This document shows positions 1 through 64,000 of a DNA stretch of 64,000 nucleotides, one piece after another; the first letter of the stretch is position 1, and the number at the start of each line of letters is the position of its first letter. The DNA comes from Candidatus Kaiserbacteria bacterium (GTDB lineage: Bacteria > Patescibacteriota > Minisyncoccia > Phycocordibacterales > Phycocordibacteraceae): contig JAPLWI010000013.1 in NCBI GenBank assembly GCA_026396675.1, positions 1,218 through 65,217 on the forward strand, given 5' to 3'. The translations under genes and the position numbers were made by a program. The notes below the pieces were generated by a model, which saw only the letters and a program-made list of their open reading frames with translations, did no database searches and was not told the DNA's origin.

Positions 1-247
1 TGCAGCAGACCAAGCATTTCCTCTATTGTCTCGGTCTTCGCCCACAACAGAAGCCATTCGTACCAATTTCTAATTGGCCGAATCTCTCTCGTTAACAATG
101 TGTGAATTACTTCTCCTTGGCCATCTTTTTTCAATGTACTTGTACTCATTATCCACTACCTCCTTATTTGGGTTATGCCCTGCGCTGTGGCAGGACTTGT
201 GCTTCTGCGCTGAATCTACTCCTATTATTTAAATTGTCAATATTTTG

Positions 248-319
248 TAGCCCTACGGAGAGTCGGACTCCGATTATCGGCTTGAAAAGCCGGCGTCCTA
301 ACCGTTAGACGATAGGGCC
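248..319 (-). tRNA. tRNA-Glu (anticodon TTC), T-loop non-canonical (TCCGACT)
   Basis: Cloverleaf read by eye on the minus strand. Acceptor GGCCCTA/TAGGGCT, anticodon loop TTTTCAA, T-stem CGGAG/CTCCG. One mismatch in the anticodon stem. Confidence 0.5.
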
Positions 320-368
320 ATGTTAAAACCTTATCATTTTCGCCACGAAATGCTAGGATAGGAGCCAC

Positions 369-458
369 GGAGAGGTGGCAGAGTGGTCGAACGCGCTGGT
401 TTCGAAAACCAGTAAGGGCGAAAGCTCTTCGTGGGTTCAAATCCCACCCTCTCCGCCA
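369..458 (+). tRNA. tRNA-Ser (anticodon CGA), long variable arm, CCA encoded
   Basis: GGAGAGG...CCTCTCC acceptor, anticodon stem CTGGT/ACCAG with loop TTCGAAA, T-loop TTCAAAT, ends CGCCA. Confidence 0.85.
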
Positions 459-461
459 AAC

Positions 462-1184
462 ATGGCGAAACAGAAACCGAAAGTGATCGTGGTGCTGCCG
501 GCGTATAACGCGGCGAAGACGTTGGAGAGAACCGTCACGGACATACCGAAGGAGGTTGTTGATGAGATTATTTTAGTTGATGACTGGAGTAGTGACGAGA
601 CGACTCGTGTGGCGGAATCGCTCGGTCTCACGGTTATCGTGCACGAGAAGAATAAGGGTTATGGTGCAAATCAAAAAACTTGTTATCGCGCGGCGCTTGA
701 GCGCGGTGCTGATATTATCGTGATATTGCATCCTGACTATCAATATGACCCAAAACTCATAAAATATTTTGTTGATTTTATCCAAGAAAATTATTTTGAC
801 ATTATGCTCGGTTCGCGGATTAGGAGCCGAAAAGAAACGCTCGCGGGCGGTATGCCGTTCTACAAATATTATGCGAACCGATTCCTCACCTTGGTAGAAA
901 ATCTCGCAACGGGGCAGAACCTTTCAGAATGGCACACGGGCATGCGCGCATACACGCGAAGTGTTTTAGAGCATATTGATTTCCAAAATAATTCCGATGA
1001 TTTTGTATTTGACACTCAAATATTGTTTCAGGCGATTGAAAAGAAATATCGCATCGGAGAATTACCAGTGCCGGTGCGATATTTCCCCGAGGCGTCGAGC
1101 ATTAATTTTTCTCGCAGTATGAAATACGGTTTACAAACACTCGGTGTCGCTCTACGCTACTGGTTTTCACGGATGTTCATGTAA
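462..1184 (+). CDS. Family 2 glycosyltransferase (polyprenol-phosphate sugar synthase, DPM1/GtrB-like)
   Basis: [18 protein letters not shown]...VDDWSSDET...KNKGYGAN motifs. The ORF's N-terminal extension overlaps tRNA-Ser, so the start is set at ATG 462. Confidence 0.8.
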
Positions 1185-1195
1185 TATAGACGGCA

Positions 1196-2791
1196 ATGTT
1201 GCATAAATTGACTGATAATGTTTTCCGCGGATATTGGCCCTATGTGATTATTTGCACGGTTGGTGTACTTCTCTACGCAAAATCATTTGCATTCGGATTT
1301 ACTTATCTGGACGACCATGTGCTTATTTTGAATAATGTCGCTACGCTTGAGAATTTTTGGTATATCTTCGGCGCCTTTGTGCATGGCGTGTTCCCAGCGG
1401 CACAAGACACATCGCTCTACTACCGACCGCTTCTCACCATATCATTTATGCCGGAGGCGATGATTGGCGGGACAATACCATCTTTCTATCACTTCATAAA
1501 TGTTGTGTTGCACTTAATCTCGGCGTGCTTGGTTTACCTTTTCTTTATCAAACTAAAATACTCAAAAAGGATTTCACTTCTGGCCGGACTCATCTTTGTA
1601 ACGCATCCGGTTTTTGTGCAGGCGGTTGCGTGGATTCCTGGAAGAAATGATCCTCTTCTAGCCATTTTTGTGCTTCTATCTTTCATTTATTTTCTCGACT
1701 TTATCGAGGAAGAAAAACGAAAATCGGTAGTGTATTCAGTATTCTTTTTCGCTTTCGCGCTCTTTACTAAAGAGACATCTGTCGTCTTGCCAGCATTATG
1801 TCTCTTGTATCTTTGGGCGCGCAAAGCACTTAAAAAATCAACGCTTCTGCAATTTTCCGTCGGATGGTTGTCCGCTATTGTTGTGTGGTTTCCAATCCGT
1901 TCTTTCGTTATGAGCGACCAAACGCAGACACCATTCCTCGGTATGATTTCCTCCTTTGTGACGAATGTTCCAGGTACGGTACAAATGGTGGGAAAAATAT
2001 TTTTTCCTTTGAATCTTTCAGTTCTTCCGGTTCTACGGGACACAACCTATCTATGGGGGTATATCGCCATCGCAATCATTGTTGGTTTAGTCGTGTGGCA
2101 ACTGAAGGACAAAAAAGCGTTCATACACAGTTATCGTATGATGCTTTTTGGCGCTGGGTGGTTTCTGTTATTCCTCTGGCCATCATTCATCATTTCCGAT
2201 CCGTCCGGCTCGACCTATTTTCTCGAGCATCGGCTCTATGTGCCGCTCATCGGATTGTTCATCCTCGTTGCCGAGAGTAGTGCGGGCCGCTCTCTAAATG
2301 TAATGTCTCGGAAGCTATTTGTATCTCTGTCGCTTCTCGTTTTGATCCTATTTTCTTGCATTACCTTTGTACACGAAGATGTCTTTTCAAATCGATTAAT
2401 GTTTTGGCAAAGTGCGGCAGTTCATTCTCCTCATTCGTCGTTGGCGAATAAAAATCTCGGTGCGATGTATTATCTCGATCAGAATTATCCGTTGGCTGAA
2501 ATCTATACGCAAAAAGCGCTCGCACTTAATCCGGAAGAACCGATGGCACATAATAATCTCGGTCTTATCGACGCAGCGCGCGGCAAGTTCGATGATGCGA
2601 AAAAAGAATATTTTAAAGAACTCTCCATTAATCTTTTTTATGATAGTGCGCATTACAATCTAGGCCTGCTGTATTACCAGATGGGCGATTTCAGAAATGC
2701 ACGGAAACAGTGGGAACAAACATTGATGATCAATCCGAACTACGACGGCGCACCGCAGGCACTGCAGGAATTAAATCGGGAAGGGAAGTGA
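1196..2791 (+). CDS. Polytopic membrane protein with C-terminal TPR repeats (PMT/ArnT-like GT-C glycosyltransferase candidate)
   Basis: Multi-TM N-terminal domain, then TPR-like repeats (AMYYLDQNYPLAEIYTQKALALNPEE..., NLGLLYYQMGDFRNARKQWEQTL). It sits next to a GT2 polyprenol-P sugar synthase. Confidence 0.55.
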   Translation: MLHKLTDNVFRGYWPYVIICTVGVLLYAKSFAFGFTYLDDHVLILNNVATLENFWYIFGAFVHGVFPAAQDTSLYYRPLLTISFMPEAMIGGTIPSFYHFINVVLHLISACLVYLFFIKLKYSKRISLLAGLIFVTHPVFVQAVAWIPGRNDPLLAIFVLLSFIYFLDFIEEEKRKSVVYSVFFFAFALFTKETSVVLPALCLLYLWARKALKKSTLLQFSVGWLSAIVVWFPIRSFVMSDQTQTPFLGMISSFVTNVPGTVQMVGKIFFPLNLSVLPVLRDTTYLWGYIAIAIIVGLVVWQLKDKKAFIHSYRMMLFGAGWFLLFLWPSFIISDPSGSTYFLEHRLYVPLIGLFILVAESSAGRSLNVMSRKLFVSLSLLVLILFSCITFVHEDVFSNRLMFWQSAAVHSPHSSLANKNLGAMYYLDQNYPLAEIYTQKALALNPEEPMAHNNLGLIDAARGKFDDAKKEYFKELSINLFYDSAHYNLGLLYYQMGDFRNARKQWEQTLMINPNYDGAPQALQELNREGK

Positions 2792-3514
2792 TTACCGAAT
2801 CGGCGTCCAATCGTCCGCAATTGCTTTATTAAAAAGTGTGACACTGACAGTATTGCTAATCCATATCCACCAAAGGCGCGCCCAGCCGACAGCATGTGGG
2901 CGCCGTGCACCGTGATAAATCAGTAGGGAAGAATCATAAACTGTGCGGCCAACTCTGGAAAGACGGCAGAAAAAGTCGCCATCTTCGCGAGTGACGAGAT
3001 CCTCACGGAATCCACCAATTTTTTTAAACGCATCATGCCGCACCAGCATAAATTTTCCCGATGCTTCTCCACGATGCAATACATTGTTTTGGAAACGAAG
3101 CATGATGTTGAGAAAACCATATGAGAGTCGATCTGCCACCGTTTCTAATCCTGGAGTGGCGCGTTGCGGACCGGTGACACCTACCACGTCCGGATTATTT
3201 CTAAAATGGGCAAGTGCGCGTTCAAAAAATTCATGCGGATTAGGAATTTCAACGCCAGCGTCAACGAATGCGAGATAGTCGCCAGTGGCGGCCTTCGCGC
3301 CGTCATTACGTCCAATACCGGCCGTGTGTTTCGTGCCATCAAAAACGACAGTGATATGAGCAAACTGTCGCGCAATCTCAACCGTACGATCTTTGCTTCG
3401 TGCATCCGAGACAATTGTCTCGTGCGGAATTCTGAGATTGTCGCGAAATTGCATAATCGTTTGCCCAATCGTTCTTTCTTCTTCGCGCGCCGGAATAATA
3501 ATAGAGAGCAACAT
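2792..3514 (-). CDS. Family 2 glycosyltransferase
   Basis: LSIIIPAREEERTIGQTI...VSDARSKDRT...FVDAG GT-A motifs. Confidence 0.7.
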   Translation of the reverse strand: MLLSIIIPAREEERTIGQTIMQFRDNLRIPHETIVSDARSKDRTVEIARQFAHITVVFDGTKHTAGIGRNDGAKAATGDYLAFVDAGVEIPNPHEFFERALAHFRNNPDVVGVTGPQRATPGLETVADRLSYGFLNIMLRFQNNVLHRGEASGKFMLVRHDAFKKIGGFREDLVTREDGDFFCRLSRVGRTVYDSSLLIYHGARRPHAVGWARLWWIWISNTVSVTLFNKAIADDWTPIR

Positions 3515-3515
3515 A

Positions 3516-4139
3516 TTACCAATCTATCGTCGCTAATTTTCGACTCACTGTACGAATTCCGAAGAAGAATAGAACCGGTATCATAAGTGCGAGCGCGATC
3601 TGGAAATTTCCTGGGATGTACTGCAATATATTGCCAAAATAGTAGCCGACACACATTAAGAGAGATATCCACACAACGCCGCCAAGCACATTGATGGTGA
3701 CGTAGCGCAAAAATGGTACTCGCAACATACCAGCAACGATTAAAATAGGCACAGCAAATCCGAACCCCATCGTGAGTTTTGATACAACAAGAATCTTGGC
3801 GTGATAGCGATTGAATCGCTTTTCCACCTTCTCAATAATCTGCGGAGTTACTCGCATAAAATGGCCCCAGCGCATAAAGAACGACCGTGCGGCGCAACGA
3901 CCGATGAGATACCACATAATATCGGAGCAAAAATCGGCGGCTAAGAGAGTGCCGAATGCAGGCCAAAAAGAAACAACACCAAGGTGCCATAGAAAACCTG
4001 TCGTCATCATCGCCGCTGATCCTTCGAAATAACAGCCAATGAAAACGAGAACGTATTTTGATTGCTCTAAAAATGCGAGCAGGGCGGGTAAAAATCCCAA
4101 CATTACTTCCAGTGAATCACGAATTGAGCTACTTGACAA
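3516..4139 (-). CDS. DedA/SNARE-associated family membrane protein
   Basis: Size and TM pattern, plus a ...KYVLVFIGCYFEGSAAMMTTGFL... region typical of DedA. Confidence 0.65.
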   Translation of the reverse strand: MSSSSIRDSLEVMLGFLPALLAFLEQSKYVLVFIGCYFEGSAAMMTTGFLWHLGVVSFWPAFGTLLAADFCSDIMWYLIGRCAARSFFMRWGHFMRVTPQIIEKVEKRFNRYHAKILVVSKLTMGFGFAVPILIVAGMLRVPFLRYVTINVLGGVVWISLLMCVGYYFGNILQYIPGNFQIALALMIPVLFFFGIRTVSRKLATIDW

Positions 4140-4196
4140 GTGTAAACAGAGGTGTATATTGTCTGCAGATAAAAATAAACCTTATGGAGGTGTTTT

Positions 4197-4784
4197 ATGT
4201 TCTTTGGATGGTTAATTGCTCTAGAAACAGAAGTGGCGTTAATGGGATTGTTTGCGTGGAGTGGTAATCTCTTCACTGAAAAACAGATGTTGAAACACCA
4301 CGGACCACAAGGGCTTGTATTCATTTACCACGGTGGGATATGGGGAGACGTCATCATCATTTCGCCGCTCGTTGCTGCTATCGTAGAGTGTTGCGGATCA
4401 GAATGGTTGTTGCGACAAAAGATCACAGCTCTTATTGTAGGGTTCGTAGCAAGTGTAGCGATGCACCAAATGTATACGAAAATTCCATGGCCCGACGCTC
4501 TCATGAATACCAAAGCGTGGATAATACACATGCTATACACGGCTCTCGCAATCGCAGCATTCTTTCTTTATTTTATTTGGGCACCCTTCACACCGTGGAT
4601 GTGGTTAGTGTCTGGTTTCATCGTCATACACGTTGCCGTTGGGAATCATGCAGTACTTGGCCTTCTACACATATCGCGTTATCCGGGGAAGCCATTCACA
4701 GATTCGTTCTTCTGGATCCAGATATCTGGTGTCGCGGTACTTACCTTTGGAGTTACTACTTGCCGGGCGTTGAAATTCTGGTAG
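4197..4784 (+). CDS. Hypothetical polytopic membrane protein
   Basis: Long ORF with 5-6 hydrophobic segments. No recognisable motif. Confidence 0.45.
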   Translation: MFFGWLIALETEVALMGLFAWSGNLFTEKQMLKHHGPQGLVFIYHGGIWGDVIIISPLVAAIVECCGSEWLLRQKITALIVGFVASVAMHQMYTKIPWPDALMNTKAWIIHMLYTALAIAAFFLYFIWAPFTPWMWLVSGFIVIHVAVGNHAVLGLLHISRYPGKPFTDSFFWIQISGVAVLTFGVTTCRALKFW

Positions 4785-4859
4785 CCAACAGGAACCGTAC
4801 AGGCGTTATACGCTTGCACGGTTCTTTCATTTTATATATCGGCGTGTCATTATTAGCAT

Positions 4860-5609
4860 ATGCGAATCAGTTTTGTAATTCCCGCTTACAATGAGGAACA
4901 GCGCCTGCCGAGTTGCTTGTCTTCAGTTGAACGCGAACTCGCACGCACTTCATGTGATGCGGAAGTCATTGTGGTAAATAATGCGAGCACTGATTGTACT
5001 GGCGAAGTCGCAAGATCATTTAATTGGGTAAAGGTCGTTAACGAACCAAACAAAGGGCTCGTACGCGCGCGCCACGCCGGATTTACCGTATCAACAGGAG
5101 ACATCATCGCGAACATTGATTCCGATACGATAATGCCGGAAGGATGGCTTGAAACCGTGATAAATGAGTTTAAACACGACGAGCATCTCGCGGCGCTTAG
5201 CGGACCATACATTTATTACGACCTTTCAATATTGCATCGTTTTTTAACAAAGTTTTTTTATTTTTTAGGGTATATATCTCATTTGATAAATCACCACATT
5301 CTGCATTCAGGCGCGATGCTTCAGGGAGGAAATTTTATCGTGCGTCGTTCACATCTTGAACAGATTGGCGGATTTGATACCTCTATTGAATTTTATGGTG
5401 AAGATACCGATATTGCACGACGCATCAGTAAAGTTGGGAGGGTGAAGTGGACATTCAAATTACCTATGTACACATCTGGTAGACGGCTCGCGAAAGAGGG
5501 AACTATGAGAATGGGACTGCGCTATGCGGCAAATTATTTCCACACGCTAATCCTCGGCAAGCCACTTACGGTTGAATACACAGACATACGCGACACCGCC
5601 AAGTATTGA
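4860..5609 (+). CDS. Family 2 glycosyltransferase
   Basis: ISFVIPAYNEEQRLPSCL...VVNNASTDCT...IDSDT motifs. Confidence 0.75.
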   Translation: MRISFVIPAYNEEQRLPSCLSSVERELARTSCDAEVIVVNNASTDCTGEVARSFNWVKVVNEPNKGLVRARHAGFTVSTGDIIANIDSDTIMPEGWLETVINEFKHDEHLAALSGPYIYYDLSILHRFLTKFFYFLGYISHLINHHILHSGAMLQGGNFIVRRSHLEQIGGFDTSIEFYGEDTDIARRISKVGRVKWTFKLPMYTSGRRLAKEGTMRMGLRYAANYFHTLILGKPLTVEYTDIRDTAKY

Positions 5610-5613
5610 TGTT

Positions 5614-6552
5614 TTATTGTTTCTTAATCCACAAATAAATATCTTCAAGCGCCTTAACACCGTCGCCGGCAGCGATATTATTCTGATGATAGAGCTCGTC
5701 TGTGCAGTCGCCGGCGGCCCAAATTCCTTCAATGCTCGTGCGTTGATTGTGTGCGTCCGTTTTTATACGCTTTAAATCGTCAACAGCAACAAGTCCTTCA
5801 GCGAATCCTGTATTCGGAACTACACCAATTTCTACAAAAATACCGGACACGTTACATTCTTTTATTTCCTCTGAATCATTATCTTTATATTTAAAACCAG
5901 TAACGAATCCGCCAGCTGGCGGATCGCCCAGAATCTCAGTCGGTTCGGCATTCGAAATCACGTGCATATTCGGATGTGCGCAGGCCTTAGCAACAGTTAT
6001 CGGATCCGCCTTGAACTCTTTGTTTTTATGGACGAGCGTGACTGACTTCGCGTATGCAAGAAGTTGAAGCGCTGTCTCAAAACCAGCATTGCCGCCACCG
6101 ATGACCGCAACGTCTTGGCCTGAAAACATGGGGCCGTCGCATGAAGCGCAGTAAGTAACACCTTTATTCTCAAATTTCTCCGCGCCGGGGATATCAAGTT
6201 TTCTGCGGCTTGCTCCCGAAGCTACTAAAATTGCTTTCGCAGAAAATTCTTTTCCAGTTTTTGTTTTTGAAATGAATCCAACGTTAATTTTTTCAAGTGA
6301 TTCAACACGTTCGCCTAGTTCAAGCGTTACAAAATCATTTTTTACGGCATCAAGATGCGCACCGAGCGACTTAGCCAAGTCAGCTCCGCTTATCTTCGGT
6401 GTGCCGACCCAATTTTCAATGCCATCTGAAACAACTGATTGCCCACCGATTTCTTCAGCGATGAGAATTGTTTTTAAATGTTTGCGCGCCGCATAAATAC
6501 CCGCGGCAGCGCCTGCCGGCCCCCCGCCGATAATTATTAAGTCATTCATCAC
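5614..6552 (-). CDS. trxB: Thioredoxin-disulfide reductase
   Basis: IIIGGGPAGAAAGIYAAR FAD motif, CASCD redox-active CxxC, GGGNAG NADPH motif, AAGDC. Confidence 0.9.
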   Translation of the reverse strand: MMNDLIIIGGGPAGAAAGIYAARKHLKTILIAEEIGGQSVVSDGIENWVGTPKISGADLAKSLGAHLDAVKNDFVTLELGERVESLEKINVGFISKTKTGKEFSAKAILVASGASRRKLDIPGAEKFENKGVTYCASCDGPMFSGQDVAVIGGGNAGFETALQLLAYAKSVTLVHKNKEFKADPITVAKACAHPNMHVISNAEPTEILGDPPAGGFVTGFKYKDNDSEEIKECNVSGIFVEIGVVPNTGFAEGLVAVDDLKRIKTDAHNQRTSIEGIWAAGDCTDELYHQNNIAAGDGVKALEDIYLWIKKQ

Positions 6553-6709
6553 ACTATCTTACCTCAAATTATTTTTTGTGTATTTATAAAGATGACCTTT
6601 GACACCTTTAATAGATATTGTTACATTCTAGGCAGAAATAGTTCTGGGTAGCGGCAAAGAGCCGTTCTCCTATTGAAAATCAACAAATAAAAATGAAAGG
6701 AGTTGGAAA

Positions 6710-7444
6710 ATGAAGAAATTAAATGTTAAAGATCTTCCAGTCGCAGGGAATGTCTGCGCACAGGTGTTACGCGAGGTAGAAAGATGGTCCACATGGTCAA
6801 TGGCTCACGTAATAATGAACCCGATGGCAGAATCTCTTCCTCACAACCATCAACAGATGGTCGAGATTTATGTCATAACGAAAGGGTACGGTGAATTGGT
6901 AATGGATGTTGGACCAACCACAGCATATTGCAAAGTGACCGGAGGGAATGCATATGGAATTCCGATGGGTCTTACACATATGCTTCGCAACAGAAGTAGT
7001 GGGCACTTGGAACATCTTGTGTTCGCCTTACCTCCATTTGATCCTTCCGATATTCTTCTGGTAAAGAAGGAAGATTTTGCCCAGAGAATATTCAACCTCG
7101 ATATATTCTTGCCTGAAGTGCAAGAATGTTTTGATGGGGCGAAAATACTCCCGTATAGTTTTCCTGCACTCGACCTAAGCATCACCTTCGGTTGGGTTAT
7201 CAACAATCCTGCCAGGCACAAGCAACCTCACTATCACAAAGAAATAACCGAATTTATCTATGTGGTAGAGGGTGAAGGATTCATTGAGATGGACTTTGTT
7301 CGTCGATCAATACAACCAGGCGATTGGATTCGCATCGATCCAGAGATAGAACACGCTCTACGCAACGAATCGCCTGAAGATATGGTTGTCGTATGCGTAT
7401 GTTCACCGGCATTTAAAATGGACGATGTTCATTACCATGTCTGA
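6710..7444 (+). CDS. Bicupin-domain protein
   Basis: Two cupin-like modules (HNHQQMVEIYVITKGYGEL ... HYHKEITEFIYVVEGEGFIE). Confidence 0.55.
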   Translation: MKKLNVKDLPVAGNVCAQVLREVERWSTWSMAHVIMNPMAESLPHNHQQMVEIYVITKGYGELVMDVGPTTAYCKVTGGNAYGIPMGLTHMLRNRSSGHLEHLVFALPPFDPSDILLVKKEDFAQRIFNLDIFLPEVQECFDGAKILPYSFPALDLSITFGWVINNPARHKQPHYHKEITEFIYVVEGEGFIEMDFVRRSIQPGDWIRIDPEIEHALRNESPEDMVVVCVCSPAFKMDDVHYHV

Positions 7445-7453
7445 TGAGAATTA

Positions 7454-7497
7454 AAAGAGCCCTGCGAATTCGTGCCAGGGCTCTTTATTGTTTTTTT
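7454..7497. terminator. Bidirectional rho-independent terminator between the bicupin gene and ftsZ
   Basis: AAAGAGCCCTG-loop-CAGGGCTCTTT 10-11 bp stem followed by TTATTGTTTTTTT. Confidence 0.6.
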
Positions 7498-7505
7498 ATC
7501 CGAGT

Positions 7506-8762
7506 TTATTTTTTGTGTCTGCGTAGGAATGCCGGAATTGCACCCCATGCTTCATCATCTTCTGGAACCACTGGCGCCTCTTCGCGTTTATGCGGCAATG
7601 CAGTTACGATTGGTTCGTCTTTTTGACTCATAACGGTACCTTCCGGATTTAGTTCCTGATTTTTTACCTTTGCCGATTTTTCGGGTTCGGATTTTTCATC
7701 GCGTTTTAGAATCTCATGATAAATACGTCCTCTTTCCTCCTCGTGCTTTTCAGCAGGTAGTGAGAAGAGAGATCGTTCAAGGATAGTGTGCGAAGCAGTT
7801 ACTGCATCTGGGAATCCAGTTGCGATAACGATAATACGGATCTGTCCTTTTTTAAGTTTCTCGTCACGCATAATTCCGAAAATAACCTTCGCACTCTTAT
7901 CAATGGACTCACTGATAACCTTCGCCGCCTCCTGTACTTCCATGATCCCGAGATCATCAGAGCCGGCGACGACAAAGAGAATGCCGCGCGCACCACTGAT
8001 GGAAACATCGAGAAGTGGAGAATTGACTGCCTGGCGAGCAGCTTCTCTAGCACGCTCATCGCCTTCGGCGATGCCGATGCCCATAAGCGCCGGTCCAGCG
8101 CCTTCCATAATCGCCTTAATGTCATTAAAGTCAGTGTTGATGTCTCCTGGAGTCGTGATGATGTCTGAAACACCCTCAACCGCCTGACGCAAGATTTCAT
8201 CGCACATCGCAAAGGCATTTTTCGCCGAAGTGTTGGTGTCAACAATAGAAAGCAACTTATCGTTTGGAATAACGATGAATGCGTCAACTTCTTTTTTTAA
8301 TTCAGTTAATCCTCTCTCAGCAATATCGCGTCGCTGAGCTCCTTCAAAAGAAAATGGCTTTGTCACAACAGCGATAACCAGCGCGCCAACTTCTTTCGCT
8401 ATTTTTGCAATGATAGCGGAGGCGCCCGTTCCAGTTCCGCCACCCATTCCGCAGGTGATGAACACCATATCGCTTCCTGAGAGCGCTTCTTGAATTTCTT
8501 GTCGCGTCTCCTCGGCAGCACGCTTGCCGAGTTCGGGATTCATACCGGTGCCGAGGCCTCGCGTGAGATTCTTCCCGATGTGAATTTTGCGTTTAGAAAG
8601 CGAACGATGAAGATCCTGCGCATCAGAGTTAACGGCAATAAATTCAACGCCGCGAACCTTCGATTCAATCATGTGATTTATCGCGTTCTTACCTGAACCG
8701 CCTACTCCAACTACACGAATCCGTGCGAATGTCTCAATCTCTGGTTCAATGCGTTTTGACAT
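7506..8762 (-). CDS. ftsZ: Cell division GTPase FtsZ
   Basis: VVGVGGSGKNAINHM, GGGTGTGAS tubulin signature, C-terminal disordered tail. Confidence 0.95.
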   Translation of the reverse strand: MSKRIEPEIETFARIRVVGVGGSGKNAINHMIESKVRGVEFIAVNSDAQDLHRSLSKRKIHIGKNLTRGLGTGMNPELGKRAAEETRQEIQEALSGSDMVFITCGMGGGTGTGASAIIAKIAKEVGALVIAVVTKPFSFEGAQRRDIAERGLTELKKEVDAFIVIPNDKLLSIVDTNTSAKNAFAMCDEILRQAVEGVSDIITTPGDINTDFNDIKAIMEGAGPALMGIGIAEGDERAREAARQAVNSPLLDVSISGARGILFVVAGSDDLGIMEVQEAAKVISESIDKSAKVIFGIMRDEKLKKGQIRIIVIATGFPDAVTASHTILERSLFSLPAEKHEEERGRIYHEILKRDEKSEPEKSAKVKNQELNPEGTVMSQKDEPIVTALPHKREEAPVVPEDDEAWGAIPAFLRRHKK

Positions 8763-8839
8763 AAGAATATAAATAATGTGTTTCCGCTATGATAGCAGAA
8801 CCACGCCATATGCAAATATTGACAATGTAGGGATATAAG

Positions 8840-9340
8840 ATGTTAAAATTAACTAGAATGGAACAAAAGATTGATATAGAAAGAGCTATACGCGACCATC
8901 ACAAACTTATAGAAATTTCGCGGAAGTTATACGATGCAACCCCAGAAATTCTTTGTCCTTATTTCAAATCAAATGTCTCGCTTACTTCTGACGGTTTCAA
9001 TCACCTATTACATAAACCGAATAGACAGCCGAGAAATATCCAAGAGCAGAAACTGAAACTCAGATTGTTAAAGCACGGCCTCGCTATCATTAGTAACACA
9101 GGTACGCTTCAGGAATATAGAACCACTCTTGAGAAATATGGAACACCAGGAAGAGATGGATTCAGTAAAACGAAACAAGTTGAATATTGGGGTTTCCATA
9201 ACATTGTTGGTAAAGAACCGATGATTCTAATTCGCATAATTATAAGAAGAATCGGCGATGGGAAATTACATTTTTGGAGTGTGATGCCAATTGGGAAAAT
9301 AGGAAAGCAAAAACTGTATAGAAATGATGTGGAAGAATAG
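8840..9340 (+). CDS. Uncharacterised ~160-aa protein, copy A of a duplicated module (paralog at 62317-62796)
   Basis: Clear paralogy to the minus-strand ORF at 62317-62850 (GFNH, V.YWG, IGDG.LHFWS..P, K.Y blocks). The conserved start is probably ATG 8858 (MEQK...). Confidence 0.7.
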   Translation: MLKLTRMEQKIDIERAIRDHHKLIEISRKLYDATPEILCPYFKSNVSLTSDGFNHLLHKPNRQPRNIQEQKLKLRLLKHGLAIISNTGTLQEYRTTLEKYGTPGRDGFSKTKQVEYWGFHNIVGKEPMILIRIIIRRIGDGKLHFWSVMPIGKIGKQKLYRNDVEE

Positions 9341-9377
9341 TAAACAGAAAAGCCGCCCAACGGGCGGCTGCTCTGTC

Positions 9378-9443
9378 GTGCCTGCCTTCAGCTTAGGTAA
9401 TCCTTAGCCGATAAGGGGCTTACGCCCACAGGCACGGACTCAT
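9378..9443 (+). ncRNA. Conserved structured element (predicted three-way junction), copy A; preceded by hairpin 9352-9368
   Basis: Outer stem GTGCCTG...CAGGCAC encloses two hairpins (GCTTAGG/CCTTAGC and GGGC-TTAC-GCCC). About 85% identical to the reverse complement of 62221-62283. Confidence 0.5.
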
Positions 9444-9486
9444 TATACACTATGACCACAGCTCGGCAACATTTTCCACAAGCTCC

Positions 9487-9684
9487 TCATTTTGCAAGGT
9501 CCATGGAAATTTTGTAGCCCAGATACAAAACACAAAGAAAAGATGTGACTATATATCCATTCATAAAACCGAATCGCCCATCATTTTCTGGGGCGTAGCC
9601 AAGAAGAAAAGTTGCGGCTGCAAAAATCAAAACGAAATAAAGAAAGTTCTTCCAGAAAATTTTATCTTGCAAAGGAAGTTTCAT
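9487..9684 (-). CDS. Small 2-TM membrane protein, translationally coupled to ftsA (start 5 nt after the ftsA stop)
   Basis: Internal Met of ORF 9487-9801. TGAGTAAAATG coupling arrangement, two hydrophobic helices. Confidence 0.4.
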   Translation of the reverse strand: MKLPLQDKIFWKNFLYFVLIFAAATFLLGYAPENDGRFGFMNGYIVTSFLCVLYLGYKISMDLAK

Positions 9685-9689
9685 TTTAC

Positions 9690-10850
9690 TCAAGGCAAAA
9701 ATTGACGCATAAATTTCCCTAAATGCGCACCGATACTCTTCTTCGGAGCGTTTGTGTCGCCAGTTAGACCCCAGAGCGCGAGACCATATGCAACTGCCCA
9801 TGTCGCATCACGAATTTTTGTATCCGAAGAAATGCGAAATTCAGCAAGCCGTGCAGGAAGTTTTAACGAACCCTTCGCAATGTCGCTTATACTTCCAATG
9901 CCAGCACCACCACCAGAAATGATAATACCAGCCGGTAAAGGACCACGACGACCGAGTGATTTTAAATGCTTATCAATAAGCGCGAACATTGCTACAAGAC
10001 GACTTCCGATAAGATCATCGACTTTTTTACGTGGATACATTTGTCCTGAGAGCCGACCAATTTTTACACGTTCCGCTTCTTCAAGCGAGATACGAAGTCC
10101 CAAAGCGATGTCGTCTGTAATATGACTTGAGCCCATCGGGAATACCTTTACGGATACTGGAATGCCCTCATCGTAGACAACGATAGAAATTGTCTCAGCA
10201 CCGATATTAGCTAGCACACAACCCTTCATTTTCTGGTCGCCTTCGAGGAGTACGTATGAGCCAGCGAGTGGGGAAGCCATTTGGTCGATGATTTCAATAT
10301 CTGCATCTTCGACTGCTTTCGCGAGAGCGTCTTCATGTTGCGCTAGGCAAGTTACGAAAAGATAATCAACTTCAAGCCGAACGCCTTTCATGCCGAATGG
10401 ATCACCAAGCACTTTTGCGCCATCAATACGATATTCAAGTGGGATGCTGTGCAGAACGTGTCGATTAAGAAACCCTGGTGCCGCCACTTCGCGAGCCGCC
10501 TTTCCTGCCTTCTCAAGGTCGAGAGATGTTATTTCTTGGTCGGCTCGCGAGATAATCGCCGAGCCAGTTGCGCGCGATTCGTCGAGCGAAATTCCACCAA
10601 CTGCAAGGAATCCAGAACGAATCGGAATGCGCGCCGACGCCTCTGCTTGTCTCTTTGCTTTCACGATGCAAGCAGAAACCTCTTCTTTATTTACGATGTA
10701 ACCGTGCCGTAGGCCTTTTGATTCGGCGAGGCCAGTACCAAGAATCCGCAATTGACGCAGACCACTGCGTTTGTCCGAGATTTCTTCGACGGTGACTATC
10801 TTTATCTGATAGGTACCGATATCAATGCCGGTCGCTACGCGTCGTGACAT
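9690..10850 (-). CDS. ftsA: Cell division protein FtsA
   Basis: Actin-fold motifs (GIDIGTYQIKIV, ISGGGAGIGSISD). Confidence 0.9.
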   Translation of the reverse strand: MSRRVATGIDIGTYQIKIVTVEEISDKRSGLRQLRILGTGLAESKGLRHGYIVNKEEVSACIVKAKRQAEASARIPIRSGFLAVGGISLDESRATGSAIISRADQEITSLDLEKAGKAAREVAAPGFLNRHVLHSIPLEYRIDGAKVLGDPFGMKGVRLEVDYLFVTCLAQHEDALAKAVEDADIEIIDQMASPLAGSYVLLEGDQKMKGCVLANIGAETISIVVYDEGIPVSVKVFPMGSSHITDDIALGLRISLEEAERVKIGRLSGQMYPRKKVDDLIGSRLVAMFALIDKHLKSLGRRGPLPAGIIISGGGAGIGSISDIAKGSLKLPARLAEFRISSDTKIRDATWAVAYGLALWGLTGDTNAPKKSIGAHLGKFMRQFLP

Positions 10851-11253
10851 ATGTCGCTAGGAGCTTTCGTTCGCATCTCTCCATCGTAGCACCATGCGCC
10901 CATCCTTTTATATGCAGCGCACCGTGGATAAACAGGAGCAGTATGTAGTCGGTAGTCGATAGTCGGTAACTTGAAGCTTGCCGCACTGCGGCAGTCGGGC
11001 AGATGAAAATCTCACCACTTTTCTTGCCAACGATATATGAAAGGACTTGTGGCGTGTAGTCCTTGTTTCGTAATTGTTTATTCAATTCGCGCGCTTTCGC
11101 TTGACTGATGAAAACAAGAGAGATGTCCCAATCAGGTAATACTTCATTTGCAATCGCAGAAAATACGGCACGCGATCCTACAGAAGCCCGCGTAAGATTT
11201 CTAATGGCAACGCCAGCCACTCGTTTAATGTTTCTTACCTTTGCCACGTGCAT
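10822..11253 (-). CDS. ybeY: Endoribonuclease YbeY
   Basis: HGALHIKGWAH zinc-binding H3xH5xH motif. Exact start uncertain; it overlaps the ftsA start. Confidence 0.7.
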   Translation of the reverse strand: MHVAKVRNIKRVAGVAIRNLTRASVGSRAVFSAIANEVLPDWDISLVFISQAKARELNKQLRNKDYTPQVLSYIVGKKSGEIFICPTAAVRQASSYRLSTTDYILLLFIHGALHIKGWAHGATMERCERKLLATYVTTRSDRH

Positions 11254-11500
11254 TCTTCCTTGCGGCCGGATCTATTTTGCCGAGTTTGACGAGTTCGTTG
11301 TAATTCTCGCGGCGGACCTTATTGATAAGGGCGCGTTTATGACCGACATTCTTTGACTTAGTACGATGCCAATAGCGGCGATCGCGCATCTCGCGCACGA
11401 GACCGAGCCCCTGCGTGCGGCGGGTAAAGCGGCGAATAAGCGCGGTTGAACTCTCGTTCTTTCCGCGTAGGACTTCAACTCGTGTTCCAACAGCTGCCAT
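11225..11500 (-). CDS. rpsU: 30S ribosomal protein S21
   Basis: VEVLRGKNESSTALIRRFTRRTQ...HKRALINKVRRE. Confidence 0.8.
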   Translation of the reverse strand: MAAVGTRVEVLRGKNESSTALIRRFTRRTQGLGLVREMRDRRYWHRTKSKNVGHKRALINKVRRENYNELVKLGKIDPAARKNARGKGKKH

Positions 11501-11536
11501 GATGAAAGGACTCTAGCATATCGAGGCTATTATTGT

Positions 11537-12682
11537 CTATGCGAATGATTTCAGGCGCTCGATGATGCCGACGAGGGGTAGGACGGTTTCTTCTTGCGTG
11601 GCGCGATTGCGGAGAATGGCGGAATTCTCGAGCGCCTCTTTACGCCCCATAATTAGAAGATAAGGACTGTTCTGTCGTTCGGCAAGGTAAAGCTGTTCAG
11701 TGAGCGATTCAATGCCTATATGTTGTGTGAGTGGAACATGTGCCTTTCGGAATTCTTCAGCGAGGCGAATTGAAAGCCGTTTCGCTTCATCGCCGATATG
11801 TACGAAAGAGAACCGAAGTCGCGGAACGGATATTTTTTTAATTATTTTTCCTTCGCTCGCTATCTGAAACACCGCACCAATTGCTGGGAATGATGCCGAA
11901 GGGAAGAAATGGCGCGTAAGATCGGTATAGCGCGAACCCCAAGCAACGCGACGACCGCCAACATTAATCTCGAAACAAATATCGCTCCAGATATTGCCGC
12001 GACTGATAAGATGGCGCGCGAGCTCGTATGGAGTTTCTGTCATCTCCAGATACTCGAGAAGATCTTCAAAGCGTTTTCTACTCGCATCCGATAGATGTTC
12101 AGTTGGAGAAGGTAAGTCGTTTGTATATCCAAGTGCAATAGCGCTTTCGGCGGCTCGAAACACATCGTCTTTTGCAAGAATAGCGCATTCTTCTGGAAGT
12201 ACAGTCGCGCGCTTTTTGAAAAAGATGCCGAGCTCGCGCGCGTAGCGCGCGCGGGTCTCTTTATCACCCATTGAATTAATGCGCACGGACGGTTCTTCGT
12301 GGAAAAGATCGCGAGAGAGCGCAGTCAGTGCTCGTATGACAACTGCGTCTGCAATCGCACGATCAGTTCCGAGCGCGTGGAATTGCAGAATCGCTTTTTT
12401 CTGTGCCGGACGACCTGGAGTAACATTCGTATGCCAAATAAAAAGCGGCCGGCGCGTAGATGGTAAGCACTCGATGTTCTGACATTGTTTTAAAAAGCTT
12501 ATGACCGTCTCAGCGACAGGATCTTCTTCTGGATTTGGAAACGTACTTTGAGTATTGGTCTTTGCATGCGCCGCTCCGCGCTTCTTAGCGGTAAATAGTG
12601 AGAGCGGAGTAAATCCATAGTACTGACCAATCGCATGTGCTTTGTGAAGAAATTCTTCTCCCGGAATACAATCACGCATCAT
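11537..12682 (-). CDS. hisS: Histidyl-tRNA synthetase (or HisZ-like paralog)
   Basis: N-terminal RD..PGEE motif, GGRRVAWGSRYTDL (GGRYD-like motif 3), C-terminal class II anticodon-binding-like domain. Confidence 0.6.
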   Translation of the reverse strand: MMRDCIPGEEFLHKAHAIGQYYGFTPLSLFTAKKRGAAHAKTNTQSTFPNPEEDPVAETVISFLKQCQNIECLPSTRRPLFIWHTNVTPGRPAQKKAILQFHALGTDRAIADAVVIRALTALSRDLFHEEPSVRINSMGDKETRARYARELGIFFKKRATVLPEECAILAKDDVFRAAESAIALGYTNDLPSPTEHLSDASRKRFEDLLEYLEMTETPYELARHLISRGNIWSDICFEINVGGRRVAWGSRYTDLTRHFFPSASFPAIGAVFQIASEGKIIKKISVPRLRFSFVHIGDEAKRLSIRLAEEFRKAHVPLTQHIGIESLTEQLYLAERQNSPYLLIMGRKEALENSAILRNRATQEETVLPLVGIIERLKSFA

Positions 12683-13275
12683 AGTGTTTTAGATTGTGTC
12701 GATGAAGAAATAAGAAGCGGATATGTCGTCGCACCTGGGAAGAAACCGCTTTTCTTTATAGGAAGGAGCCGCAGATCAACGCGACCGACGATATTCTTTC
12801 TCGGTAATGGCCCCCAAACGCGACTATCAGAACTGTTGGGGCGGTTATCACCCATAACGAAGTATCCTTCTGAATTAAGAGAGACATCTTTTGTATAAGT
12901 TGCATCTTCACTCACCATGTACGGTTCCTCGAGAGTTATATTTTGTCCATCAACGGTAGTAATGGTAACAACTCCACGATTGATGGAGACCGTTTCACCG
13001 GGAAGACCGATAATTCGCTTGATAAAGAAAAGAGAAGGATTGTCAGGGTAGCGGAAGACAATAACATCACCTCGTGCAGGCGTCTTGAAATAATAAAGAA
13101 GCTCATCAACGATGAGATAATTGAGATTTTCGAACGTCGGATGCATCGATTCGCCATCAACAATAAACGGCGAAATCACGAACATACGAATCGGAATGAC
13201 CACGACAACAATAAGTAACGCGAGCGTGAAAAGATCCTTCAATAAACCCTTCCAAGTATCTTTCATCTCGTGCAT
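12679..13275 (-). CDS. lepB: Signal peptidase I
   Basis: DGESMHPTF (Ser box), VFRYP..., GDNRPNSSDSRVWGP. Start taken at the internal Met (MHEMKD). Confidence 0.8.
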   Translation of the reverse strand: MHEMKDTWKGLLKDLFTLALLIVVVVIPIRMFVISPFIVDGESMHPTFENLNYLIVDELLYYFKTPARGDVIVFRYPDNPSLFFIKRIIGLPGETVSINRGVVTITTVDGQNITLEEPYMVSEDATYTKDVSLNSEGYFVMGDNRPNSSDSRVWGPLPRKNIVGRVDLRLLPIKKSGFFPGATTYPLLISSSTQSKTL

Positions 13276-13322
13276 TGTACTCGCGCGTTCGCACTGTGCA
13301 AGTTTTCTGCTACCATAAGCAC

Positions 13323-13919
13323 ATGGCACTCGTTATTGTTGGTCTCGGGAATCCGGGGAAGGAGTACGAAAAAACGCGGCACAATGCCGGCAGAAATGCC
13401 GTGATGGTTGTTGCTAAGAATGAAGGATTTGATGAGTTTGTTTTCAATGCAAAAAGTAAAGCGCTCATTACAAAAGGCAACATCGGCAAAGAGAGCGCAG
13501 TTCTCGTCCTGCCAGAAACGATGATGAACAATTCCGGCAAAGCTGTCAGCGCGTTCGTAAAATCACCAAAAGCGGCAAAAAATCTTCTCATTATTCACGA
13601 CGACATCGACCTGCCACTTGGGACGATAAAAATGGTATTTGGCCGCGGAAGCGGTGGGCACAAAGGCGTTGAGAGCATTATGCGCGCTATTAAAACAGAA
13701 AAATTTGCACGCATTCGCATCGGTGTTTCTGCTGTTGGTAAAAAGAATCAAGCGAAAAAGGTTTCTGGAGAAGAAAAAGTCATTAAGTATGTAATAGGGA
13801 AGTGGAAGCCCAGTGAAGAAACTGCCTTCAAGAAGGTTTTGAAAAAAGTCGCCGAATCCGCGCGCCTTTACGCAACCGAAGGCATCGCTCCTGCCACCCA
13901 ATTCGCCAATACTCGTTAG
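13323..13919 (+). CDS. pth: Peptidyl-tRNA hydrolase
   Basis: MALVIVGLGNPGKEYEKTRHNAG... Start at the internal Met of ORF 13275. Confidence 0.85.
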   Translation: MALVIVGLGNPGKEYEKTRHNAGRNAVMVVAKNEGFDEFVFNAKSKALITKGNIGKESAVLVLPETMMNNSGKAVSAFVKSPKAAKNLLIIHDDIDLPLGTIKMVFGRGSGGHKGVESIMRAIKTEKFARIRIGVSAVGKKNQAKKVSGEEKVIKYVIGKWKPSEETAFKKVLKKVAESARLYATEGIAPATQFANTR

Positions 13920-13923
13920 AAAT

Positions 13924-13954
13924 AAAAACACTTCCATATATGGAAGTGTTTTTA
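13924..13954. terminator. Bidirectional terminator between pth and rpsA
   Basis: Perfect palindrome AAAAACACTTCCATATATGGAAGTGTTTTT. Confidence 0.7.
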
Positions 13955-13978
13955 CTACTGACTTACGATGTCCAGAAT

Positions 13979-15052
13979 TTATTTCTTCTTTCCAGCGTAG
14001 GTGAGTGTCATTCGCTGTTCCTTCGGCTCAAAGAGGGAAATGGTGAAAGGATAGGTTTTGCCGAGTTCCAATGTCTCGCGGAGCGCAGCCGGTGACTCAA
14101 ATTCGCTTACATGCACGAGTCCGGCAACGCCTTCTTCTATCGAGGCAAGCGCGCCATGCTTGTTGTATTTAATAACAACTCCCGGCACCTCCATTCCTTT
14201 CTTGTACCGTTCGACAGCCGCGTGCCAAGGGTTTTCCTTTAATGCCTTAATTGAAAGAGAAATCTTACCCTCTTTTATTTCAATAATTTTTACCTTAACT
14301 CGATCGCCGACAGTGAAGAGCGTGTGAGGATCTTCAACAAGACCCCAATCAAGTTCGCTGATGTGTGCAAGGCCTTCGAGTCCTTGTTCAAGCTTCACGA
14401 ATACACCGAAGTCAACGATGCCAGTTACCTCGCCTTCTGCAGTATCGCCAACTTGGTATTTATCAATAAGAGATGCCTTTTCTTCCGCTTCATTTCCAGT
14501 GCGTTCTGAGAAAATAAGTTTTCCTTCTTTCGCATCAGCGGTGATGATATGCACCGACAGGGGATGACCGACAAAGGCCATCAGTTCACTGAGAATCTTA
14601 TCTTTATCTCCTTCCGGTACGCGCGGATAATGTTCTTTTGAAAGTTGTGACGCTGGAAGAAATCCAGGAATGCCCTGCCACGAGAGAATAAGCCCACCTT
14701 TATTCGCTTCTTCTACTGTGAGAGTGTATGGCGTTTCCGCAATGATGGCGGTCTCTGCTTCGCCCCAAATTGCTGCTTGGCGCGCTTCCTTCAGCGACAG
14801 TTCGATATAACCATCACGACCTGCTGGATCAATAACTTTTGCACTGATGATGTCGCCAGGATTCGCTTTTCGCAGAACATCGGCGGCATTCAGATATTCA
14901 CGACCATAGATAACGCCGGTGCCGAATGGCGGCAGATCAACATATACGCGGCCGCGGTTAATTGCGATGATCGTACCCTCGACCAAATCGCCCGCCACAG
15001 GCGGCATCGGGATAGTATCAAGCAAAGACAGCATCACATTTTCTTCAGACAT
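13979..15052 (-). CDS. rpsA: Ribosomal protein S1-like (four S1 domains)
   Basis: Repeated S1 OB-fold modules (GD.V.G.V..I...G.FV.L). Confidence 0.8.
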   Translation of the reverse strand: MSEENVMLSLLDTIPMPPVAGDLVEGTIIAINRGRVYVDLPPFGTGVIYGREYLNAADVLRKANPGDIISAKVIDPAGRDGYIELSLKEARQAAIWGEAETAIIAETPYTLTVEEANKGGLILSWQGIPGFLPASQLSKEHYPRVPEGDKDKILSELMAFVGHPLSVHIITADAKEGKLIFSERTGNEAEEKASLIDKYQVGDTAEGEVTGIVDFGVFVKLEQGLEGLAHISELDWGLVEDPHTLFTVGDRVKVKIIEIKEGKISLSIKALKENPWHAAVERYKKGMEVPGVVIKYNKHGALASIEEGVAGLVHVSEFESPAALRETLELGKTYPFTISLFEPKEQRMTLTYAGKKK

Positions 15053-15169
15053 ATATATAAAGCTGCACAGGATTTTTTGGACCAGTACTCGAACCTTTCG
15101 GCTCGAGGGTTAGCTGACCCATACTTCTCCTGCACACAACGGGTGGACTATAGCACAATGCTTGGAAAA

Positions 15170-15205
15170 TAAAAAGGGCCCGCCATGCGCATGGCGGGCC
15201 CTCCC
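15170..15205 (-). terminator. Rho-independent terminator downstream of the IS200-like tnpA (minus strand)
   Basis: GGGCCCGCCATGCGCATGGCGGGCCC hairpin followed on the minus strand by TTTTTATTTT. Confidence 0.6.
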
Positions 15206-15357
15206 TGTACGGCTGGATGCTTCGAACCGAATGTTTGTGCTACTCGCCAGGGCTCAGGTTCCGAATACCTGTCCTAGCGAGAGCCAAAAACGATTCATCT
15301 TGATCATAATCAGCCCTCCTTCCATTCAAGAATATACCAAAAACCTTTCTGATTTGC

Positions 15358-16130
15358 AATAACTAGTGAAGTCAGACTTCGCTAGTCATACGATTCGAGC
15401 AGGAGATGAGAATATTTATCGTCGTGATGTTGCAGGTGAAGCATTAGCATTTCGCGCGCCTCTTTCTTGAATGTTTTTCTGTCAGGATAAAGTTCCAAGA
15501 GAAATTCTTTCTCAATAATCGGAGAATCTATGCCTAATGCATATGTAGAGATACTTGAATGGGAGTAGCGGAGTGCCCACTTCCACGCTTTTTCAAAATC
15601 ATTAACCGTTTTCCCTAATCCTCCAGGATACATATCAAAAACATTTTTCACTTGAATATAAAAAGCAAGATAACGCAGATACGAATCATCATCTACGGTT
15701 TTGCTTTTGTAGGAACCTTGAAAAATACTTCCGGTCTCTGAATATTTTGCATTAAATGCCGCCGACATACTGCCACACAGCCGTTGCATAAATTTCGCAG
15801 TGCCATTTTCTCGTGTTTCTTCAAGCAGTAGATGAAAATGATTTGGCAAAAGCGTCCACGCAAGTATGTGAACCAATGGCTCTCGTTCAGGCCAGTGTTC
15901 AGGTCGTTCAAATGGCTTACAAAATTTTAGGTTCTCAATCCAATTTGGATCTGAAAACGAATCATTTAGATAGAAAAGTGATATATTGAATCGTTGTCGA
16001 TCGTACTCATCTCTCACAATATCCATGCCGCGGGTTCCTCGTTTTATTACATGAAGCACAGAACCTACACCATGTGGTTCGACGCGCATATATCCACATT
16101 CTAACACTAGCGAAGTCTGACTTCGCTTAT
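15358..16130 (-). mobile_element. IS200/IS605-family (Y1 HUH, RAYT-like) element: transposase flanked by near-identical palindromic hairpins
   Basis: Hairpins ACTAGTGAAGTCAGACTTCGCTAGT (15363-15385) and ACTAGCGAAGTCTGACTTCGCT (16106-16127) bracket the tnpA CDS. Confidence 0.7.
15382..16089 (-). CDS. tnpA: IS200-like tyrosine (Y1) transposase
   Basis: N-terminal HV.KRG block, HuH motif NHFHLLL, C-terminal GSIFQGSYKSK...YLRYLAFYIQVKNV. Confidence 0.75.
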   Translation of the reverse strand: MRVEPHGVGSVLHVIKRGTRGMDIVRDEYDRQRFNISLFYLNDSFSDPNWIENLKFCKPFERPEHWPEREPLVHILAWTLLPNHFHLLLEETRENGTAKFMQRLCGSMSAAFNAKYSETGSIFQGSYKSKTVDDDSYLRYLAFYIQVKNVFDMYPGGLGKTVNDFEKAWKWALRYSHSSISTYALGIDSPIIEKEFLLELYPDRKTFKKEAREMLMLHLQHHDDKYSHLLLESYD

Positions 16131-16197
16131 CAATAAAAAGATGAAGCGCTCGCCGAGACGAGCGCTTGCCCTTGGTGTTCTGATTTCTGTCTGCGAT

Positions 16198-16317
16198 TTA
16201 ACTTTTTCTGACTTCCTCGGACTCTCTGCCGATGGTGTCATAGTTCTTCACATTCGTGGCCCAGTTGTGAATGGGAGAACTTGCCGTTGCCTCTTCCTGA
16301 AAATAAAACCTTTTCAT
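16198..16317 (-). CDS. Possible 39-aa small protein
   Basis: AGGAGG Shine-Dalgarno 8 nt upstream of the ATG. Followed on the minus strand by hairpin AAGCGCTCG..CGAGCGCTT plus a T-run. Confidence 0.3.
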   Translation of the reverse strand: MKRFYFQEEATASSPIHNWATNVKNYDTIGRESEEVRKS

Positions 16318-16503
16318 AGAAATTCCTATCCTCCTTTTAATTAGCAACAAGACACTAAAGAACGTGTCCATTTATAAGCGTACCAAAATCAATTTTATTC
16401 GCAATGAGCTGGCACGGCTTTTGTTGATAACAAGCTAGTTCTATTTTGCCTCACGATTCGCTATCATTATTGCGCGTTTTATGATAAAATAAAGACATAA
16501 TCT

Positions 16504-17056
16504 ATGGTTATTACTCACCACGGCGGACAGTGTTTTAAGGTCACTTTTGGCGATCTGACACTTGTTTTTGACCCAATAGCCAAAGGAGCGAGTATACCGC
16601 CAGTGCGTTTTGGAGCAGACATCGCGCTCGTCTCGCGCGATCATCCAGATATGAACGGCATTGAGGAAGTGTCGTACGGCGATAAAAAGCCGTTCGCCAT
16701 TACCGGTCCCGGCGAATACGAACGGCAGGGAGTTGTCATTCAAGGATTCCTTTCAGAGTCGAAATATCCTACTTCGCACAAGGCTACGCAGGACGACAAT
16801 TCCTACATAAACACGATTTATTCAGTAGAGTTAGAGGACATGACTCTTGTACACATTGGACGAACTCGCAGTATCACTTGAGCCGAAAATTATCATTCCG
16901 ATGCATTGGAGTTCGCAAGCTGACGGAGATAAATCAAAAGCGCTTGAAGCATTTCTCAAAGAAGCAGGAAATGGGAGCGAAAAAGTTGATAAATTTACGC
17001 TTAAGAAAAAAGACCTTATTGGTCGCGACGGGAGTATACTGGTCATAACGCAATAA
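16504..17056 (+). pseudogene. MBL-fold metal-dependent hydrolase split by a +1 frameshift near 16860 (or a sequencing error)
   Basis: ORFs 16504-16881 and 16847-17056 are the N- and C-halves of one beta-lactamase-fold protein (HHGGQC..SRDHPD.. / ..IIIPMHW..) in adjacent frames. Confidence 0.55.
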
Positions 17057-17143
17057 TTCGTATGAATCCCGTTAGAAATCTCGTATATAATGGTCTAATA
17101 CAGACGATGGCGAAAGTCGCTGTTAACTCTAATTTCTAACGGG

Positions 17144-17494
17144 ATGAAAACACTTTTTGAACACATTGAATACGCTAAGGGCAAACCGCATCACATTCGC
17201 AAGCGAATCGCTTTTACTGCAGCAGCGACCGGCGCTGGGCTCGTCGCGCTCGTATGGCTTTTCGGTTCTCTTTCGTCAGGCGTTTTTGCTCTAAAAGGAA
17301 ATTCTTTTGCCGAGAATGCAAGTGGTGTAAACGAGTCCGGGTCTATAGTCGACACAAATTCTAATTCGGAAGGTATCGCTGGTGTCGCCGCGGTCCTTTC
17401 GTCTGACCAGACACCGGCTCATATTGAAATTGTTGACACATCAATTTTGACCTCCTCGGGTAAGCAGGCCGAAGAGAAAATAATTCCGTTTTAA
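17144..17494 (+). CDS. Hypothetical membrane-anchored protein
   Basis: ORF with one N-terminal TM segment, immediately upstream of gyrA. Confidence 0.45.
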
Positions 17495-17495
17495 A

Positions 17496-19961
17496 ATGTC
17501 CCCGAAAGATAAAAGTCACGAGGTGCCTGCTGTAATGGTGAATGTCATCAATCAGCCGATTGTTGCCGAGATGCGGACCTCGTATCTCGATTATGCGATG
17601 TCGGTCATTACATCTCGTGCTCTACCGGATGTGCGTGACGGATTGAAACCAGTGCATCGCCGCATTCTCTATGCAATGAAGGATATGGGCCTTATGCCTG
17701 GCGGAAAGTTCCGGAAGAGCGCGACCGTGGTCGGCGAAGTACTTGGTAAATATCACCCGCATGGCGACGTTGCGGTCTACGACTCCATGGCGAAGATGGC
17801 ACAGGAATTCTCCTATCGCTATCCGCTCGTACTCGGACAGGGCAACTTCGGTTCAATTGACGGCGATTCGCCGGCGGCGATGCGCTATACCGAAGCGAAA
17901 ATGTCGCGCATCGGAGAAGCATTGCTCGCAGACCTCGAGAAAGAGACCGTTGCATGGAATCCGAACTACGATGCGACACGTAACGAGCCAAATGTGCTCC
18001 CTTCGGCTTTGCCGAATTTGCTTTTGAACGGCACACTCGGAATCGCGGTCGGTATGGCGACCAATATTCCACCGCACAATCTCCGAGAGGTTGTCGCTGC
18101 GGCAATTTATTTTATTGAAAATCCAGATGCAACGACTGACGATCTTCTACAATTCGTGAAAGGTCCAGATTTTCCACTCGGCGGTGTCGCTTTTAATCAG
18201 ATGGACATCAAACACGCATACAGTTCTGGGAAAGGACCGGTAGTGGTGCGCGGCGAAGCAGAAATAGTTGATGATGGGAAGAAAGATACTTCTATCATTA
18301 TTTCTTCAATTCCGTATCGCGTGAATAAAAGCGAACTTATCTCGCGAATTGCCGATTTAGTGCAGGAGAAAAAACTCGAAGGCATTCGCGATCTACGCGA
18401 TGAATCAACATCAGACATCCGTATTGTTGTTGAGCTAAAGGGCACAGCGCATCCACAGGCGGTCTTGAACGCGTTATACAAGCACACCGAACTAGAAAGC
18501 ACTTTCCACTACAACATGCTCGCGCTCGTCGACGGCGTGCCAGAAATGCTTTCTCTCTCCGGAATGATTGAGCACTTCGTACAGCATCGGCAGGAAGTTA
18601 TAAAGCGACGTACCGAATTCGATTTGCGTAAGGCAGAAGAGCGAGAACATATTCTCTTTGGACTTTGTAAAGCGCTTGATCATATTGACGAAGTCATCGC
18701 GACTATTAAAAAAGCAGCGGATATTCCTGCAGCATCGCTCGCTCTCCAGAAAAAGTTCGGTTTTTCCGAGCGACAGGCCGCTGCAATTCTCGAAATGCGT
18801 CTCTCTAAGCTCGCCGGTCTCGAGCGTAAAAAACTTGAAGACGAACTAGCCGAAGTGCAGACGCTCATAAAAAAATTGAAAGAAATTCTTTCTTCGTCAA
18901 AAAAGATTCTCGCGGTGGTAAAAACAGAACTTGAAGAGCTCTCAGAAAAATATGGAGATGATCGTCGCACGAAAATAATCAAAGGCGGCGTACAAAATAT
19001 TTCAGCCGAAGATCTCGTGCCGGATGAAGAGTCAATGCTCGTGTTAACTCAAGGTGGTTATGTGAAACGGACAAATCCGAGCGAATATAAAAAACAGAAA
19101 CGCGGCGGTGTCGGTGTCGTAGATATCGCGACGAAAGAAGAAGATATCGTGACGCATTTCCTCGTCGCAAATGCGCACAGTGATCTTTTATTCTTTACCG
19201 ATTTCGGCAAGGTCTATCAGCTCAAGATGTACGAGATCCCAGAAGGAAAACGCGCGACAAAAGGGAAAAGCATTATGAATTTCCTCGCGCTCGCCGGCGA
19301 TGAGAAAGTAACTTCCATTCTGCCGGTGCCGAAGGGTGCGGCACTTGATGCGTCATCTGTCGTATTCGTGACCGAAGAGGGCGTTGTAAAGCGCGTAGCT
19401 GCGAAGTCGTTCTCGGATGTACGTCGCTCTGGAATTATCGCGATTAATTTGAAGAAGGGCGATCGTCTCGTTTCGGCGAATCATGCGGCAGATGGCGACA
19501 CCGTCTCTATCGTGACTGCAAAAGGGCAGAGTATTCGTTTTGAAGCCGAAGATGTTCGCGAAATGGGGCGCACGGCTGGTGGTGTGCGCGGAATGAGCGT
19601 GAAGAAAGGTGACAAAGTGGTCTCAGCCGAAGTAATTTCCGTTGCAGCCAAGGAGGCGTCACTTCTCGTGATCATGAGTAAGGGCTACGGTAAACGTACG
19701 AAGATGTCTGAATATAAAGTGCAGGGTCGAGGCGGTTCGGGAATCAAGACCGCGGCGGTAACACCGAAGACGGGCGAAATTATCGGTGCAAAAATTGTCG
19801 TAGGTGATTTGAAAGAAGAAGAACTCGTCGTCATTTCTAAAAAAGGGCAGGTGATTCGCACCTCTGTCGCTGAAATCCCTTCACTTTCTCGCGCGACGCA
19901 AGGCGTCCGCGTGATGCGCCTCTACCCGGGCGACTCTATTGCATCAATGGTCGCGTTGTGA
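17496..19961 (+). CDS. gyrA: DNA gyrase subunit A
   Basis: [11 protein letters not shown] active-site Tyr region, QRD loop, C-terminal beta-pinwheel repeats. Confidence 0.95.
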
Positions 19962-20167
19962 TAGTTTCTTGTCAGAGTAATGATCTGCAACCAAACCCTG
20001 CCTTTTCTTCCCGGGGAGGAATCGTAGGGGTAACGCGAGAACGTTGTCGGTGGGGTATACTGCCAGAGTACCCTTAAACACCAAAACGACATACGTTCCC
20101 GCGTTTTCTATTTTAGTACTTGTTGATTGCGCGGCCCGCTGCGGGCCGCGCATGGTATTTTATAGGT

Positions 20168-20704
20168 ATGACATCCTCGTTCAGCGAGCCAAGAGAGAAT
20201 GTGTTGCAGTTAGGTTTGCGCGAAGGAATGAAGGTCGCCGACTTCGGTGCTGGTTCCGGTCACTATGCGCGCGCGGCGGCGGCAGTTGTGGGGCAGGAAG
20301 GAAAGGTTTATGCGATTGATATACAAGAGAATGTTCTAAAACACTTAAAGATTAATACACACTTAGCGCATCGCGGCACCATTGATACTATCTGGGGCAA
20401 TATTGAAAAGCCAGGCGGTACACATTTACGCGACGCGTCGCTTGATGCTGTTATTCTAGCCAATACGCTTTTCCAAATTGATAACCATTCCGAATTGCTT
20501 GGTGAGATACGGCGCGTTCTGAAGCCGGGCGGCAAGTTGATGATCATTGACTGGGCTGGAAGTTACGGCGGTATAGGTCCTGTTCCTGAAAAAGTAGTGA
20601 CCGAGCATGAGGCCGAAGCACTTTTTATCAATGGCGGCTTTCATAAGGTGAAATCATTCCGCGCCGGGCCGCACCATTACGGGATTTTATTCACAGCACC
20701 CTAA
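20168..20704 (+). CDS. Class I SAM-dependent methyltransferase
   Basis: VADFGAGSGHY motif I, LKPGGKLMIIDW. Start at the internal Met (MTSSF). Confidence 0.75.
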   Translation: MTSSFSEPRENVLQLGLREGMKVADFGAGSGHYARAAAAVVGQEGKVYAIDIQENVLKHLKINTHLAHRGTIDTIWGNIEKPGGTHLRDASLDAVILANTLFQIDNHSELLGEIRRVLKPGGKLMIIDWAGSYGGIGPVPEKVVTEHEAEALFINGGFHKVKSFRAGPHHYGILFTAP

Positions 20705-20707
20705 TCT

Positions 20708-22009
20708 ATGAAAATTTCTCTCTTCCAAGGTATTTTGTTCGGCGTATTCGGTCTCGCCGCACTCATCGGTCTTTTTGTTTTCGCGACTTATACAGGTAAG
20801 AGCAGTAGCAGCAGCGGGATCGGAACGGTTGTAATCTGGGGCACGTTGCCGAAAGATTCCATGAACACTATGTTCACTAACCTCGCACAAAAAGACACGA
20901 CTCTGAAGAGCGTTTCGTATGTGCAAAAGGACTCAGCGACACTTCCGAATGATCTCGCTTCCGCGATAGCGACCGGCTCCGCGCCGGATCTCGTTCTGGA
21001 CTCGCAGGAAAATCTGTTCGCACTCGCGAAGTTCATCACACCAATATCGTCGGCAACACTTCCAGCGTCCACATTTACGAGTTCATTTATAGAGGAAGGA
21101 AATCTTTTCGCGTCGTCTGGCGGCTACTACGGGATACCATTTTTGGTTGATCCGCTAGTACTATTTTCAAATCGTTCGATTCTATCTTCTGCCGGCATCG
21201 CGAAACCACCAGCAACATGGGAAGCATTGATTGGTCTAGTTCCGAATGTCGCCGTTCTCTCGACTTCACGACAAATTACGCGCGGACTTATCGCACTCGG
21301 CACCTACAGCAATGTTCACAATGCGCGCGGGATTCTCTCCGCACTCTTCCTCCAAACTAAGCTGCCCATTTCCGCTTATTCTTCAGGCGGCGTTTTTACT
21401 GCTAATCTCGGATCGAATTCTTCGAACAGCGGGCAGCCAGGTAAAGCGGTTGTCGGCTTCTATACACAATTCGCCGATTCTTCAAAGGTCTCGTATACCT
21501 GGAATGCCTCGCTAAATGATTCTCAACAAGCGTTTCTCTCCGGAGATCTCGCGCTCTATCTCGGTTATGCGTCTGAAGCGAGATATTTCACAGCAGCGAA
21601 TCCGAATCTTAACTTTAGTGTTACGCCTCTCCCACAACCGGCAACGGCCACGACGAAGAGCACTTATGGTCTCGTTTACGCATTTATGATTCCGAACGGA
21701 GCGAAGAATGCATCAGGGGCATATCAGGCAGCTGCACTTCTTACTAATTCAGCTGAACAGACCGTCGCGGCATCTGCGACAGGACTCGCACCATCCGCCC
21801 TGAATAATCTTTCCGTCGTCCCTTCTGGTTCTACTGCCGCAGTCGCGTATGCCGAAGCACTCTACGCGAAAGGTTGGCTGTCCCCAGCACCCGCCGCAGT
21901 GGACTCAATTTTCTCTAGTATGATTAACAGCGTGACCAGTGGCCGCTCTACAATTGACACAGCACTTGTTTCCGCCGAAAGCTCGTTGAGTCAACTTCTG
22001 CAACAATGA
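20708..22009 (+). CDS. Membrane-anchored extracellular solute-binding-protein-like protein (SBP family 1-like)
   Basis: N-terminal TM, VVIWGTLPKDSM..., AIATGSAPDLVLDSQ, ATWEALIG - resembles ABC sugar SBPs. No cognate permease is adjacent. Confidence 0.5.
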   Translation: MKISLFQGILFGVFGLAALIGLFVFATYTGKSSSSSGIGTVVIWGTLPKDSMNTMFTNLAQKDTTLKSVSYVQKDSATLPNDLASAIATGSAPDLVLDSQENLFALAKFITPISSATLPASTFTSSFIEEGNLFASSGGYYGIPFLVDPLVLFSNRSILSSAGIAKPPATWEALIGLVPNVAVLSTSRQITRGLIALGTYSNVHNARGILSALFLQTKLPISAYSSGGVFTANLGSNSSNSGQPGKAVVGFYTQFADSSKVSYTWNASLNDSQQAFLSGDLALYLGYASEARYFTAANPNLNFSVTPLPQPATATTKSTYGLVYAFMIPNGAKNASGAYQAAALLTNSAEQTVAASATGLAPSALNNLSVVPSGSTAAVAYAEALYAKGWLSPAPAAVDSIFSSMINSVTSGRSTIDTALVSAESSLSQLLQQ

Positions 22010-23112
22010 AAACGCACTTTTTCGTCATCGCTTTCTTTGCGCTTTTCGTATTTGCGCCGGCGGCGTTCGCTGCAGGCAGTCCAAACGGTAGCGCCTGTTC
22101 ATCTTCTTCGGAATGCTCTGGGGGATTTTGTAACTCGGACACTTCTAATCCAAACAGTATGTATGGAGTATGTGCTTCTAGTGCCGCAAAGACCCAGACG
22201 ACTGGTGTTGATACTTCTAAAACACAAACGACCGGTGTCGATACAACCGGTCAGAATGTTACGCTCATCAATCCTCTCGGTGCGGGAACCAATATTGAAA
22301 CCCTCATCAATCAAATTTTGGCGTTTGTCGTGCGCATTGGCGCCATCATCGTTATTCTGATGTTGGTCTATGTTGGTTTCCTATTCGTTACTGCAAAAGG
22401 AAATGAATCAAAAATTATTGAAGCGCGTCAAGCGCTTCTCTGGACCATCATTGGCGCGCTTATTCTACTTGGTGCGCAGGTAATATCTCTCGGTATTCAG
22501 GCAACAGTACAGGCGCTCTCAACTGGCAATGCCAGCACCAATTCAACTATTCCGAGTGCTGGTAGTTTAACTTTCCCTGGTGCCAGTAGTTTCAGTGGCG
22601 GCACCGTAACAACAGCAACGCAGCAGACCTATGCAAACGCAATAAATCAAGCGCAGAATGCATTCAATACCGCTTGTTCGCAATATGGTAATACAAGCAA
22701 CGAGTGCAAGTCAGCAGGAGCGACTCTCCAACAAGTGGTGCAGAACTTAAGTAATGCAAGCGGGGGCACTTTAGGAGGAGCACTTGGAACAGTAACTTCT
22801 GCCATTAAATCAGTAACATCAGGGACAGGATCGCTAAACACAATAAACTCGGCTGTCGGCTCGTTAACTTCAAAAGCCAAAGCATTGTTTGGCGGGAGCG
22901 GTAGTGAATTTGACGACCCGAAGAATGGTGTTGATTATGCAGCACCCCCAGACACTAGTTCCTACGATAATAATACTGATTACACAGCTCCTGACACCAG
23001 TGCCTACGATAATAGTACTGATTACACAGCTCCTGACACCAGTGGCGACAACCAAAGCAGTTATGAGGCACCTACTGACACTACTGACACTAGCAACGAC
23101 TACTATTATTAA
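22006..23112 (+). CDS. Secreted Cys-rich protein carrying the conserved double-TM (pilin-like) module plus a C-terminal YxxTDYTAPDTS repeat tail
   Basis: Signal peptide, CSSSSECSGGFC, central module LINQILAFVV...LLWTIIGALILLG, then 36-bp tandem DNA repeats at about 22960-23045. Confidence 0.6.
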   Translation: MKTHFFVIAFFALFVFAPAAFAAGSPNGSACSSSSECSGGFCNSDTSNPNSMYGVCASSAAKTQTTGVDTSKTQTTGVDTTGQNVTLINPLGAGTNIETLINQILAFVVRIGAIIVILMLVYVGFLFVTAKGNESKIIEARQALLWTIIGALILLGAQVISLGIQATVQALSTGNASTNSTIPSAGSLTFPGASSFSGGTVTTATQQTYANAINQAQNAFNTACSQYGNTSNECKSAGATLQQVVQNLSNASGGTLGGALGTVTSAIKSVTSGTGSLNTINSAVGSLTSKAKALFGGSGSEFDDPKNGVDYAAPPDTSSYDNNTDYTAPDTSAYDNSTDYTAPDTSGDNQSSYEAPTDTTDTSNDYYY

Positions 23113-23114
23113 TT

Positions 23115-23384
23115 ATGACCTTCGCCCAATTCGTCGGCAGTAGTACCACGGGAATCATCGGCATTTTAAACACGGTTGTTATCCCGATTATCCTCGCGTT
23201 CGCCTTTTTCGCTTTCGTCTGGGGAGTTCTGAATTATTTCTTTTTCAGCAATCGCGGCGATGAAGAAAAATTGAAAGAAGGTCGCCAATTTATCTTTTGG
23301 GGCATTCTCGGAATAGTTGTGCTTTTCTCAATCTGGGGATTCTTGAATCTTTTGTTATCCACGCTCGGTATCACGCCCACCTAA
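23115..23384 (+). CDS. Double-TM pilin-like small protein (paralog family)
   Basis: VVIPIILAFAFFAFVWG ... EEKLKEGRQFIFWGILGIVVLFSIWGFLN. Confidence 0.65.
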   Translation: MTFAQFVGSSTTGIIGILNTVVIPIILAFAFFAFVWGVLNYFFFSNRGDEEKLKEGRQFIFWGILGIVVLFSIWGFLNLLLSTLGITPT

Positions 23385-23406
23385 TAACGTGTCATACTGC
23401 TAACAT

Positions 23407-23865
23407 ATGAGAATAAAACCAATCGTCTACAGTGTTCTCCTCGCGTCTGCGATGCTCTTCGCGCCAGCGTTTGTTTCCGCCGACTCAGTTGTCGGTGGTG
23501 TTTCAAATTCCGGCGGCTTTTTAGGCGTTTCTGGATCAAGTGGTTTCTTCGGTATTTCAATCGGTAGTGGCACCGGATGCATGGGTTCTATCTGCGCACT
23601 CGGGAATACGATTCTCTATCTTATAAATTATGTCTTAGTGCCGGTTCTTTTCGCTCTCGCTTTTATCGCATTTCTCTACGGCATCGCAAGAGCGTACATA
23701 TTCTCCAATGGAGAGCCAGAAGAAGTGAAAAAGGGCCATAGGCTCGTACTCTGGGGCATTGTTGGCTTCGTCGTGATGATTTCACTTTGGGGATTGGTGA
23801 ATGTCGCTGCGAGTACATTTGGTCTCGGCGGCTACGGCGCACCGATGTTGCCGATGTCTTATTAA
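23407..23865 (+). CDS. Double-TM pilin-like protein with Gly/Ser-rich N-terminal region (paralog family)
   Basis: Signal peptide, then LVPVLFALAFIAFLYG...EEVKKGHRLVLWGIVGFVVMISLWGLVN. Confidence 0.65.
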   Translation: MRIKPIVYSVLLASAMLFAPAFVSADSVVGGVSNSGGFLGVSGSSGFFGISIGSGTGCMGSICALGNTILYLINYVLVPVLFALAFIAFLYGIARAYIFSNGEPEEVKKGHRLVLWGIVGFVVMISLWGLVNVAASTFGLGGYGAPMLPMSY

Positions 23866-23874
23866 AATATATTT

Positions 23875-24807
23875 ATGAATGGAATCAATCCAACCTATAT
23901 TCAGGGCTACGCTAGTAGTATCACCGGCATAATTAACGGCATTCTCGTGCCCGTATTAATCTCCATAGCGTTTATTGTCTTTCTTTGGGGTATTTATAAT
24001 TATTTCATCAAAGGCGCTGACAATGAAGAGGCGCGTAAGACGGGTAAAACCTTTGCGCTCTACGGCATCATTGGTTTCGTCGTTTTGTTTTCGGTCTGGG
24101 GCATCGTGCAGATTTTTATGGGAACACTCGGACTCACTGCTGGAAATGTTCCTGCATTCCCATTGATTGGCACAGGCAGTGGCTCATCGGTAAATCCGGC
24201 GTACGGCACTACCGGCTCCGGAACGACTTTCCCCGGAGCTGGTACTTCTGGAGGAACCACAGGCACAGTCATTAAGGGCGGTTCGTGTACATCTGACAGT
24301 AGCTGTTCTGCAAATCTCGTTTGTACAAGCGGCACCTGCGTTCTTCCGATTGGCTCGAATGGATGCGCAGCAGGTTCAACTATTGGTGACTACGGCGGTT
24401 GTGTTCCTGTGAGTTCTAACAGCGTCTCTAGAGGCGGGTCATGTGCAACCAACAGTGATTGCTCTGCAAATCTCGTTTGTACCAATAACGCTTGCGTCTT
24501 GCCAACCGAATCTAATGGATGTGCGGTAGGTTCAACGCTAGACGATTATGGTGGTTGTGTCCCAGTTAGTTCAAACAGTGTCTCCCAAGGTGGTTCCTGT
24601 GCTTCAGACAGTGATTGCTCCGGTGGTCTTACTTGCAGCCAAAACACTTGTGTCATGACCACTGGCTCGAACGGGTGTGCAACTGGTTATGTCCTGGATG
24701 ACTACGGCGGATGTGTTCCAAATGATAACCAAAGTAATTACGAAGTGCCTCCCGATAACTACAATCCTGATAACCAAAGTAATTACGAAGTGCCTTCCGA
24801 TAACTAA
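23875..24807 (+). CDS. Double-TM pilin-like module fused to three ~52-aa Cys-rich repeats (adhesin-like)
   Basis: ILVPVLISIAFIVFLWG...GKTFALYGIIGFVVLFSVWGIV, then 3 x (GGSC.SDSDCS.NLVCT...SNGCA.GST.DDYGGCVPV), then NQSNYEVP repeats. Confidence 0.65.
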   Translation: MNGINPTYIQGYASSITGIINGILVPVLISIAFIVFLWGIYNYFIKGADNEEARKTGKTFALYGIIGFVVLFSVWGIVQIFMGTLGLTAGNVPAFPLIGTGSGSSVNPAYGTTGSGTTFPGAGTSGGTTGTVIKGGSCTSDSSCSANLVCTSGTCVLPIGSNGCAAGSTIGDYGGCVPVSSNSVSRGGSCATNSDCSANLVCTNNACVLPTESNGCAVGSTLDDYGGCVPVSSNSVSQGGSCASDSDCSGGLTCSQNTCVMTTGSNGCATGYVLDDYGGCVPNDNQSNYEVPPDNYNPDNQSNYEVPSDN

Positions 24808-24933
24808 TCAAGACACTACCGACTGCAACAGCAACGATGTTGGATTTTAAAAGATTATCCACAAACCTTCCGAAAACGCATTGACCGTTCCAACAGAAAC
24901 GCTACAATTATCTTGTTATTCATTATATATATT

Positions 24934-25302
24934 ATGAAAAAAGCCCTTATCATTTCTTCGCTCGCACTCGCTTTGCCGCTAGTTTCATTTGCCGCCATCA
25001 GCAATATCTCTGACGCCGGTTCATTCATTATCAATACCATAAATAATATTCTCGTTCCGGTTCTTTTCGCCATCGCGTTCATCGTATTCCTTTGGGGTGC
25101 GTTCCAGGCATTCATCCTTGGCGCCAACAGCGATGAAGTAAAAACAAAAGGTAAGAACCTTATGCTCTGGGGACTCATCGGCTTCGTCGTGATGCTTTCG
25201 GTCTGGGGTCTGGTGAATATCTTGACTGGCACTTTAAGTTTCGGCAATTCTTCAGGACCGACCGGCGGAGTGCCGCAAGCGGGAGTCCAAGTTGGCGGAT
25301 AA
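24934..25302 (+). CDS. Double-TM pilin-like small protein (paralog family)
   Basis: Signal peptide, then ILVPVLFAIAFIVFLWG...KGKNLMLWGLIGFVVMLSVWGLVN. Confidence 0.65.
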   Translation: MKKALIISSLALALPLVSFAAISNISDAGSFIINTINNILVPVLFAIAFIVFLWGAFQAFILGANSDEVKTKGKNLMLWGLIGFVVMLSVWGLVNILTGTLSFGNSSGPTGGVPQAGVQVGG

Positions 25303-25305
25303 ACA

Positions 25306-25566
25306 ATGTCCGTTTTGAACGCATTCCTCTCGAAGGTTGTCATACAGATTGTCAATCCGATAATTCTGCTCCTGTCTTCGGGCGCCTTTATTGTCTTCAT
25401 TTGGGGTATCTTTGAATTTATTGCGCATGCTGGAGATGCGAAGAAGCGTGAAGAGGGTCGCAAGGCAATTTTCTGGGGTCTGATTGGCCTCGTTATCATA
25501 TTCGGCGCATATGGAATCATTAATGTCGCGCTCGGTACTTTCAATCTCACACAAATAACAAAATAA
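25306..25566 (+). CDS. Double-TM pilin-like small protein (paralog family)
   Basis: IVNPIILLLSSGAFIVFIWG...EEGRKAIFWGLIGLVIIFGAYGIIN. Confidence 0.6.
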   Translation: MSVLNAFLSKVVIQIVNPIILLLSSGAFIVFIWGIFEFIAHAGDAKKREEGRKAIFWGLIGLVIIFGAYGIINVALGTFNLTQITK

Positions 25567-25574
25567 AATAATAA

Positions 25575-25605
25575 AGGCCTGCACAACCGTGCAGGCCTTT
25601 TGTTA
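25575..25605. terminator. Bidirectional terminator
   Basis: AAAGGCCTGCAC-AACC-GTGCAGGCCTTTTGTT. Confidence 0.65.
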
Positions 25606-25612
25606 ACAAAGA

Positions 25613-26314
25613 TCATTTCTTTACTCGTGCATACGAGACGATAATTTCTTTTTCCGTCTCATTATGCACGTACACCTCCAACATAGGCCCATCACCACAT
25701 GGATTCGTAGTGGAACCCACTATTCCCTCCGGTCGGCCATCTCTGTAGACACAGTGAGTGGTGAACCCGTCGCCGGTGAATATTACATTGTGGCCGGGTT
25801 GCGAATTGATTCGCGCATTACCACCCGCTGGGACTTTTAACGTCCCACTGTTGTCATGCGACGAAATCCCAGAATGCGAACTTATGTGCGAGCTGGATGG
25901 GGTATTGACCCATCCTATAAAGCCGAACCAAGCAGGGAAGCCGATGAAGATCATAAGTAGCGCCCCCACCAGCAACCAGTTGAGAATCTTCGTCGCTTTC
26001 CCCAACGTTTGCGCGTTGAGCGCGACGATTGTGAAGAGTATTCCGAAGAACACTCCGAGCGAGACCCAATGATCCCAGCTCCAGCCGCCAATCTTCGCGA
26101 GTTGCAGCCCAGGAGCGTAAAGTTTCCAGAAGAAAAGTATCGCGCCGAAGAGTGCGAGCGCTATGCTCCACTCGATTTTCGACCTCTTCATCCAACCGAA
26201 CCTGCCGTTTCCGTTCGTGTTTGTTGGGACGGCTGTTGTTCCTGTTGGTGTCTTTCCCATTCGCCTATCTATCTCTTCTTGTTTTTTTTCTTTTGCTTTT
26301 GATATCAATGTCAT
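25613..26314 (-). CDS. Hypothetical membrane protein with extracellular C-terminal domain
   Basis: Three TM helices, then a Ser/His-rich linker and a Cys-containing domain. Confidence 0.45.
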   Translation of the reverse strand: MTLISKAKEKKQEEIDRRMGKTPTGTTAVPTNTNGNGRFGWMKRSKIEWSIALALFGAILFFWKLYAPGLQLAKIGGWSWDHWVSLGVFFGILFTIVALNAQTLGKATKILNWLLVGALLMIFIGFPAWFGFIGWVNTPSSSHISSHSGISSHDNSGTLKVPAGGNARINSQPGHNVIFTGDGFTTHCVYRDGRPEGIVGSTTNPCGDGPMLEVYVHNETEKEIIVSYARVKK

Positions 26315-27594
26315 TTTTCGTCACCCCCTTCCGTTAGTTTTCCCAACGCCTTTGCAACAATAGGAATAAGTGGGTTATTTGCCCAAATGACCGTGTTGCC
26401 AGCGCCCTTTGACGCCTCTTGCATTGCATCGAGTTGAGCGAGCAATTCTCCAGAAGGACTCTTTTCGATGATCGCGAGTCGCGCCGCTAAAGCTGCAGCT
26501 TCTTTTTTCCCGATCATTTCAATTACATCGGCTTTTGCTTGGCCAATAGTGCGCTCTGCTTCCGCATCTTGTTCTGCAGCATACAATCTTGTAGCTGCCG
26601 CTTGGTTCTTTCTTTTTTCTTCATCGTCGCCTGAAAGATCCATTGTTTGTAGGTCAGCGGTGCGTATTTCTACCCCGTACCTACCTTTCAGACCAGAAGG
26701 AGGGATTAATTTTTTGGAAGAATCCTTCTTATCATCTGGCAACTCAGAATTGAGTTCGATGATAGGTTCAGAAAACTTTCTCCAATAGCTCTCGACAGTA
26801 TCTTCATCTTCCGGCTCATTCCCATTCCCGATCTTCTTTTTGGGAGAGATAAGGTCCTGGTAATCGTGGCTTCCGATGAATGTCCTTACGTGCCTGTTGA
26901 TTGCAGCAGTTATTCGCTGCATCCAATCCTCGCCAGAGAATAACGCGCGATATGGGTTACGCACGGCGATTGTTATCTGTGTGAGTACATCAACAGGGAG
27001 ACGGTCTCTTGTCTCAGCTCCAATGGTTCTGATGGCGTAGATGAAGTCAGCGACATAGATAAAATCGGTTGCTTCTGCTCTTGGCAGAAGTACGATATCG
27101 CCATTTTTATTCGTTTGTGTTTCATTCCATTCGAAGCCATAAACATAAACATTTTTATTAGTCCATGGCCAGCCGACCCAGAAGAGGCCGAGTTTCTTGA
27201 AGAATTTCGAACGATCGTCGTAGGAACTATCTCGGTGATCATCGAATCCTTTTTTGTTATCCTTGCCATGATAGACAATTTCCCAGTCGGGAAGTTTTGT
27301 TACTTCCTTTTCTTCTTCCTCTGTTAGGATTTTCCCCTCTTCTATCACTCTGCCGTCTTTGTCGAGACGGGAATGATACCATTTCTTTCTTGGGTCGTTT
27401 AAGTGATATCCCTCGAAGCTAATGATGAAGTGATCGAAGGAACTGCCTCTCATGATTCCCTTCGAGGTCCCTTCCTTGTCTGTGGTGGCCAAGATACTTT
27501 CTTTAGCGAGCCACATCAGAAAGAGTGGCAGAGCAACTTTGTAAACAACCACTAACGCTATTACCACAATTACTACCACTAACAGATACTCCAT
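26311..27594 (-). CDS. SPFH/band-7 (stomatin/flotillin-like) membrane protein
   Basis: N-terminal TM, central SPFH-like core, C-terminal coiled coil (AAEQDAEAERTIGQAKADVIEM...AAALAARLAII). Confidence 0.6.
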   Translation of the reverse strand: MEYLLVVVIVVIALVVVYKVALPLFLMWLAKESILATTDKEGTSKGIMRGSSFDHFIISFEGYHLNDPRKKWYHSRLDKDGRVIEEGKILTEEEEKEVTKLPDWEIVYHGKDNKKGFDDHRDSSYDDRSKFFKKLGLFWVGWPWTNKNVYVYGFEWNETQTNKNGDIVLLPRAEATDFIYVADFIYAIRTIGAETRDRLPVDVLTQITIAVRNPYRALFSGEDWMQRITAAINRHVRTFIGSHDYQDLISPKKKIGNGNEPEDEDTVESYWRKFSEPIIELNSELPDDKKDSSKKLIPPSGLKGRYGVEIRTADLQTMDLSGDDEEKRKNQAAATRLYAAEQDAEAERTIGQAKADVIEMIGKKEAAALAARLAIIEKSPSGELLAQLDAMQEASKGAGNTVIWANNPLIPIVAKALGKLTEGGDEK

Positions 27595-27708
27595 AACTAC
27601 CTCCTATCCCTTTCGGGAATCTCTTTATTTTCGGTCATTTCAAGGACCTTATTTCTGATGACTATAATACACGAGACGGTGAAAAAGTCAAGGTCTTTGT
27701 AAATGCAG

Positions 27709-27790
27709 TGGGCGAGGAGGGACTTGAACCCTCACCTCTTGCGAGACATGGTCCTAAGCCATGCGCCTATACCAATTCGGCTACTCGCCC
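27709..27790 (-). tRNA. tRNA-Leu (anticodon TAG), CCA encoded
   Basis: Long variable arm, anticodon loop CTTAGGA, T-loop TTCAAGT, acceptor GGGCGAG/CTCGCCC. Confidence 0.8.
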
Positions 27791-27919
27791 AGATATTTCC
27801 GCACCTTTCAAATATACTATGATTTGCTATATTCTAAAGAGGCGCCCATATGTAGGCATATGAGCGCTTCGCTCGACGAGAATAAAATCAAGTGAACTTG
27901 TTTTATTCTGCCTCATTCA

Positions 27920-27992
27920 GCGCCCATAGCTCAGTTGGTAGAGCAGATCCCTCTTAAGGATAAGGTCCCAGGTTCGAGCCCTGGTGGGCGCA
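27920..27992 (+). tRNA. tRNA-Lys (anticodon CTT)
   Basis: GCGCCCA acceptor, D-arm GCTCAGTTGGTAGAGC, anticodon loop CTCTTAA, T-loop TTCGAGC. Confidence 0.8.
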
Positions 27993-28130
27993 CAAATGAG
28001 TCGCATCTACGACATCGCGAATTGGGAAGTCGGTCCAATCACCGCATCGTTACAAAAGAAATATAAAGAAGTCCTTCACGGTGTCGATTCTTATTACAAG
28101 CACCTATTGACGATTCTCAAATAATTTTTG

Positions 28131-28218
28131 TACCGAGGGTGGGACTTGAACCCACACAGGCCGATTTAAGGCCTACAACGTTTTAAGCGTCGCGTGTCTA
28201 CCATTCCACCACCCCGGC
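28131..28218 (-). tRNA. tRNA-Leu (anticodon TAA)
   Basis: Long variable arm, anticodon stem CGACG/CGTTG with loop CTTAAAA, T-loop TTCAAGT. Confidence 0.7.
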
Positions 28219-28259
28219 GCGCTCCCTTATTTGTACCACATCCTTATACCTTTTGTAGG

Positions 28260-28331
28260 AGGCCAGAGCGGGAATTGAACCCGCGCATAGCGCTTTTGCA
28301 GAGCGCCGTGTTACCACTTCACCACCTGGCC
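28260..28331 (-). tRNA. tRNA-Cys (anticodon GCA)
   Basis: Anticodon stem GCGCT/AGCGC with loop CTGCAAA, T-loop TTCAATT. Confidence 0.75.
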
Positions 28332-28345
28332 GTTTGTTAATGATA

Positions 28346-28678
28346 CTACTGCACGCTACCTTCGGGAAGAGATTGTTCGCCATTATCAAGAAGAAAATCA
28401 ACACGCGGAAGAGGAGAGAGGCGCGTATGATTTTTCAAATAATTTGAAAGTGCCTCGCGTTGCCGTTCAAGGAAGGCGAGCGCCGCGTGGGATTTCTCAA
28501 TAGGGAAGACACTTACAAAGACAGTTACTCGCTCGCCGTGTGCGAAGGGTACTGCGCGAATGACTGTGATGAGTGACTCGATACCGGCTTCTCGCGCAAT
28601 AAACTGCGCGGTCTCATGCGCGATAACTTCGACGACACGTTCGCTATGATGTGAAGCTGATTTTCTATCAAGCATCAT
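28346..28678 (-). CDS. rbfA: Ribosome-binding factor A (probable)
   Basis: About 110 aa, immediately downstream of infB, KH-like composition. Weak sequence support. Confidence 0.5.
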   Translation of the reverse strand: MMLDRKSASHHSERVVEVIAHETAQFIAREAGIESLITVIRAVPFAHGERVTVFVSVFPIEKSHAALAFLERQREALSNYLKNHTRLSPLPRVDFLLDNGEQSLPEGSVQ

Positions 28679-30156
28679 GATTCAACAGGAATAAAAGAAA
28701 TAAGTTCGTCGCCATGAGCTGCATCACCGCGCGTTTCAATTTCAATACCAAATTCACCATCGGTTTTTATCTCTTTTACATTTGAACGTGCCTGTTGAAG
28801 GTTCAATATCTTTCCTCGCGCAATTTCTGTATCGCGTCGCACTATTTTTATGTGATTACCAACAGTAAAAATTCCGGATACAGAGCGTACACCAAGCACT
28901 TGTTTTTTTGCACTGGAAGAAAATATCTTCAGCACAGTCGCTCGTCCTAATTCCTTCTCAATTGTAATCGCTGGTACACGCGCTTCCAGGAGTTCGGCTA
29001 CTTTTTCTGAAAGTTCATAGATGATTGAAAAGGGAAGGATAACAACCGCATCGCGTTCAGCGAGCTCATTAGCGATTGTGTCTGTTCCCACATGGAACGC
29101 GATAATGACACCGCCAGAAGCATGAGCGACCTTCACATCGTTTTCAGAAACACTGCCAACTCCGGAAGCAACGACGCGGACCACACCGCGCTCGTGGGTA
29201 ATTTTTGTCAGTTCGTGGAGAATCGCGTCAATTGAACCGGCGACATCTGCTTTCACTACAATAGGCAATTCGGTAATTCCTTCTGTCGCTGCACCGCGTT
29301 CATTTGTCGTTGTAAATTCTTTCGCTCCGCCAGCTGGCGGATGTTTCGCGAGAGCTTCCGCTCCTTTTTTATTTTCCACGATGCTGAAAAGTGATCCGGA
29401 AGGCGGCAAGGTGTTGAACCCTGAAATGCGTGCCGGTTCCGAAGGACCTACTTCTTCAACTCGTTTACCGAGAAAGTTTTCAATAAAACGGATAGGCGCG
29501 TATGCGTTGCCGGCCACAACAAAACCATCCTTCGTGAGAGTGCCATCTTTTATAATCAGCGTCGCCGAGCTTCCGCGTTTCGGGTCCTGCATTGATTCTA
29601 GTACGAACCCCTCGGCTGACGCCTCGGGATCGGCGGTGATTTCTAAGAGGTCTGTCGCGAGAAGCACGAGATCAAGAAGTTCCGGTATTCCTTCGCCGGT
29701 TTTTGACGAGATCTGTGTGTATGCAACATCGCCACCGATTCCTTCAAGAAATATTTCATGTTCAAGAAGCGAGGTCTTCGTATGTTCAATGTCTGCATTA
29801 TTTTTATCAATTTTCGTGATGGCGACAATAAAGGGAATTCCCGCATCTTTAATCGCGGCGAGTGCGTCTAGCGTTTGTGGCATCACACCTTCATCTGCCG
29901 CGACGACAAGAATCGCGATATCAGCGGCGGCTGCACCGCGCGCGCGAATTGATTTAAAGGCCTCGTGACCTGGGGTATCAAGAAAAGTAATTGGTCGACC
30001 ATTGTGGAGTGCAATGTAGGCGGAGACATGTTGCGTAATGCCACCTGCCTCGCCAGCAACAACATTCGCTTTTCGAATGTAGTCCAAGAGCGACGATTTG
30101 CCGTGGTCTATATGACCCATCACCGCGATGATGGGCGGTCGTGCGATTCTCGCCAT
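28675..30156 (-). CDS. infB: Translation initiation factor IF-2, lacking N-terminal domains (493 aa)
   Basis: GHIDHGKSSLLD (G1), DTPGHEAF (G3), NKID (G4). The protein begins directly at the G domain. Confidence 0.9.
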   Translation of the reverse strand: MARIARPPIIAVMGHIDHGKSSLLDYIRKANVVAGEAGGITQHVSAYIALHNGRPITFLDTPGHEAFKSIRARGAAAADIAILVVAADEGVMPQTLDALAAIKDAGIPFIVAITKIDKNNADIEHTKTSLLEHEIFLEGIGGDVAYTQISSKTGEGIPELLDLVLLATDLLEITADPEASAEGFVLESMQDPKRGSSATLIIKDGTLTKDGFVVAGNAYAPIRFIENFLGKRVEEVGPSEPARISGFNTLPPSGSLFSIVENKKGAEALAKHPPAGGAKEFTTTNERGAATEGITELPIVVKADVAGSIDAILHELTKITHERGVVRVVASGVGSVSENDVKVAHASGGVIIAFHVGTDTIANELAERDAVVILPFSIIYELSEKVAELLEARVPAITIEKELGRATVLKIFSSSAKKQVLGVRSVSGIFTVGNHIKIVRRDTEIARGKILNLQQARSNVKEIKTDGEFGIEIETRGDAAHGDELISFIPVES

Positions 30157-30217
30157 AATGTGGTTATTTCATCACAAAAACTGCTCAATTGCAATCGTAC
30201 TCAAAAAATAAAAACAC

Positions 30218-30250
30218 CCACTGAGGAGTGAATCTTATCCTCAGTGGGCA
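30218..30250 (-). terminator. Rho-independent terminator downstream of ldh (minus strand)
   Basis: CCCACTGAGGA...TCCTCAGTGGG hairpin followed on the minus strand by TGTTTTTATTTTTTG. Confidence 0.65.
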
Positions 30251-30338
30251 GTGCGTTCCCACCACAACAGTGGGCTACTCTTGGTATCATAAATCTTTTC
30301 ATATTCTCACCTCCTTTCTGTTTAATAGAATATCACAA

Positions 30339-31256
30339 TTACGACAAATAACCCTTTAATATTTCCGCTGACTTTTGAAGTTTTTCTATTTCAGAAGGTT
30401 CCAATTCAATATTCCATAATTCTTTAACTCCGCTTCTGTTTATGACCGACGGTACGCCCATGCAAATATCATTGACGCCGTTCCAATTATCTACCAGTGT
30501 GGATACGGCAATAATTTTATTTTCATCAAGCAATATCGTTTGGACCAAATCAGCGACCACCGACGCTATGCCGTAGAAAGTCGCGCCTTTTTTAGAAATG
30601 ATGTTGTAGGCCTCTTGTTTTACATCGTTTTCTATCTTTTCAAATATTGCTGGGTCTGTGACTACTTTTTTGATATCAGAACCGCCGACCTTCACCGTGC
30701 TCCACGCGATGAAACCACTGTCGCCATGCTCTCCGAGAACGAAGCCCTCTACATCCGAAGCGTTTACATTCAGCATTTCACTCAATTCACTTTTTAGCCG
30801 CGCCGTATCGAGGCCAGTGCCTGTTCCGAGTACTTGGTTTTTTGCCAATCCAGAAACCTCTTGTGCGAGAAAAGTCATCACGTCGACAGGGTTCGTTACC
30901 ATTATTATAATCGCCGATTCTTTTATCTGAGTTATTTGGGCGAAGATGGATTGGACGATGTCTTTATTCTTTTTTGTAAGATCAAGTCGCGTTTCTCCTG
31001 ATTTTTGGGGGAGGCCGGCCGTGATTATGATGATATCGGCATCCGACGCATCTTTAAAATCACCTCTCTTTATCTCTCCGGTCTCAACGAAAGGCAGTGC
31101 GTCATGCATATCCATCACTTCTCCTTCTTCGCGCGTCTCGTTTACGTCTATCAAAACGATTTCGGAAGCGAGGTTCTTTAAGAGAAGGGTATAGGCAACC
31201 GTTGATCCGACCGAACCAGCTCCGATAACGGCTATTTTTTCAGCATGCGTATTCAT
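30339..31256 (-). CDS. L-lactate/malate dehydrogenase
   Basis: IAVIGAGSVGSTVAY Rossmann motif, ITAGLPQKSGETRLDL, catalytic His region GEHGDS. Confidence 0.85.
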   Translation of the reverse strand: MNTHAEKIAVIGAGSVGSTVAYTLLLKNLASEIVLIDVNETREEGEVMDMHDALPFVETGEIKRGDFKDASDADIIIITAGLPQKSGETRLDLTKKNKDIVQSIFAQITQIKESAIIIMVTNPVDVMTFLAQEVSGLAKNQVLGTGTGLDTARLKSELSEMLNVNASDVEGFVLGEHGDSGFIAWSTVKVGGSDIKKVVTDPAIFEKIENDVKQEAYNIISKKGATFYGIASVVADLVQTILLDENKIIAVSTLVDNWNGVNDICMGVPSVINRSGVKELWNIELEPSEIEKLQKSAEILKGYLS

Positions 31257-31265
31257 GTAGGTATT

Positions 31266-32567
31266 TTACACGGTTTCAGCTTCGCGTTCGATGGCGAGCA
31301 GACGTTCATATTTCACTATACGTTCACGCTGGCCGAATCCGCCGGCTTTAAGGCCGTGGGCGCCGATGCCGTAGGCGAAGTCCGCGATGAAAGTGTCCAT
31401 CGTCTCTCCCGAGCGATGCGAAGCGACGGCCTTAAAGCCGGCGGTATAAGTCGCTTGCACCGCTTCAAGCGCTTCTTTCACAGTACCGATTTGATTCGGT
31501 TTTATGAGCACCGCATTTATTTCTTTATTTTTTGCTGCGTCTTTAATGCGCGCCGGGCTTGTAACCGTGAGATCGTCGCCGATAATGAGAATGTTGTTGT
31601 CGAGAGATGCGGTTAGTCGTGCAAAATCATCGCCGGCATTTTCAGTAAACGGATCTTCAATACTATGAATGGGGAATTGCGAAGCGAGGCCTTGATACAC
31701 ATTTGTAAGCTCGTCGGGCGAGTATGATTTTCCGAGCAATTCGTATGCGCCGTTTTTGAATAATTCACTCGCGGCGGCATCAATCGCAATCTTTACATTC
31801 GGGAATTCTTTTATGAGTTCGGTAAGAATTTCAAACGGTTGTTCAAGCGTCTCAAATATCGGTGCATAGCCGCCTTCGTCGCCCATCGGCGTGCCGTCTC
31901 CAAGTCGCTCTCCAAGCTTTGCGAATAATTCTTGTGCGATAGGAAAGGCAGCGCTTGTTTTTCCTTCAACAACCAAAAGATATTCTTGAAAAGGAAGTTT
32001 GAAATCAGCGTGCCCAGACACCAAATTTGGCATTGTCCCTTCGGGACGCGCTTCGCGCGATGCCAAAATTGGTGTATGGGCGTGTGCGCCGCCATTCATA
32101 ACGTTGACGAATAATCGCGGTGCAGACGACGTCGTTCCCGCGCGCTTCGCGATAGATTTCCAGGGCGGAATATCTTCAAGCATCGCGGAAAGCCGCATCG
32201 CGGCGATAGAGACCGAGAGAATTGCGTTGGCGCCAAGCCGTGACTTATCAGGCGTACCGTCAAGATTGATAAGAAATGAATCAAGTTCATCAAGCGAATT
32301 GAAATCGTGGTCTATAAGTGCATTCGCAATCTCGCCATTTACATTTTCGATTGCGCGCGCAACACTGCCGTCAGAGTCGCGCAATTCGCACGCTTCATAC
32401 GAGCCCGTACTTTTACCCGATGGTACAGATGCCGTAGCGCGCAACAAGGTTCGACCTTGAGGATTCGGATTTAAGGTCGAACCTTGTTGCGCGTCGAGTG
32501 TCGTTTCTACCGTCGGTTTCCCGCGTGTGTCCAGAATTGATCGTGCCTCTATGTGGTCAATGCGCAT
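31266..32567 (-). CDS. eno: Enolase
   Basis: ARSILDTRGKPTVE, SHRSGETMDTFIADFAYG, GANAILSVS. Start at the internal Met (MRIDHIEA). Confidence 0.9.
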   Translation of the reverse strand: MRIDHIEARSILDTRGKPTVETTLDAQQGSTLNPNPQGRTLLRATASVPSGKSTGSYEACELRDSDGSVARAIENVNGEIANALIDHDFNSLDELDSFLINLDGTPDKSRLGANAILSVSIAAMRLSAMLEDIPPWKSIAKRAGTTSSAPRLFVNVMNGGAHAHTPILASREARPEGTMPNLVSGHADFKLPFQEYLLVVEGKTSAAFPIAQELFAKLGERLGDGTPMGDEGGYAPIFETLEQPFEILTELIKEFPNVKIAIDAAASELFKNGAYELLGKSYSPDELTNVYQGLASQFPIHSIEDPFTENAGDDFARLTASLDNNILIIGDDLTVTSPARIKDAAKNKEINAVLIKPNQIGTVKEALEAVQATYTAGFKAVASHRSGETMDTFIADFAYGIGAHGLKAGGFGQRERIVKYERLLAIEREAETV

Positions 32568-32571
32568 ATTT

Positions 32572-34959
32572 CTATTTGCCGAGCCTTTCCTCAACCTCGG
32601 CGATATTTTCGAGCGTTTTCACTACCGAATCAGGATTGAGCGACATGCTCGGAATACCTTCCTTGACGAGAAATTCTGCGAAATCAGGAAGATCAGAAGG
32701 TCCTTGTCCGCAAATACCAAGATATTTTCCGCGCGCCGTGCACTTCCGAATAATCATACTAATCAGCGCACGCACTGACTCGTCATTTTCATTTCCGATA
32801 TGCGTTACGATACCGGAATCACGATCAAGCCCGAGTGTGAGTTGTGTGAGGTCATTACTCCCGATAGACATACCGTCAAAGAGATCCAAAAATTCTTCGG
32901 CGAGAATAACGTTGGACGGTATTTCACACATCATGTAAATCGGTTTTTTGATGCCGTTCTTTTTCATAATGCCGAGCACCTGTTCCGCTTCTGCCACTGT
33001 GCGACAGAAAGGAACCATAGGGATAACATTATTTAGTCCCATTTCTTCCCTGACTTTTACGAGTGCGCGGCATTCAAGCACAAAAGCATCTTTAAACTTT
33101 GGATCGTAATATCGAGACGCGCCTCGCCACCCAATCATCGGATTTTCTTCTTTTGGCTCGTATGCCTCGCCACCGAGCAGTGTCGCATACTCATTTGTCT
33201 TGAAGTCGGAAAAGCGCACAATCACAGGTCGCGGTGCAAATGCTGCAGCAATCTTCGCGATGCCGTAGGCAAGATTATCAATATAGAAGTCAACAGGATT
33301 ATTCCATCCTGTAATTTTTTTCTGGATAGCAGTGCGCAGTTTCGGCGCAAGTTTTTTGAAATGGAGAATCGCGAGCGGATGAATGCCGATGGCAGACGCG
33401 ATGATAAACTCCTCACGTGCGAGCCCGACGCCTTTTACTGGCAGAAATGAATTTTCAAAGGCGATGTCAGGCGAGGCGATATTCACCATAATTTTCGTCT
33501 TGGTCTTCGGTAGGGTACCGATGTCGTGTTCTCGCGTAGTTATTTTCGCTTTACCTGCCGTAATGATGCCGACACTTCCCGTCGTGTCCACAGTGACGAC
33601 CGTTCCCGTTTTTAATACCTTTGTCGCATTGCCAGTTCCGACAACCGCCGGCAGTCCGAATTCGCGCGAGACAATAGCTGCATGGCTCGTGCGCCCTCCG
33701 TGATCTGTAATGATTGCGGACGCCATTTTCATAATCTGTTCCCAATCGGGATCGGTCATTGTCGTCACCAATATTTCGCCCTCTTTAAATTCTTTTATCT
33801 GCTTTGGGCTCATGATTATGCGTGTTGTCCCTGTTGTAACCTTCGAGCCGACCGATATTCCCTGTACAAGCGTCTTCCCTTGACCTGTCACTTTATATTC
33901 AACGAGCTTCGAGAAGTCGCGTACGGCCTGCACCGTCTCGGGCCGCGCCTGCACGATGTAGAGTTCATTCGTCTTACCGTCGCGCGCCCATTCCATATCC
34001 ATCGGCATCCACGCCTTCGCTCGTTCGGAATAATGCTTTTCAATAAGCGCGCCCCAGCGTGCGAGCTCCACAACTTCTTCTTCAGAAAGGACGAAACGAT
34101 TTTGTTCTGTTGTGCTCGTTTTTACCACCTTGGTTTGTATGACGCCCATTTTCCCATGTGCATAGAGCATTTTCTTATTCTTCACGCCGAGTGTTTTGCT
34201 GATAATCGGATTTTTCGCTGTGCCGATTTTTGATTTCATCACGAGATGTTCATCGGGAGTCACATGACCTTGTACAATCATTTCGCCAAGACCCCACACG
34301 GAATTAATAATTACCAAATCGCGGAATCCGCTTTCAGTATCAACGGTAAACATAATGCCCGATGCACCGAGGTCGCTACGCACCATTTTCTGCACGCCGA
34401 CCGAAAGGGCAACCTTCGTGTGGGCGAATCCTTTATCGGTACGATATGAGATAGCGCGGTCGGTGAAGAGTGATGCCATTGCCCACGTCACTGCTCGAGA
34501 GACATCCCTTGTTCCGCGAATATTCAAATAGGTCTCGTGCTCACCGGCAAAAGAGGCGCCGGCGAGATCTTCGGTGGTCGCGCTCGAACGCACGGCGACA
34601 TCGACATTCTTTCCATACTGCTTCTCCATCTGTGCATATGCTCTCGCAATTTCTTTTCCCAAATCGGCTGGAAACGCGGCGGTGCGGATGGCATCGCGTA
34701 TTAATTTCGCGCGGCGCGAGAGCTCTGGTAAGTTTTTCGTATTCAATCCATCAAGCGTTTTAGAAATAAACGAATCAAGGCCGGTTTGTTTTAAAAAGTA
34801 GTAATAAGCTGCGGCAGTGACACAAAACCCATCGGGTACGCGCACTCCCTGCGGCACCACAGAACGAATCATCTCCCCGAGCGATGCATTCTTTCCGCCG
34901 ACCTGCGGGACATCATCCATACCGATGTCGTGCATCCAAAGAATGTAAGGGGAAGTCAT
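32572..34959 (-). CDS. ppsA: Phosphoenolpyruvate synthase (pyruvate, water dikinase)
   Basis: VGGKNASLGEM N-terminus, phosphohistidine region GGRTSHAAIVSREFGLPAVVG, C-terminal PEP-utilising domain. Confidence 0.85.
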   Translation of the reverse strand: MTSPYILWMHDIGMDDVPQVGGKNASLGEMIRSVVPQGVRVPDGFCVTAAAYYYFLKQTGLDSFISKTLDGLNTKNLPELSRRAKLIRDAIRTAAFPADLGKEIARAYAQMEKQYGKNVDVAVRSSATTEDLAGASFAGEHETYLNIRGTRDVSRAVTWAMASLFTDRAISYRTDKGFAHTKVALSVGVQKMVRSDLGASGIMFTVDTESGFRDLVIINSVWGLGEMIVQGHVTPDEHLVMKSKIGTAKNPIISKTLGVKNKKMLYAHGKMGVIQTKVVKTSTTEQNRFVLSEEEVVELARWGALIEKHYSERAKAWMPMDMEWARDGKTNELYIVQARPETVQAVRDFSKLVEYKVTGQGKTLVQGISVGSKVTTGTTRIIMSPKQIKEFKEGEILVTTMTDPDWEQIMKMASAIITDHGGRTSHAAIVSREFGLPAVVGTGNATKVLKTGTVVTVDTTGSVGIITAGKAKITTREHDIGTLPKTKTKIMVNIASPDIAFENSFLPVKGVGLAREEFIIASAIGIHPLAILHFKKLAPKLRTAIQKKITGWNNPVDFYIDNLAYGIAKIAAAFAPRPVIVRFSDFKTNEYATLLGGEAYEPKEENPMIGWRGASRYYDPKFKDAFVLECRALVKVREEMGLNNVIPMVPFCRTVAEAEQVLGIMKKNGIKKPIYMMCEIPSNVILAEEFLDLFDGMSIGSNDLTQLTLGLDRDSGIVTHIGNENDESVRALISMIIRKCTARGKYLGICGQGPSDLPDFAEFLVKEGIPSMSLNPDSVVKTLENIAEVEERLGK

Positions 34960-34967
34960 AAATAAAA

Positions 34968-36290
34968 TTATTTTTTAAGCGCAATAATAAGATCAGACAC
35001 GTTGGATCCAGTATAACCTGTTATGAGTGCATCGCCGGTTTTAGAGAAAAAATCATACGAACGGTGCGCATCAAGATATTCTTTTACCGAAAGTTTGTGT
35101 ATATCGGCATGAGCGCGCGAGACGATATCTCCAATTGCTCCCGCATGATCAGTATTGTCGTGTCCGTCAGAGGCGAATGGCAAAATAAGTTCATCGTCGC
35201 GAATGTCTGAAAGGGTAGCGAGTGCCATTTCCTGATTCCTTCCACCAATTCCTTGGCTTTCGTTAAGTGTGACAGTGCTTTCGCCAGCGTAAAGCAAAGC
35301 AGTTTTCGGTTGCGCATCATGAAGCTTTTCAATAATGTTGCGACCAACATCACGCGCTTCGCCAGAAAAATGGTCATCCGTAATTTCTGCCTGATAGCCA
35401 CGTTTCGCCGCTTCATTCTGCATAGCGACGAGCGCGTCAGAGCTTGATAGAAAAAGAATATTGGTGACACGTTCAAAATAAGTTACCTCTTTTGGGGTTT
35501 CAATAAGTGAAATATTTTCTGCAGAAGCGATGTCGTATTTCTTAAGAATTTCTTTCGCGTCGGCGACAGTTGAATTGTCTAATATGGTCGGACCGGAAGA
35601 AATAAACTCAATGTCATTTCCCGGGACATCAGAAATGATTAATGAAATAACTTCGGCTGGGTATGCGGCGCGCGCAAGGCCGCCGCCGCGCGCGCTGGAA
35701 ATGTGTTTCCGCACGATATTCATGTCTTGTATCGGCGCGCCACGCGAAGTCAGTTCTTTAAATAAGGCGCTTTCACCCAGCACCAAATCAGATTTGGTAC
35801 TGGGCTCATCCGCGTATGTCATCGGTGATTCTGGAAGACAGAGTAGGGTAGAGCCGCCGCCTGAAATAACCATAATGACCAAATCGTCTTCGCGGCGGTC
35901 TGAAAGAAATTCAATAATGCGTTTTGTCGCTTCTACATTTTTCTCACTCGGCAATGGATGTGAACCGATGATCGCCTCGATTTTTTTCAATTTCTGTTCA
36001 TGAGATGAGACATCAAGCGCAATGCCGCCCGCGAGAGAGTCGCCAAAGATTTTTTCAATTTCTTCTGCCGCAACAAGAGCGCACTTGCCGACACCGACGA
36101 AAAACACTCGTCGTCCCGCAAGGCGACACCTTGCTGGATCTAATATAAGCTCATCGTTTTCGATACGGAGTTTGTTTCGCAATGCATTGCCAACATTGAT
36201 TGCCTCATATCCCGCTTCGGCTATCGCGAGCGCGTCGCGACGCAAACTATTTTCCGCAAGCGTGTCAAAGTTCTGTATGACTCGTCCCAT
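34968..36290 (-). CDS. Glycerate kinase (MOFRL family)
   Basis: MOFRL-family architecture: VISGGGSTLL, GIGGRNQEMALA, C-terminal GDALITGYTGSNVSD. Confidence 0.75.
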   Translation of the reverse strand: MGRVIQNFDTLAENSLRRDALAIAEAGYEAINVGNALRNKLRIENDELILDPARCRLAGRRVFFVGVGKCALVAAEEIEKIFGDSLAGGIALDVSSHEQKLKKIEAIIGSHPLPSEKNVEATKRIIEFLSDRREDDLVIMVISGGGSTLLCLPESPMTYADEPSTKSDLVLGESALFKELTSRGAPIQDMNIVRKHISSARGGGLARAAYPAEVISLIISDVPGNDIEFISSGPTILDNSTVADAKEILKKYDIASAENISLIETPKEVTYFERVTNILFLSSSDALVAMQNEAAKRGYQAEITDDHFSGEARDVGRNIIEKLHDAQPKTALLYAGESTVTLNESQGIGGRNQEMALATLSDIRDDELILPFASDGHDNTDHAGAIGDIVSRAHADIHKLSVKEYLDAHRSYDFFSKTGDALITGYTGSNVSDLIIALKK

Positions 36291-36351
36291 GCGTGTCAGT
36301 ATAACAAAGAGATTGTCTGATAGGGGTGCGTTTGGTACTGTTTCTGTATTC

Positions 36352-36426
36352 GCCGGTGTAGTTCAAGAGTTAGAACGAGGGACTCATAAACCCTAGACGG
36401 TGGCGCGACTCCACCCGCCGGCACCA
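36352..36426 (+). tRNA. tRNA-Met-like (anticodon CAT), non-canonical T-loop CGCGACT, CCA encoded
   Basis: Acceptor GCCGGTG/CGCCGGC, D-arm GTTC-AAGAGTTA-GAAC, anticodon loop CTCATAA with GGG/CCC stem and A.A closing pair, T-stem GGTGG/CCACC. Confidence 0.5.
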
Positions 36427-36489
36427 AGACATTTTTAGGAAATTTTGGTAGGATTAATGTACGTCAGAGAAAGAAACTTGACAAATAAT

Positions 36490-36563
36490 GCGGCTGTAGC
36501 TCAACGGTAGAGCGCCACCCTGTCACGGTGGAGGTCGTGGGCCCAACACCCATCAGCCGCGCA
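36490..36563 (+). tRNA. tRNA-Asp (anticodon GTC), non-canonical T-loop CCCAACA
   Basis: Acceptor GCGGCTG/CAGCCGC, D-arm GCTC-AACGGTA-GAGC, anticodon stem CCACC/GGTGG with loop CTGTCAC. Confidence 0.6.
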
Positions 36564-36666
36564 ACACTTGCATTTTTTGGAGAGGTGTGCTATAGTCAAA
36601 ACAGGCGGTATTTGGGTAGCCAAATGCCTTAGTTCTTTCCGCCAAATAAAATAAAGGAGGTGCCAG

Positions 36667-37257
36667 ATGGCGCTCAACACAACGAATCACCCGATTCGCT
36701 GGAAAGAGCGAATCGGCATCATTGCAACAGGACATGCAGCGAAATTGACCGAGAGCTTGCTCTTCGATCATTTCCTGTATGGTGTGGTCGTCAATTATCT
36801 GACGATCACATACGGGTGGATGTGGGGAGCAGTCGCTTCTTTCTTGGTGATGTCTCCCATATCCGCCCTCGAATGTCGTGGTCTTATCCTTTTGTATGAC
36901 TGGGCAAAGAAAGATTTCTTCGGCTTCGAGAAAGCGAAGGAATTCTGCGACGAACTCTCGAAAGGTGGAAAGTGGAAGAGATTTCTCAATTCACTTATCC
37001 GCTTGAGTGATGTTCTAGCATTCTTTATTCTCTCAACGATATATCCAGGAGCCGATCCATTTTTGGCAACTATATATCTACGAAAGGGAGCAGAGGAGTA
37101 CAACGGAATGACGAAGCGGGACTGGAAGATCTTCTGGGCAGCGGTTGTTGTAGCGAATGGCTACTGGACACTACGATGGACAGTGTTCGTGGCACTCTTC
37201 TGGATTTTTTTATGGCCAGTGCTTATCAAACCTATGGTTCACTGGCTAGGTTTCTAA
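36667..37257 (+). CDS. Hypothetical polytopic membrane protein
   Basis: ORF with about 5 hydrophobic segments. Confidence 0.45.
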   Translation: MALNTTNHPIRWKERIGIIATGHAAKLTESLLFDHFLYGVVVNYLTITYGWMWGAVASFLVMSPISALECRGLILLYDWAKKDFFGFEKAKEFCDELSKGGKWKRFLNSLIRLSDVLAFFILSTIYPGADPFLATIYLRKGAEEYNGMTKRDWKIFWAAVVVANGYWTLRWTVFVALFWIFLWPVLIKPMVHWLGF

Positions 37258-37323
37258 CCCGGCGGCTTTGCACACGCATTGCCGCCGGTTTTTCTTTTTG
37301 CACTTGCGTGGTATAAGTAAAGT

Positions 37324-37698
37324 ATGGATGTAGAAACAAAACAACCGATTCCTTGGATTCTCTGGATCTTGCTTGCCTCGGTGCTCATTATCCTCGGGCA
37401 GAGTATGTACAAAAACTATATTGCGAAGAACTACCCATTTTTTATAGAAGCGTCGTGTGACACAGCGACGAATGAATGTTATGTGCGCAGTTGTGATGTC
37501 GACGGGGACTGCCCGCCGGACAATCTCACCGTATACCGCGTTTTCCAACTTCCTGCCTTTGAATTTAAAAATTGTTCTGATAATTCTTGTTTGAATATTT
37601 GTCCATCCGAGGCACATTCTTGTGAAGAAATAATGTGCTCAACCCAGAGCGACATTTCGTGCGATGGACCAATAGAAGGAACAGCAACTAGTTTATGA
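37324..37698 (+). CDS. Small membrane-anchored Cys-rich extracellular protein
   Basis: N-terminal TM, 12 Cys in about 90 residues. Confidence 0.45.
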   Translation: MDVETKQPIPWILWILLASVLIILGQSMYKNYIAKNYPFFIEASCDTATNECYVRSCDVDGDCPPDNLTVYRVFQLPAFEFKNCSDNSCLNICPSEAHSCEEIMCSTQSDISCDGPIEGTATSL

Positions 37699-38537
37699 CC
37701 AAAGCAAAAGAGTCGGTGCATATTCCGCGTCTTGTACGCCGTTCTATGAATGGTGTGATGCAATTTGACGCGTTCAGTAATCTGTATACAGAACCGCGTA
37801 TCGCGCTCTGGGAATTGAATCAGCGAAGAAAGGATAACGCGCTTAAAAAGGCGGTGCGAGAGAATCTCGGTTCATCTGCGGAAAATTTTCTCAAGAAGTT
37901 TAACCAGCCGCGTGCAGTACTCTTCCGTCAAGTCGCGACTCCAACACACGAAATCATCCGTTTTCTTAAAATCGCCAATAAAATGAATCTTAAACCGCTC
38001 ATTCTCGAGTATCATGATGACAAATTCGTGAGCGCCGAGAATCGCTTTAAGCGATCGCTTGGCAAGATGCCGATTTACCAATACACCGGTTCGGATGGAC
38101 GGGAAATGGTGGAATACGAAACAATATGCAATTTTAATACCTCAACCGGTAAAAAATTTAAGAATATAATCTGTCTTAATGGTGAAAAATTGATTCCTTT
38201 TCATCATCGCTTATTTAGAACGCTTACAGGATTAAATCCAAAAACATATACGGTTGACGGTTCTGACTGGTTCTCGTCGGCGGGGAAGAAAGCAGAATTG
38301 TATTATGAGCAATTCCTCTCATTCTTCATACGAGATGGCATCTTATTTGAGAATTTTATGCCGTTCCGATCAGAAGGCGCTTTTACAAAGACCATAATTT
38401 CACCTGCGTTTGAAAATCTTGAAAAAAAGTACGGAGTAAAACCGCTCATTGTGCGCCTCGCTCCCGAAAAAGAAGAAATGCGTCAATTCTGGGACGCGTA
38501 TCCTAAAAAGATTAAAAAGCATTTGAAGATTGTTTGA
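37695..38537 (+). CDS. Hypothetical protein
   Basis: 280-aa ORF with consistent codon usage and no recognised motif. Confidence 0.45.
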   Translation: MTKAKESVHIPRLVRRSMNGVMQFDAFSNLYTEPRIALWELNQRRKDNALKKAVRENLGSSAENFLKKFNQPRAVLFRQVATPTHEIIRFLKIANKMNLKPLILEYHDDKFVSAENRFKRSLGKMPIYQYTGSDGREMVEYETICNFNTSTGKKFKNIICLNGEKLIPFHHRLFRTLTGLNPKTYTVDGSDWFSSAGKKAELYYEQFLSFFIRDGILFENFMPFRSEGAFTKTIISPAFENLEKKYGVKPLIVRLAPEKEEMRQFWDAYPKKIKKHLKIV

Positions 38538-39108
38538 TATGGCGCATAAACTCGAAGAAGAAATAAAACTTGCGGTGCAGGATATACCCGCGATGCTTTC
38601 AAAAATTCGTTCCGTTGCAAAATATGTGAGGATTGAGTATCTACGTGATGTCATTTATGGGGCGAGCGGAGAGAAAAAGAAGATTCGCTTACGAATTCAA
38701 GACAATTTCGAATTTCGTCTTGTAGATGCTACCTATAAATATCGTGTGGCGGTAGAGGAAGGCGTCAAAAAAGAAATAGAAGAGACCCTATATAAAGGCA
38801 ATTCTTGTGAGGACGCATTGAAAATCATTTCTTCGCAGGGACTTATAGAAGAAAATTCGTATGAAAAGACACGAGTTATTTTCGCTGGTCCACACGATAC
38901 TGAAATTACGCTGGATATCTATCCTTATGGCGCATGGGTGGAAATTGAGGGTGAATCATCCAAAATTCACGAAGTCGCGAAACAGCTCGGTTTCAGTCAA
39001 AAAGAGTACATTGAAACAGGGGCAGACGATCTTTATCTGGAATGGATTAAAAAACATAATCTTCCTGAAATGTGGGATGTGCGATTCGGCCTGAACGGTA
39101 ATAAATAA
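38530..39108 (+). CDS. CYTH-domain protein (class IV adenylyl cyclase / triphosphatase-like)
   Basis: N-terminal EEEIKL (ExExK) and alternating acidic beta-strand pattern typical of CYTH. Confidence 0.5.
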   Translation: MFDMAHKLEEEIKLAVQDIPAMLSKIRSVAKYVRIEYLRDVIYGASGEKKKIRLRIQDNFEFRLVDATYKYRVAVEEGVKKEIEETLYKGNSCEDALKIISSQGLIEENSYEKTRVIFAGPHDTEITLDIYPYGAWVEIEGESSKIHEVAKQLGFSQKEYIETGADDLYLEWIKKHNLPEMWDVRFGLNGNK

Positions 39109-39124
39109 TCGATACAGTTTTTTT

Positions 39125-39934
39125 GTGCTACTTATAATCGGTGGTATAATCCATTTTATGGACTTACAATTATTTATATCTAATGAATTGGCGATTCATT
39201 TTTATTATTCGAGAGATAGTGTTGAAGGAGACATCTTCCATGTAAAAAATCTGTGTTTAGTGTTTCCGGGATTGCCCAACACGATAGATAAGAGTTATTT
39301 CTCAGATAGAGTCAGTAGAGATACTGCATTTCTCTCCGTTTCTTACTACGGTACATGGATGAGTGGTGGAAATTTTAATCCACAAAGCGTAAAACAAACA
39401 ATTCAAGACGCCATTTCATTTGCAAAATCTAAAGAAGGCGTTAAAGCTTTTGACAATGAGAAAATGTGCTGGGAATATGAGAATCTGTTCGTGGTTGGGT
39501 ACAGCTTCGCTGGGAATTTTGTCCTTAACTCGGTTTTGGATAAAGACAGTATAACCTCTATTATACTATGTGCACCTTTGATTTATGTAGACAAACAAAT
39601 TGTCGAAACGGTGTTGGGGAATGACGCAAGTGATTTCTTTGACTCCAATATGTTTTTTCTACAGTTTTTACAGCGCGGTTATCCGTATGTTTTACGGGGT
39701 ATTGAAGATCATTCTTGGGCAAGCTATTTTGATGGATCATACGATCTAAGTAAAATATCGATTCCAGAAAATTATCCGCCAATTCATGTCATTCACGGAA
39801 CTGAAGATACTCAAGTGAATTTCAAATTTTCTGAGTATTTTAATAGTCAGTACCCAACAATCTCCACTCTTGAACTGCAGAAAGGAGTCGGGCATACAAA
39901 AGAGATGTTTCAAAGTAGACACCTACGTGTATGA
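39125..39934 (+). CDS. Alpha/beta-hydrolase fold protein
   Basis: GYSFAG nucleophile elbow (GxSxG), C-terminal His (GVGHT). Confidence 0.55.
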   Translation: MLLIIGGIIHFMDLQLFISNELAIHFYYSRDSVEGDIFHVKNLCLVFPGLPNTIDKSYFSDRVSRDTAFLSVSYYGTWMSGGNFNPQSVKQTIQDAISFAKSKEGVKAFDNEKMCWEYENLFVVGYSFAGNFVLNSVLDKDSITSIILCAPLIYVDKQIVETVLGNDASDFFDSNMFFLQFLQRGYPYVLRGIEDHSWASYFDGSYDLSKISIPENYPPIHVIHGTEDTQVNFKFSEYFNSQYPTISTLELQKGVGHTKEMFQSRHLRV

Positions 39935-40686
39935 GTAGAAAACTGGTTTGCATAACAGATTGTGTTGATGTTGCATATAACGAATTGCGCGGAGTGGTTT
40001 ATTCAGAATTACAAAAACTTGGCACGGTTTCTGACTTAATAATCGAACCAGTCGTTCCGGTCGAGGCCTTTTCTGTCATAAACGGCAATTTCATCCTACG
40101 CCTCATGGGAGAGGTATATCCTGATGGCACTGTTTTCTTAGTAATTTTAAACCCATTAAAAGAAAGACCTGCTCGCTTAGTTGGGAAAACAAAAAAGAAG
40201 GGGTTTTATTTTGTTGGGGCAAACACGGGTGTGTTTGATTGGTTCACTAAAGATTTCGGAATAGAAGAACTTTATGAATTGCACGATCCTGGATTCGTTC
40301 CATTTGGAGGGAAATATGTACATGCTCCTTCTGCGGTCAAGATAGCGTGTGGAGTAAATCTGGCGACTCTTGGCAAACCTTTTGATAAACAAAATCTATT
40401 GCAATTAGACGTGCAAGATGGCACTATCGTGCACATAGATAATTTCGGGCTGATAAAATTTACCGGTATCCTACCTGAATTAAAAGAGAACACTCAATTA
40501 AAGATTGATATCAACGGGCAGTTTATTTCAGCGGTCTATGCACAAAGAATGATGAGCAGGGAAACAGGCGAATGGGTCTTATATCCTGGCAGTTCTTTGG
40601 GGCTACCTGAGGTAGGAAAAGTAAGATGCAATGGAGCGGAAGAAATACGGGCACGTGTCGGAGAAGTTATTAAAATATCGATTTAA
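39931..40686 (+). CDS. SAM hydroxide adenosyltransferase (DUF62, fluorinase/chlorinase-like)
   Basis: VCITDCVD N-terminus, TIVHIDNFGLIKF C-terminal barrel motif, DPGFVPFGGKYVHAPS. Confidence 0.6.
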   Translation: MSRKLVCITDCVDVAYNELRGVVYSELQKLGTVSDLIIEPVVPVEAFSVINGNFILRLMGEVYPDGTVFLVILNPLKERPARLVGKTKKKGFYFVGANTGVFDWFTKDFGIEELYELHDPGFVPFGGKYVHAPSAVKIACGVNLATLGKPFDKQNLLQLDVQDGTIVHIDNFGLIKFTGILPELKENTQLKIDINGQFISAVYAQRMMSRETGEWVLYPGSSLGLPEVGKVRCNGAEEIRARVGEVIKISI

Positions 40687-40739
40687 AAATTGAAACGGCT
40701 TGTATCTTCTGCAGATACAAGCCGTGACAGCTTTGTTTC

Positions 40740-41876
40740 TCAAATTCCACTTCCGAACTTTTTAAGAAAGAATTCGGTACCGAATCCGCTGGTGATAAGG
40801 CGTTCTCTTTTGCTCTGTAGCAATTTCTTCGTCCAGTCACAAGATCCTCCACCGGCCAGCGAATATCTATCACCCGTGGTTTTCTGAGCAGTTATCTTGT
40901 AACAGATGCCTGAGTAATATCCTATACCCGAGCATCTTTCCAGATCAAAGTAGAAACGCACTTCCGGGTACTTATTCCTGAGTAAATCCACCATCTCCCT
41001 CTCCGCATTTTCCATCTCTCTGATGCAACTCTCAAGAGCTGGGTAGGTAATTGGTATGTCGCTTGCATGTGCAATTTCACTCGGAAGCTTAATTGAATAG
41101 GTTGTAAAGGGTTTAAAGGAACTGTCTTTTGTCCTTCGTACAACTTCATCTTGATCAATCTGACCTGTTGATATCAAATGTTTCAGAATTCTTATGTCTG
41201 AAATCGCCACTGAAACATTTTTAACATCAAAGCCGTGGTCGGATGACCATTTCAAGAATTCCAACCATGTGGCTATGTGCAGATATAGAGATGAAAGTTC
41301 AAACTTATTAAACCCAGCAACATCTCTTGCAGCTGATGCAAGTGCGAATGCCCTGAAATGTGAAGTCAGACCGCCTTGTTTTGGAATATCCTGGATCCTT
41401 AATAGGCGATGACTTGCCGCTAAGTGGGTCTCGTCGCTTTCTTTTGTTATCCGTGCAGTTTTTCTTCTGTGGGCACACTCAATTCCAAGAGCCATACCAG
41501 AATCGCCAAGAACCTCCACGTTTCTTATCGTTGAGAGAGAAACCTTCGGATCAAGCGCTGTGAGAGCGGCATTTGCTCCCAAAGTACTTACTGGCGCCAA
41601 TTCAACGGCTGAGAAGATTCGCGGTAATTTGTCATACAGCGCCCTGTCTAATTCGAGCAAATCTCTAGGATCCACTTCGGCAATTACACTAAGTCGATTG
41701 TTCTCATAATTTCGCATTATGTCAACAGGTGTAATTTTGCTGGCCTTTACCTCAAAGATATACAGAAGCAAAGTCTGTAATTCGCCCCAGCTAATTGCAT
41801 TTGAAGACAAAATCTCAACAACGTTTCCTAGTCCAAGTGACGCTAATAACTTATCTAATGCTGATTTCACACTCAT
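40740..41876 (-). CDS. Uncharacterised protein with class II aaRS-like motifs (HFRAF..., GGGSCDW...GFGTEFF)
   Basis: Motif-2/3-like strings only. Divergent from the SET/rSAM operon. Confidence 0.3.
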   Translation of the reverse strand: MSVKSALDKLLASLGLGNVVEILSSNAISWGELQTLLLYIFEVKASKITPVDIMRNYENNRLSVIAEVDPRDLLELDRALYDKLPRIFSAVELAPVSTLGANAALTALDPKVSLSTIRNVEVLGDSGMALGIECAHRRKTARITKESDETHLAASHRLLRIQDIPKQGGLTSHFRAFALASAARDVAGFNKFELSSLYLHIATWLEFLKWSSDHGFDVKNVSVAISDIRILKHLISTGQIDQDEVVRRTKDSSFKPFTTYSIKLPSEIAHASDIPITYPALESCIREMENAEREMVDLLRNKYPEVRFYFDLERCSGIGYYSGICYKITAQKTTGDRYSLAGGGSCDWTKKLLQSKRERLITSGFGTEFFLKKFGSGI

Positions 41877-42096
41877 AATTCACCTCGCTCCTCGGGATTT
41901 TTTAATCTCAATGTACAAATCTAATACAAGAGTGCCATAATTATCTTAAATGCGCAAGGTTTAAATAACATGAATTATTTGCTAATACTTTTATGCTAAA
42001 ATATACCAACATATATGCTCACCATTCTCGCTTCTGCCAAGCCAAGTCCGATCCATGGGGTAGGGCTTTTTGCCGATGAGTTTATTCTGGGGAAAT

Positions 42097-42693
42097 ATGA
42101 AAAATAAAAAGCTTGTCATAAAGCAGACCCGTAAGTACGGCAAGGGAGTTTTTGCCGGAGAAGATATTAAAAAAGGCAAAGTAGTTCGCGAACTTTCTGG
42201 AGAAAGAATGACAATTGACGATTTTATAAGAAAAGTGAATTCCGGAAAAGAAAATATCAATGATCCCTTACAGATAGGACGAAGAACTTACATAGATTAT
42301 GATGAGTTATCTCGCACCATAAACCATAGTTGCGATCCGAATTGCGGTATTAGAAAGGTAAAAGAACTTTTTGCGTTGAGAGATATAAAAAAGGGGGAGC
42401 AGATAACCTATGACTATTCTTCAATAATCGCGCCAACCGTGTGGCAAATGAAATGCAAATGCGGTTCGAAGAATTGTCGAAAAATTATAAAAGATGTCTT
42501 ATCCTTGCCGAAAAAACAACGTGAAAAATATCAAAAGCTCGGCGCATTTCAGACATATATGAAAGTATTGCTCAAGGAAGTTGATGCTGGCACTTACAAA
42601 ACGCCGAAATATGAGATTCGCTTGTTGGAGAGTTTAAACAAGAGATATGAAGGGGATACGAAAATAAATAAAAGGAGTAGATTGTCAAGTTGA
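42097..42693 (+). CDS. SET-domain protein (putative protein lysine methyltransferase)
   Basis: GKGVFAGEDIKKGKVV, NHSCDPNC, ITYDY, post-SET Cys cluster CKCGSKNC. Confidence 0.7.
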   Translation: MKNKKLVIKQTRKYGKGVFAGEDIKKGKVVRELSGERMTIDDFIRKVNSGKENINDPLQIGRRTYIDYDELSRTINHSCDPNCGIRKVKELFALRDIKKGEQITYDYSSIIAPTVWQMKCKCGSKNCRKIIKDVLSLPKKQREKYQKLGAFQTYMKVLLKEVDAGTYKTPKYEIRLLESLNKRYEGDTKINKRSRLSS

Positions 42694-42778
42694 CAGAATT
42701 TCGGAAACATATATCATATAAGTAGATGCTCTTTGACTGCTAAAGAGTAAAATCTCAAAAAAAGAAAGGAGATGTGTT

Positions 42779-43819
42779 ATGAACATTCCGAAAGTTGCTT
42801 GGCTCACGGTCAATAGGGCATGCAATTTGCGCTGTCAATGGTGCTACGGTACCTCGCTCGGTTTTGCCAGCGAATCCGAAATGGATTATGAAACCGCAAA
42901 GAATATCGTCCTATTGCTAAAGGATGTTGGCGTCGAATCAATCGTACTGATTGGTGGAGAGCCGACTCTCTGGAAAGATTTATTCAGGTTTAATGACTTT
43001 TGCAACAGTTTGCCGATCAAGACAAATATAGTAACGAACTGTTACAAATTTCATTCCGAACACTTCTGGCTTCAGTACCAACAACATCCCAATTCTCGCA
43101 TAGAACCTTCTTTGAAGGCGTTTGATGAGCGTAGCAGTTTGCTAATAACAAAAAGCAGAGAATTCGAAAAGGTAAGGGTAGGTATGCGACGCGCTGCTGG
43201 GGAATCTAAAACGATGATAAATGTTGTTTACTCCACTCTTATCGAGGGTAATCTGCTGGAAATGGTGTCGGCGGCTGTTGATTTGGGCGCCTACTCAGTG
43301 CGAATTGGTGTTTGCAAGCCAATGTCCATCGGTGGCAAGTTCGCTGCACCATTTACCGTTCCATTCGGTAGAATGGCTTCAGAAATAACGAGCAACTATG
43401 CGAAAATGGTTGATATTACAAAAGGAAGATTGTCGTTCGCGTTAAGTACACCGTTCTGTGTGTGGCCGGCTGACTTCATTCAAGACGGTATTGCACACAA
43501 GAGAATTGGTGTCGGGGGATGCCAATTCCAAAAACATTCAGGTGTAGTTTTTGACACAGACGGCACAGTGGTCTTGTGCAACACAATGTTTGAATGTCCC
43601 GTTGGTAAATACGGCGTTGATTTTAACGACAGCTTGTCATTTCTCGCCATGATAAACGGCGAGAAAGTCAACAGTATTTACAGACACATTAGCTCTTATC
43701 CATCAGAAGAATGCATTGGTTGCGATTTTTTCCAAGAATGCCAAGGGGGTTGCCCAATAATGTGGACAGTGTATAATCCAAATGGAATCGTTCATTCCAT
43801 AAAAAAAGGAGGTGAGTAA
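42779..43819 (+). CDS. Radical SAM enzyme with C-terminal SPASM/twitch domain (peptide maturase)
   Basis: CNLRCQWCY (CxxxCxxC), LIGGEPTL, C-terminal Cys cluster CIGCDFFQECQGGCP. Confidence 0.8.
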   Translation: MNIPKVAWLTVNRACNLRCQWCYGTSLGFASESEMDYETAKNIVLLLKDVGVESIVLIGGEPTLWKDLFRFNDFCNSLPIKTNIVTNCYKFHSEHFWLQYQQHPNSRIEPSLKAFDERSSLLITKSREFEKVRVGMRRAAGESKTMINVVYSTLIEGNLLEMVSAAVDLGAYSVRIGVCKPMSIGGKFAAPFTVPFGRMASEITSNYAKMVDITKGRLSFALSTPFCVWPADFIQDGIAHKRIGVGGCQFQKHSGVVFDTDGTVVLCNTMFECPVGKYGVDFNDSLSFLAMINGEKVNSIYRHISSYPSEECIGCDFFQECQGGCPIMWTVYNPNGIVHSIKKGGE

Positions 43820-43820
43820 A

Positions 43821-43973
43821 ATGGACGCATTCTTAAAGCAGTTTCAGGTTTCTGGGATCGAATCCCCACAGTTCGTCCAGACCAGTTCAACTGGCAACAG
43901 TCAGACGAACTTTGAGACCGATGGTTGCGGCGGAGACGGTTGCGGCAATGGCTGCGATCCGGATCCGGGCTAG
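43821..43973 (+). CDS. 50-aa Cys-rich precursor peptide (MDAFLKQFQVSGIESPQFVQTSSTGNSQTNFETDGCGGDGCGNGCDPDPG); absent from the ORF track
   Basis: AAGGAGGTG Shine-Dalgarno 8 nt upstream. Starts 2 nt after the rSAM stop. Followed by a strong terminator. Confidence 0.6.
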   Translation: MDAFLKQFQVSGIESPQFVQTSSTGNSQTNFETDGCGGDGCGNGCDPDPG

Positions 43974-43984
43974 GCGGTCTCAGC

Positions 43985-44030
43985 ACAAAAGGTGCCACTA
44001 TTGTATTAGTGGCACCTTTACTTTTTCTGT
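43985..44030 (+). terminator. Rho-independent terminator after the precursor peptide gene
   Basis: AAAGGTGCCACTA-TTGTAT-TAGTGGCACCTTT followed by ACTTTTTCT. Confidence 0.75.
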
Positions 44031-44053
44031 AATCAAGACAATATTGTATATAT

Positions 44054-46087
44054 ATGAAAATGCCACGAACAAAAAAGGAAGATATTGTTGATGAAATACA
44101 TGGCATTCTCGTTTCCGATCCGTATCGCTGGTTGGAGAGTGGCGACGATGAAGATGTTAAGAAGTGGGTTGCCGAACAGAACCACTATACAGATTCATTT
44201 TTAAAAAACAAATATCAAAAGAAGTTCTCGGATGAACTTGTCAAGGATTTTAATGCCGTTGAGTTTTCTAATCTTCTTCCGGTCAAAGGGCGTTATTTCT
44301 TTACCGAGCGACGACTGGGTGAAGATCAAAAGGTTTTATATGTTAAAGACGGTCTAAATGGTATCCCAACAAAATTGGTTGACCCAAATGAACTGCACAA
44401 AGATCACTCGATCTCTCTTGATTATTGGAAACCTGGGTGGACAGGTAACTATGTCGCCTATGGTTTGTCCGAAGGTGGAGATGAGATGTCTACATTATAC
44501 ATAATAGATGTTGACAAAAAAGAAAATTTGCAAGAAAAAATCGTTAACTGCAGTTACCCATCTATTCAATGGCTGCCTGACGACTCGGGATTTTTCTATA
44601 CACGGAATCCGCGTTCTGGCACAGTTCCTAAAGGCGAAGATCGCCTTCATGTAAAAGTATATTTTCACGAGCTTGGGAGCAATCTTGATGACGACCCATT
44701 GATCTTCGGCGCTGGGCGACCAAAGGATGACAAAATAAACCTCACATCATCAATTGACGGGAGGTATGTCGCCATTCATGTTTCCAGCGGGTGGACTGAG
44801 AATGAGATATATATCTACGACAGAGAACAAGTCAAAGTTATGCCTATGATTGTTGGCATATCGGCAAAATTCAAACTTATATTTCTAAGCGACAAGGCAC
44901 TTCTCTTTACGAATTATAAGGCGAATAATTATAAGGTACTTTCAACCGGTCTTGAGAATTTGTTTAAGCCCGTTGATGAATGGAAGGAGTTCTTTCCAGA
45001 AAAAGAAAATCTTCTGGCAAGCGTGGTTGCCTCAGAAGATCGGGTTCTGCTTGAATATCAGGTGAATGCCTGCTCTGGAATAATCATGCTCGATTACTCC
45101 GGTAGAGAAATTGAGAAGGTGCCATTACCCGACTATTCGCATGTGACCGCTATCACCGCGTCGAGAACCGAGAAAGAATTCTTCTACAGTATAGTATCGT
45201 TCACTTCTCCGAGAATTACCTACCGTTTTAATCCTGAGAATCAAAAATTTGAAACATATAGAACAGCAGATAATCCGATAGACCCAGAACAGTACATAAC
45301 CAAACAAGAATGGTATGCGTCAAAAGACGGGACTAAGATTCCGATGTTTATCGTGCACAAAAAGAATGTGCTTCTGAATGGCACAAATCCAACCATACTT
45401 TACGGGTACGGAGGTTTTGGTTCGAGCGAGACCTCAGATTTCAATCGGGGTCTCGTGCCGTGGCTAGAGCGCGGTGGAATCTATGCTGTTGCCAATATCC
45501 GCGGAGGAGGTGAATTCGGCAAAGAGTGGCATAAAGGCGGAATAAAAGAGAATAAACAAAACAGTTTTGATGATTTTATCGCCGCTACTGAGTATCTCAT
45601 CAATCAGAAATATACGGATATCAATCATCTGGGCATTCTCGGGGCTAGTAATGGCGGCCTGCTTGTCTCGGCCGTCGCGGTGCAACGGCCTGATTTATTC
45701 AAGGCAGTTTGTGCCAGAGTACCGCTCACGGATATGGTTCGATTTCAGAAATTCGGCATGGCTGTCCGATGGGTACACGAATATGGAAATCCTGACATAA
45801 AAGAAGGTTTGGAGCGGATTTTAAAATGGAGCCCCTATCATAATGTGAAAGAAGGCGTGGAATATCCAAATATGCTGTTTATTACCGCGGACAAAGATAC
45901 GAGAGTGGATCCGATGCATTCCAGAAAAATAACAGCATTACTTCAGTCGGTGAATAAGGAGAACAAGATTTTGCTCTTTACTGAGACCGAAGCAGGTCAT
46001 GGGGCGGGAAAGCCAGTGTCAAAAATCATTGAATCGCAATCATTTGTTTTGACCTTTTTTGCCAGAGAACTTGATTTGAATGTCTGA
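44054..46087 (+). CDS. Prolyl oligopeptidase family (S9A) serine peptidase
   Basis: N-terminal beta-propeller, GASNGGLL (GxSxGG), catalytic Asp/His region (TADKDTRVDP, GHGAG). Confidence 0.85.
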   Translation: MKMPRTKKEDIVDEIHGILVSDPYRWLESGDDEDVKKWVAEQNHYTDSFLKNKYQKKFSDELVKDFNAVEFSNLLPVKGRYFFTERRLGEDQKVLYVKDGLNGIPTKLVDPNELHKDHSISLDYWKPGWTGNYVAYGLSEGGDEMSTLYIIDVDKKENLQEKIVNCSYPSIQWLPDDSGFFYTRNPRSGTVPKGEDRLHVKVYFHELGSNLDDDPLIFGAGRPKDDKINLTSSIDGRYVAIHVSSGWTENEIYIYDREQVKVMPMIVGISAKFKLIFLSDKALLFTNYKANNYKVLSTGLENLFKPVDEWKEFFPEKENLLASVVASEDRVLLEYQVNACSGIIMLDYSGREIEKVPLPDYSHVTAITASRTEKEFFYSIVSFTSPRITYRFNPENQKFETYRTADNPIDPEQYITKQEWYASKDGTKIPMFIVHKKNVLLNGTNPTILYGYGGFGSSETSDFNRGLVPWLERGGIYAVANIRGGGEFGKEWHKGGIKENKQNSFDDFIAATEYLINQKYTDINHLGILGASNGGLLVSAVAVQRPDLFKAVCARVPLTDMVRFQKFGMAVRWVHEYGNPDIKEGLERILKWSPYHNVKEGVEYPNMLFITADKDTRVDPMHSRKITALLQSVNKENKILLFTETEAGHGAGKPVSKIIESQSFVLTFFARELDLNV

Positions 46088-46122
46088 CGGTTTTTTTATG
46101 CTAGAATTATCGGCAACAACCT

Positions 46123-47718
46123 ATGGACCTAAACACTTGCTTTGCGACGATAGGTGATTTACGGAGTTTGGCGCTCTATGCTAATTTCGTTCCTGCGGCT
46201 GCCAGTATTATTCTTGGTGGTTTCGTAGTATGGAAGGCGAACAACAGACAAAAAGCCATCGCATTTGCGAGTTTCGTTGGGGTATTTTCTCTCTGGTTGA
46301 TCGCGAACGGAATTATCTGGACTTCCAATAATTACTATCTAGTAGCTGGGCTTTGGTCTCCGATCAGCTATTTCGAACTTCTTTTCTTCTTGCTTCTTTT
46401 CCGCTTCTTCTATCTCGATGTTTTCGATTCGATTCCGCGTTGGCTCAATATCCCTGTGACACTGGCTGCAGTGGGCTCTTTCGTTATTAATGTTCTCGGT
46501 CAATCAGTGTCTGGATTTGACTTGTCATGGTGCAATATGAATGACAGTGAACTTCTTGCTTCAAATAATTTATACATAGAAATCGCCATATTGCTCGTGG
46601 TACTTGGGCTTGGTATTTATAAATTCATTAAGTTAAAAGGGAACAAAAATGAGCGTGTGCGATTAAGCATCATCACGATTTCGATCGTACTCTTTATGGG
46701 CATTTTTTCGGGTTCGGAGTATATCGCAAATAATCTCGGTGGCAATTACACATATGAACTATACGCACTGTTCGCAATGCCGATCTTTATTTTGCTCATA
46801 ACCGTCGCTATTACGAGCTACGGTACTTTCCGGCTCGGGGACACAGTCGCAAAGGCGCTCTTCTACATCTTTATTGTATTTTCTGGCGCGCAGTTCTTCT
46901 TTGTTACAACAACAGCGAGCGTGATACTTATAACGGTCGCATTCCTCATAACCTTATGTTTCGGCGCTCTTCTCTTACAAAGTTATGAAAGAGAAACCCG
47001 TATTCGTGCAGAACTTGAAATCTCGAACAGAGGGCAGGAAAATCTTATTCACATCATTAATCATCAGATTAAGGGATACCTTGGCACAGCGAGAAATGTC
47101 TTCGCTGAATTGTTGGAAGGTACTGATTATGGCCAGATGCCAGAAGCGTCCAAACCGCTTTTGTCAAAAGGTCTTGAAGAGATGGCGGCAGGAGTTGATT
47201 ATGTTCAGGGAATATTGAAGGGAAGTAATGCCCATAGCGGCAAGTTGCCATACGATATGAAGCCAGTAGACCTGAAGTCAGTGGTTTCTGGTCTCGCAAT
47301 CAAACAAAAAGAAGTCGCAGAAAAAGCCGGATTGTCATTTGAGTCAAACATCACTGATGGCGAATACACTATTACCGGCGATGCCACAATGCTTGAAGAG
47401 GCATTTAAAAATCTCATTACGAATGCGATTAAATATAACAATCCGAATGGAAGCATAGCGGTTTCATTGTCACGCTCCGGTCAAAAGATTCTTTTTAGCG
47501 TGAAGGACACCGGAATGGGCATTTCAAAAGAGGATGAGCCGAAATTATTCAAGCCAGGCGGCGTAGGGAAGGACTCCATAAAATACAATGTTGAATCGTC
47601 CGGCTTCGGCCTCGCTTTCGTAAAGCCGGTTGTTGAAAAGCACCAAGGCAGGGTGTGGTTCAAATCAAACAGCCCAGAACAAGGTACGGCATTCTTCGTA
47701 GAGTTGCCGGTTAAATAG
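46123..47718 (+). CDS. Sensor histidine kinase with N-terminal multi-TM sensor domain
   Basis: H-box NHQIKGYLG, N-box LITNAIKYN, G-boxes DTGMGI / GFGLAFV. Confidence 0.8.
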   Translation: MDLNTCFATIGDLRSLALYANFVPAAASIILGGFVVWKANNRQKAIAFASFVGVFSLWLIANGIIWTSNNYYLVAGLWSPISYFELLFFLLLFRFFYLDVFDSIPRWLNIPVTLAAVGSFVINVLGQSVSGFDLSWCNMNDSELLASNNLYIEIAILLVVLGLGIYKFIKLKGNKNERVRLSIITISIVLFMGIFSGSEYIANNLGGNYTYELYALFAMPIFILLITVAITSYGTFRLGDTVAKALFYIFIVFSGAQFFFVTTTASVILITVAFLITLCFGALLLQSYERETRIRAELEISNRGQENLIHIINHQIKGYLGTARNVFAELLEGTDYGQMPEASKPLLSKGLEEMAAGVDYVQGILKGSNAHSGKLPYDMKPVDLKSVVSGLAIKQKEVAEKAGLSFESNITDGEYTITGDATMLEEAFKNLITNAIKYNNPNGSIAVSLSRSGQKILFSVKDTGMGISKEDEPKLFKPGGVGKDSIKYNVESSGFGLAFVKPVVEKHQGRVWFKSNSPEQGTAFFVELPVK

Positions 47719-47836
47719 TTCTCAACAGCGCAGTCATTGTAAGATTGGCGTGGCGCGGTAGCATATACTCTGGCTTCTAGTTCATTATTTTTGGTTTTTA
47801 GGCATAGTTTTCTCAAAATCACCAAGGGGGTGAAGG

Positions 47837-48037
47837 ATGAGAGCGATAGAAGAGTTGTACAAAGATGGATTTCGTCCCGCGTATTACATTGCAAATGAAA
47901 TTTGGGAAGCCCTTGAACTCGAAGAGATGGAGGATCTCACGATCGAGAATCTGGATTTAAAAATTTCCGAAAAGGATGCAAAAGGGGAAATAGCAATCTT
48001 TGAAGGCGAAGAACATGTTATATTTCTCGCAAGATAA
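47837..48037 (+). CDS. Small acidic hypothetical protein
   Basis: GGGGGTGA RBS. Followed by terminator AAACCCCGCAC..GTGCGGGGTTTATT. Confidence 0.5.
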   Translation: MRAIEELYKDGFRPAYYIANEIWEALELEEMEDLTIENLDLKISEKDAKGEIAIFEGEEHVIFLAR

Positions 48038-48085
48038 AACCCCGCACAATATACCGTGCGGGGTTTATTATGTAATTAAAATAAT

Positions 48086-48439
48086 TTACGCACGGCCGTA
48101 CTGGTCTTCAAGGCGTTTTTCATCTTCTTCATCAAAGTCGCCAAAAGATATTTCTAGAAAAGAGAGTCCTTCAGAATCGCTAAGTGCGCGGTGCGCTGTG
48201 CATCGCGGAATGAAAAAAGTATCGCCTTCGCGCACACTAATTTCTTTTTCTCCTACGTGAACGGTACCGGAACCCTTGATAACCCGCCCGAATTCATCGC
48301 GGTGTTCGTGGGTCTGCAAACTAAGCTCCTCGCCGGCATTGAGCGTTAAGATTTTTACCGTTGTCTGTTCGTTGAGTGTAAAGCGTTCAAAGTTTCCCCA
48401 AGGGCGTTCTACTTTTCCATAATTAGCGAGACCTTCCAT
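48086..48439 (-). CDS. Cupin-domain protein (mannose-6-phosphate isomerase type II-like)
   Basis: ERPWGNFE, LSLQTHEHRDE..GSGTV. Start chosen at the internal Met. Confidence 0.5.
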   Translation of the reverse strand: MEGLANYGKVERPWGNFERFTLNEQTTVKILTLNAGEELSLQTHEHRDEFGRVIKGSGTVHVGEKEISVREGDTFFIPRCTAHRALSDSEGLSFLEISFGDFDEEDEKRLEDQYGRA

Positions 48440-48463
48440 GCTATAAAGTATACAATACTTCTT

Positions 48464-48796
48464 ATGTCCATTGGCTTTCACCATATGCGTGCGCGGGCGC
48501 GTCTCACGAAAGGACTTGAACCGTTCCCGGCCATTGGCTCGTGGAAACGCTTTCTTGACTATCTTATGTACGGCGTCGGCATTATCGCGCCTATCGCGCT
48601 CGTGCCGCAAATTCTCCAGATTTATACGACTCGCAGTGCCGCTGGCGTCTCGCTCCTAACATGGATCCTTATCGCTATCTTCAACGCACTTTGGGCACTC
48701 TATGGCGCGGTGCATAAAGACAGACAGCTCTTTTTCGCAAACGCTTTTGTCGTTCTGTTTGACCTTATTATCGTCGTTGGGATTTTGATGTATTGA
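48464..48796 (+). CDS. PQ-loop/SemiSWEET-like small membrane protein
   Basis: Three TM helices, PQ motif (LVPQILQIY). Confidence 0.5.
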   Translation: MSIGFHHMRARARLTKGLEPFPAIGSWKRFLDYLMYGVGIIAPIALVPQILQIYTTRSAAGVSLLTWILIAIFNALWALYGAVHKDRQLFFANAFVVLFDLIIVVGILMY

Positions 48797-48949
48797 AAAG
48801 AGTAGGGAAATAGAGTACGCTCGAAAAGTGCGATAGAGGAATACAGACCAGCCGCGATAAACTTGTTTCTCGATGACTCGAAAAAGTTTTCCTCGGCTCG
48901 TTCGGATAACAAAAATGAATGCAGACATTCATTTTTGTTTCCTCACTTC

Positions 48950-49022
48950 GCCGAGATAGCTCAGTTGGTAGAGCAGCTCCATGGTAAGGAGCAGGTCGTC
49001 GGTTCAATCCCGACTCTCGGCT
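48950..49022 (+). tRNA. tRNA-Thr (anticodon GGT)
   Basis: GCCGAGA acceptor, anticodon stem GCTCC/GGAGC with loop ATGGTAA, T-loop TTCAATC. Confidence 0.8.
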
Positions 49023-49156
49023 CAGAGAAAAAGGTGTTGAAAAATCGATTGACAAAATAAGTGTTTTTTGCTACTTCTAATCGCAGAACGATTGTTCTTT
49101 GCTGTAATCACAGTTATTGAACTGAACAAAAATACAAACGAGCGAAGGAGGTTAAT

Positions 49157-49834
49157 ATGAAGAAACTTTGGTTAATCTTATTGTTGGTATTTTCTGTCGG
49201 TATTTTCTTTTCGATCACTCACGCTGGCGGGAAGGATCCGCCGAAACAGGCATCACAGAAAGCTACTCCGCAAAAACAGGCACCAAGTGTTGCTCCACAA
49301 AGACAGGCACCGAGACAGGCGCCGAAGGCCGTTCCACAAAGACAGGCACCGAGGCAACAGCAGGCATCAAAAACTCTCCACCAGCAGAGCCACAACCCGG
49401 CACCTCGTTCAGGAGTGAGCTACCACGGGCATGGAGGTGTAAGCCATGGCGAAAGACACGATTTCCGCGGGCACAATTACCATCATTTCTCCGTTCATCA
49501 GCGCGAGATCTGGCACAGTGGAAGTTGGCGTCACGATCACTATCGTGGAATGTACGGATGGTGGTGGGTAGTCGGTGGTATGTGGTACTTTTATCCATCG
49601 CCGATATATCCTTATCCACAGGTAATTCCTGAAGTTGTGTTTGAGGCTCCGCCAGTAGTAGTGGTTGAATCGCCTGTGATGGCTGTACCTATCGAAAGAC
49701 CATTGCTGGTTGTTCAACCACAGCAACAATTCTCTTATTGGTGCGATAATCCAGAAGGGTATGCACCATATGTAGAAAAGTGTAATTCGGAATGGCGCAG
49801 AGTATCGTTGCAAATTGCGTCGCCATCACGATAA
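49157..49834 (+). CDS. Secreted Gln/Pro-rich repeat protein
   Basis: Signal peptide, (Q)APRQAP repeats, His-rich region. Confidence 0.5.
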   Translation: MKKLWLILLLVFSVGIFFSITHAGGKDPPKQASQKATPQKQAPSVAPQRQAPRQAPKAVPQRQAPRQQQASKTLHQQSHNPAPRSGVSYHGHGGVSHGERHDFRGHNYHHFSVHQREIWHSGSWRHDHYRGMYGWWWVVGGMWYFYPSPIYPYPQVIPEVVFEAPPVVVVESPVMAVPIERPLLVVQPQQQFSYWCDNPEGYAPYVEKCNSEWRRVSLQIASPSR

Positions 49835-49863
49835 CAAAAAAAGAAAAAAGGGAGGAAAGTATT

Positions 49864-50316
49864 ATGAAGATCATGAAAGTTTTTGCTCTAATCGCAATAG
49901 TGTCTTTGTTTGTTCTCACAGGGTGTGTCACAGCTCCTATTGGACCACTTTCTATAACTATGCCCGCACCTGGCAAGCCGTTGCAGATGTTTCAGGCGGA
50001 AGATAAGGAATGCCGAGAGTGGGCGCTCCAGCAAATAGGAGGCCAGGATGCGGTTGATGCGGCGAACCAAAGGTCCGCTGGTCACGCAATTGTCGGAACC
50101 CTTATCGGAGTTGCTGTTGGTGCCTTGATCGGCGGAGGAGTTGGCGATGCAGGTGCCGGTGCAGCGATCGGGGCCGGAGCCGGCCTGGCTGGAGGTTCTG
50201 CCTCTGGCGCAAATTCGGCTGCGTATTCAAGTTCGACGCTTCAGCGTTTGTATGATAACGCGTACCTGCAGTGCATGTACTCAAAAGGGAACCAAGTCCC
50301 GGGGCAGCTCCGCTGA
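49864..50316 (+). CDS. Lipoprotein with glycine-zipper domain
   Basis: Lipobox LTGC, GVAVGALIGGGVGDAGAGAAIGAGAGLAGG. Confidence 0.6.
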   Translation: MKIMKVFALIAIVSLFVLTGCVTAPIGPLSITMPAPGKPLQMFQAEDKECREWALQQIGGQDAVDAANQRSAGHAIVGTLIGVAVGALIGGGVGDAGAGAAIGAGAGLAGGSASGANSAAYSSSTLQRLYDNAYLQCMYSKGNQVPGQLR

Positions 50317-50351
50317 TTCAGATGCTCTTTAGTTTTTCGTAAGGCGCTCGA

Positions 50352-50386
50352 AGATGAGCGCCTTATTTTTTTGTGTGAGGTATGAA
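50352..50386 (+). terminator. Rho-independent terminator
   Basis: AAGGCGCTC-GAAGAT-GAGCGCCTT-ATTTTTTTG. Confidence 0.75.
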
Positions 50387-50436
50387 AGATTTCTCATCAC
50401 TATTTTATAGAGGATTTTATGCGCTAAAATATATCT

Positions 50437-50997
50437 ATGCCACCAGAAGAAAATTCTGTTCCTGAACCGGCTCCTGCTCCTGTAGAAGCGACTCCAGCTC
50501 CGGATTCGACAAGCTCACCGCAGGCCGAAACGGATCCCGCCATCGCTGAAGCTATGGCGGGCACGCAACCTGCAACCACAACGGGTCAAATACCACCAAA
50601 TGACCCGTTGCCTCCGGTATCTGACCCGATTCCGTCTGCTCAACCCGCTCCCGAGCCGCCGTCCTCGGCGGCTCCAGCACAAACCGGCATTCTGCACACA
50701 GCCCCCTCCGTCGCTAAAGCTATGGAGGGCACGCGCGATCTGCTCGTGAAAGCCCGCGTAAGTATTCAAGACCGGAAACGAAAGAAGCGAGACAAGATTA
50801 TGGAAGCACTGACGAAGAAAAACCCTACTTCGCTAAAGCTACGAAGGGCAGGCGAAATCACCAACGACGAAGTGGAAAAACTTTTGCATGTCTCTGATGC
50901 AACAGCGGAAAGGTATCTCGCAACACTCGTGAAAGAAGGCAAAATTAAACAAGACAGAAGAACCGGAGCGGGCGTAAGTTATTCAAGAGCGCCCTGA
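50437..50997 (+). CDS. Pro-rich protein with C-terminal winged-helix-like domain
   Basis: Low-complexity PAPE-rich N-terminal half. The C-terminal ~60 aa resembles a DNA-binding wHTH. Confidence 0.4.
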   Translation: MPPEENSVPEPAPAPVEATPAPDSTSSPQAETDPAIAEAMAGTQPATTTGQIPPNDPLPPVSDPIPSAQPAPEPPSSAAPAQTGILHTAPSVAKAMEGTRDLLVKARVSIQDRKRKKRDKIMEALTKKNPTSLKLRRAGEITNDEVEKLLHVSDATAERYLATLVKEGKIKQDRRTGAGVSYSRAP

Positions 50998-51015
50998 GCG
51001 CCCTAGAAAGTTTTT

Positions 51016-51087
51016 GCCCTCGTAAGCTAACGGATAAACTGCCTCGATTCTAGCGAGGACTTGGGAGTTCGAATCTTCCCGAGGGCT
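51016..51087 (+). tRNA. tRNA-Arg (anticodon TCT)
   Basis: Acceptor GCCCTCG/CGAGGGC, anticodon stem CCTCG/CGAGG with loop ATTCTAG, T-loop TTCGAAT. One D-stem mismatch. Confidence 0.6.
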
Positions 51088-51149
51088 GGATTTCTTATGC
51101 AATGGACAAGCTAATCTAGCGGAAAAATAGCCAGAGACCGCTGTGCATT

Positions 51150-51303
51150 GAACGGGTCATTTCCTCCTATATGATCCGTTCCTCGGAGGAAATGACCCGT
51201 TCCCCGAGCCCTGCCGCTCCATTCCTTTTCAAAAAATCCTCCCCCGCCAAAAAAACAAAGCATAGAGAGCGGCAGGGCTCGGGGCCGCGCGTAATCGCGC
51301 GGC
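51150..51303. repeat. Stacked perfect inverted repeats: 18-bp IR with 17-nt loop, 18-bp IR with 47-nt spacer, 8-bp GC hairpin
   Basis: GAACGGGTCATTTCCTCC/GGAGGAAATGACCCGTTC; CCCCGAGCCCTGCCGCTC/GAGCGGCAGGGCTCGGGG; CCGCGCG-TAAT-CGCGCGG. Confidence 0.7.
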
Positions 51304-51442
51304 GAGCGCCGAGTCCGCGAGGCGCGAGAAGGTGTGTTAGTTTGTTGGATTTTGTGTAAAATAGGTTCTAGCGTGCTTTAATAGAGACTCCAGAATCAGT
51401 TATCAACATACGACCAATTTTCAAATAGAAATTGGTCTGCAT

Positions 51443-51910
51443 TTGCAATATCATATATGCATGAACCCGAAAAAACTGCGGACAAAGTGTCTTATGTGCG
51501 GCAAAGAACCTGCCAGAACTGGTTACAAATATTGTAGCAACACATGTCAGCACGAATATCAGTATTATGCTTACATAAAACGCTGGAAAGAAGGCAAAGA
51601 AATTGGCTTAATTAACATTGGAGTAGTGTCTGGGCATGTTAAAAGATATTTGCGAGAAAAATTTGGGAATAGATGTTGTTTGTGTGATTGGTCTAAGATA
51701 AATTCAAAAACGGGGAAGGTGCCACTTGTCGCAGATCATATTGATGGGAACTGGAAGAATAACTCTGAGAAGAATCTTCGTCTTATTTGTCCTAACTGTG
51801 ACTCGCTTACATCGACATATGCTGCTCTGAATAAAGGAAATGGACGAACAGGACGAGCGCTTAGTAGAAGAGTTCTTTCTGCGCGATTATTTAAATCCGG
51901 AAGAATATGA
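51443..51910 (+). CDS. HNH endonuclease with N-terminal zinc ribbon
   Basis: CLMCG...C..C N-terminus; VADHIDGNWKNNSEKNLRLICPNCD HNH motif. Confidence 0.7.
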   Translation: MQYHICMNPKKLRTKCLMCGKEPARTGYKYCSNTCQHEYQYYAYIKRWKEGKEIGLINIGVVSGHVKRYLREKFGNRCCLCDWSKINSKTGKVPLVADHIDGNWKNNSEKNLRLICPNCDSLTSTYAALNKGNGRTGRALSRRVLSARLFKSGRI

Positions 51911-51930
51911 TATGTTTCTCAATATCATTT

Positions 51931-52003
51931 GCCGGGGTAGCTCAGTTGGTAGAGCAATGGTATCGTAAACCATAGGTCGCGAGTCCGAATCTCGCCCCCG
52001 GCT
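51931..52003 (+). tRNA. tRNA-Thr (anticodon CGT)
   Basis: GCCGGGG acceptor, anticodon stem ATGGT/ACCAT with loop ATCGTAA, T-loop TCCGAAT. Followed by a bidirectional terminator hairpin. Confidence 0.8.
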
Positions 52004-52054
52004 CAATAAAAAAGTAAAGGCCGCTGGTGTTTTAATTCCAGCGGCCCATGGCAA

Positions 52055-52492
52055 CTAAGCAAATACTCCTTCGGCCTCACAAACGAGGTCGCGGTGTTTT
52101 TCGAGAAGCCCACGCATTGTCGAGACCTGCATCCGCTTGAAAACCTCGGTTTTCATCGGTTCCCCATTTTCGTCAGCGATTGGAAGTCGTGTATCGAGCT
52201 TTTCTTCCGACACACGGGCTAGGAACAAAAATGGGTGATACTTTCCAAGTGCACATTCTTTTTGTTCCGCAGAGATGAGTTCCATTTCTGCTTCGAGAAT
52301 CTTAATACCTGTTTCCTCTTCCGCTTCCCTAATCGCGGCGGTTGTGGCGTCTTCGTCGCCCGTCTCTATTGATCCTCCCGGAAGCTTCCAAAATGCATCT
52401 TCGAAGGAAGGATCCTTCACTAACAACATTCTGGCCGGAGAAACAATGCATATCATCACCGTCCCCAATTTTGGTCTACCTTTTCCTTTCAT
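52055..52492 (-). CDS. Nudix hydrolase
   Basis: Nudix box GGSIETGDEDATTAAIREAEEETGI. Confidence 0.8.
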   Translation of the reverse strand: MKGKGRPKLGTVMICIVSPARMLLVKDPSFEDAFWKLPGGSIETGDEDATTAAIREAEEETGIKILEAEMELISAEQKECALGKYHPFLFLARVSEEKLDTRLPIADENGEPMKTEVFKRMQVSTMRGLLEKHRDLVCEAEGVFA

Positions 52493-52548
52493 TCCGAACC
52501 TCCCTCATGAATTTATTTTCTGCTTCTATTATACACACTGCTGTTATC

Positions 52549-52579
52549 TTGTCAAGTACAGCACAAAATTTGGTATAAT
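52549..52579 (+). promoter_or_regulatory. Sigma70-like promoter (TTGTCA, extended -10 TGgTATAAT) placed for a leaderless prfB transcript
   Basis: The -10 box ends 6 nt before the ATG at 52586. No Shine-Dalgarno sequence. Confidence 0.45.
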
Positions 52580-52585
52580 CAGCCA

Positions 52586-53455
52586 ATGATAGAGCGGAAA
52601 CAACGAATTGAAGAAATTGAGGCGATGATGGCATCGCCGGATTTTTGGTTGGATAAAGAAAAGGCGCAACAGCTCGTGCAGGAATATCAGATGCTGAAAG
52701 AAGGCGGCGGAGGCGACCCTCATGACTACGGAAATGCAACGCTCGCGATTCTCGCGGGTGCCGGCGGCGACGACGCCGAGGATTTCGCACGCATGCTCCG
52801 TCGGATGTACGAGGGCTACGCAACGCAAAAGGGTTGGCGCACTCACGAACTCCACGCCAACGAAAATGACCAAGGCGGATACCGGAATGTAATGCTTGAA
52901 ATTACTGGTTCAGGTGTTTATGGCCGATTGAAGCACGAAGCGGGAGTGCATCGTCTCGTGCGTCAGTCGCCATTCAACGCGAATGCGAAGCGTCAGACGA
53001 GTTTTGCGCTTGTTGAAGTACTGCCGACTCTCGTTGCGAGCGACAAAGTTGAATTAAAGCCAGATGACATCGAAATACAATTCGCACGGAGCGGCGGCGC
53101 TGGCGGGCAGAATGTGAATAAACGCGAGACAGCGGTGCGCATCCTCCACAAGCCGACCAATCTTTCGGTGCATGTTTCAAGCGAGCGAAGCCAGCAGGCG
53201 AATCGCGAGAAGGCGATGGAACTTTTGAAAGCAAAAATATTTACAAAAGAAGAGGCGGAGCGGGATGCGGCGGCAAAAGGTCGTAGTATCGCCGCAACGA
53301 CCGCGAACGAATGGGGAAGTCAGATCCGTTCGTATGTTCTGCACCCCTACAAAATGGTCAAAGATCACCGCACTAATTTCGAGTCCTCAAATCCCGATAA
53401 AGTCCTCGCCGGCGACCTCGACGATTTCATCGATGCCGCCGCGCAACAACCGTAA
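52586..53455 (+). CDS. prfB: Peptide chain release factor 2 (no programmed frameshift)
   Basis: SPF tripeptide (RQSPFNAN) and GGQ ([10 protein letters not shown]). The ORF is continuous from its ATG. Confidence 0.85.
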
Positions 53456-53482
53456 GGTGTCACCTTACGGTTTTTGTTTTTA
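53450..53482 (+). terminator. Rho-independent terminator overlapping the prfB stop
   Basis: CCGTAAGGTG-TC-ACCTTACGG followed by TTTTTGTTTTTA. Confidence 0.7.
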
Positions 53483-53542
53483 TGCCAGTTATCCACTTTC
53501 TGGACTCGCATCGTGTGAGTAAGGTACAATAACACCCGACGC

Positions 53543-54220
53543 ATGATTTATTTTGACCAGGTGACCAAGCGATATGGGAACACCACAGCACTCGAGGGAA
53601 TTACGCTCTCCATCGCCCCCAAAGAATTCGTTACAATCGTTGGCCATTCTGGCGCAGGGAAGACAACACTATTGAAATTACTTCTCGCGGAAGAGTCGCC
53701 CACAGAAGGCAGTGTCTTCTTTCAGTCAATGAATGTGAACGACCTACCGAATTCGGCTCTCCACCATTACCGCCGCAAGATAGGCATGGTCTTTCAGGAT
53801 TTCCGGCTTATTCCGAATAAGACAGCGTATGAGAATATCGCCTTCGCAATGGAGGCCGCTGGCCGTACTGACTCTGAAATCGCGAGCGATGTGCCGCACA
53901 TTCTTGCGCTTGTGAATCTTACCGACAAAGCAGTGCATTTCCCAGACCAACTTTCCGGCGGCGAGAAACAGCGTGTAGCGATTGGACGCGCAATTATCAA
54001 TCAGCCGGAGCTTATTATCGCTGACGAACCGACCGGCAATCTCGATCCGATTAACACATACGAGGTGGTTGAAATTTTGAAAAAAATCAACGAGCTCGGT
54101 ACCACAATCGTTATCGCCACTCACAATAAGGGGGTTGTTGATGCGATTGACAAGCGTGTTATTACCATGGATCGCGGGAAGCTGGTGCGCGATGATGCAG
54201 AAGGTAAGTATGTCCTATGA
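53543..54220 (+). CDS. ftsE: Cell division ATP-binding protein FtsE
   Basis: Walker A GHSGAGKTT, LSGGEKQR signature, Walker B IIADEPTGNLD. Confidence 0.85.
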   Translation: MIYFDQVTKRYGNTTALEGITLSIAPKEFVTIVGHSGAGKTTLLKLLLAEESPTEGSVFFQSMNVNDLPNSALHHYRRKIGMVFQDFRLIPNKTAYENIAFAMEAAGRTDSEIASDVPHILALVNLTDKAVHFPDQLSGGEKQRVAIGRAIINQPELIIADEPTGNLDPINTYEVVEILKKINELGTTIVIATHNKGVVDAIDKRVITMDRGKLVRDDAEGKYVL

Positions 54221-54299
54221 AAACAACGAGCGTAGCGACTATGTTTTCAAGGATGCCGCAATTTCTGCAAGAAATTGCGGCGCCTGATATAATAAAAGT

Positions 54300-55226
54300 A
54301 TGAACTGGATGGAAATAAAACGAATGATAATAGGCGGTATGAAAAATTTTATGCGCGGTGGCGCGGTTTCGGTCGCGACCGTAATTATCATGACCGTAAC
54401 GCTCGCGATTATCGGTTCTTTGATTTTTCTTTCCGCGCTTCTCTCATTCACACTGAACGCTATAAAAGATAAGGTTAATGTATCGGTTTACTTCGTTACC
54501 ACGGCGAGTGAAAGTGATATTTTTTCTGTGAAGGATCAACTTGAGAAATTACCGCAGGTGGAAAACATCACATACACTTCTTCCGACGATGCCCTTGCGA
54601 ACTTCCGTGCACGGCATGCAAGCGATCAACTAACACTTCAGGCACTCGACGAACTTGGCGGCAATCCGCTTGATGCCTCGCTTGAAGTGCGGGCGAAAGA
54701 TCCTTCAGAATATGACAGCATCGTGAGTTTCCTGGAGGCCTCGCCCGCTTTGTCTACCGGTAACTCTTCCATAATTGATCGTATTAATTACACGCAAAAT
54801 AAAGATGTTATTGATCGTCTTTCACTCGCAATAAAAGCGACGCGTGAAGTCGGTTTTGCCGTTGTTATTCTCTTCGCAATCGCATCAATTCTCATCGCGT
54901 TCGCGACGATTCGTCTCGTGATCTACACGGCTAAGGACGAAATTGCCGTTATGCGGCTCGTCGGAGCCAGCAATATCCATATTCAAGGACCGTTTGTTGT
55001 AACTGGTGTTATTACAGGTATCGTCGCGGCTGTTCTCGTATTGCTTCTCCTCTGGCCGGCAACCTGGTATGTAGGAACAAAGACCTCAGAATGGTTCGGC
55101 GGTTTTAATGTGGCGAGTTATTACAGCGGCAACTTCACTTTTATCTTCTGCATACTGATGCTCTCCGGCATCATGCTCGGCGCTGTTGCGTCCGTGCTCG
55201 CAATTCGTAAATATTTGAAGGTTTAA
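54300..55226 (+). CDS. ftsX: Cell division permease FtsX
   Basis: N-terminal TM, large periplasmic domain, three C-terminal TM helices. Follows ftsE. Confidence 0.8.
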   Translation: MNWMEIKRMIIGGMKNFMRGGAVSVATVIIMTVTLAIIGSLIFLSALLSFTLNAIKDKVNVSVYFVTTASESDIFSVKDQLEKLPQVENITYTSSDDALANFRARHASDQLTLQALDELGGNPLDASLEVRAKDPSEYDSIVSFLEASPALSTGNSSIIDRINYTQNKDVIDRLSLAIKATREVGFAVVILFAIASILIAFATIRLVIYTAKDEIAVMRLVGASNIHIQGPFVVTGVITGIVAAVLVLLLLWPATWYVGTKTSEWFGGFNVASYYSGNFTFIFCILMLSGIMLGAVASVLAIRKYLKV

Positions 55227-55227
55227 C

Positions 55228-56889
55228 ATGGCAAAGGAAGGTCACAAATATATATTCGTTTTAGGCGGCGTAATGAGTGGCGTAGGCAAGGGAATCGTGA
55301 GCAGTTCGATGGCTCTTCTCCTCCAACAAAAAGGATATCCGGTTAATCTCGTAAAAATTGATCCGTACCTGAATGTGGATGCCGGCACAATGAATCCGAC
55401 TGAACATGGCGAAGTATTCGTACTCCGAAGTGGGCTGGAGACCGACCAAGATATGGGGAATTACGAACGATTTCTCGGCCGTGACCTTACCAACGATGAC
55501 TATATGACAAGTGGTATGGTGTATCAGTCGGTCATCGCTCGTGAGAGAGCCCTTGAATACGGCGGGAAATGCGTCGAGACCATTCCGCATGTCCGCGATG
55601 AGATTTTAAATAGATTTGAGTCCTCGGCCGCATATAACGGCAGTCGCGTTTCCGTAATAGAAATCGGCGGCACTGTGGGCGATTTTCAAAATGCGCTTTT
55701 CATAGAAGCAGCTCGCGTCATCAAGATGAAATATCCGGAAGATGTGCTATTCGTGATGGTGTCATACCTCCCGGTGCCGGGGACGCTTGGCGAAATGAAG
55801 ACCAAGCCGACGCAATCAGCGGTGCGCGCTTTAAATTCATATGGGGTGCAACCGGATTTCATCGTTGCGCGTTCGACACATAGTATTGATGAAAAAAGAA
55901 AAGAGAAATTGGCGATTTCATGCAGTGTCCGAGCCGACCGAGTGATTTCTGCTCCCGATATCAAGAGCATTTATGAAGTGCCCTTAAATCTTGAGAAGGA
56001 TCATCTCGGGGACATTCTTCTAGAGGCACTTCATTTACCAGAGAAACGCACCACATCACTCTCCGCGTGGAAGAAATTCACGCTTGCGGCTACAAACACA
56101 AAAGCTCCAGAGATATCTATCGCAATCGTCGGCAAATATTTTGACACGGGCGATTTCGTTCTTTCCGATGCGTATCTCTCGGTTATTGAAGCGATTAAAT
56201 TTTCTGCCAGCAAACTCGGAAGAAGGGCAAAAATTACATGGATAAATGCAAAGGAGATTGAAAAGGCAAGTTCTGCTGGGACGGCCGCCATGCTGTCGGG
56301 ATATCAAGGCATCATCGTCCCCGGAGGTTTCGGCGAGACAGGCATTGAAGGAAAAATAAAAGCAATAAAATTCGCGCGCGAAAAGAAAATTCCATATTTT
56401 GGTCTCTGTTACGGAATGCAACTTATGGTGATTGAATACGCGCGCCACGTGCTCGGACTTAAAGACGCGCACACGACAGAAATTAATAAAAAAACAACAG
56501 CGCCTGTTGTTGATGTGATGTTAGAGCAGAAGAAACATCTCGCTGACAATAAATATGGCGGCACGATGCGCCTCGGTGCATATCCCTGCTACTTAAAGAA
56601 GGGCACAATGGCGCGCGCCGCGTATAAAAAAGAATTAGTAGAAGAACGACATCGCCATCGTTACGAAATCAATCCGAAATACATAAAACAGCTTGAAGAC
56701 GCCGGTCTCGTTTTCTCCGGCACATCGCCCGATTCTGTCCTTATGGAGATTGCTGAACTTCCTCGTTCAGTGCATCCGTTTATGCTCGGAACACAATTTC
56801 ATCCGGAGTTCCAAGCGCGTCCGCTCTCGCCGCACCCGCTCTTCACCGAATTTCTCAAAGCCGCCATCGCTCGGAAGAAAAAGAAATAA
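55228..56889 (+). CDS. pyrG: CTP synthase
   Basis: GGVMSGVGKGI, glutamine amidotransferase GLCYGMQL (Cys), HRHRYE. Confidence 0.95.
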   Translation: MAKEGHKYIFVLGGVMSGVGKGIVSSSMALLLQQKGYPVNLVKIDPYLNVDAGTMNPTEHGEVFVLRSGLETDQDMGNYERFLGRDLTNDDYMTSGMVYQSVIARERALEYGGKCVETIPHVRDEILNRFESSAAYNGSRVSVIEIGGTVGDFQNALFIEAARVIKMKYPEDVLFVMVSYLPVPGTLGEMKTKPTQSAVRALNSYGVQPDFIVARSTHSIDEKRKEKLAISCSVRADRVISAPDIKSIYEVPLNLEKDHLGDILLEALHLPEKRTTSLSAWKKFTLAATNTKAPEISIAIVGKYFDTGDFVLSDAYLSVIEAIKFSASKLGRRAKITWINAKEIEKASSAGTAAMLSGYQGIIVPGGFGETGIEGKIKAIKFAREKKIPYFGLCYGMQLMVIEYARHVLGLKDAHTTEINKKTTAPVVDVMLEQKKHLADNKYGGTMRLGAYPCYLKKGTMARAAYKKELVEERHRHRYEINPKYIKQLEDAGLVFSGTSPDSVLMEIAELPRSVHPFMLGTQFHPEFQARPLSPHPLFTEFLKAAIARKKKK

Positions 56890-56890
56890 A

Positions 56891-57697
56891 ATGACCAACA
56901 TTATTGAAGTCAAAAATCTCACCAAGAAATTTGATGATTTTGTCGCTGTAAAAGATGTTTCGTTTTCAGTTGAAGAGGGAAATATTTTCGCATTTCTCGG
57001 CCCGAACGGCGCAGGGAAGTCCACTACGATAAAAATGCTCACAACCCTTCTGCATCCGACATCTGGCTCTCTGAGTATCAACGGTTTTGATCCGATGAAA
57101 GAACCGGACAAAGTCAGGCATTCTTTCGGTATCGTCTTTCAAGACCCGTCGCTTGATGAAGATCTCACTGCACTCGAAAATTTGCAATTGCACGGCGTGC
57201 TTTATCATGTGCCGAAGAATATCCTCAAGAAACGCATTGACGAAATGCTTGCACTCGTTGAACTTTTAGATCGTCGTAATGACTTCGTTCGTGATTTTTC
57301 AGGTGGTATGAAACGCCGTTTGGAAATCGCACGCGGGCTTCTTCATCATCCGAAAATTATGTTCCTCGACGAACCGACCTTGGGTCTAGACCCGCAAACG
57401 CGCAATCATCTCTGGAGTTATGTGCAGAAATTAAATTCCGATGAGGGCATAACAGTTTTCTTCACCACCCATTATATGGAAGAGGCCGACCGCATTGCGA
57501 AGAACATAGCGATTATCGATCATGGAGTCATAATCGCGCAAGGAAGCAGTGAAGAATTGCAGAAGCAGACAAGTACAACGACGCTTGAAGAAGCGTTTTT
57601 AAAACTAACTGGAAGCGCGATTCGCGATGAACTAGGTAGCTCGACCGATCGAATGCGGTCTCATTATCATATGAGACACGGCGGCGGTCGTCGTTAA
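56891..57697 (+). CDS. ABC transporter ATP-binding protein (ABC-2 type)
   Basis: GPNGAGKST, FSGGMKRRLEIA, FLDEPTLGLD. Start at the internal Met (MTNIIEV), 2 nt after the pyrG stop. Confidence 0.85.
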   Translation: MTNIIEVKNLTKKFDDFVAVKDVSFSVEEGNIFAFLGPNGAGKSTTIKMLTTLLHPTSGSLSINGFDPMKEPDKVRHSFGIVFQDPSLDEDLTALENLQLHGVLYHVPKNILKKRIDEMLALVELLDRRNDFVRDFSGGMKRRLEIARGLLHHPKIMFLDEPTLGLDPQTRNHLWSYVQKLNSDEGITVFFTTHYMEEADRIAKNIAIIDHGVIIAQGSSEELQKQTSTTTLEEAFLKLTGSAIRDELGSSTDRMRSHYHMRHGGGRR

Positions 57698-57704
57698 TTT
57701 AATT

Positions 57705-58451
57705 ATGCAAACCATCTACATTATGTGGTTGCGAGAAGTGAAGCGGTTTATCCGCTCCAAGAGCCGCTTGGTCGGTGCGCTTGGTCAGCCGCTTCTTTTC
57801 CTAATTGCACTCGGCTACGGACTCGGACCCGTGTTCGCAAAGGCAGGGCAGGGAAATTATTTGGAATTCATCGCGCCGGGCATTATCGGCATGACGATTA
57901 TTTTCACCGCTATTTTCAACGGCATGCAAGTCATTTGGGATCGGCAATTCGGATTTTTGAAAGAAACAATGGTCGCTCCGGTTTCTCGACTTTCAATTAT
58001 GTTCGGCAGAACGCTTGGCGGCGCGACAGTAGCGGCCACACAGGGCACACTAGTGCTCATTATTGCGATGCTCGCTGGATTCCATCCAATCTCATTAATT
58101 GGCATCATTCCTGCGATTCTAATTATGTTCATTATTGCCCTGCTCTTTAGTGCTCTCGGCATTATGGTCGCTTCGCTTTTGAAAGATATGCAGGGCTTCC
58201 AACTCATTATGAACTTTCTCGTGATGCCGCTTTTCTTTCTATCCGGTGCACTATTTCCGTTGAATACAGTACCGTCCGCTTTGCTTCTTGTTGCGCGTTT
58301 TGACCCGCTCTCGTACGGCGTTGATGCGTTGCGCTATTTCCTCATTGGCGTCGCGACTTTTCCGCTCACTCTCGACATCAGTGTGCTCATCGGCGTGACC
58401 GCAATCTTTCTCGCTCTCGGTTCGTATTTCTTCTCGCGAATTGAAGTTTGA
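57705..58451 (+). CDS. ABC-2 family transporter permease
   Basis: Six TM helices. Follows the ATPase gene. Confidence 0.75.
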   Translation: MQTIYIMWLREVKRFIRSKSRLVGALGQPLLFLIALGYGLGPVFAKAGQGNYLEFIAPGIIGMTIIFTAIFNGMQVIWDRQFGFLKETMVAPVSRLSIMFGRTLGGATVAATQGTLVLIIAMLAGFHPISLIGIIPAILIMFIIALLFSALGIMVASLLKDMQGFQLIMNFLVMPLFFLSGALFPLNTVPSALLLVARFDPLSYGVDALRYFLIGVATFPLTLDISVLIGVTAIFLALGSYFFSRIEV

Positions 58452-58527
58452 GTTTCGACCTAGGAATGTAGGGACTTACGATATCCCTAAATTCAGAATG
58501 CATGTTTGGATATCGTAAGTCCTAAAT

Positions 58528-59277
58528 TCAGGATACGGTGCGAATTATTTCCGTAAGATAATCAACTTCTTTGAAAAATCGTTCTGTGCGCGTGTCGCGC
58601 GGGCGCGTGAGATTTATTGAAATCGTTTCTCGAACACTACCGGGGCGCGTACCCATCACGATGATCTGGTCCGACAGTTCAATCGCATCAGGAATGAGAT
58701 GGTTCACCATGAAAATCGTCATGCCGTATGAACGCCAGATTTTTAGCAGATCAGCTTTCAGTGATTCAACGGTAATAGTATCCAGATTAGAAAACGGTTC
58801 GTCCATGATCAAAAAATCAGGAGAAATCGCGAGCGCGCGCGCGAGACCAACGCGCTGGCGCTGGCCGCCAGATAGCGCAGAAGGATAATGATTTTCAAAA
58901 TGTTCAAGACCAACTTCCTTTAATTTCTCGCGTGCGATACGTTTACGTTCTCTTCGCGACATTCCCGCCATTCGTAGACCAAACGCTACATTATCAATCG
59001 CAGAGAGCCAAGGGAAAAGCGCATAATTTTGAAATACCATCGCCGGCCGAGAAAAATTGCGTACGATGGTGCCGCTCGTATGGTTCATCAAACCGAGAAT
59101 AACGCGCATCAAAGTTGATTTGCCGGCGCCAGACGGTCCGATAATCGAGACGAATCCGCCGGTGGGGATAGAGAGCGAAACATCCTTTAAAACCAGTGTA
59201 TTTTTTGTTTCTTCGTCCTTAAATTGCGCGGAGACGCGCGCGAGGACGAGTGCCATGTCGTGTTTATTATTCTGCAT
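58528..59277 (-). CDS. ABC transporter ATP-binding protein (NitT/TauT-like)
   Basis: GPSGAGKST, LSGGQRQRVGLARAL, IMDEPFSNLD. Confidence 0.85.
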   Translation of the reverse strand: MQNNKHDMALVLARVSAQFKDEETKNTLVLKDVSLSIPTGGFVSIIGPSGAGKSTLMRVILGLMNHTSGTIVRNFSRPAMVFQNYALFPWLSAIDNVAFGLRMAGMSRRERKRIAREKLKEVGLEHFENHYPSALSGGQRQRVGLARALAISPDFLIMDEPFSNLDTITVESLKADLLKIWRSYGMTIFMVNHLIPDAIELSDQIIVMGTRPGSVRETISINLTRPRDTRTERFFKEVDYLTEIIRTVS

Positions 59278-59590
59278 ACCGAGTAGGACAACTTTGGATT
59301 GCGCCTCCTGCTACATGATCTCGCAAACGCTTAGCGAGAAAGCGGCGGCCTCCGGTCGTTTTGAGATAACCTTCGCGACGTTTCGTATCACTGTACGAAC
59401 GACCAGCTTCATAATAAATGAGTACAAATGGCCGCCGCGGAGCAGTTGAAAAACTTTTACCAGCTTGATGTTCTTGGAATCGTCGGCGCAGATCATTGGT
59501 CATACCAACATAGCGTTTCCCATCAGTCATACTTTGCAGTATATAGACATAATAAAATTTATTCTTATCCAAAGTTGTACTACTCGGCAT
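59267..59590 (-). CDS. GIY-YIG nuclease-domain protein (YhbQ/UPF0213-like)
   Basis: FYYVYILQS...KRYVGMTNDLRRRFQEHQ. Confidence 0.7.
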   Translation of the reverse strand: MPSSTTLDKNKFYYVYILQSMTDGKRYVGMTNDLRRRFQEHQAGKSFSTAPRRPFVLIYYEAGRSYSDTKRREGYLKTTGGRRFLAKRLRDHVAGGAIQSCPTRYAE

Positions 59591-60329
59591 AGCGTTTACT
59601 GCTTTCAGCGAGAAGCGGCGTCCAGATCATCCTATTTATCACGAAGACAATGATAAGGATGACAAACATGCCAGCAATCGCGGCTTGATTAATCCCAGAT
59701 GCGCTCGCGGTCTTTATGAACGCGCCAAAACCGGAAATGTTCGCGATGATTTCAGCGCCAATGACCGACTCCCAACCAATGGCGATTCCGACGATTGAGC
59801 CGGTAAGGATCGCAGGTAAGGAAAGCGGTGCGAGATAGAAGGGAATACGTCGAAGTCCACGCGCGCCGAAAATTGTTGCCGCATCGCCTAAGTCCTTGTG
59901 TGCATTTTTAATCGCGGCCAATATAGCGAAAAGAATTGGCCAGATGATGGAACTCACTGCGAAGAAAATAATCATCTGGTCGGTGTAGCCGAGGAAATAG
60001 ATGAAAAAAGGAATAAGTGCAAACGACGGAATATTTTGTAAAACATCAAATACAGGGAAGAATGTGTCAGCGAACGGACTCCATCCTACTAATAACGCAA
60101 TAGACACGCCGAGAATAAGCGCGATGCCATACGCGAGTGCGAGACGATAGGTGGTATGGAAGACAGCGTTACAAAGAGTTGTCCACGAAACCGTTCCAAA
60201 GTAGCCGAGAGCCATGAGAATAATCGCAGCGCCAATAACGCCCGCCATAATCACCCACGCCCTTCGATGTCGCGCTTTATGTGCGCGTCGCCACGCGCCG
60301 GTCTGCTGATGTGCAACACTCCGAATCAT
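59580..60329 (-). CDS. ABC transporter permease (TauC/SsuC-like)
   Basis: Six-TM BPD-transporter inner-membrane component with an EAA-like loop. Confidence 0.75.
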   Translation of the reverse strand: MIRSVAHQQTGAWRRAHKARHRRAWVIMAGVIGAAIILMALGYFGTVSWTTLCNAVFHTTYRLALAYGIALILGVSIALLVGWSPFADTFFPVFDVLQNIPSFALIPFFIYFLGYTDQMIIFFAVSSIIWPILFAILAAIKNAHKDLGDAATIFGARGLRRIPFYLAPLSLPAILTGSIVGIAIGWESVIGAEIIANISGFGAFIKTASASGINQAAIAGMFVILIIVFVINRMIWTPLLAESSKRYAE

Positions 60330-60441
60330 GTATTAATCGCGAATCATACGTTCATCATAGCGCGTTCTTGACCGGTATATAAGTAGTATAATATCCCTTG
60401 GATAGGAAGCGGGTATTTATCAATTTAAAGATACATTATTT

Positions 60442-61119
60442 ATGCGTGTACTTCGAACTATAGGAGTGATAGGAAGCGCTACGGCTCTTCTTCTATCGGC
60501 AACCGTTGTGTTTGCCGAGGGACAGGTAACAAGTACTTCTCGCGTGGAAGCCACTAGTGATTATCGTGCAATAGCCGCGTCAACAACCGCGCGCATGCAA
60601 GTCGTGCGCATAGAAGCACAGGATCGGATGCAGACACAGCGCGAGAAAGTAACACAGCGCATGATGGACATTCAGGACAAAGCGAAACAGCAGATGGCAC
60701 AAAATCTTGCTGTGCAGTTCGACAATCTTAATTCAACATGGACTGATCATTTTATGAATCTTCTTGATCACTATGATTCTATTGTGCAGAAGATTCAGGA
60801 TAGAGCAACTATCTCTGGAAATGCAGGGAAGGATATTGCGAGTACCACGGTAGCCATTAAATCGGCGCATGATGTGATAGCAAGTGCCCGAACGGCGGTA
60901 ATCGCACAGGCGGAAAAGACGTACACGCTTGACCCATCGACTATTTCTAAGACGGCGACCACCACATCAAGCGGTCAAGAAAAAATTATGAAAGGTCTTC
61001 GGACTTCGTTCCAGAAACTCCACACCACGCTGTTCAAGGATCTCTTCGCTTTGCGCGACGGTGCAATGAAGGATGCGCGCAAGTCGGTTCAGAACGCACT
61101 TCAGACGCTAGACAAATAA
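60442..61119 (+). CDS. Secreted hypothetical protein
   Basis: Signal peptide, alpha-helical Q/K-rich composition. Confidence 0.45.
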   Translation: MRVLRTIGVIGSATALLLSATVVFAEGQVTSTSRVEATSDYRAIAASTTARMQVVRIEAQDRMQTQREKVTQRMMDIQDKAKQQMAQNLAVQFDNLNSTWTDHFMNLLDHYDSIVQKIQDRATISGNAGKDIASTTVAIKSAHDVIASARTAVIAQAEKTYTLDPSTISKTATTTSSGQEKIMKGLRTSFQKLHTTLFKDLFALRDGAMKDARKSVQNALQTLDK

Positions 61120-61130
61120 TTAAAACTACT

Positions 61131-61379
61131 ATGAACGACCAACAAATGGATCAGGGTTTATCAAGCAAAATGTGGTACATCATCGGCGCAGTCGTTGTAA
61201 TTGCGCTTGCATTCTGGTACTTTTCCGCATCTCCGGTGAAGGCACCGACTGCAAATACGCAGACACCGAGCGACAATACCACTGCGGCTATTTCAGCTGA
61301 TCTGAATCAAACTTCAGACGGTTCCGCTGAACTCGATCAGGCCGCGGCCGCTTCGGCCCAAGCAGTGCAGGGATTTTGA
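61131..61379 (+). CDS. Small membrane-anchored hypothetical protein
   Basis: One TM segment followed by a low-complexity tail. Terminator-like hairpin at 61430-61450. Confidence 0.4.
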   Translation: MNDQQMDQGLSSKMWYIIGAVVVIALAFWYFSASPVKAPTANTQTPSDNTTAAISADLNQTSDGSAELDQAAAASAQAVQGF

Positions 61380-61453
61380 GGAGTAACTACGTTGAATAAA
61401 GCAAGTTTTTAAAGTATCGTGCATGAAGTGCGCGACGCTTCGCGTCGCGCCAT

Positions 61454-61524
61454 TGCGGGATCATCTAATGGTAGGATGCGACTCTCTGAAAGTCGTTATT
61501 TTGGTTCGAATCCAAATCCCGCAG
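61454..61524 (+). tRNA. tRNA-Gln (anticodon CTG), begins with U1-A72 pair
   Basis: Acceptor TGCGGGA/TCCCGCA, D-arm ATCT-AATGGTA-GGAT, anticodon stem CGACT/AGTCG with loop CTCTGAA, T-loop TTCGAAT. Confidence 0.65.
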
Positions 61525-61637
61525 CTCGACGAACGAAGGTGAGGAAGACACTGAGGTCAGTAGACCGAAGTGAAGTATTTATTTGGCGACGAGGGATGCC
61601 TTAAGGCACTGAGAAGTCCTCGACGAGGGGCGGTATT

Positions 61638-61904
61638 ATGTATGGAATGCATTTCGTCTACATCCTCGAATGCGTCGATAAATCTCTTTATGTCGGATGT
61701 ACTAATAATCTCGAGAAACGCCTCAAACAACATAACGATTCAAAATGGGGTGCGCACTATACAAAAATCCGTAGGCCAGTAATTCTGAAATATTCAGAAA
61801 CATTTCCAACTCTTAAAGAAGCTCGTAAACGAGAATCCGAAATCAAAAGTTGGCGACGAGAAAAGAAATTAAGTTTGATACAATACAAGTTATGCAAAAA
61901 ATAG
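61638..61904 (+). CDS. GIY-YIG nuclease-domain protein (YhbQ/UPF0213-like)
   Basis: HFVYILEC...SLYVGCTNNLEKRLKQHN. Confidence 0.7.
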   Translation: MYGMHFVYILECVDKSLYVGCTNNLEKRLKQHNDSKWGAHYTKIRRPVILKYSETFPTLKEARKRESEIKSWRREKKLSLIQYKLCKK

Positions 61905-62164
61905 AAAAGAAGATTTGGCCGGAATATTTTCAGCAGGTTCTTGATAACAAGAAAATATTTGAGCTTCGTCTGAATGATTTTGAAATTGAAGAGGGCGACA
62001 CGCTTGTACTGAAAGAATGGGATCCAGAGACAAAGGAGTACACAGGTCGGGAAGTAGAGAAACAGGTTGGCTATGTCGGCAAATGGAAAATTGAAGAACT
62101 AGAAAAGTTCTGGCCAAAAGAAGATATAGACAGTAAGGGACTTCAGGTTATTTCAATAAAATAG
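61892..62164 (+). CDS. ASCH/DUF3850-like small protein
   Basis: KKIWPEYFQQVLDNKKIFELRLNDFEIEEGDTLVLKEW pattern. Start at the internal Met. Confidence 0.4.
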   Translation: MQKIEKKIWPEYFQQVLDNKKIFELRLNDFEIEEGDTLVLKEWDPETKEYTGREVEKQVGYVGKWKIEELEKFWPKEDIDSKGLQVISIK

Positions 62165-62220
62165 TTGGAAACAGCGTTACCCACACCCTCATTGATTCCT
62201 CACTTCCTATCCTGTATAGT

Positions 62221-62283
62221 ATGAGTGTGCCTGTGGGGCGTCAGCCCTATTCCGGCTAATCGTAAGCCGAAGGCAGGCATATC
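62221..62283 (-). ncRNA. Conserved structured element (predicted three-way junction), copy B; preceded on the minus strand by hairpin 62284-62316
   Basis: The reverse complement reads ATGCCTGCCTTCGGCTTACGATTAGCCGGAATAGGGCTGACGCCCCACAGGCACACTCAT, homologous to 9378-9443. Confidence 0.5.
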
Positions 62284-62316
62284 AAAATCACCGACCTCGC
62301 GTCGGTGTTTTTGATT

Positions 62317-62796
62317 TTAGTCCTCCTCGGGATTACCCTTCATTGTGCTGTAGAGCTTTATGTCGCGGTATTTGTTCGTCGTCCACGCTGGCACAATGCT
62401 CCAGAAATGGAGTTGGCCATTATCGCCGATTTTTCGCAGGATGACTTTTATCTTGCGTCCATCAATAATCGCTATGATGCCCCAGTACTTTACAGACCTG
62501 CTTCTCTGAACCTTTTTCTTATAGCTCTTCACTTCAAATTCTTTGAGCGTTTCTTCATATTCCTGATAAGTCGTTGAGAGTTCTACGAGCTTTACGGCTT
62601 TCGGCAATAACTTAAATCGCAGGATTTGTGATGGACGCTCGCGCTCGCTCCGTGAGCCCTTAAAGATGATGTGATTGAAGCCCTCGGCGGTAAAATAAAC
62701 ATACTCACCAAGCGCGGGAGATTGGATAGGACGTATACTCGCGTAGAACTTCTGCGCGTCCTCACAGAGTTTTTCGTAGTTAGATACATCTTCCAT
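62317..62796 (-). CDS. Uncharacterised ~160-aa protein, copy B of the duplicated module (paralog of 8840-9340)
   Basis: Aligns end-to-end with copy A. The ORF track extends it to a TTG at 62850; the conserved ATG (MEDVS...) is at 62796. Confidence 0.7.
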   Translation of the reverse strand: MEDVSNYEKLCEDAQKFYASIRPIQSPALGEYVYFTAEGFNHIIFKGSRSERERPSQILRFKLLPKAVKLVELSTTYQEYEETLKEFEVKSYKKKVQRSRSVKYWGIIAIIDGRKIKVILRKIGDNGQLHFWSIVPAWTTNKYRDIKLYSTMKGNPEED

Positions 62797-62941
62797 TGAG
62801 AATAGTTTACACCGTTGCAAGCAAATCTGGTATAAATATCTTATATGCAAACTGTGATTTACCAGTCAGAAGTACGGTTCTGACTTCATCCAAGTCCCGC
62901 AGCCGGCGCTTTTTACTTGGAATTATGCTATACATTTAACT

Positions 62942-63673
62942 ATGGAAAAAGAAACTGTAAAAAAGATTGTTAAAGATAAATATAAAGAGATAGCGACACA
63001 AGGTACCTCTTGTTGTTCATGCAATAAATCAAAAAATATTTCAAAAAGTATTGGGTATTCTGAAGAGGAATTGAAAATTGTGGGCGAGGCAAATTTAGGC
63101 CTTGGTTGCGGTAATCCGTTAGCATTTGGAAAAATAAAAGAAGGAGATGTAGTATTGGATTTAGGTTCTGGGGCTGGAATAGATTCCATTTTGGCTGCTC
63201 AAAAAGTTGGAAGCGAAGGAAAAGTCATAGGTGTAGATATGACTGAAGAAATGATAAACAAGGCAAGAGAGAACGCTAAAAAATACAATATAACAAACGT
63301 GGAGTTTCTTTTGGGAGAAATTGAAAACTTGCCGTTGAAAGATAATTCAGTTGATACAATAATTACGAATTGCGTTATCAATTTAACACCAGATAAAGCC
63401 AAAACATTTAGTGAAGCGTATAGAGTTCTAAAACCAGGTGGAAAAATTTATCTTTCAGACATTGTTTTATTAAAGGAACTTTCAGAAGAACAACGAAACA
63501 ATAAAGACCTATTGTCTGGATGTGTCGCAGGAGCTCTTCTGAAAGAAGATTATCTTAATAAGATAACTGATGCAGGATTTAAAGTGAGAATCTTACATGA
63601 GAATAAGGAAATTAGTAAAGAACAATATAACGGTATTGCGCTCGAAAGCTTAATGGTTGAATTGATAAAGTAA
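62942..63673 (+). CDS. Class I SAM-dependent methyltransferase (ArsM/UbiE-like) with N-terminal CCSC motif
   Basis: [11 protein letters not shown] motif [13 protein letters not shown]. Confidence 0.7.
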
Positions 63674-63795
63674 GGCAATTTTATTGAAAAAAGGTTCCCA
63701 CTTCGTACCAGACGACAAGATTGTTATAATATATTTATGTCAAAAACCTTATATTCATACACGAGGTTCGACCTCGTGCATTCACGTCTTCTAAC

Positions 63796-64000
63796 ATGAA
63801 GTTCATTCTTCATGGAGGGTACACGCGCAGAGATAACGAATCAAATTGTGCGTTCTATGATGAATTTGTGCGCGATATTTCCGATGGCGGAATGGCATTG
63901 CTTGTATACTTCGCAACCCGAGATGAGAGTCATATTCTCGAAAGTTTCGATGACTTGTCAGCAAAATTTAAGGCGCACGCAGGCGAGAAGAATATCAATT
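63796..64000 (+). CDS. Peptidase S51-like (dipeptidase E/cyanophycinase family), 3'-truncated by the window edge
   Basis: MKFILHGGY...GGMALLVYFATRDES N-terminal pattern. Confidence 0.45.
   Translation, partial: MKFILHGGYTRRDNESNCAFYDEFVRDISDGGMALLVYFATRDESHILESFDDLSAKFKAHAGEKNIN

Follow-up and report, generated by a model that had tools for sequence, protein, structure and literature searches.

In characterised Cys-rich peptide systems matured by radical SAM (rSAM)/SPASM enzymes, such as the sactipeptides, the ranthipeptides and QhpC/QhpD, cysteine residues serve as the cross-link donors. Cysteines are likewise described as donors in rSAM/SPASM Cys-rich cores in PMC9413430, according to which the ranthipeptide maturase PapB links Cys sulfur to Asp C-beta, joining Cys to Asp or Glu in CX3D motifs and accepting CXnD with n = 0–6, and is discussed as employing an RRE, a peptide-recognition domain, to bind the leader (PMC9413430). 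SCIFF systems (TIGR03973/TIGR03974; CteB, PDB 5wgg/5why) combine one rSAM/SPASM enzyme with a Cys-rich peptide of ~45–50 aa that has a conserved six-Cys pattern, and SuiB/StrB (streptide, KxxxW; TIGR04080; PDB 5v1q), which carries an N-terminal RRE of ~100 aa, joins Lys to Trp in a KxxxW core by a C–C bond. The 'rSAM-modified Cys-rich RiPP' families of Haft (FibroRumin, TIGR04135; AC3_0185, TIGR04118) consist of short precursors with a Cys-rich C-terminus beside an rSAM/SPASM gene and, like the cassette described here, are known from genome context alone. Prolyl oligopeptidases (POPs) also process RiPPs, as exemplified by FlaP (the class III lanthipeptide flavipeptin) and by the macrocyclases PopB and PCY1.

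The locus considered here lies in a 64-kb (64,000-nucleotide) stretch of Candidatus Kaiserbacteria DNA, referred to as the window. Its rSAM/SPASM gene and the small gene behind it are a real two-gene unit for a modified peptide (RiPP), and they belong to a large, undescribed and uncurated cassette family that occurs chiefly in ultra-small (CPR) bacteria. The unit is probably a translationally coupled, self-contained RiPP cassette, in which an RRE-less rSAM/SPASM maturase would act on a 50-aa precursor through leader-guided thioether chemistry.

Table. Features of the locus, numbered by position in the window
Feature	Coordinates	Strand	Description
Divergent gene	40740–41876	divergent	weak HisRS/HisZ-like C-terminal match, E 6e-5, under the Pfam cut-off
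SET-domain methyltransferase	42097–42693	+	PF00856, E 4e-17; alternative TTG start at 42070
Sigma-70-like promoter candidate	42690–42717	+	TTGACA-16 nt-TATCAT, 11/12 consensus matches
Radical SAM/SPASM peptide maturase, 346 aa	42779–43819	+	PF04055 and TIGR04085 above cut-offs
Shine-Dalgarno sequence of the precursor, AAGGAGGTG	43806–43814	+	within the final rSAM codons (KKGGE), 6 nt 5' of the ATG
Precursor peptide, 50 aa	43821–43973	+	ATG 43821 to TAG 43973; full sequence MDAFLKQFQVSGIESPQFVQTSSTGNSQTNFETDGCGGDGCGNGCDPDPG
Intrinsic terminator	43988–44027	+	13-bp stem, 6-nt loop, T-rich tail
S9A prolyl oligopeptidase (POP), 677 aa	44054–46087	+	Peptidase_S9_N 266 bits, Peptidase_S9 192 bits
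Orphan multi-pass membrane sensor histidine kinase, 531 aa	46123–47718	+	most frequently recurring neighbour of these cassettes

The earlier note had read the enzyme as a peptide maturase, and this reading stands. The SPASM model TIGR04085 scores 31.9 bits against a cut-off of 27, and the protein does not group with a non-peptide rSAM family such as the anaerobic sulfatase maturases: the sulfatase maturase model is not among the best 25 of 56 NCBIfam matches, none of these 25 reaches one-fifth of its cut-off, and no equivalog is close. Nor is the cut-off of any curated SCIFF, PapB, sactisynthase or sulfatase maturase family reached (PapB 42.8 bits against 340, StsB 50.7 against 625, SkfB 34.5 against 300). 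Because the CxxxCxxC motif already occupies residues 15–22, the protein has no N-terminal RRE. Its SPASM region contains C248-x13-G-x4-C267 and C312-x2-C315-x5-C321-x3-C325 together with the conserved C227, and all family members share the seven cysteines that follow the radical SAM motif. No Cys comes after C325, and the whole family is without the canonical SPASM motif's final Cys, so auxiliary cluster II may have a different ligation. SuiB is both the best PDB match (profile E 1.4e-19 over residues 20–339) and the closest fold to the AF2 model (pLDDT 91; Foldseek TM 0.69–0.71), followed by anSME, SkfB and CteB.

Comparison with the described systems reveals partial likenesses. The cassette shares with the PapB ranthipeptides (freyrasin; NF047865) an rSAM/SPASM enzyme and a precursor with a leader and a core of alternating Cys and Asp, and the Cys–Asp spacings of the window's core (0, 2 and 4; Asp39, Asp46 and Asp48) fall inside the n = 0–6 tolerated by PapB (PMC9413430). 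However, the alignment to NF047865 is limited to the rSAM core region (residues 9–70), the RRE discussed for PapB (PMC9413430) has no counterpart in the window's enzyme, the leader motifs are unrelated, and many cores of the window's family have neither Asp nor Glu. The SCIFF cassettes are similar in peptide size, Cys content and the use of a single enzyme, and also in that no transporter or immunity gene is conserved, but the window's family is arranged enzyme first and peptide second, its enzyme has no N-terminal RRE, its cores are hypervariable, and it is at home in CPR, usually with a dedicated HExxH peptidase; neither the SCIFF precursor nor the maturase model matches the window's cassette. 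The earlier comparison with SCIFF- or sactipeptide-type cores holds for the pairing of a conserved Cys-rich precursor with an rSAM/SPASM enzyme, but either label is an analogy and not a membership. SuiB is likewise a SPASM peptide maturase, although the window's rSAM scores 41 bits against a TIGR04080 cut-off of 500 and its peptide has no Lys or Trp in the core. Of 32 precursors of the window's family, one touches TIGR04135 or TIGR04118 (E 0.04–0.1), and the window's own peptide touches neither.

The precursor ATG is separated by one base from the rSAM stop codon (TAA, 43817–43819), and the location of the Shine-Dalgarno sequence inside the 3' codons of the rSAM gene implies translational coupling of the two genes. 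The small Cys-rich ORF, its Shine-Dalgarno sequence and the terminator were all found where they had first been reported. The ORF had also been called unannotated; GenBank lists it as MCX6786621.1 ('hypothetical protein NTU85_02285 [Candidatus Kaiserbacteria bacterium]'), while five of seven orthologous peptides looked up have no entry in the protein collection. The peptide consists of a leader (approximately residues 1–16, MDAFLKQFQVSGIESP) that holds its single Lys (K6), a variable linker (residues 17–32) and a core (residues 33–50, TDGCGGDGCGNGCDPDPG) with the cysteines C36, C41 and C45. When a profile HMM was made from 67 precursors belonging to other loci, with the window's peptide excluded, and run against the window's 1906 six-frame segments, only this ORF was hit (E 2.5e-5, with the runner-up at 0.29). 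L161, whose rSAM is 85% identical, is the closest locus. There, five synonymous changes leave residues 4–16 of the leader unaltered, a different linker takes the place of the window's, the core TDGCGxDGCGNGCDP persists, and the same Shine-Dalgarno element (AAAGGAGGTGA) is found; as judged from this comparison, leader and core are under purifying selection.

At least 280 metagenome contigs and 239 species-level genomes encode relatives of the rSAM protein; most are from Patescibacteria (CPR), with some from Firmicutes, Proteobacteria and Myxococcota. A small ORF, mostly directly downstream, accompanies the homologous rSAM gene in 68 of 80 species-level genomes, and a homologous precursor is near the rSAM gene in most metagenome loci too, typically co-directional and no more than 300 nt downstream. 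The ORF is thus conserved in orthologous loci, and of the co-occurrence of precursor, SET and rSAM genes looked for, the precursor–rSAM part is borne out while the SET part is not (see below). The conserved, amphipathic leader follows the pattern M-x-x-[FL]-[LI]-x-x-[FL]-x-[VL]-[ST]-G-[IV], and the hypervariable cores are rich in Cys (25.5%), Asp (16.3%) and Gly (12.8%). No transporter, exporter or immunity gene is conserved around the cassettes.

The terminator stem (43988–44019) is followed by ACTTTTTCTG, and its minimum free energy of -24.5 kcal/mol (z = -4.4) was equalled in 0 of 200 shuffles; L161 has a hairpin of different stem sequence at the corresponding position. At the other end, the candidate promoter overlaps the SET stop codon, 62 nt upstream of the rSAM start. 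Promoters of CPR bacteria are poorly known, the region has no excess of promoter-like sites (8 against 11.5 expected), and this one is a consensus match only. Taken as sequence signals, the promoter-like site and the terminator would delimit the rSAM and peptide genes as a separate unit.

The slot behind the precursor usually holds a third gene. In loci with at least 1.5 kb of downstream sequence (n = 115), this is a small HExxH metallopeptidase-like protein in 81 (~70%), the count rising to 82 once M16 and POP are added. The HExxH and a downstream Glu are invariant in 34/34 and 22/22 neighbour proteins, a gluzincin-like HExxH...E arrangement. An HExxH homologue was not found anywhere in the window, where the POP occupies this slot, 3' of the strong terminator. 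Its GASNGG, DTRVD and GHG motifs, read from the translated sequence, are compatible with a Ser/Asp/His triad. As with the RiPP POPs FlaP, PopB and PCY1, it lies next to a precursor gene and might cleave behind Pro residues of the peptide (Pro16, Pro47 or Pro49); it is a putative leader or trimming peptidase. Unlike those POPs, it is orthologous to a cassette-free gene and is a widely conserved, housekeeping-type gene in Patescibacteria. Pro16 is conserved, and equally so in relatives that have the HExxH gene, which, with the position behind the terminator and the absence of enrichment near cassettes, speaks against a POP step.

Within the cassette, the maturase most likely cross-links the three core cysteines via thioethers, guided by the leader. 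The leader would bind the maturase directly; reductive cleavage of SAM at the rSAM cluster would yield a 5'-deoxyadenosyl radical that takes H from a core acceptor residue, and a Cys thiolate would trap the carbon radical, assisted by the SPASM auxiliary clusters, to give up to three intramolecular thioether rings via C36, C41 and C45. The three Asp residues, 0–4 residues C-terminal of a Cys, would suit ranthipeptide-type Cys–Asp links, but 11 of 78 family cores contain neither Asp nor Glu, which argues against a uniform Cys–Asp link and leaves the acceptor carbon and residue unfixed. A peptidase would then take off the leader, possibly the POP in this locus, given that the dedicated HExxH peptidase is absent from the window. 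A real cassette with other chemistry (C–C or C–O cross-links, epimerisation or formylglycine-like Cys oxidation), or with cysteines acting mainly as metal ligands as in metallothioneins or chalkophore-like peptides, is conceivable but rather doubtful. The closest match by sequence and structure, SuiB, makes a C–C bond and the next, anSME, oxidises Cys or Ser; all curated thioether-forming families have cut-offs far above the enzyme's scores, the final SPASM Cys is absent, and 190 of 392 Cys gaps are CxC, the most frequent spacing and one typical of metal-binding peptides. On the other hand, Cys is the donor in the characterised Cys-rich systems and the sole residue conserved in all family cores, which are missing the conserved aromatics or Lys used by known C–C cross-linkers. 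A chance ORF, or an rSAM enzyme with a non-peptide or protein substrate, is very improbable and effectively refuted by the comparative data. The numerically highest NCBIfam scores do go to MoaA (55.6 bits) and NirJ (47.5 bits), and only two of eight exact peptides looked up, the window's included, are in the protein collection; but those scores are about one-sixth of the family cut-offs or less, the precursor stays beside the rSAM gene down to 27–30% rSAM identity, the profile built without it finds the window's peptide, leader changes relative to L161 are synonymous only, and the Shine-Dalgarno sequence and terminator are conserved.

The earlier proposal of a RiPP locus comprising SET, rSAM, peptide and POP genes is partly supported, the peptide cassette being real. 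A single functional cluster, in which the peptide is methylated by SET and cross-linked by rSAM while POP either takes off the leader or closes the core into a macrocycle, is unlikely, even though the four genes are closely spaced and co-directional, their order is repeated in L161, and the sharing of the post-precursor slot by unrelated peptidases (HExxH families, M16 in L001, S9) is consistent with non-orthologous replacement. Of 160 homologous loci, 4 have SET no more than 6 kb from the cassette (L001, L006 and L008, plus L092, whose match is weak and partial) and a single one has POP no more than 3.5 kb away; L161 adds one to each count. L003 is a locus with POP beside the cassette, POP is not enriched near cassettes (3 of ~166 loci), and more than 95% of homologous loci have neither gene. 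Both are spread far more widely than the cassette: Patescibacteria have at least 120 clusters of each at 54–57% identity or above, while rSAM homologues total 73. The cassette is beside none of the three closest POP orthologues sampled (82%, 80% and 68% identical), and SET orthologues are followed immediately by a member of the window's histidine kinase family, without an intervening cassette. The core offers no Lys to a SET lysine methyltransferase, and the promoter-like site on one side and the terminator on the other would set the rSAM–peptide unit apart from the two. SET appears, from synteny, to be a neighbour within a conserved SET–histidine kinase pair and not a tailoring enzyme, and neither SET nor POP is supported as a regular member of the system. 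That kinase family suggests another role, in which the modified peptide would be a signal for the adjacent orphan kinase, with the SET–kinase pair as a receptor or regulatory module, and not an antibiotic or an intracellular cofactor-like peptide. This is an improbable reading: a response regulator was not found in the window and is present in just 6 of 160 loci, an exporter is not conserved, and ~87% of cassettes have no kinase inside 6 kb. Still, a histidine kinase is the most frequently recurring neighbour, any functional link being hypothetical. Of the 160 loci, which are not independent because small CPR genomes inherit synteny, 21 have one no more than 6 kb away; in 9 of the 21 the alignment reaches the membrane sensor region, at rSAM identities of 28–66%. 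Conserved leaders with hypervariable cores would suit a signalling or specificity role, and in one locus (L167) an orthologous kinase (58% identical) directly precedes a cassette that combines a distinct rSAM/SPASM gene with genes for a Cys-rich peptide and an HExxH protein.

The centre of the locus is a leader-bearing, cysteine-rich precursor that is genetically coupled to a radical SAM (rSAM) enzyme of apparent SPASM type. The rSAM, SET, and prolyl oligopeptidase (POP) genes, the small ORF, its Shine–Dalgarno sequence, and the terminator, which an earlier note had put together as a RiPP locus, were all found in place. Homologues of the enzyme number 73 in a collection of 5.8 billion proteins, and a pattern scan with the homologue alignment extended the family to 239 species-representative genomes and to at least 280 metagenome contigs; 80 genome and 80 metagenome loci, 160 in all, were examined. 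A recognisable precursor occurs in 68 of the 80 genome loci and in most metagenome loci, as is usual for RiPP precursor–maturase pairs, and the small ORF, whose absence from orthologous loci would have spoken against the RiPP proposal, is conserved. About 55 genome loci carry a same-strand ORF of 35–100 aa starting between −60 and +220 nt from the rSAM stop, and in most of the others a precursor-like ORF lies slightly farther off, upstream, or on the opposite strand.

Coordinates of features in the window and in compared loci
Feature	Sequence	Position	Strand	Remarks
tRNA-Met and tRNA-Asp	window	36352-36562		upstream of the 12.4-kb block
DUF62/SAM hydroxide adenosyltransferase-like gene	window	39931-40686	+	PF01887; weak match to (R)-SAM hydrolase
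aaRS-like gene, 378 aa	window	40740-41876	-	adjoins the DUF62-like gene
Promoter-like site	window	42690-42717		near-consensus, 11/12 matches
rSAM gene	window	42779-43819	+	TAA stop 43817-43819
Shine–Dalgarno sequence AAGGAGGTG	window	43806-43814		before the precursor ATG
Precursor ORF	window	43821-43973	+	ATG 43821 to TAG 43973; 50 codons; encodes MDAFLKQFQVSGIESPQFVQTSSTGNSQTNFETDGCGGDGCGNGCDPDPG
Terminator hairpin	window	43988-44019		13-bp stem, with a T-run after it; -24.5 kcal/mol, z = -4.4, 0/200 shuffles fold as well
POP gene	window	44054-46087	+
tRNA-Thr	window	48950-49023		downstream of the 12.4-kb block
SET–kinase pair	window	42097-42693 and 46123-47718	+
SET–kinase pair	L168/L169	6001-8299
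SET–kinase pair	L001	4340-6400
SET–kinase pair	L167	7001-12072
M16 peptidase gene	L001	2252-3526		directly after the precursor, then SET and kinase
M16 peptidase gene	L092	10056-11324		adjoining the cassette
Region after the SET–kinase pair	L167	12259-14582
Second RiPP-like cluster	L161	1-4276

The aligned precursors share an N-terminal leader, M-x-x-[FL]-[LI]-x-x-[FL]-x-[VL]-[ST]-G-[IV], often continued by P-x-G and reading FL[KE]QFxV[ST]GIESP in the window's own clade, which is followed by a linker of variable length and a C-terminal core whose sole constant is cysteine. The cores of 78 precursors consist of 25.5% Cys, 16.3% Asp, and 12.8% Gly, with CxC as the commonest spacing. Of 1906 six-frame segments of the window searched with a profile HMM built without the window peptide, the small ORF was the only one matched (E = 2.5e-5, against 0.29 for the runner-up). 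Comparison with L161, the closest relative of the window (rSAM 85% identical), reveals that leader residues 4–16 are identical despite five synonymous substitutions and that the linker is nearly all replaced, and that the core TDGCGxDGCGNGCDP and the Shine–Dalgarno sequence are kept; the terminator hairpin is also retained, with a stem sequence differing from that of the window. Because the leader is conserved, the linker free, and the core under selection, the small ORF is, by its signature, a translated RiPP precursor. The promoter-like site and the terminator would mark off the rSAM and peptide genes as a separate unit, and the GC content of the cassette (0.44) is not distinct from its surroundings and gives no signal of horizontal transfer. 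The peptide had been taken as unannotated and is in fact present in GenBank as hypothetical protein MCX6786621.1; most family precursors are not called as genes, and an NCBIfam scan of 32 of them (E up to 1) returned just two marginal single-member matches.

The enzyme belongs to the radical SAM superfamily (PF04055, 47.8 bits against a cut-off of 29.5). The CxxxCxxC motif of PF04055 binds the SAM-cleaving [4Fe–4S] cluster in a partial TIM-barrel core; the nearly invariant C15-x3-C19-x2-C22 of the window enzyme is kept in at least 90% of 30 family sequences, and the AF2 model (pLDDT 91) displays alternating β/α elements, with top structural matches that are all rSAM enzymes. Residues 248–332 match the SPASM model TIGR04085 (31.9 bits against a cut-off of 27). 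The canonical SPASM domain has a seven-cysteine motif, CX9-15GX4C...CX2CX5CX3C...C, and binds two auxiliary clusters. The window enzyme contains C248-x13-G262-x4-C267 and C312-x2-C315-x5-C321-x3-C325, cysteines that vary little or not at all among 30 family members; C227 is likewise invariant, and C179 nearly so. Since no cysteine occurs beyond C325 in the 30 aligned members, the final cysteine of the canonical motif is missing; C227 and C179 might complete the cluster ligand sets, and in one auxiliary cluster a ligand site may be open or filled by something other than cysteine.

Only 14 residues precede the CxxxCxxC motif (residues 15–22), too few for an N-terminal RRE, a PqqD-like peptide-recognition domain of ~80–100 aa, and the alignment to SuiB begins only at SuiB residue 137. 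Neither Pfam nor NCBIfam gives a PqqD/RRE match in the rSAM protein, no RRE-like conserved neighbour gene emerged when all ORFs in the two 6-kb flanks of the rSAM gene were clustered across the 80 genome loci, and the enzyme does not belong with the RRE-using RiPP maturases. Among solved structures it is closest to SuiB (profile E = 1.4e-19; with the AF2 model, Foldseek TM 0.69–0.71), followed by anSME, BlsE, SkfB, and CteB. For the window protein and 30 family members, no NCBIfam equivalog comes near its cut-off (PapB, StsB, SkfB, AlbA, KxxxW, PqqE, mycofactocin, anSME, NirJ, and MoaA). Since these cut-offs are missed and the nearest structure is SuiB, the enzyme is, as judged from its profile and fold matches, a peptide-type SPASM enzyme outside every described subfamily.

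The nearest analogues in function are the ranthipeptide (PapB) and SCIFF systems and the nearest in structure is SuiB, and the window enzyme is a member of none of them. Where a SCIFF or sactipeptide assignment had been suggested, none of the curated models for these families reaches its cut-off: the SCIFF models TIGR03973 and TIGR03974 match neither the window peptide, nor 32 family precursors, nor 30 family enzymes, and the enzyme falls outside the sactipeptide maturases AlbA (NF012164), SkfB (TIGR04403, 34.5 bits against 300), and StsB (NF045574, 50.7 against 625), which generate S–Cα links and, unlike the window enzyme, carry an N-terminal RRE. The PapB model (NF047865) gives 42.8 bits against 340, aligned over residues 9–70 only, and the Cys–Asp spacings of the window core (0, 2, and 4) differ from the regular CX3D/E of PapB cores. 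Membership in a non-peptide family, the other outcome that would have counted against a RiPP maturase, is not borne out either: the anaerobic sulfatase maturase model (TIGR03942), whose members act on sulfatases with a C/S-x-P-x-R motif, is not among the 25 best NCBIfam matches of the window protein, out of 56 in total. It matches 24 of 30 family members weakly (best E = 8e-14), and anSME is a structural relative of the window enzyme (TM ~0.66).

Because an RRE is absent, the leader would be expected to bind the enzyme directly; the 5′-deoxyadenosyl radical would then take hydrogen from a core residue, a Cys sulfur would capture the core radical to form thioether rings, and a peptidase would subsequently cut off the leader. 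In the window core, C36, C41, and C45 each have an Asp 0–4 residues downstream (D39, D46, and D48), and these spacings lie within the CXnD range (n = 0–6) that PapB accepts for Cys–Asp β-thioethers (PMC9413430). An acidic residue is absent from 11 of 78 family cores, which makes a uniform Cys–Asp rule for the family unlikely. The chances that the window enzyme would form thioethers appear slightly better than even. The product of SuiB is a C–C bond, and a chemistry other than thioether formation seems rather unlikely for the window enzyme.

The neighbour clustering yielded only two recurrent families, in 34 and 20 of the 80 genome loci, and no conserved exporter or immunity gene. Both families comprise small proteins (~125–240 aa) that begin directly after the precursor and possess an invariant HExxH and an invariant Glu 18–29 residues downstream, the ligand pattern of gluzincin metallopeptidases; NCBIfam gives no match to them, and Pfam gives sub-threshold SprT-like matches only. 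Among the 160 loci, 115 have at least 1.5 kb of downstream sequence, and 81 of these encode an HExxH protein, which is probably the leader peptidase. An M16 (insulinase/PqqF-like) peptidase replaces or accompanies it in five loci (L001, L092, L072, L136, and L143). Most close relatives of the window, with 60–70% rSAM identity, have the HExxH gene (L081, L082, L083, L085, L087, L089, and L162), and L001 (64%) has the M16 gene in its place. No HExxH homologue is found in the whole 64 kb of the window, where, as in L161, an S9A oligopeptidase sits in the slot. The window copy is an ordinary family member, and its sole odd feature is that the HExxH gene is missing and the POP gene takes its position.

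The POP is a complete S9A peptidase (PF02897, 266 bits; PF00326, 192 bits). S9A enzymes combine an N-terminal seven-bladed propeller with a C-terminal α/β hydrolase domain bearing a Ser–Asp–His triad, and the GASNGG, DTRVD, and GHG motifs, read from the translation only, fit a putative triad. The earlier note had cast it as a possible leader peptidase or macrocyclase of the cassette, and as a regular partner it does not hold up. It lies within 3.5 kb of the cassette in one of the 160 loci (L003, convergent and after the HExxH gene) plus L161, and is widespread without the cassette, in at least 120 clusters sharing ≥57% identity that are, where named, nearly all from Patescibacteria. No cassette lies alongside any of the three closest POPs that were sampled (82%, 80%, and 68% identical), and the L161 POP is only 63% identical, compared with 85% for rSAM. 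The POP gene is a conserved housekeeping-type gene, and the sole argument for co-option is positional, namely that the slot holds three unrelated peptidase types across lineages; the POP may or may not have been co-opted to the cassette. In locus L165, the rSAM gene close to the POP of 80% identity is unrelated to the family and was ruled out as a member.

Members outside CPR, from Myxococcales (L045, L047, and L052) and Firmicutes (L054, L057, L065–L070, and L074), have precursors that are longer or far more Cys-rich, with a maximum of 20 Cys in 99 aa in the Firmicutes MAG L070, and are without the HExxH gene. The three Myxococcales cassettes reside in one genome, and the Firmicutes MAGs L054 and L057 have a GACGACGACGACGG repeat upstream of the enzyme.

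The upstream SET protein has a genuine SET domain (PF00856, 63 bits against a cut-off of 22.4) and matches the SET domains of the histone-lysine methyltransferases KMT2, ASH1L, and NSD in the PDB (E down to 5e-13). SET methyltransferases are marked by the SET fold and a post-SET Cys cluster, and CKCGSKNC is found just after the SET domain of the window protein. The precursor core contains no Lys that a SET lysine methyltransferase could modify. Co-occurrence with the rSAM gene is upheld for the precursor (68 of 80 genome loci) and fails for SET, which lies within 6 kb of the cassette in four of the 160 loci plus L161 and itself forms at least 120 clusters sharing ≥54% identity; SET is a neighbour of the cassette. 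The protein also matches a 180-residue BurB chain (PDB 9l4t, E = 1e-10); the substrate of BurB is presumably a small molecule and not protein lysine, and the match would leave open a non-protein substrate for the window SET.

SET and a multi-pass membrane histidine kinase (~530 aa) constitute a conserved Patescibacteria pair that is adjacent in several genomes. In the compared loci L168/L169 and in the P0208 contig, SET is followed, directly or one gene later, by the kinase family that comes after POP in the window, and the two are adjacent in L001, which suggests that the backbone is a SET–kinase pair with variable inserts. The insert consists of rSAM–peptide–POP in both the window and L161 and of three unrelated genes in L167. 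A histidine kinase lies within 6 kb of the cassette in 21 of the 160 loci, in nine of which the alignment to the window kinase reaches the membrane sensor region, with rSAM identities of 28–66%. This recurrence, a lead only, might be explained by gene order passed down by descent, by a hot spot for insertions, or by a sensing link; no response regulator was found in the 64-kb window by tblastn with CheY, PhoB, and NarL receiver domains. In L167, whose SET is 93% identical, a different rSAM/SPASM protein (451 aa, with a C-terminal extension) comes after the orthologous kinase. Behind it lie a Cys-rich peptide, MEIIKVSAENECTDNGFLSLNVSDSIGGMVCDKCDNCDCQACDNCDSTSCHCHCYSS (...CDKCDNCDCQACDNCDSTSCHCHCYSS), which the gene caller missed in favour of a misframed 38-aa ORF, and then an HExxH protein that resembles Peptidase_MA.

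The genomes of Patescibacteria (CPR), which live attached to hosts, are tiny and contain very few recognised natural-product genes. The cassette occurs in at least 239 species-level genomes, mostly CPR, and no curated model or paper was found for the family. The literature searched yielded no description of the family, and the main text of the Mitchell rSAM-RiPP compendium (PMC10288494) mentions neither CPR nor the enzyme–peptide–HExxH architecture. The family is distinguished by its compact RRE-less maturase, its own leader motif, its hypervariable Cys/Asp/Gly cores, the order enzyme–peptide–HExxH peptidase, and its centre of gravity in CPR. For RiPP enzymology, it would provide a ~345-aa maturase predicted to need no RRE for leader recognition, a range of hypervariable Cys/Asp-rich cores that amounts to a natural library, and a new small metallopeptidase family of probable leader peptidases; for CPR biology, it offers a candidate secreted or signalling molecule in host-attached organisms. 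A joint reading that goes further, and that we regard as improbable, would make this a CPR-wide system of hypervariable, cross-linked, Cys-rich peptides in which RRE-free leader recognition is combined with a novel chemistry, with links unlike those of sacti- and ranthipeptides formed with the aid of an auxiliary cluster with an open or non-cysteine ligand, and in which the products are strain-specific signals or host-interaction molecules read by the orphan multi-pass histidine kinase with its SET partner. If true, the cassette would amount to a module for communication by peptides in episymbiotic bacteria that are, to our knowledge, otherwise nearly devoid of natural-product genes.

The 12.4-kb block between the tRNA genes contains the hydrolase, SAM-hydrolase-like, aaRS-like, SET, rSAM, peptide, POP, and kinase genes; its GC content is 0.37–0.45, and the flanks are not clearly different. 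Pfam gives no match in the window ORFs at 36667-39108, and in the intergenic regions Rfam detects no non-coding RNA, its only matches in the window being tRNAs that lie elsewhere. The divergent gene described as carrying class II aaRS-like motifs is present, and its resemblance is confined to a sub-threshold HisRS/HisZ-like C-terminus; a sequence search of the PDB (E up to 1) gives no match. It was rejected as a part of the system; together with its SAM-hydrolase-like neighbour it recurs only in one metagenome locus and in L019, where the pair (DUF62-like 68% and aaRS-like 56% identical) lies upstream of the rSAM gene. L161 has a second RiPP-like cluster 4–8 kb upstream of its SET–rSAM–peptide–POP block, which encodes a 454-aa PqqD–rSAM–SPASM protein, a 52-aa ORF, a methyltransferase, and, several genes later, a protein with a C39-type peptidase domain.

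Follow-up and report, generated by a model that had tools for sequence, protein, structure and literature searches.

A dispersed, palindrome-rich intergenic element family in Parcubacteria/Paceibacteria-type CPR bacteria with a putative outward-facing promoter

Introduction

The REP, BIME and REPIN sequences of Proteobacteria are extragenic, non-coding mosaics of palindromic modules in variable combinations; they are dispersed, their copies are more alike within a genome than between genomes, they seem to act at the DNA level, and they include pairs of inverted units. The CPR element reported here shares these traits, whereas it is far larger (~300 nt), has a fixed polarity and ends in a conserved non-palindromic 45-nt motif. 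Its density appears to be low, at roughly one copy per 80 kb where present (64 kb plus ~0.5 Mb scanned) rather than hundreds per genome, and it resides in a CPR lineage. Promoter-carrying MITEs, such as the Correia elements (CREE) of Neisseria, ERIC/IRU and RUP/BOX, are likewise small, non-autonomous, hairpin-forming and intergenic, lying next to gene starts or ends, and they are able to provide outward promoters and to change how neighbouring genes are expressed, as the sequence of the CPR element predicts for it too. The two defining tests of a MITE are terminal inverted repeats and target-site duplication; the CPR element, in contrast, has neither, its ends are asymmetric, and its conserved parts are one terminus and an internal big-loop hairpin. 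The attC sites of integrons resemble the element in conserving structure rather than sequence, in their variable loops, in the site-specific recombinase that adjoins them and in the gene-sized cargo that they flank. However, the CPR element lacks R''/R' core sites, adjoins a large serine recombinase instead of the tyrosine recombinase IntI, forms inverted pairs instead of direct arrays and is three times longer than a typical attC.

CPR bacteria (Patescibacteria) have small, compact genomes that are commonly portrayed as containing few repeats and little regulatory DNA, and hardly any transcriptome data cover them. A conserved element of 300 nt, rich in palindromes and occupying whole intergenic gaps in such genomes, would therefore be useful. 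Its conserved motif is directly searchable and can serve as an annotation aid, while the likely promoter directly before tRNAs, the RF2 gene and an HNH gene would offer a first handle on the organisation of CPR transcription units.

Results

Here, we analysed an intergenic island (positions 51088–51442) in a 64-kb stretch of a Candidatus Kaiserbacteria MAG, hereafter the window. A sequence-only reading had treated the island as a single repeat-dense feature between tRNA-Arg and an HNH endonuclease gene, for which it proposed a MITE-like remnant, a tRNA-associated site of integration or recombination, or a structured ncRNA. Our analysis divides it into two parts, a copy of a repeat element at 51088–51398 and the promoter of the HNH gene at 51399–51460, with the following features in and around them.

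51016–51087, plus strand: tRNA-Arg(TCT), the left border of the element, called by ARAGORN and scoring 44 bits with the Rfam tRNA model.
51088–51149, plus strand: 5' segment of the element, with blocks GCAATGGAC, CTAGCGGAAA and AGCCAGAGACC in the same order as in the related contigs L180 and L197.
51150–51202, no strand assigned: IR1 hairpin, the 'GAACGGnTCA' module, with an 18-bp perfect stem.
51202–51284, no strand assigned: IR2 long-stem, big-loop hairpin, with an 18-bp perfect stem and a 47-nt C/A-rich loop.
51285–51302, no strand assigned: GC hairpin ccgcgcg-taat-cgcgcgg, read directly from the sequence.
51306–51325, no strand assigned: hairpin gcgcc-GAGTCCGCGA-ggcgc, with a conserved 10-nt loop and a variable stem.
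51343–51398, plus strand: terminal motif M, promoter-like, with the core TAAAATAGGTTCTAGCG-N13-ACTC at 51357–51390; the element ends at about 51398.
51399–51460, plus strand: promoter region of the HNH gene, from the promoter scan, with an architecture conserved across loci.
51461–51910, plus strand: gene for a zinc-ribbon and HNH nuclease of 149 aa, outside the repeat element and served by the preceding promoter region.
51931–52004, plus strand: tRNA-Thr(CGT), called by ARAGORN, the downstream partner of the HNH gene.

The four dyads previously read from the sequence (IR1, IR2, the GC hairpin and an AT dyad) are all present and lie far beyond chance expectation. The arms of IR1 (51150–51167 and 51185–51202, with a 17-nt loop) and of IR2 (51202–51219 and 51267–51284, with a 47-nt spacer) are indeed 18 bp long and 100% complementary, devoid of G-U pairs, and the IR1 loop does carry a partial copy of the 3' arm of its own stem (ATATGATCCGTTCCTC versus AAATGACCCGTTCCCC, 81%). 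With up to three mismatches allowed, the arm sequences have expected counts of 0.04 and 0.00 in shuffled versions of the window, but each was observed twice, as the two arms themselves. The 355-nt island folds to −147.2 kcal/mol, compared with −100 ± 5 for shuffled sequences (z = −9.1), and its minus strand gives z = −7.9. The AT dyad (GACCAATTT and AAATTGGTC, with 8 nt between the arms) also exists, but its arms lie at 51412–51420 and 51429–51437 rather than within 51409–51434, and it belongs to the conserved promoter/operator of the HNH gene instead of forming part of the same feature. Both tRNA flanks were placed as before. The start of the HNH gene, formerly set at TTG 51443, moves to ATG 51461 in the alignment of homologues (149 aa). 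Mechanical ORFs of 50 and 62 aa do cross the island, which had been said to contain no ORF, yet nothing supports either of them as a gene. An intrinsic (Rho-independent) terminator consists of a short GC-rich hairpin with a 3–8-nt loop, followed by a T-run. A scan called none between 51088 and 51442, the loops of IR1 and IR2 measure 17 and 47 nt, and the stems are not followed by a T-run.

A pattern derived from the window's 3' motif M matched at least 120 metagenomic contigs. Alignment of 139 M instances revealed that homology ends sharply after ACTC(ca), and copies on the same contig are near-identical for 250–330 nt upstream of M and for 0 nt downstream of it. The elements delimited in this manner are 285–323 nt long, compared with 311 nt in the window, and occur in up to three copies per contig in different gene contexts; like MITEs, they are small, non-coding, multi-copy and dispersed. 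The segment 51088–51398 is thus a full-length, 311-nt copy of a dispersed, modular, palindrome-rich, non-coding element family in Parcubacteria/Paceibacteria-type CPR bacteria. This ~300-base element is apparently undescribed: the M sequence was absent from the full texts searched, and the literature search found no paper on CPR intergenic repeats. Copy density is low, with one copy in the 64-kb window and six in ~0.5 Mb of sequence not selected for M. The search for dispersed copies that had been recommended found none elsewhere in the window, using the arms, the whole island and four family copies from different contigs as queries. Many of the copies on other contigs derive from groundwater sampled at Hainich or Rifle. 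Exact matches to the window's HNH and HTH proteins are not on record, whereas those to its FtsE and NUDIX proteins lie only on short Logan contigs that terminate within tRNA-Thr. The contig L089, a chimera joined through the tRNA, was left out. Matches to GAGTCCGCGAG and GGAGCGTAC in L039 (within the RF2 gene) and in L009 (within an FMN riboswitch) were dismissed as coincidences.

Homologues of the island were identified in L180 (82% identity over 262 nt), in L197 (70% over 339 nt, with BLAST homology starting at 51079) and in L098 (81% over 139 nt, with a truncated 5' end). The orthologous locus is that of L197, where an HTH remnant precedes the element, followed by the HNH gene, tRNA-Thr, RF2 and FtsE, while L180 shares only the left flank, with a synteny breakpoint exactly at the end of M. 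At the tRNA-Arg position of both contigs no tRNA was called, and by eye the stretch resembles a decayed tRNA-Arg. Conserved synteny across distant relatives without a mobile context had been named as the outcome that would favour a housekeeping ncRNA; the outcome was mixed, as synteny is kept in the close relatives L197 and L180, but L098 and the right-hand side of L180 place copies in unrelated surroundings. In five delimited copies, including that of the window, the first 50 nt agreed with the reverse-complemented final 50 nt no better than shuffles did (p = 0.07–0.94), and no direct repeat was present between the 15-nt flanks of five delimited copies. Among the options proposed earlier, the MITE-like one came closest: the dispersed, multi-copy, non-coding family stands, but the copy is full-length and no remnant, and it lacks both target-site duplication and terminal inverted repeats. 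As the search also yielded no enzyme that could mobilise the element, its putative mobility is deduced from distribution. A phage or plasmid origin was rejected, as viral contigs contained no match to the M pattern and blastn against phages and plasmids found nothing.

Structurally, the element is a mosaic of the IR1 module, the IR2 long stem (loop of ~45–60 nt), the GC tetraloop hairpin and the GAGTCCGCGA-loop hairpin, ending in M. The modules recur among copies in differing combinations and orders, as in the mosaics of extragenic palindromic units known as REP/BIME. Between genomes, the hairpins are retained as structures while their sequences change, and copies within one genome are almost identical. 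IR1 has counterparts with compensatory changes in L180 and L197 (GGGTC/GACCC to GGCTC/GAGCC and CCTCC/GGAGG to CTTCCC/GGGAAG), and a shorter version of the module is found in L102, L110, L158, L161, L154 and L097. The family is marked by the long-stem, big-loop hairpin of the IR2 type, whose sequence changes completely: a long-loop hairpin with a stem of 12 bp or more was present in 52 of 98 unique copies and in none of 98 shuffled ones, and its stems comprise 33 distinct sequences. Covariation extends to every one of the eight IR2 core pairs, which have changed on both sides; the share of paired cells is 94%, compared with 83% after shuffling, and 0 of 500 shuffles attained the observed values. 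The loops are kept as well, as the IR2 loop sequence was matched in 14–18 other copies and the GAGTCCGCGA loop sits on different stems in L047, L051 (twice), L098, L180 and L197. A GC hairpin with a tetraloop occupies the matching position in other copies (for example, GACGCGCGG-TACT-CCGCGCG). The folding energy of the element bodies displayed no strand bias (−93.0 versus −92.4 kcal/mol for the two strands, p = 0.67, n = 98), and G-U (~10) and C-A (~7) pairs are similarly frequent in the IR2 core. The IR2 arms (CCCCGAG...CTCGGGG) and the IR1 arms (GAACGGG...CCCGTTC), as read from the sequence, do not fit the attC core (RYYYAAC/GTTRRRY).

The conserved, non-palindromic motif M of ~45 nt forms the 3' terminus of the element, and its position and sequence suggest that it is an outward-facing promoter. 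It ends 3–15 nt before start codons (RF2 in L125 and L200) and 4–7 nt before tRNA 5' ends in L117, L154, L183 and L189, and it lies directly upstream of tRNA-Thr(CGT) in eight contigs that carry no HNH gene. By crude ORF calls, the downstream neighbours within 400 nt are co-oriented in 67 cases and anti-oriented in 32 (32/99); in several of the anti-oriented cases, M is directly followed by a terminator hairpin and a convergent tRNA. Sigma-70 promoters have −35 and −10 hexamers spaced by 16–18 nt, or an extended −10 (TGnTATAAT). By inspection, most M copies read TGnTAAAGT or TTGmTA-N18-TACAAT, and the ATTTTTG that precedes TAAArT, including its TG, is at least 80% conserved without being forced by the search pattern. 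In the window copy, which reads GTGTAAAAT, the TG is shifted out of register by one base, and the consensus promoter scan did not call M as a promoter. The 17-nt block TAAArTAGGTTCnAGCG is conserved far beyond the need of an ordinary promoter, with part of this invariance imposed by the search pattern. Resemblance of M to a tRNA (GGTTCGAG, CTCCA) rests on inspection; M as a decayed or truncated tRNA 3' half was rejected after M, submitted alone to allow truncated matches, gave no hit with the tRNA model.

Separate from the repeat element, the segment 51399–51460 is the HNH gene's own conserved promoter. It comprises an TTATCAACATACGACC block and the dyad GACCAATTT/AAATTGGTC (51412–51437), which brackets a −35-like TAGAAA (51426–51431) in the manner of a GACCA...TGGTC dyad around the −35 and is most likely an operator. 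The −10 hexamer TATCAT (51449–51454) ends 6 nt before ATG 51461, and the mRNA would therefore be leaderless. The same architecture is found across ~70 loci: at the corresponding position, rACC-N10-20-GGTy occurs in 33 of 68 CPR loci compared with 0.5 expected, and TAnnnT ends 4–10 nt before the HNH start codon in 57 of the 68. Downstream of the HNH gene, tRNA-Thr comes next in 58 of 60 loci from three phyla, and the literature search found no paper on an HNH/tRNA-Thr link in CPR. Remnants of a tRNA-Thr 5' half upstream of the HNH gene are real but confined to a minority of three to five of 76 loci (for example, L030, L050 and L062). A target duplication flanking the HNH cassette was rejected, as the 9-bp CAATATCAT repeat occurs in the window but in none of 34 other loci.

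The HNH protein matches Pfam HNH_3 weakly and has 1499 homologues, with ~70% identity across CPR lineages spanning hundreds of species. Its AF2 model (pLDDT 83) displays a generic HNH fold, with Cas9 HNH domains as the best Foldseek matches (E-value 0.02), and the protein has no close solved relative. We know of no target cleaved by this protein. RNA-guided HNH systems combine a large effector that contains a RuvC or Nop domain with an adjacent guide RNA or array. The 149-aa zinc-ribbon and HNH protein does not match such systems (IscB/HEARO and TIGR-Tas, the latter an RNA-guided system used for comparison; PMC12045711), as it scored 19 bits with the IscB model of NCBIfam against a cut-off of 175, with no HEARO hit and no tandem array. 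Free-standing HNH homing endonucleases, of the SegB type in the intronless homing of phage T4, are similarly encoded by small HNH genes that adjoin a specific tRNA; here, however, hundreds of CPR species share the strong identity, and the analysis revealed no phage context. Judged by its sequence, the protein looks more like the product of a housekeeping or domesticated gene than a homing endonuclease. The near-invariant HNH/tRNA-Thr linkage across three phyla is an unexplained gene–tRNA association that deserves a study of its own.

Discussion

Taken together, we consider it probable that the element represents a portable cassette for intergenic gaps, similar to BIMEs and MITEs and bearing an outward promoter, and neither a terminator nor a known ncRNA. 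Its palindromes would work as DNA, in the form of cruciforms, single-stranded hairpins or dyads bound by protein, rather than as strand-specific RNA, and the element may spread or be homogenised by some DNA-level process. M could be read as an extended −10 (TGnTAAArT) or as TTGmTA-N18-TACAAT, with a start site near the element's 3' edge. The element would thus behave as a portable cassette that keeps apart the units on its two sides, with tRNA-Arg upstream in this case, and delivers transcription into the downstream one. In the window, this downstream unit would be the HNH nuclease/tRNA-Thr(CGU) pair, which also has its own promoter. The covariation of the stems, a counterpoint to the DNA-level reading, fits RNA structure just as well. 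Across genomes, the element would mark synteny breakpoints and recombinase-associated islands.

If the hairpins were stems of RNA and M its conserved 3' domain, the element would be a multi-copy structured ncRNA gene or a cis-acting RNA leader, made alone or co-transcribed with the tRNA and freed by tRNA processing. The strong fold, the covarying stems with conserved IR2 and GAGTCCGCGA loops and the sharp 3' boundary are in line with this reading, as are several copies located directly before a terminator hairpin or only 4–7 nt from a co-oriented tRNA. Nevertheless, folding energy is strand-symmetric across 98 copies, C-A pairs are about as frequent as G-U pairs, perfect 18-bp palindromic arms are unusual for RNA stems, M has no conserved pairing, and no conserved promoter was recognised upstream of the element. 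Moreover, no Rfam family was found for the window or for the element-bearing loci of its relatives, even at relaxed thresholds. In the window, the Rfam 15 gathering score was reached by tRNAs only, with chance miRNA-hairpin hits otherwise at E-values up to 10, while the relatives' loci yielded tRNAs, the FMN riboswitch in L009 and one distant group I intron in L170, with nothing on the island. RNase P, tmRNA, 6S, SRP, HEARO/IscB omega-RNA and a group I intron were rejected, having no Rfam match to the island. The structured-RNA option of the sequence-only reading thus retains its covarying stems but is disfavoured on balance, and we regard it as unlikely. Far less credible still is ordinary locus-specific regulatory DNA, in which the hairpins would be terminators or processing signals of tRNA-Arg, followed by the HNH promoter, with nothing repeated or mobile. 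The position directly after a tRNA and before a gene, the synteny of the island in L197 and the rightmost 60 nt, which truly are a conserved locus-specific promoter, would suit it; but no terminator-like site was called in the island, the loops of 17 and 47 nt are not followed by a T-run after their stems, and the dispersed copies already contradict it, with a 300-nt unit in many unrelated contexts and several copies per contig. Most HNH loci, in addition, lack the element, M being upstream in only 4 of ~81 loci not selected for M (80 GTDB loci and the window), with three more M-bearing HNH loci in the M-selected metagenome set.

Recombination offers another explanation, in which the element would be a recombination-site module or mobile-element end for CcrB/XisF-like large serine recombinases and the window copy a leftover or non-autonomous site. 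Related copies elsewhere often adjoin large serine recombinase genes and tRNA 3' ends: in ~24 of roughly 120 contigs (at least 120 matched), such a recombinase gene lies 200–470 nt downstream of M or abuts it. Of the 12 contigs with exactly two copies, 11 carry them inverted and divergent, 1.8–4.4 kb apart with cargo genes in between, and in ~9 two-copy contigs the recombinase or its leader sequence is located just outside one copy. The cargo between paired inverted copies (2–4 kb) includes VanX/Ddl, a radical-SAM enzyme and a restriction-modification pair. A hairpin conserved as structure rather than sequence and the L180 breakpoint at the end of M also agree with a recombination site. Serine recombinases, however, normally use duplex sites of ~50 bp, unlike a hairpin mosaic of 300 nt; the recombinase gene is equipped with a separate sigma-70-like promoter and separate ~100-nt inverted repeats, outside M; most M copies have no recombinase within reach; and the two-copy contigs are an ascertainment-biased sample. 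The window itself has neither a second copy nor a serine recombinase homologue, and no tRNA-Arg 3'-end repeat was found in 50950–51950. An integration or recombination site at tRNA-Arg, as formerly proposed, thus finds no support at this locus, with no tRNA 3'-end repeat at the far border and no nearby recombinase gene, and L051, with an att scar, exemplifies an integrated element at a tRNA, unlike the window. We judge the recombination-module explanation to be quite improbable. Equally speculative is the idea that the elements are structure-specific recombination modules of a so far unrecognised CPR cassette system, in which a recombinase would invert, capture or exchange the bracketed segment and each copy would bear an outward promoter, with the window copy a solo site driving HNH/tRNA-Thr.

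Perfect palindromes are also present elsewhere in the window, and the island is not unique in this respect: other long perfect inverted repeats occur at 32438–32493, 31339–31444 and 17066–17145. Since perfect big-loop inverted repeats are found even inside the enolase gene of the same window (those at 31339–31444 and 32438–32493), a DNA-level process that creates or perfects palindromes in this lineage is suggested.

A dispersed repeat element joined to a separate HNH promoter

The non-coding island between tRNA-Arg(TCT) and the HNH gene (51088-51442) combines one copy of a dispersed repeat element with a separate feature, the conserved promoter/operator of the HNH gene. The repeats listed by the sequence-only reading lie where it placed them, both 18-bp inverted repeats (IR1 and IR2) being perfect, the flanking tRNAs are those it named, and a fifth hairpin can be added to its four:

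51016-51087: tRNA-Arg(TCT)
51150-51167 / 51185-51202: IR1, 18 bp, perfect, 17-nt loop
51202-51219 / 51267-51284: IR2, 18 bp, perfect, 47-nt spacer
51285-51302: GC hairpin
51306-51325: fifth hairpin, stem gcgcc/ggcgc, loop GAGTCCGCGA
51412-51420 / 51429-51437: 9-bp dyad
51461 (ATG, most likely start): zinc-ribbon/HNH gene, 149 aa
51931-52004: tRNA-Thr(CGT)

The island's repeats are not a product of chance, with 0.04 and 0.00 arm-like sequences expected per shuffled window, and folding of the 355-nt island gave z-scores of -9.1 (plus strand) and -7.9 (minus strand). An Rfam search at E up to 10 matched tRNA as the only family, and a site scan found no intrinsic-terminator-like site within the island.

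BLAST of the island against 80 HNH loci revealed a conserved block at 51343-51398 in L009 (twice), L064, L047 and L020 (L-numbers denote other loci or contigs compared, L009-L088 being HNH loci). This block is the element's 3' terminal motif, M (core 51357-51390). With the search pattern TAAARTAGGTTCNAGCG-N13-ACTC, in which about 20 bases are specified, hits were obtained on at least 120 metagenomic contigs, many with names indicating groundwater data sets. The pattern had no match in viral contigs, nor did blastn of the island against phages and plasmids return one. Across 139 aligned motif instances, homology ends abruptly past ACTC(ca) and extends upstream into GC-rich hairpins, and pairs of copies on the same contig (L105, L124, L129, L158 and L211) stay near-identical over the 250-330 nt that precede the motif and share 0 nt after it. 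Delimited units measure 285-323 nt, the window unit (51088-51398) being 311 nt long. Homologues of the whole island were found in L180 (82% over 262 nt) and L197 (70% over 339 nt), and one truncated at its 5' end in L098 (81% over 139 nt). Membership of the island in a dispersed repeat family is well supported. The family appears to be undescribed: we did not find the element described in the literature, the motif sequence was absent from the full texts searched, and literature searches on repeats and promoters of the candidate phyla radiation (CPR) brought up nothing relevant.

The suggestion of a MITE-like remnant holds insofar as the element is dispersed and multi-copy, but neither terminal inverted repeats nor a target duplication was found, so it does not qualify as a strict MITE. 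The closest analogues are BIME/REP mosaics and promoter-bearing MITEs (Correia elements), which are likewise small, non-coding, dispersed, modular, palindromic and intergenic. Unlike these, the element has a fixed polarity, a long, conserved and non-palindromic terminus, no terminal repeats, and a big-loop hairpin conserved as structure only.

Distribution and genomic context

The distribution of the element is patchy, with six copies in about 0.5 Mb not selected for M and a single copy in the window. M lies upstream of the HNH gene in 4 of about 81 HNH loci not selected for it (the window, L009, L047 and L064); further such loci (L114, L177 and L197) come from the M-selected metagenome set. 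Mobility is suggested by this distribution. Comparison of related loci gave a divided answer: L197 is the orthologous locus, with, in this order, a truncated HTH gene, about 650 non-coding nt with the element, HNH, tRNA-Thr, RF2 and FtsE, whereas in L180 the similarity is confined to the left flank with the HTH orthologue and breaks off exactly past the motif. Thus, related Kaiserbacteria retain the element at this locus, and a rearrangement breakpoint coincides with it.

No tRNA was called in L180 or L197 at the position of the window's tRNA-Arg(TCT); the sequence there resembles a tRNA-Arg that has decayed and lost an internal portion (..cctagcggaaacagcccgaggcggatgccgagggtgaatctcccatagcaatggac), and part of it, CTAGCGGAAAcAGCCCGAGGC, recurs as inverted pairs (L180 7160-7230 and 6900-6935; L197 6120-6190 and 6320-6345; see also L126 and L154). 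L180 also encodes, 1.4 kb upstream of its element copy, a reverse transcriptase of 341 aa (4732-5757), whose LGNLTSQ and YTDD motifs we take to be typical of diversity-generating retroelements. In L051 (1489-1713), about 130 nt with two GAGTCCGCGA-loop hairpins are inserted behind tRNA-Thr(GGT), and the last 20 nt of the tRNA (CAATTCTCACCGTCGGCTCA) are then directly repeated, an arrangement that resembles a miniature insertion into a tRNA 3' end.

Stems maintained as structures

Comparison among homologues indicates that IR1 and IR2 belong to the family at large and are preserved in structure. In IR1, compensatory changes convert GGGTC/GACCC to GGCTC/GAGCC and CCTCC/GGAGG to CTTCCC/GGGAAG, and the partial stem copy previously noticed in its loop varies in parallel with the stem; shorter 'GAACGGnTCA' (IR1) modules occur in six further contigs. 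The IR2 loop sequence is recognisable in 14-18 other copies, and in a 21-sequence alignment all eight core pairs of its stem show changes on both sides. Over the 15 IR2 pairs counted, 94% of cells are paired versus 83% in shuffles, with none of 500 shuffles reaching the observed values, and pairing falls to 34-56% when the partner columns are slid. Free of any alignment, 52 of 98 unique copies versus 0 of 98 shuffled sequences were found to have a stem of 12 bp or more closing a 25-70-nt loop; these long-loop hairpins sit 28-195 nt (mostly 50-160 nt) before the motif and comprise 33 different stem sequences (e.g. CCCCGAGCCCTGCCGCTC, AACCCCGAAAGAAAAACAC, GCAGAAAAATTTTCTTT and CACCAAAGAAAAGTTTTGTTTTC). 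The hairpin with the GAGTCCGCGA loop similarly recurs on differing stems.

Covarying stems would suit the structured ncRNA proposed from the sequence, but the element body folds equally well on either strand (mean -93.0 vs -92.4 kcal/mol, Wilcoxon p = 0.67, n = 98) and Rfam offered nothing beyond tRNA. Since folding is strand-symmetric, G-U and C-A pairs are about equally frequent in the IR2 core, and the window arms are perfect, palindromes acting at the DNA level are favoured over a strand-specific RNA.

Other perfect palindromes occur in the window. The enolase gene (31266-32594, minus strand) contains two within its coding sequence: one of 21 bp with a 14-nt loop (32438-32493), encoding an apparent in-frame insertion (..AQQGSTLNPNPQGRTLLR..), and one of 19 bp with a 68-nt spacer (31339-31444), whose arms encode GFKAV and GLKAGG, by the enolase consensus presumably native conserved segments. 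These suggest that palindromes in this genome are formed or made perfect at the DNA level, for instance by template switching. A 14-bp perfect inverted repeat (ATCCCGTTAGAAAT; 17066-17145), with a 52-nt spacer containing TATATAAT, fills the intergenic gap directly before an ORF starting at 17144. Spacers of the long inverted repeats in the window cluster at 47-68 nt.

A possible outward promoter and the serine recombinase link

It is moderately likely that the element is a portable cassette with an outward promoter, in which M would be the outward-facing promoter, with a start site near the element's edge. This reading is based on the spacing of the motif to starts and tRNAs, on an excess of co-oriented neighbours and on a TGn-TAAArT sequence. 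In L200 and L125, 3-8 nt separate the end of the motif from the RF2 start codon, and in L189, L183, L117 and L154, 4-7 nt separate it from tRNA 5' ends; in eight contigs devoid of the HNH gene, the motif precedes tRNA-Thr(CGT) by 7-90 nt. By crude ORF calls on 99 copies, neighbours within 400 nt downstream are co-oriented in 67 cases and anti-oriented in 32. In at least 80% of copies, TGn precedes an invariant TAAArT without being imposed by the search pattern, and the combination reads as an extended -10; motif subfamilies can also be read as TTGmTA-N18-TACAAT. Against a promoter, one third of these neighbours are anti-oriented, with a terminator hairpin and a convergent tRNA following at once on the motif in some such copies, the AGGTTCnAGCG block is conserved beyond what a promoter explains, and a consensus promoter scan did not call M.

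A recombinase-linked role of the element is a minority hypothesis, prompted by about 24 of about 120 contigs, among the matches listed, in which a gene for a CcrB/XisF-like large serine recombinase abuts the motif or follows it closely. Moreover, 11 of the 12 contigs with exactly two copies (L105, L119, L124, L125, L129, L153, L158, L163, L176, L207 and L211) carry them as inverted, near-identical, divergent pairs 1.8-4.4 kb apart around accessory genes (VanX-like and Ddl in L105, a radical-SAM enzyme in L129); the recombinase usually adjoins one copy on its outer side. Two points keep this role a minority view: the recombinase comes with a promoter and inverted repeats of its own, and both a recombinase and another element copy are missing from the window. 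An origin of M from a tRNA 3' half, prompted by GGTTCGAG...CTCCA, was unsupported by the tRNA model.

In L175 (3057-4925; 513 aa), and likewise in L105, L158, L186, L170 and L211, the recombinase gene sits between the M end and the 3' end of a convergent tRNA, with inverted repeats of about 100 nt on either side; the C-terminal codons of its ORF extend across the right-hand repeat. L181 may be an empty site, since its repeat ends appear to be joined directly into a simple hairpin. L170 further contains a group I intron (10751-10950, 61 bits), unrelated to the island.

The HNH gene, its promoter and its tRNA-Thr partner

The right-hand 60 nt of the island lie outside the repeat element and, judged by comparison of loci, constitute the HNH promoter. 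About 75 HNH loci share an upstream architecture of rCrACCA, -35 (TTGACr), TGGTyG, ~12 nt, -10 (TATAmT), ~6 nt and ATG, the window version being GACCAATTT / AAATTGGTC around TAGAAA, 17 nt and TATCAT. At the dyad position, rACC-N10-20-GGTy occurs in 33 of 68 CPR loci versus 0.5 expected from shuffles. Because of this shared architecture, the 9-bp AT palindrome, although present, is reassigned from the repeat island to the HNH gene as its conserved operator-like dyad. A TAnnnT hexamer ends 4-10 nt before the start codon in 57 of 68 CPR loci, a spacing that would imply a leaderless HNH mRNA. The start is most likely ATG 51461 rather than 51443, as previously assigned.

The HNH family is very large and very conserved (1499 homologue matches), identity to the window protein being 68-76% throughout the best 120 of 1499, from many CPR lineages, with the protein of the source MAG, a Candidatus Kaiserbacteria (100%), set aside. 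Of 600 pattern matches in species-representative genomes, 589 encode a relative, and Oscillatoriales cyanobacteria and Chloroflexi carry relatives with about 55% identity. At 58 of the 60 loci scanned, a tRNA-Thr in the same orientation lies 3' of the gene, usually after about 10-50 nt (maximum 210 nt), and the tRNA is just upstream of the gene in the remaining two; the upstream neighbour differs from locus to locus. The anticodon is CGT in CPR and the sole Chloroflexi locus scanned, and TGT in the Oscillatoriales. We found no counterpart of this linkage in the literature.

In L030, L050 (as GCCGAAGTAGCTCAGTTGGTAGAGCAGCTCACTCGTAA) and L062, a tRNA-Thr 5' half, not annotated as tRNA, is located 57-66 nt upstream of the HNH start, with similar halves seen by eye in L014, L026 and L068. 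It stops at the anticodon loop and directly abuts the HNH promoter, the intact tRNA-Thr following 3' of the gene. This arrangement, limited to 3-5 of 76 loci, resembles the signature of a cassette inserted into a tRNA gene. A shorter paralogue, about 42% identical to the C-terminal half, occurs in L122, L139 and L190; it lies upstream of tRNA-Leu(TAA) in the first two, and HNH/tRNA pairing may therefore not be confined to tRNA-Thr.

A 9-bp direct repeat, CAATATCAT, flanks the HNH ORF in the window (51446-51454, overlapping the -10, and 51920-51928, 2 nt before tRNA-Thr); it is absent in 34 other loci and thus probably fortuitous. An FMN riboswitch directly 3' of tRNA-Thr in L009 (879-1051, 83 bits) is unrelated to the island. 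L089 (Logan contig SRR20698650_155056) is 99.8% identical to the window until the tRNA-Thr start and unrelated beyond; since the two sides of the acceptor stem in its tRNA fail to pair, it is a chimeric assembly joined via the shared tRNA core. Other Logan contigs of the window organism end within the same tRNA-Thr.

Follow-up and report, generated by a model that had tools for sequence, protein, structure and literature searches.

A basic protein family of Patescibacteria is encoded next to a convergent three-way-junction small RNA in a common two-gene cassette

Introduction

Most Patescibacteria are uncultured, and their small genomes are in large part without annotation. In a 64-kb stretch of Candidatus Kaiserbacteria DNA, which was analysed as a whole and is referred to here as the window, an ORF for a protein of about 160 aa is accompanied by a hairpin and a conserved structured element. 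The initial annotation had recognized two copies of this arrangement, here called A and B, and had interpreted them as one module of protein, hairpin and element that was duplicated within the genome. The locus thus raises the question of what kind of element is kept next to the ORF, from which strand it is read, how closely it is tied to the protein gene and what both might do together.

Results

Two copies of the cassette in the window

As initially annotated, the ORF of copy B is homologous to the ORF of copy A, with 33% identity between the two proteins across 137 aligned residues (E 4e-26). In the DNA alignment of the two units, the conserved element is far better kept than the ORF DNA and the similarity continues into the flank, in line with the earlier expectation that it is not limited to the protein. 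A covariance model built from 77 homologues matches the window at two places only, at copy B (62221-62295, plus strand, 77.9 bits, E 3.6e-23) and at copy A (9363-9441, minus strand, 62.4 bits, E 5e-18), corroborating a structured element of about 55 nt common to both copies. The hairpins, given with all other features in Table 1, are indeed unrelated in sequence. The similarity reaching into 'ACTCAT..TATACA' is likewise real and represents, on the other strand, the 5' leader and the -10 box of the small RNA gene described below. Only part of the similarity claimed upstream of the ORFs stood, as 'ATGGAA' is the conserved ORF start with a -10-like hexamer (TAAACT or TAAAAT) 6-8 nt before it, whereas the pair 'tgcaaata/tgcatata' is not conserved across the family. 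The neighbours of copy B are those named before, i.e., genes for DUF3850/ASCH, GIY-YIG and Methyltransf_31 proteins and tRNA-Gln.

For copy A, the ORF finder had placed the start at 8840, a position overlapping the -10 box of ORF A. The start codon is most likely the ATG at 8858, because this position is supported by the alignment of homologues and by the 160-aa NCBI protein P0121, which is 100% identical to copy A. Copy A should be annotated from 8858, and an sRNA gene should be added opposite these ORFs. The TAAAAT of the putative ORF A promoter is located 8 nt ahead of this ATG; since the promoter scan was limited to spacers of 16-18 nt, the promoter with its 19-nt spacer was not called. 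Position of the -10-like hexamer 6-8 nt before the ATG is conserved in 61 B-type loci, and a Shine-Dalgarno sequence is absent, suggesting that the ORF mRNA is probably leaderless.

Table 1. Features of copies B and A in the window, with positions counted from its first nucleotide.
Feature	Position	Strand	Characteristics and source
ORF B	62317..62796	-	159 aa + stop; B subfamily; ORF list and translation
-10-like hexamer of ORF B, TAAACT	62804..62809	-	7 nt ahead of ATG; no Shine-Dalgarno sequence
Terminator B, hairpin CACCGAC/GTCGGTG	62289..62307	both	7-bp stem; T-run on each strand; terminator scan
sRNA B, about 92 nt	62226..62317	+	ends approximate; three-way junction, then terminator
sRNA B three-way junction	62227-62280	+	P1 7 bp; P2 5 bp with GUCA loop; P3 about 6 bp with loop
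sRNA B promoter	62192..62220	+	TTGATT, 17 nt, TATAGT; TG ahead of -10; promoter scan
DnaA-box-like motif TTACCCACA	62177..62185	+	6 nt upstream of sRNA B -35
ORF A	8858..9340	+	160 aa + stop; A subfamily
Putative ORF A promoter	8819..8849	+	TTGACA (8819-8824), 19-nt spacer, TAAAAT (8844-8849); read from sequence
Hairpin A, GCCGCCC/GGGCGGC	9351..9369		between ORF A and sRNA A; terminator scan
sRNA A, about 96 nt	9341..9436	-	ends approximate; three-way junction, then terminator
sRNA A three-way junction	9378-9435	-	P2 with GNRA loop GUAA; longer P3
sRNA A promoter	9442..9469	-	TTGCCG, 16 nt, TATAAT; 10/12 matches; promoter scan
DnaA-box-like motif TTTTCCACA	9472..9480	+	inverted relative to sRNA A; 2 nt upstream of its -35

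The structured element is an sRNA gene of its own, opposite to the ORF

In nearly all of 80 loci collected by their protein gene (see below), the stop codon is followed by the same succession of an A-run, a variable hairpin, a T-run and the conserved element, then after about 8 nt by a TATA-like box and about 17 nt further by GTCAA or CAATGA. Read from the opposite strand, this order turns into TTGACn-N17-TGnTATAnT, 7 nt, the element and a terminator. Accordingly, the family consensus TTGacT-N17-TGnTATAnT, ending 7 nt before helix P1 of the RNA, is a sigma-70-type promoter, and promoter and terminator flank the element on this one strand in about 180 loci. When the 1451 pair cells are read on the proposed RNA strand, standard pairs make up 98.8%, with 168 G.U cells against 10 A.C cells; read on the ORF strand, the G.U pairs turn into A.C mismatches and the paired share falls to 87.9%. 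The hairpin of copy A scores as intrinsic terminator on the minus (sRNA) strand only, in agreement with the RNA strand, and that of copy B is called on both strands, representing a bidirectional intrinsic terminator common to ORF B and sRNA B. Hence, from the G.U/A.C strand test, the promoter consensus, the promoter and terminator scans and the two loci L114 and L117 with a rearranged gene order, it follows that the structured element is a small RNA gene in its own right, encoded opposite to the ORF, with its own promoter and with its end at the hairpin. The initially described module is real and repeated, but its element is not a 3' extension of the ORF transcript. An RNA acting as 3' UTR element on the ORF strand was also considered and rejected, given the orientation of the promoters and the G.U/A.C count.

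RNA structure and covariation

Overall, the RNA is about 95 nt long and consists of a single, non-repetitive junction of about 55 nt, at which the three helices P1, P2 and P3 meet, and the terminator. P1 is 7 bp long, P2 combines 5 bp with a tetraloop, and P3 starts with about 6 bp, followed by a conserved A.A mismatch and 1-3 more pairs; the joining strands are conserved. The tetraloop of P2 is GUCA in B-type, GNRA in A-type and CUUG in C-type RNAs, and with these loops and the matching differences in the junction the RNA subtype tracks the protein subtype. The sequence varies in the P3 loop and in the terminator, neither of which resembles a guide-like segment.

When 77 distinct sequences were aligned independently with MAFFT, 98.8% of the cells were paired, compared to 31-45% after shifting the partners by one to three columns, and the observed values were reached by none of 500 shuffles. 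Seven of the 19 pairs in this alignment have changed on both sides. An alignment of 105 sequences gave 99.0% paired cells and nine of 19 pairs changed on both sides, values leaning towards the structure as this alignment was fitted to the covariance model. Taken over both alignments, shifted partners pair in 30-45% of the cells. Compensatory changes are present in each of the three helices. Full-length sRNAs, i.e., junction plus terminator, show fold z-scores between -5.9 and -7.4, with -44.7 kcal/mol (z -6.2) for sRNA B and -56.6 kcal/mol (z -7.4) for sRNA A. Single sequences of the element fold equally well on either strand.

When the whole window was scanned with Rfam 15 at gathering score, only tRNAs reached the threshold, and a permissive scan (E <= 10) of positions 9300-9520 gave chance-level matches of 20 bits or less; the RNA is without an Rfam family match on either strand. 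For the RNA and its pairing with the protein, neither a description in the literature searched nor a match in curated libraries was found. In some B-type loci, an AUACAU P3 loop and an AUGUAU near the start codon were noticed by eye, but the idea that the sRNA loop pairs with the start of the ORF mRNA was dropped because the loop of copy B differs (AAUCGUAA).

Linkage of RNA and protein genes

The protein-anchored set comprises 80 loci from species-representative genomes. In 79 of them, the RNA is found within about 100 nt of the ORF, and 77 of these 79 (about 97%) have the convergent arrangement. The sole locus lacking the RNA is L058, where the ORF runs into a serine-recombinase-like ORF. 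Two loci, L114 and L117, have the complete RNA cassette of DnaA-box-like motif, -35, -10, junction and terminator upstream of the ORF and in the same orientation, showing that the pairing is kept when the genes are rearranged and that the RNA forms a transcription unit of its own. The RNA is also present at all five further A-type loci (L253-L257, with L253 cut by a contig end) and at the B-type locus L004. A third, C-type subfamily shows 29% identity to the B protein, and in all seven loci fetched a diverged RNA of the same shape is found at the same position and in the same orientation, scoring 30-36 bits with the covariance model where the contig allows.

Searching from the RNA side, an exact 24-mer of the RNA core retrieved 120 metagenome loci. 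A convergent protein homologue is present in 109 of these, with the 24-mer lying 30-90 nt from the ORF stop in all but one (108/109), and three of the 120 loci have no room on the contig for a protein gene. Among the eight leftover loci, four or five have intact orphan sRNA genes and another one has an insertion; intact RNA genes without protein are found in L216, L227, L232 and L241, and L151 and L251 have only the P2-P3 sub-motif in a different setting. The architecture, the RNA strand and structure and a near-obligate linkage are thus common to three subfamilies and two gene orders. As initially suggested for checking, further copies were sought in other genomes, and the module extends far beyond the window.

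Clustering the flanking ORFs of roughly 200 loci did not reveal a recurrent third gene. A large serine recombinase is found in the flanks of five loci, and an ORF family assigned by eye as NYN-like in about nine.

A DnaA-box-like motif at the sRNA promoter

Many loci have a DnaA-box-like 9-mer whose position ahead of the sRNA -35 is fixed at a distance of about 6 nt and which deviates by at most one mismatch from the textbook DnaA-box consensus TTATCCACA; a DnaA-regulated promoter would be expected to have a 9-mer matching TTATNCACA next to it to which DnaA binds. The motif occurs at 31 of 79 and 81 of 184 sRNA promoters (about 40%) compared to 1.5% of control windows. Both copies in the window have it, although one-mismatch occurrences are not rare within the window (24 found versus 13 expected). 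The inverted orientation observed in copy A is also present in L095, L114, L117 and L121.

The protein family

The family comprises 1323 cluster representatives at 50% identity (E <= 0.001), mostly solo proteins of 140-165 aa, and 689 homologues show 74-92% identity to copy B. The proteins are basic, with pI values of 9.3-9.8 (9.4 for copy B). In B numbering, G39, H42, R52 and Q78 are invariant. The AlphaFold model of copy B (pLDDT 83.6) shows an alpha+beta fold that combines helices at the N-terminus with four long antiparallel strands and a helix at the C-terminus, the latter having low confidence (pLDDT < 50 for residues 140-159). Solved structures gave no confident match to this model, and a sequence-profile search of the PDB gave no match.

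With Pfam, NCBIfam, PHROGs and PADLOC, the window proteins show nothing above threshold. However, the LPD3 model (PF18798) is matched by 17 of 79 diverse family members at E <= 0.01 (best E 1.7e-6), copy B scoring 14.5 bits (E 0.041) and thus staying below the gathering threshold of 27 bits, and copy A without a Pfam LPD3 match. A fold search against BFVD gave weak matches to LPD3-annotated polyvalent phage proteins, with probabilities of 0.91-0.93 for the two best polyvalent proteins and 0.44-0.69 for two entries named LPD3. The 17 matching members point to a distant relative of LPD3 rather than a member of it. LPD3, the large polyvalent protein-associated domain 3, has been described as one domain inside giant phage and plasmid proteins and has itself no known function (Iyer et al., 2017; PMC5512222). 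Unlike LPD3 proteins, the family studied here is made up of solo chromosomal proteins with an RNA partner.

Distribution, paralogy and genomic context

Metagenomes of Patescibacteria are rich in homologues of both proteins. In the small genomes of this group, the cassette is very widespread but patchily distributed, and it occurs sporadically in Alphaproteobacteria (L081, L092, L096 and L099). Several diverged copies may reside in one genome, as in the window, in C24_bin-1043 (L054, L072 and L115) and in MFKU01 (L050 and L119), and some contigs have two cassettes in tandem. The assumed duplication of the unit within the genome did not hold as a recent event: since A and B are each 80-92% identical to proteins elsewhere and only 33% identical to one another, they are, judged by this divergence, ancient paralogous cassettes of deeply diverged subfamilies.

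Between loci, the cassette alone is shared (for B, roughly 62200-62800), but never the flanks. The site of copy A, between ftsZ and ftsA, is also that of relatives whose proteins are 80% identical, whereas a relative with 64% identity is located elsewhere and contexts differ at larger distances. Neither in the window copies nor in L046, L059, L061 and L096 were terminal inverted or direct repeats found, and domain searches did not give a transposase, recombinase or nuclease signature in the protein. Direct repeats of 60-82 nt bracketing L047, L048, L049 and L107 were rejected as transposon ends, being lineage-specific, and an IS110 gene near L001-L008 belongs to that one locus only. A tblastn search against plasmid and phage collections gave no match, and a 16-position RNA pattern with 15 specified bases had 37 matches in viral contigs, all by chance and none with the element. 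Two homologues are labelled 'IS4 transposase' by JGI, and many homologues are found on contigs of about 1 kb.

Discussion

Each locus represents a self-contained two-gene cassette of about 660-700 bp. The first gene encodes a basic protein of about 160 aa distantly related to LPD3, probably from a leaderless mRNA, and the second, convergent gene encodes an sRNA of about 95 nt with its own sigma-70-type promoter, often with a DnaA-box-like site just upstream. This sRNA folds to a conserved three-way junction and ends at an intrinsic terminator common to the first gene. With a confidence somewhat short of even, we favour a model of cognate partners, with the protein controlled by the RNA in a manner loosely resembling a type III toxin-antitoxin system. 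In this model, the RNA junction and loops would provide the binding site for the neighbouring protein, and the most likely logic would be an RNA restraining the protein as a type III RNA antitoxin does. The A and B versions might then be two pairs without cross-reaction, and the DnaA-box-like site could couple the RNA supply to the replication status. Restraint by the RNA is tentatively favoured because the pair stands alone, because diverged pairs coexist in one genome and because of the asymmetry expected of an antidote, i.e., orphan RNAs occur while intact protein genes without RNA do not.

In type III systems, the antitoxin RNA is made up of tandem direct repeats processed into units, it neutralises a toxic protein by binding it directly, and all genes are encoded on one strand. 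Like ToxIN, CptIN and TenpIN, the cassette combines a protein of about 160-170 aa with an adjacent dedicated non-coding RNA and a terminator between them, several diverged pairs can coexist in one genome, and the order of promoter, RNA, terminator and ORF in L114 and L117 is the type III order. However, the RNA here is a single three-way junction and not a tandem-repeat array, its gene is convergent with its own promoter in about 97% of the loci and shows the type III order in two of 79 only, and the protein has no useful sequence or fold similarity to PADLOC models or solved structures. The protein is not recognized as an endoribonuclease of the ToxN/AbiQ, CptN or TenpN type. None of the tested features defining type III or type I systems was established for the cassette.

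The main rival to the antitoxin model, which we consider unlikely, is a domesticated, DnaA-coupled regulatory ribonucleoprotein, in which the RNA would be a scaffold or cofactor, or would be chaperoned by the protein, in a host function in replication or division, the cassette being neither a selfish nor a defensive module. The presence of a DnaA-box-like site in about 40% of the sRNA promoters, with its position fixed, would fit this, as would the stable location of the A-type copy between ftsZ and ftsA in related genomes and the wide spread of the cassette in small Patescibacteria genomes. Yet the distribution is patchy with several diverged copies per genome, contexts differ at larger distances, the occurrence in Alphaproteobacteria is sporadic, a few loci adjoin large serine recombinases and some contigs have tandem stacks of the module, all of them traits of accessory cassettes. 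Adjacent protein-RNA ribonucleoprotein pairs are represented by Rsr/Ro60 with Y RNA and by Rom with RNA I/II of ColE1. These resemble the cassette in that a structured RNA with conserved loops is encoded beside its binding protein, but have no sequence or structural relation to it.

Improbable in our view is a type I-like antisense control, where a duplex at the shared terminator would lead to degradation of the ORF mRNA and the junction would merely stabilise the sRNA. The 3' ends of the convergent transcripts would be complementary over about 30-35 nt, and the bidirectional terminator shared by the convergent genes in about 97% of the loci as well as the independent sRNA promoter are indeed reminiscent of the type I pairs bsrG/SR4 and txpA/RatA of Bacillus subtilis, which are convergent, have 3'-overlapping antitoxin RNAs and likewise meet at a shared terminator. 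Generally, type I antitoxin RNAs base-pair with the toxin mRNA, and type I toxins are small hydrophobic peptides, usually under 60 aa, whereas the protein of the cassette has 159-160 aa and is alpha+beta, soluble and basic, with a pI of 9.4-9.8. Moreover, the overlap is the terminator only, and its hairpin sequence varies freely, while the conserved part, the junction, is outside the ORF transcript. In L114 and L117, where the RNA is upstream on the same strand, there is no overlap and no complementarity and the pairing is nevertheless kept, and hairpin A is a poor terminator on the ORF strand.

Still, the fact that only the cassette and never its flanks is common between loci might suggest a small mobile element, with the protein as mobility or homing factor and the RNA guiding or priming the reaction, and homologues on contigs of about 1 kb, the two 'IS4 transposase' labels and the 60-82-nt direct repeats around four related loci could be read in the same way. 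We regard this as highly improbable in view of the lack of terminal repeats in the window copies and in L046, L059, L061 and L096, of a recombinase or nuclease signature and of a variable guide-like RNA segment; besides, close relatives have the same insertion site, and plasmid and phage collections gave no tblastn match, the 37 viral pattern matches being due to chance. Very little credence, finally, can be given to an element acting as DNA, i.e., as protein-binding or recombination site and not as functional RNA, as although single sequences fold equally well on both strands and a DnaA-box-like DNA motif adjoins the element, the G.U versus A.C asymmetry (168 versus 10), the compensatory changes in all three helices and the promoter and terminator around the element on one strand in about 180 loci argue against it.

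Returning to the cognate pair, a protein gene with a dedicated adjacent sRNA is of a known kind, within which there is a fair chance that the cassette represents a new class of system. More specifically, it is a possibility, albeit a doubtful one, that a solo LPD3-like effector is checked or armed by a junction sRNA with a DnaA-sensing promoter. If true, this class would stand either for a new type of toxin-antitoxin or defence system or for a regulator coupled to replication, it would rank among the commonest accessory cassettes of Patescibacteria, and the orphan LPD3 domain would gain its first functional handle, RNA binding. An RNA that binds and controls the protein would also broaden the small set of protein-RNA toxin-antitoxin-like systems, and the DnaA-box-like site suggests an accessory cassette tied to the replication status. 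The genome of Brevundimonas sp. BR2-1, with locus L096 on contig NZ_JARKMV010000001.1 at about 1,632,569-1,638,042, is not labelled as MAG, so the cassette may be open to experiment. As it stands, a new class of structured sRNA with good covariation support has been found almost obligately linked to a large unannotated protein family, and two very common 'hypothetical' features of the Patescibacteria thereby gain a concrete structure that can be tested.

Genomic context of the cassette

In the window, copy A of the cassette lies between ftsZ and ftsA (7506-10850), with its ORF on the strand opposite to that of both flanking genes, and a promoter-like site is found just upstream of ftsZ. The same placement of an A-type cassette is also seen in relatives at 80% protein identity, for example, at locus L254 (1665-4800). 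At this position, transcription coming from ftsA would be stopped by the cassette terminator before it reached ftsZ. Upstream of the copy B ORF, about 100 nt (62840-62905, minus strand) are common to the window and locus L059 (about 2390-2500), including a GTCAGAA...TTCTGAC hairpin, and this stretch is absent from most other loci.

Positions of cassette neighbors and flanking repeats; coordinates refer to the window or to the locus named.
Feature	Locus	Position	Strand	Remark
ftsZ	window	7506-8762	-	one flank of copy A
ftsA	window	9690-10850	-	other flank of copy A
Promoter-like site TTTGCA/16/TATCAT	window	first hexamer starts 8816, second ends 8789	-	just upstream of ftsZ
Direct repeat	L047	2397-2456 and 3196-3255		
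Direct repeat	L048	380-456 and 1079-1155		
Direct repeat	L049	2386-2451 and 3086-3151		
Direct repeat	L107	2397-2478 and 3105-3186		
Serine recombinase region	L058	2486-3811		
Serine recombinase region	L103	2926-4506		
Serine recombinase region	L081	559-2343		

Repeats, recombinases and multiple copies

Four related B-type loci (L047, L048, L049, and L107) bear direct repeats of 60-82 nt on both sides of the cassette, with an identity of 82-88% and a spacing of 699-799 nt. A GCGAGCGG...CCGCTCGC hairpin is located inside the repeat in three of the four, while the L047 repeat holds only its second arm, and a minus-strand ORF also seems to have its 5' end within the repeats. These could be att-like remnants or, alternatively, tandem paralogous genes.

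Large serine recombinase genes directly adjoin the cassette at five of about 200 loci (L058, L103, L081, L219, and L243). At L058, the family ORF has lost its last five codons and reads on into the recombinase-like ORF, and the sRNA was not found within 2.5 kb. At one Kaiserbacteria locus (L001-L008, 1555-2493), the cassette is preceded at a distance of about 500 nt by a gene for an IS110-family transposase and followed, as judged by eye, by a tRNA-like gene (L004 3800-4050, minus strand) with an insert of about 170 nt between its two halves, possibly an intron.

Two complete tandem cassettes, one B-type and one A-like, are present at L135 (2449-2524 and 3243-3320) and, in the same arrangement, at L147. 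Directly upstream of the first sRNA gene, L100 (3007-3078 and 3164-3250) carries a second, diverged one with its own promoter, and a second ORF was not seen.

RNA core and occurrence beyond the phylum

The P2-J-P3 core (GGGGCGUCAGCCCUAUUCGGCUAAUAGCUG) was also encountered with a different closing stem at L151 (202-265, plus strand), just upstream of an unrelated ORF, and at L251 (1203-1233, plus strand). At both, the family protein is absent and an sRNA promoter or terminator was not recognizable by eye; the same RNA module may here be put to use in another setting.

Four records with the cassette are from Alphaproteobacteria (L081, L092, L096, and L099), the hosts being Brevundimonas sp. BR2-1, the only one without a MAG label, and Brevundimonas, Caulobacteraceae and Stakelama MAGs. 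At L096, the translations of the neighboring genes, read by eye, point to an XRE-like regulator and a protein resembling non-specific endonucleases. This alphaproteobacterial occurrence suggests transfer of the cassette across phyla.
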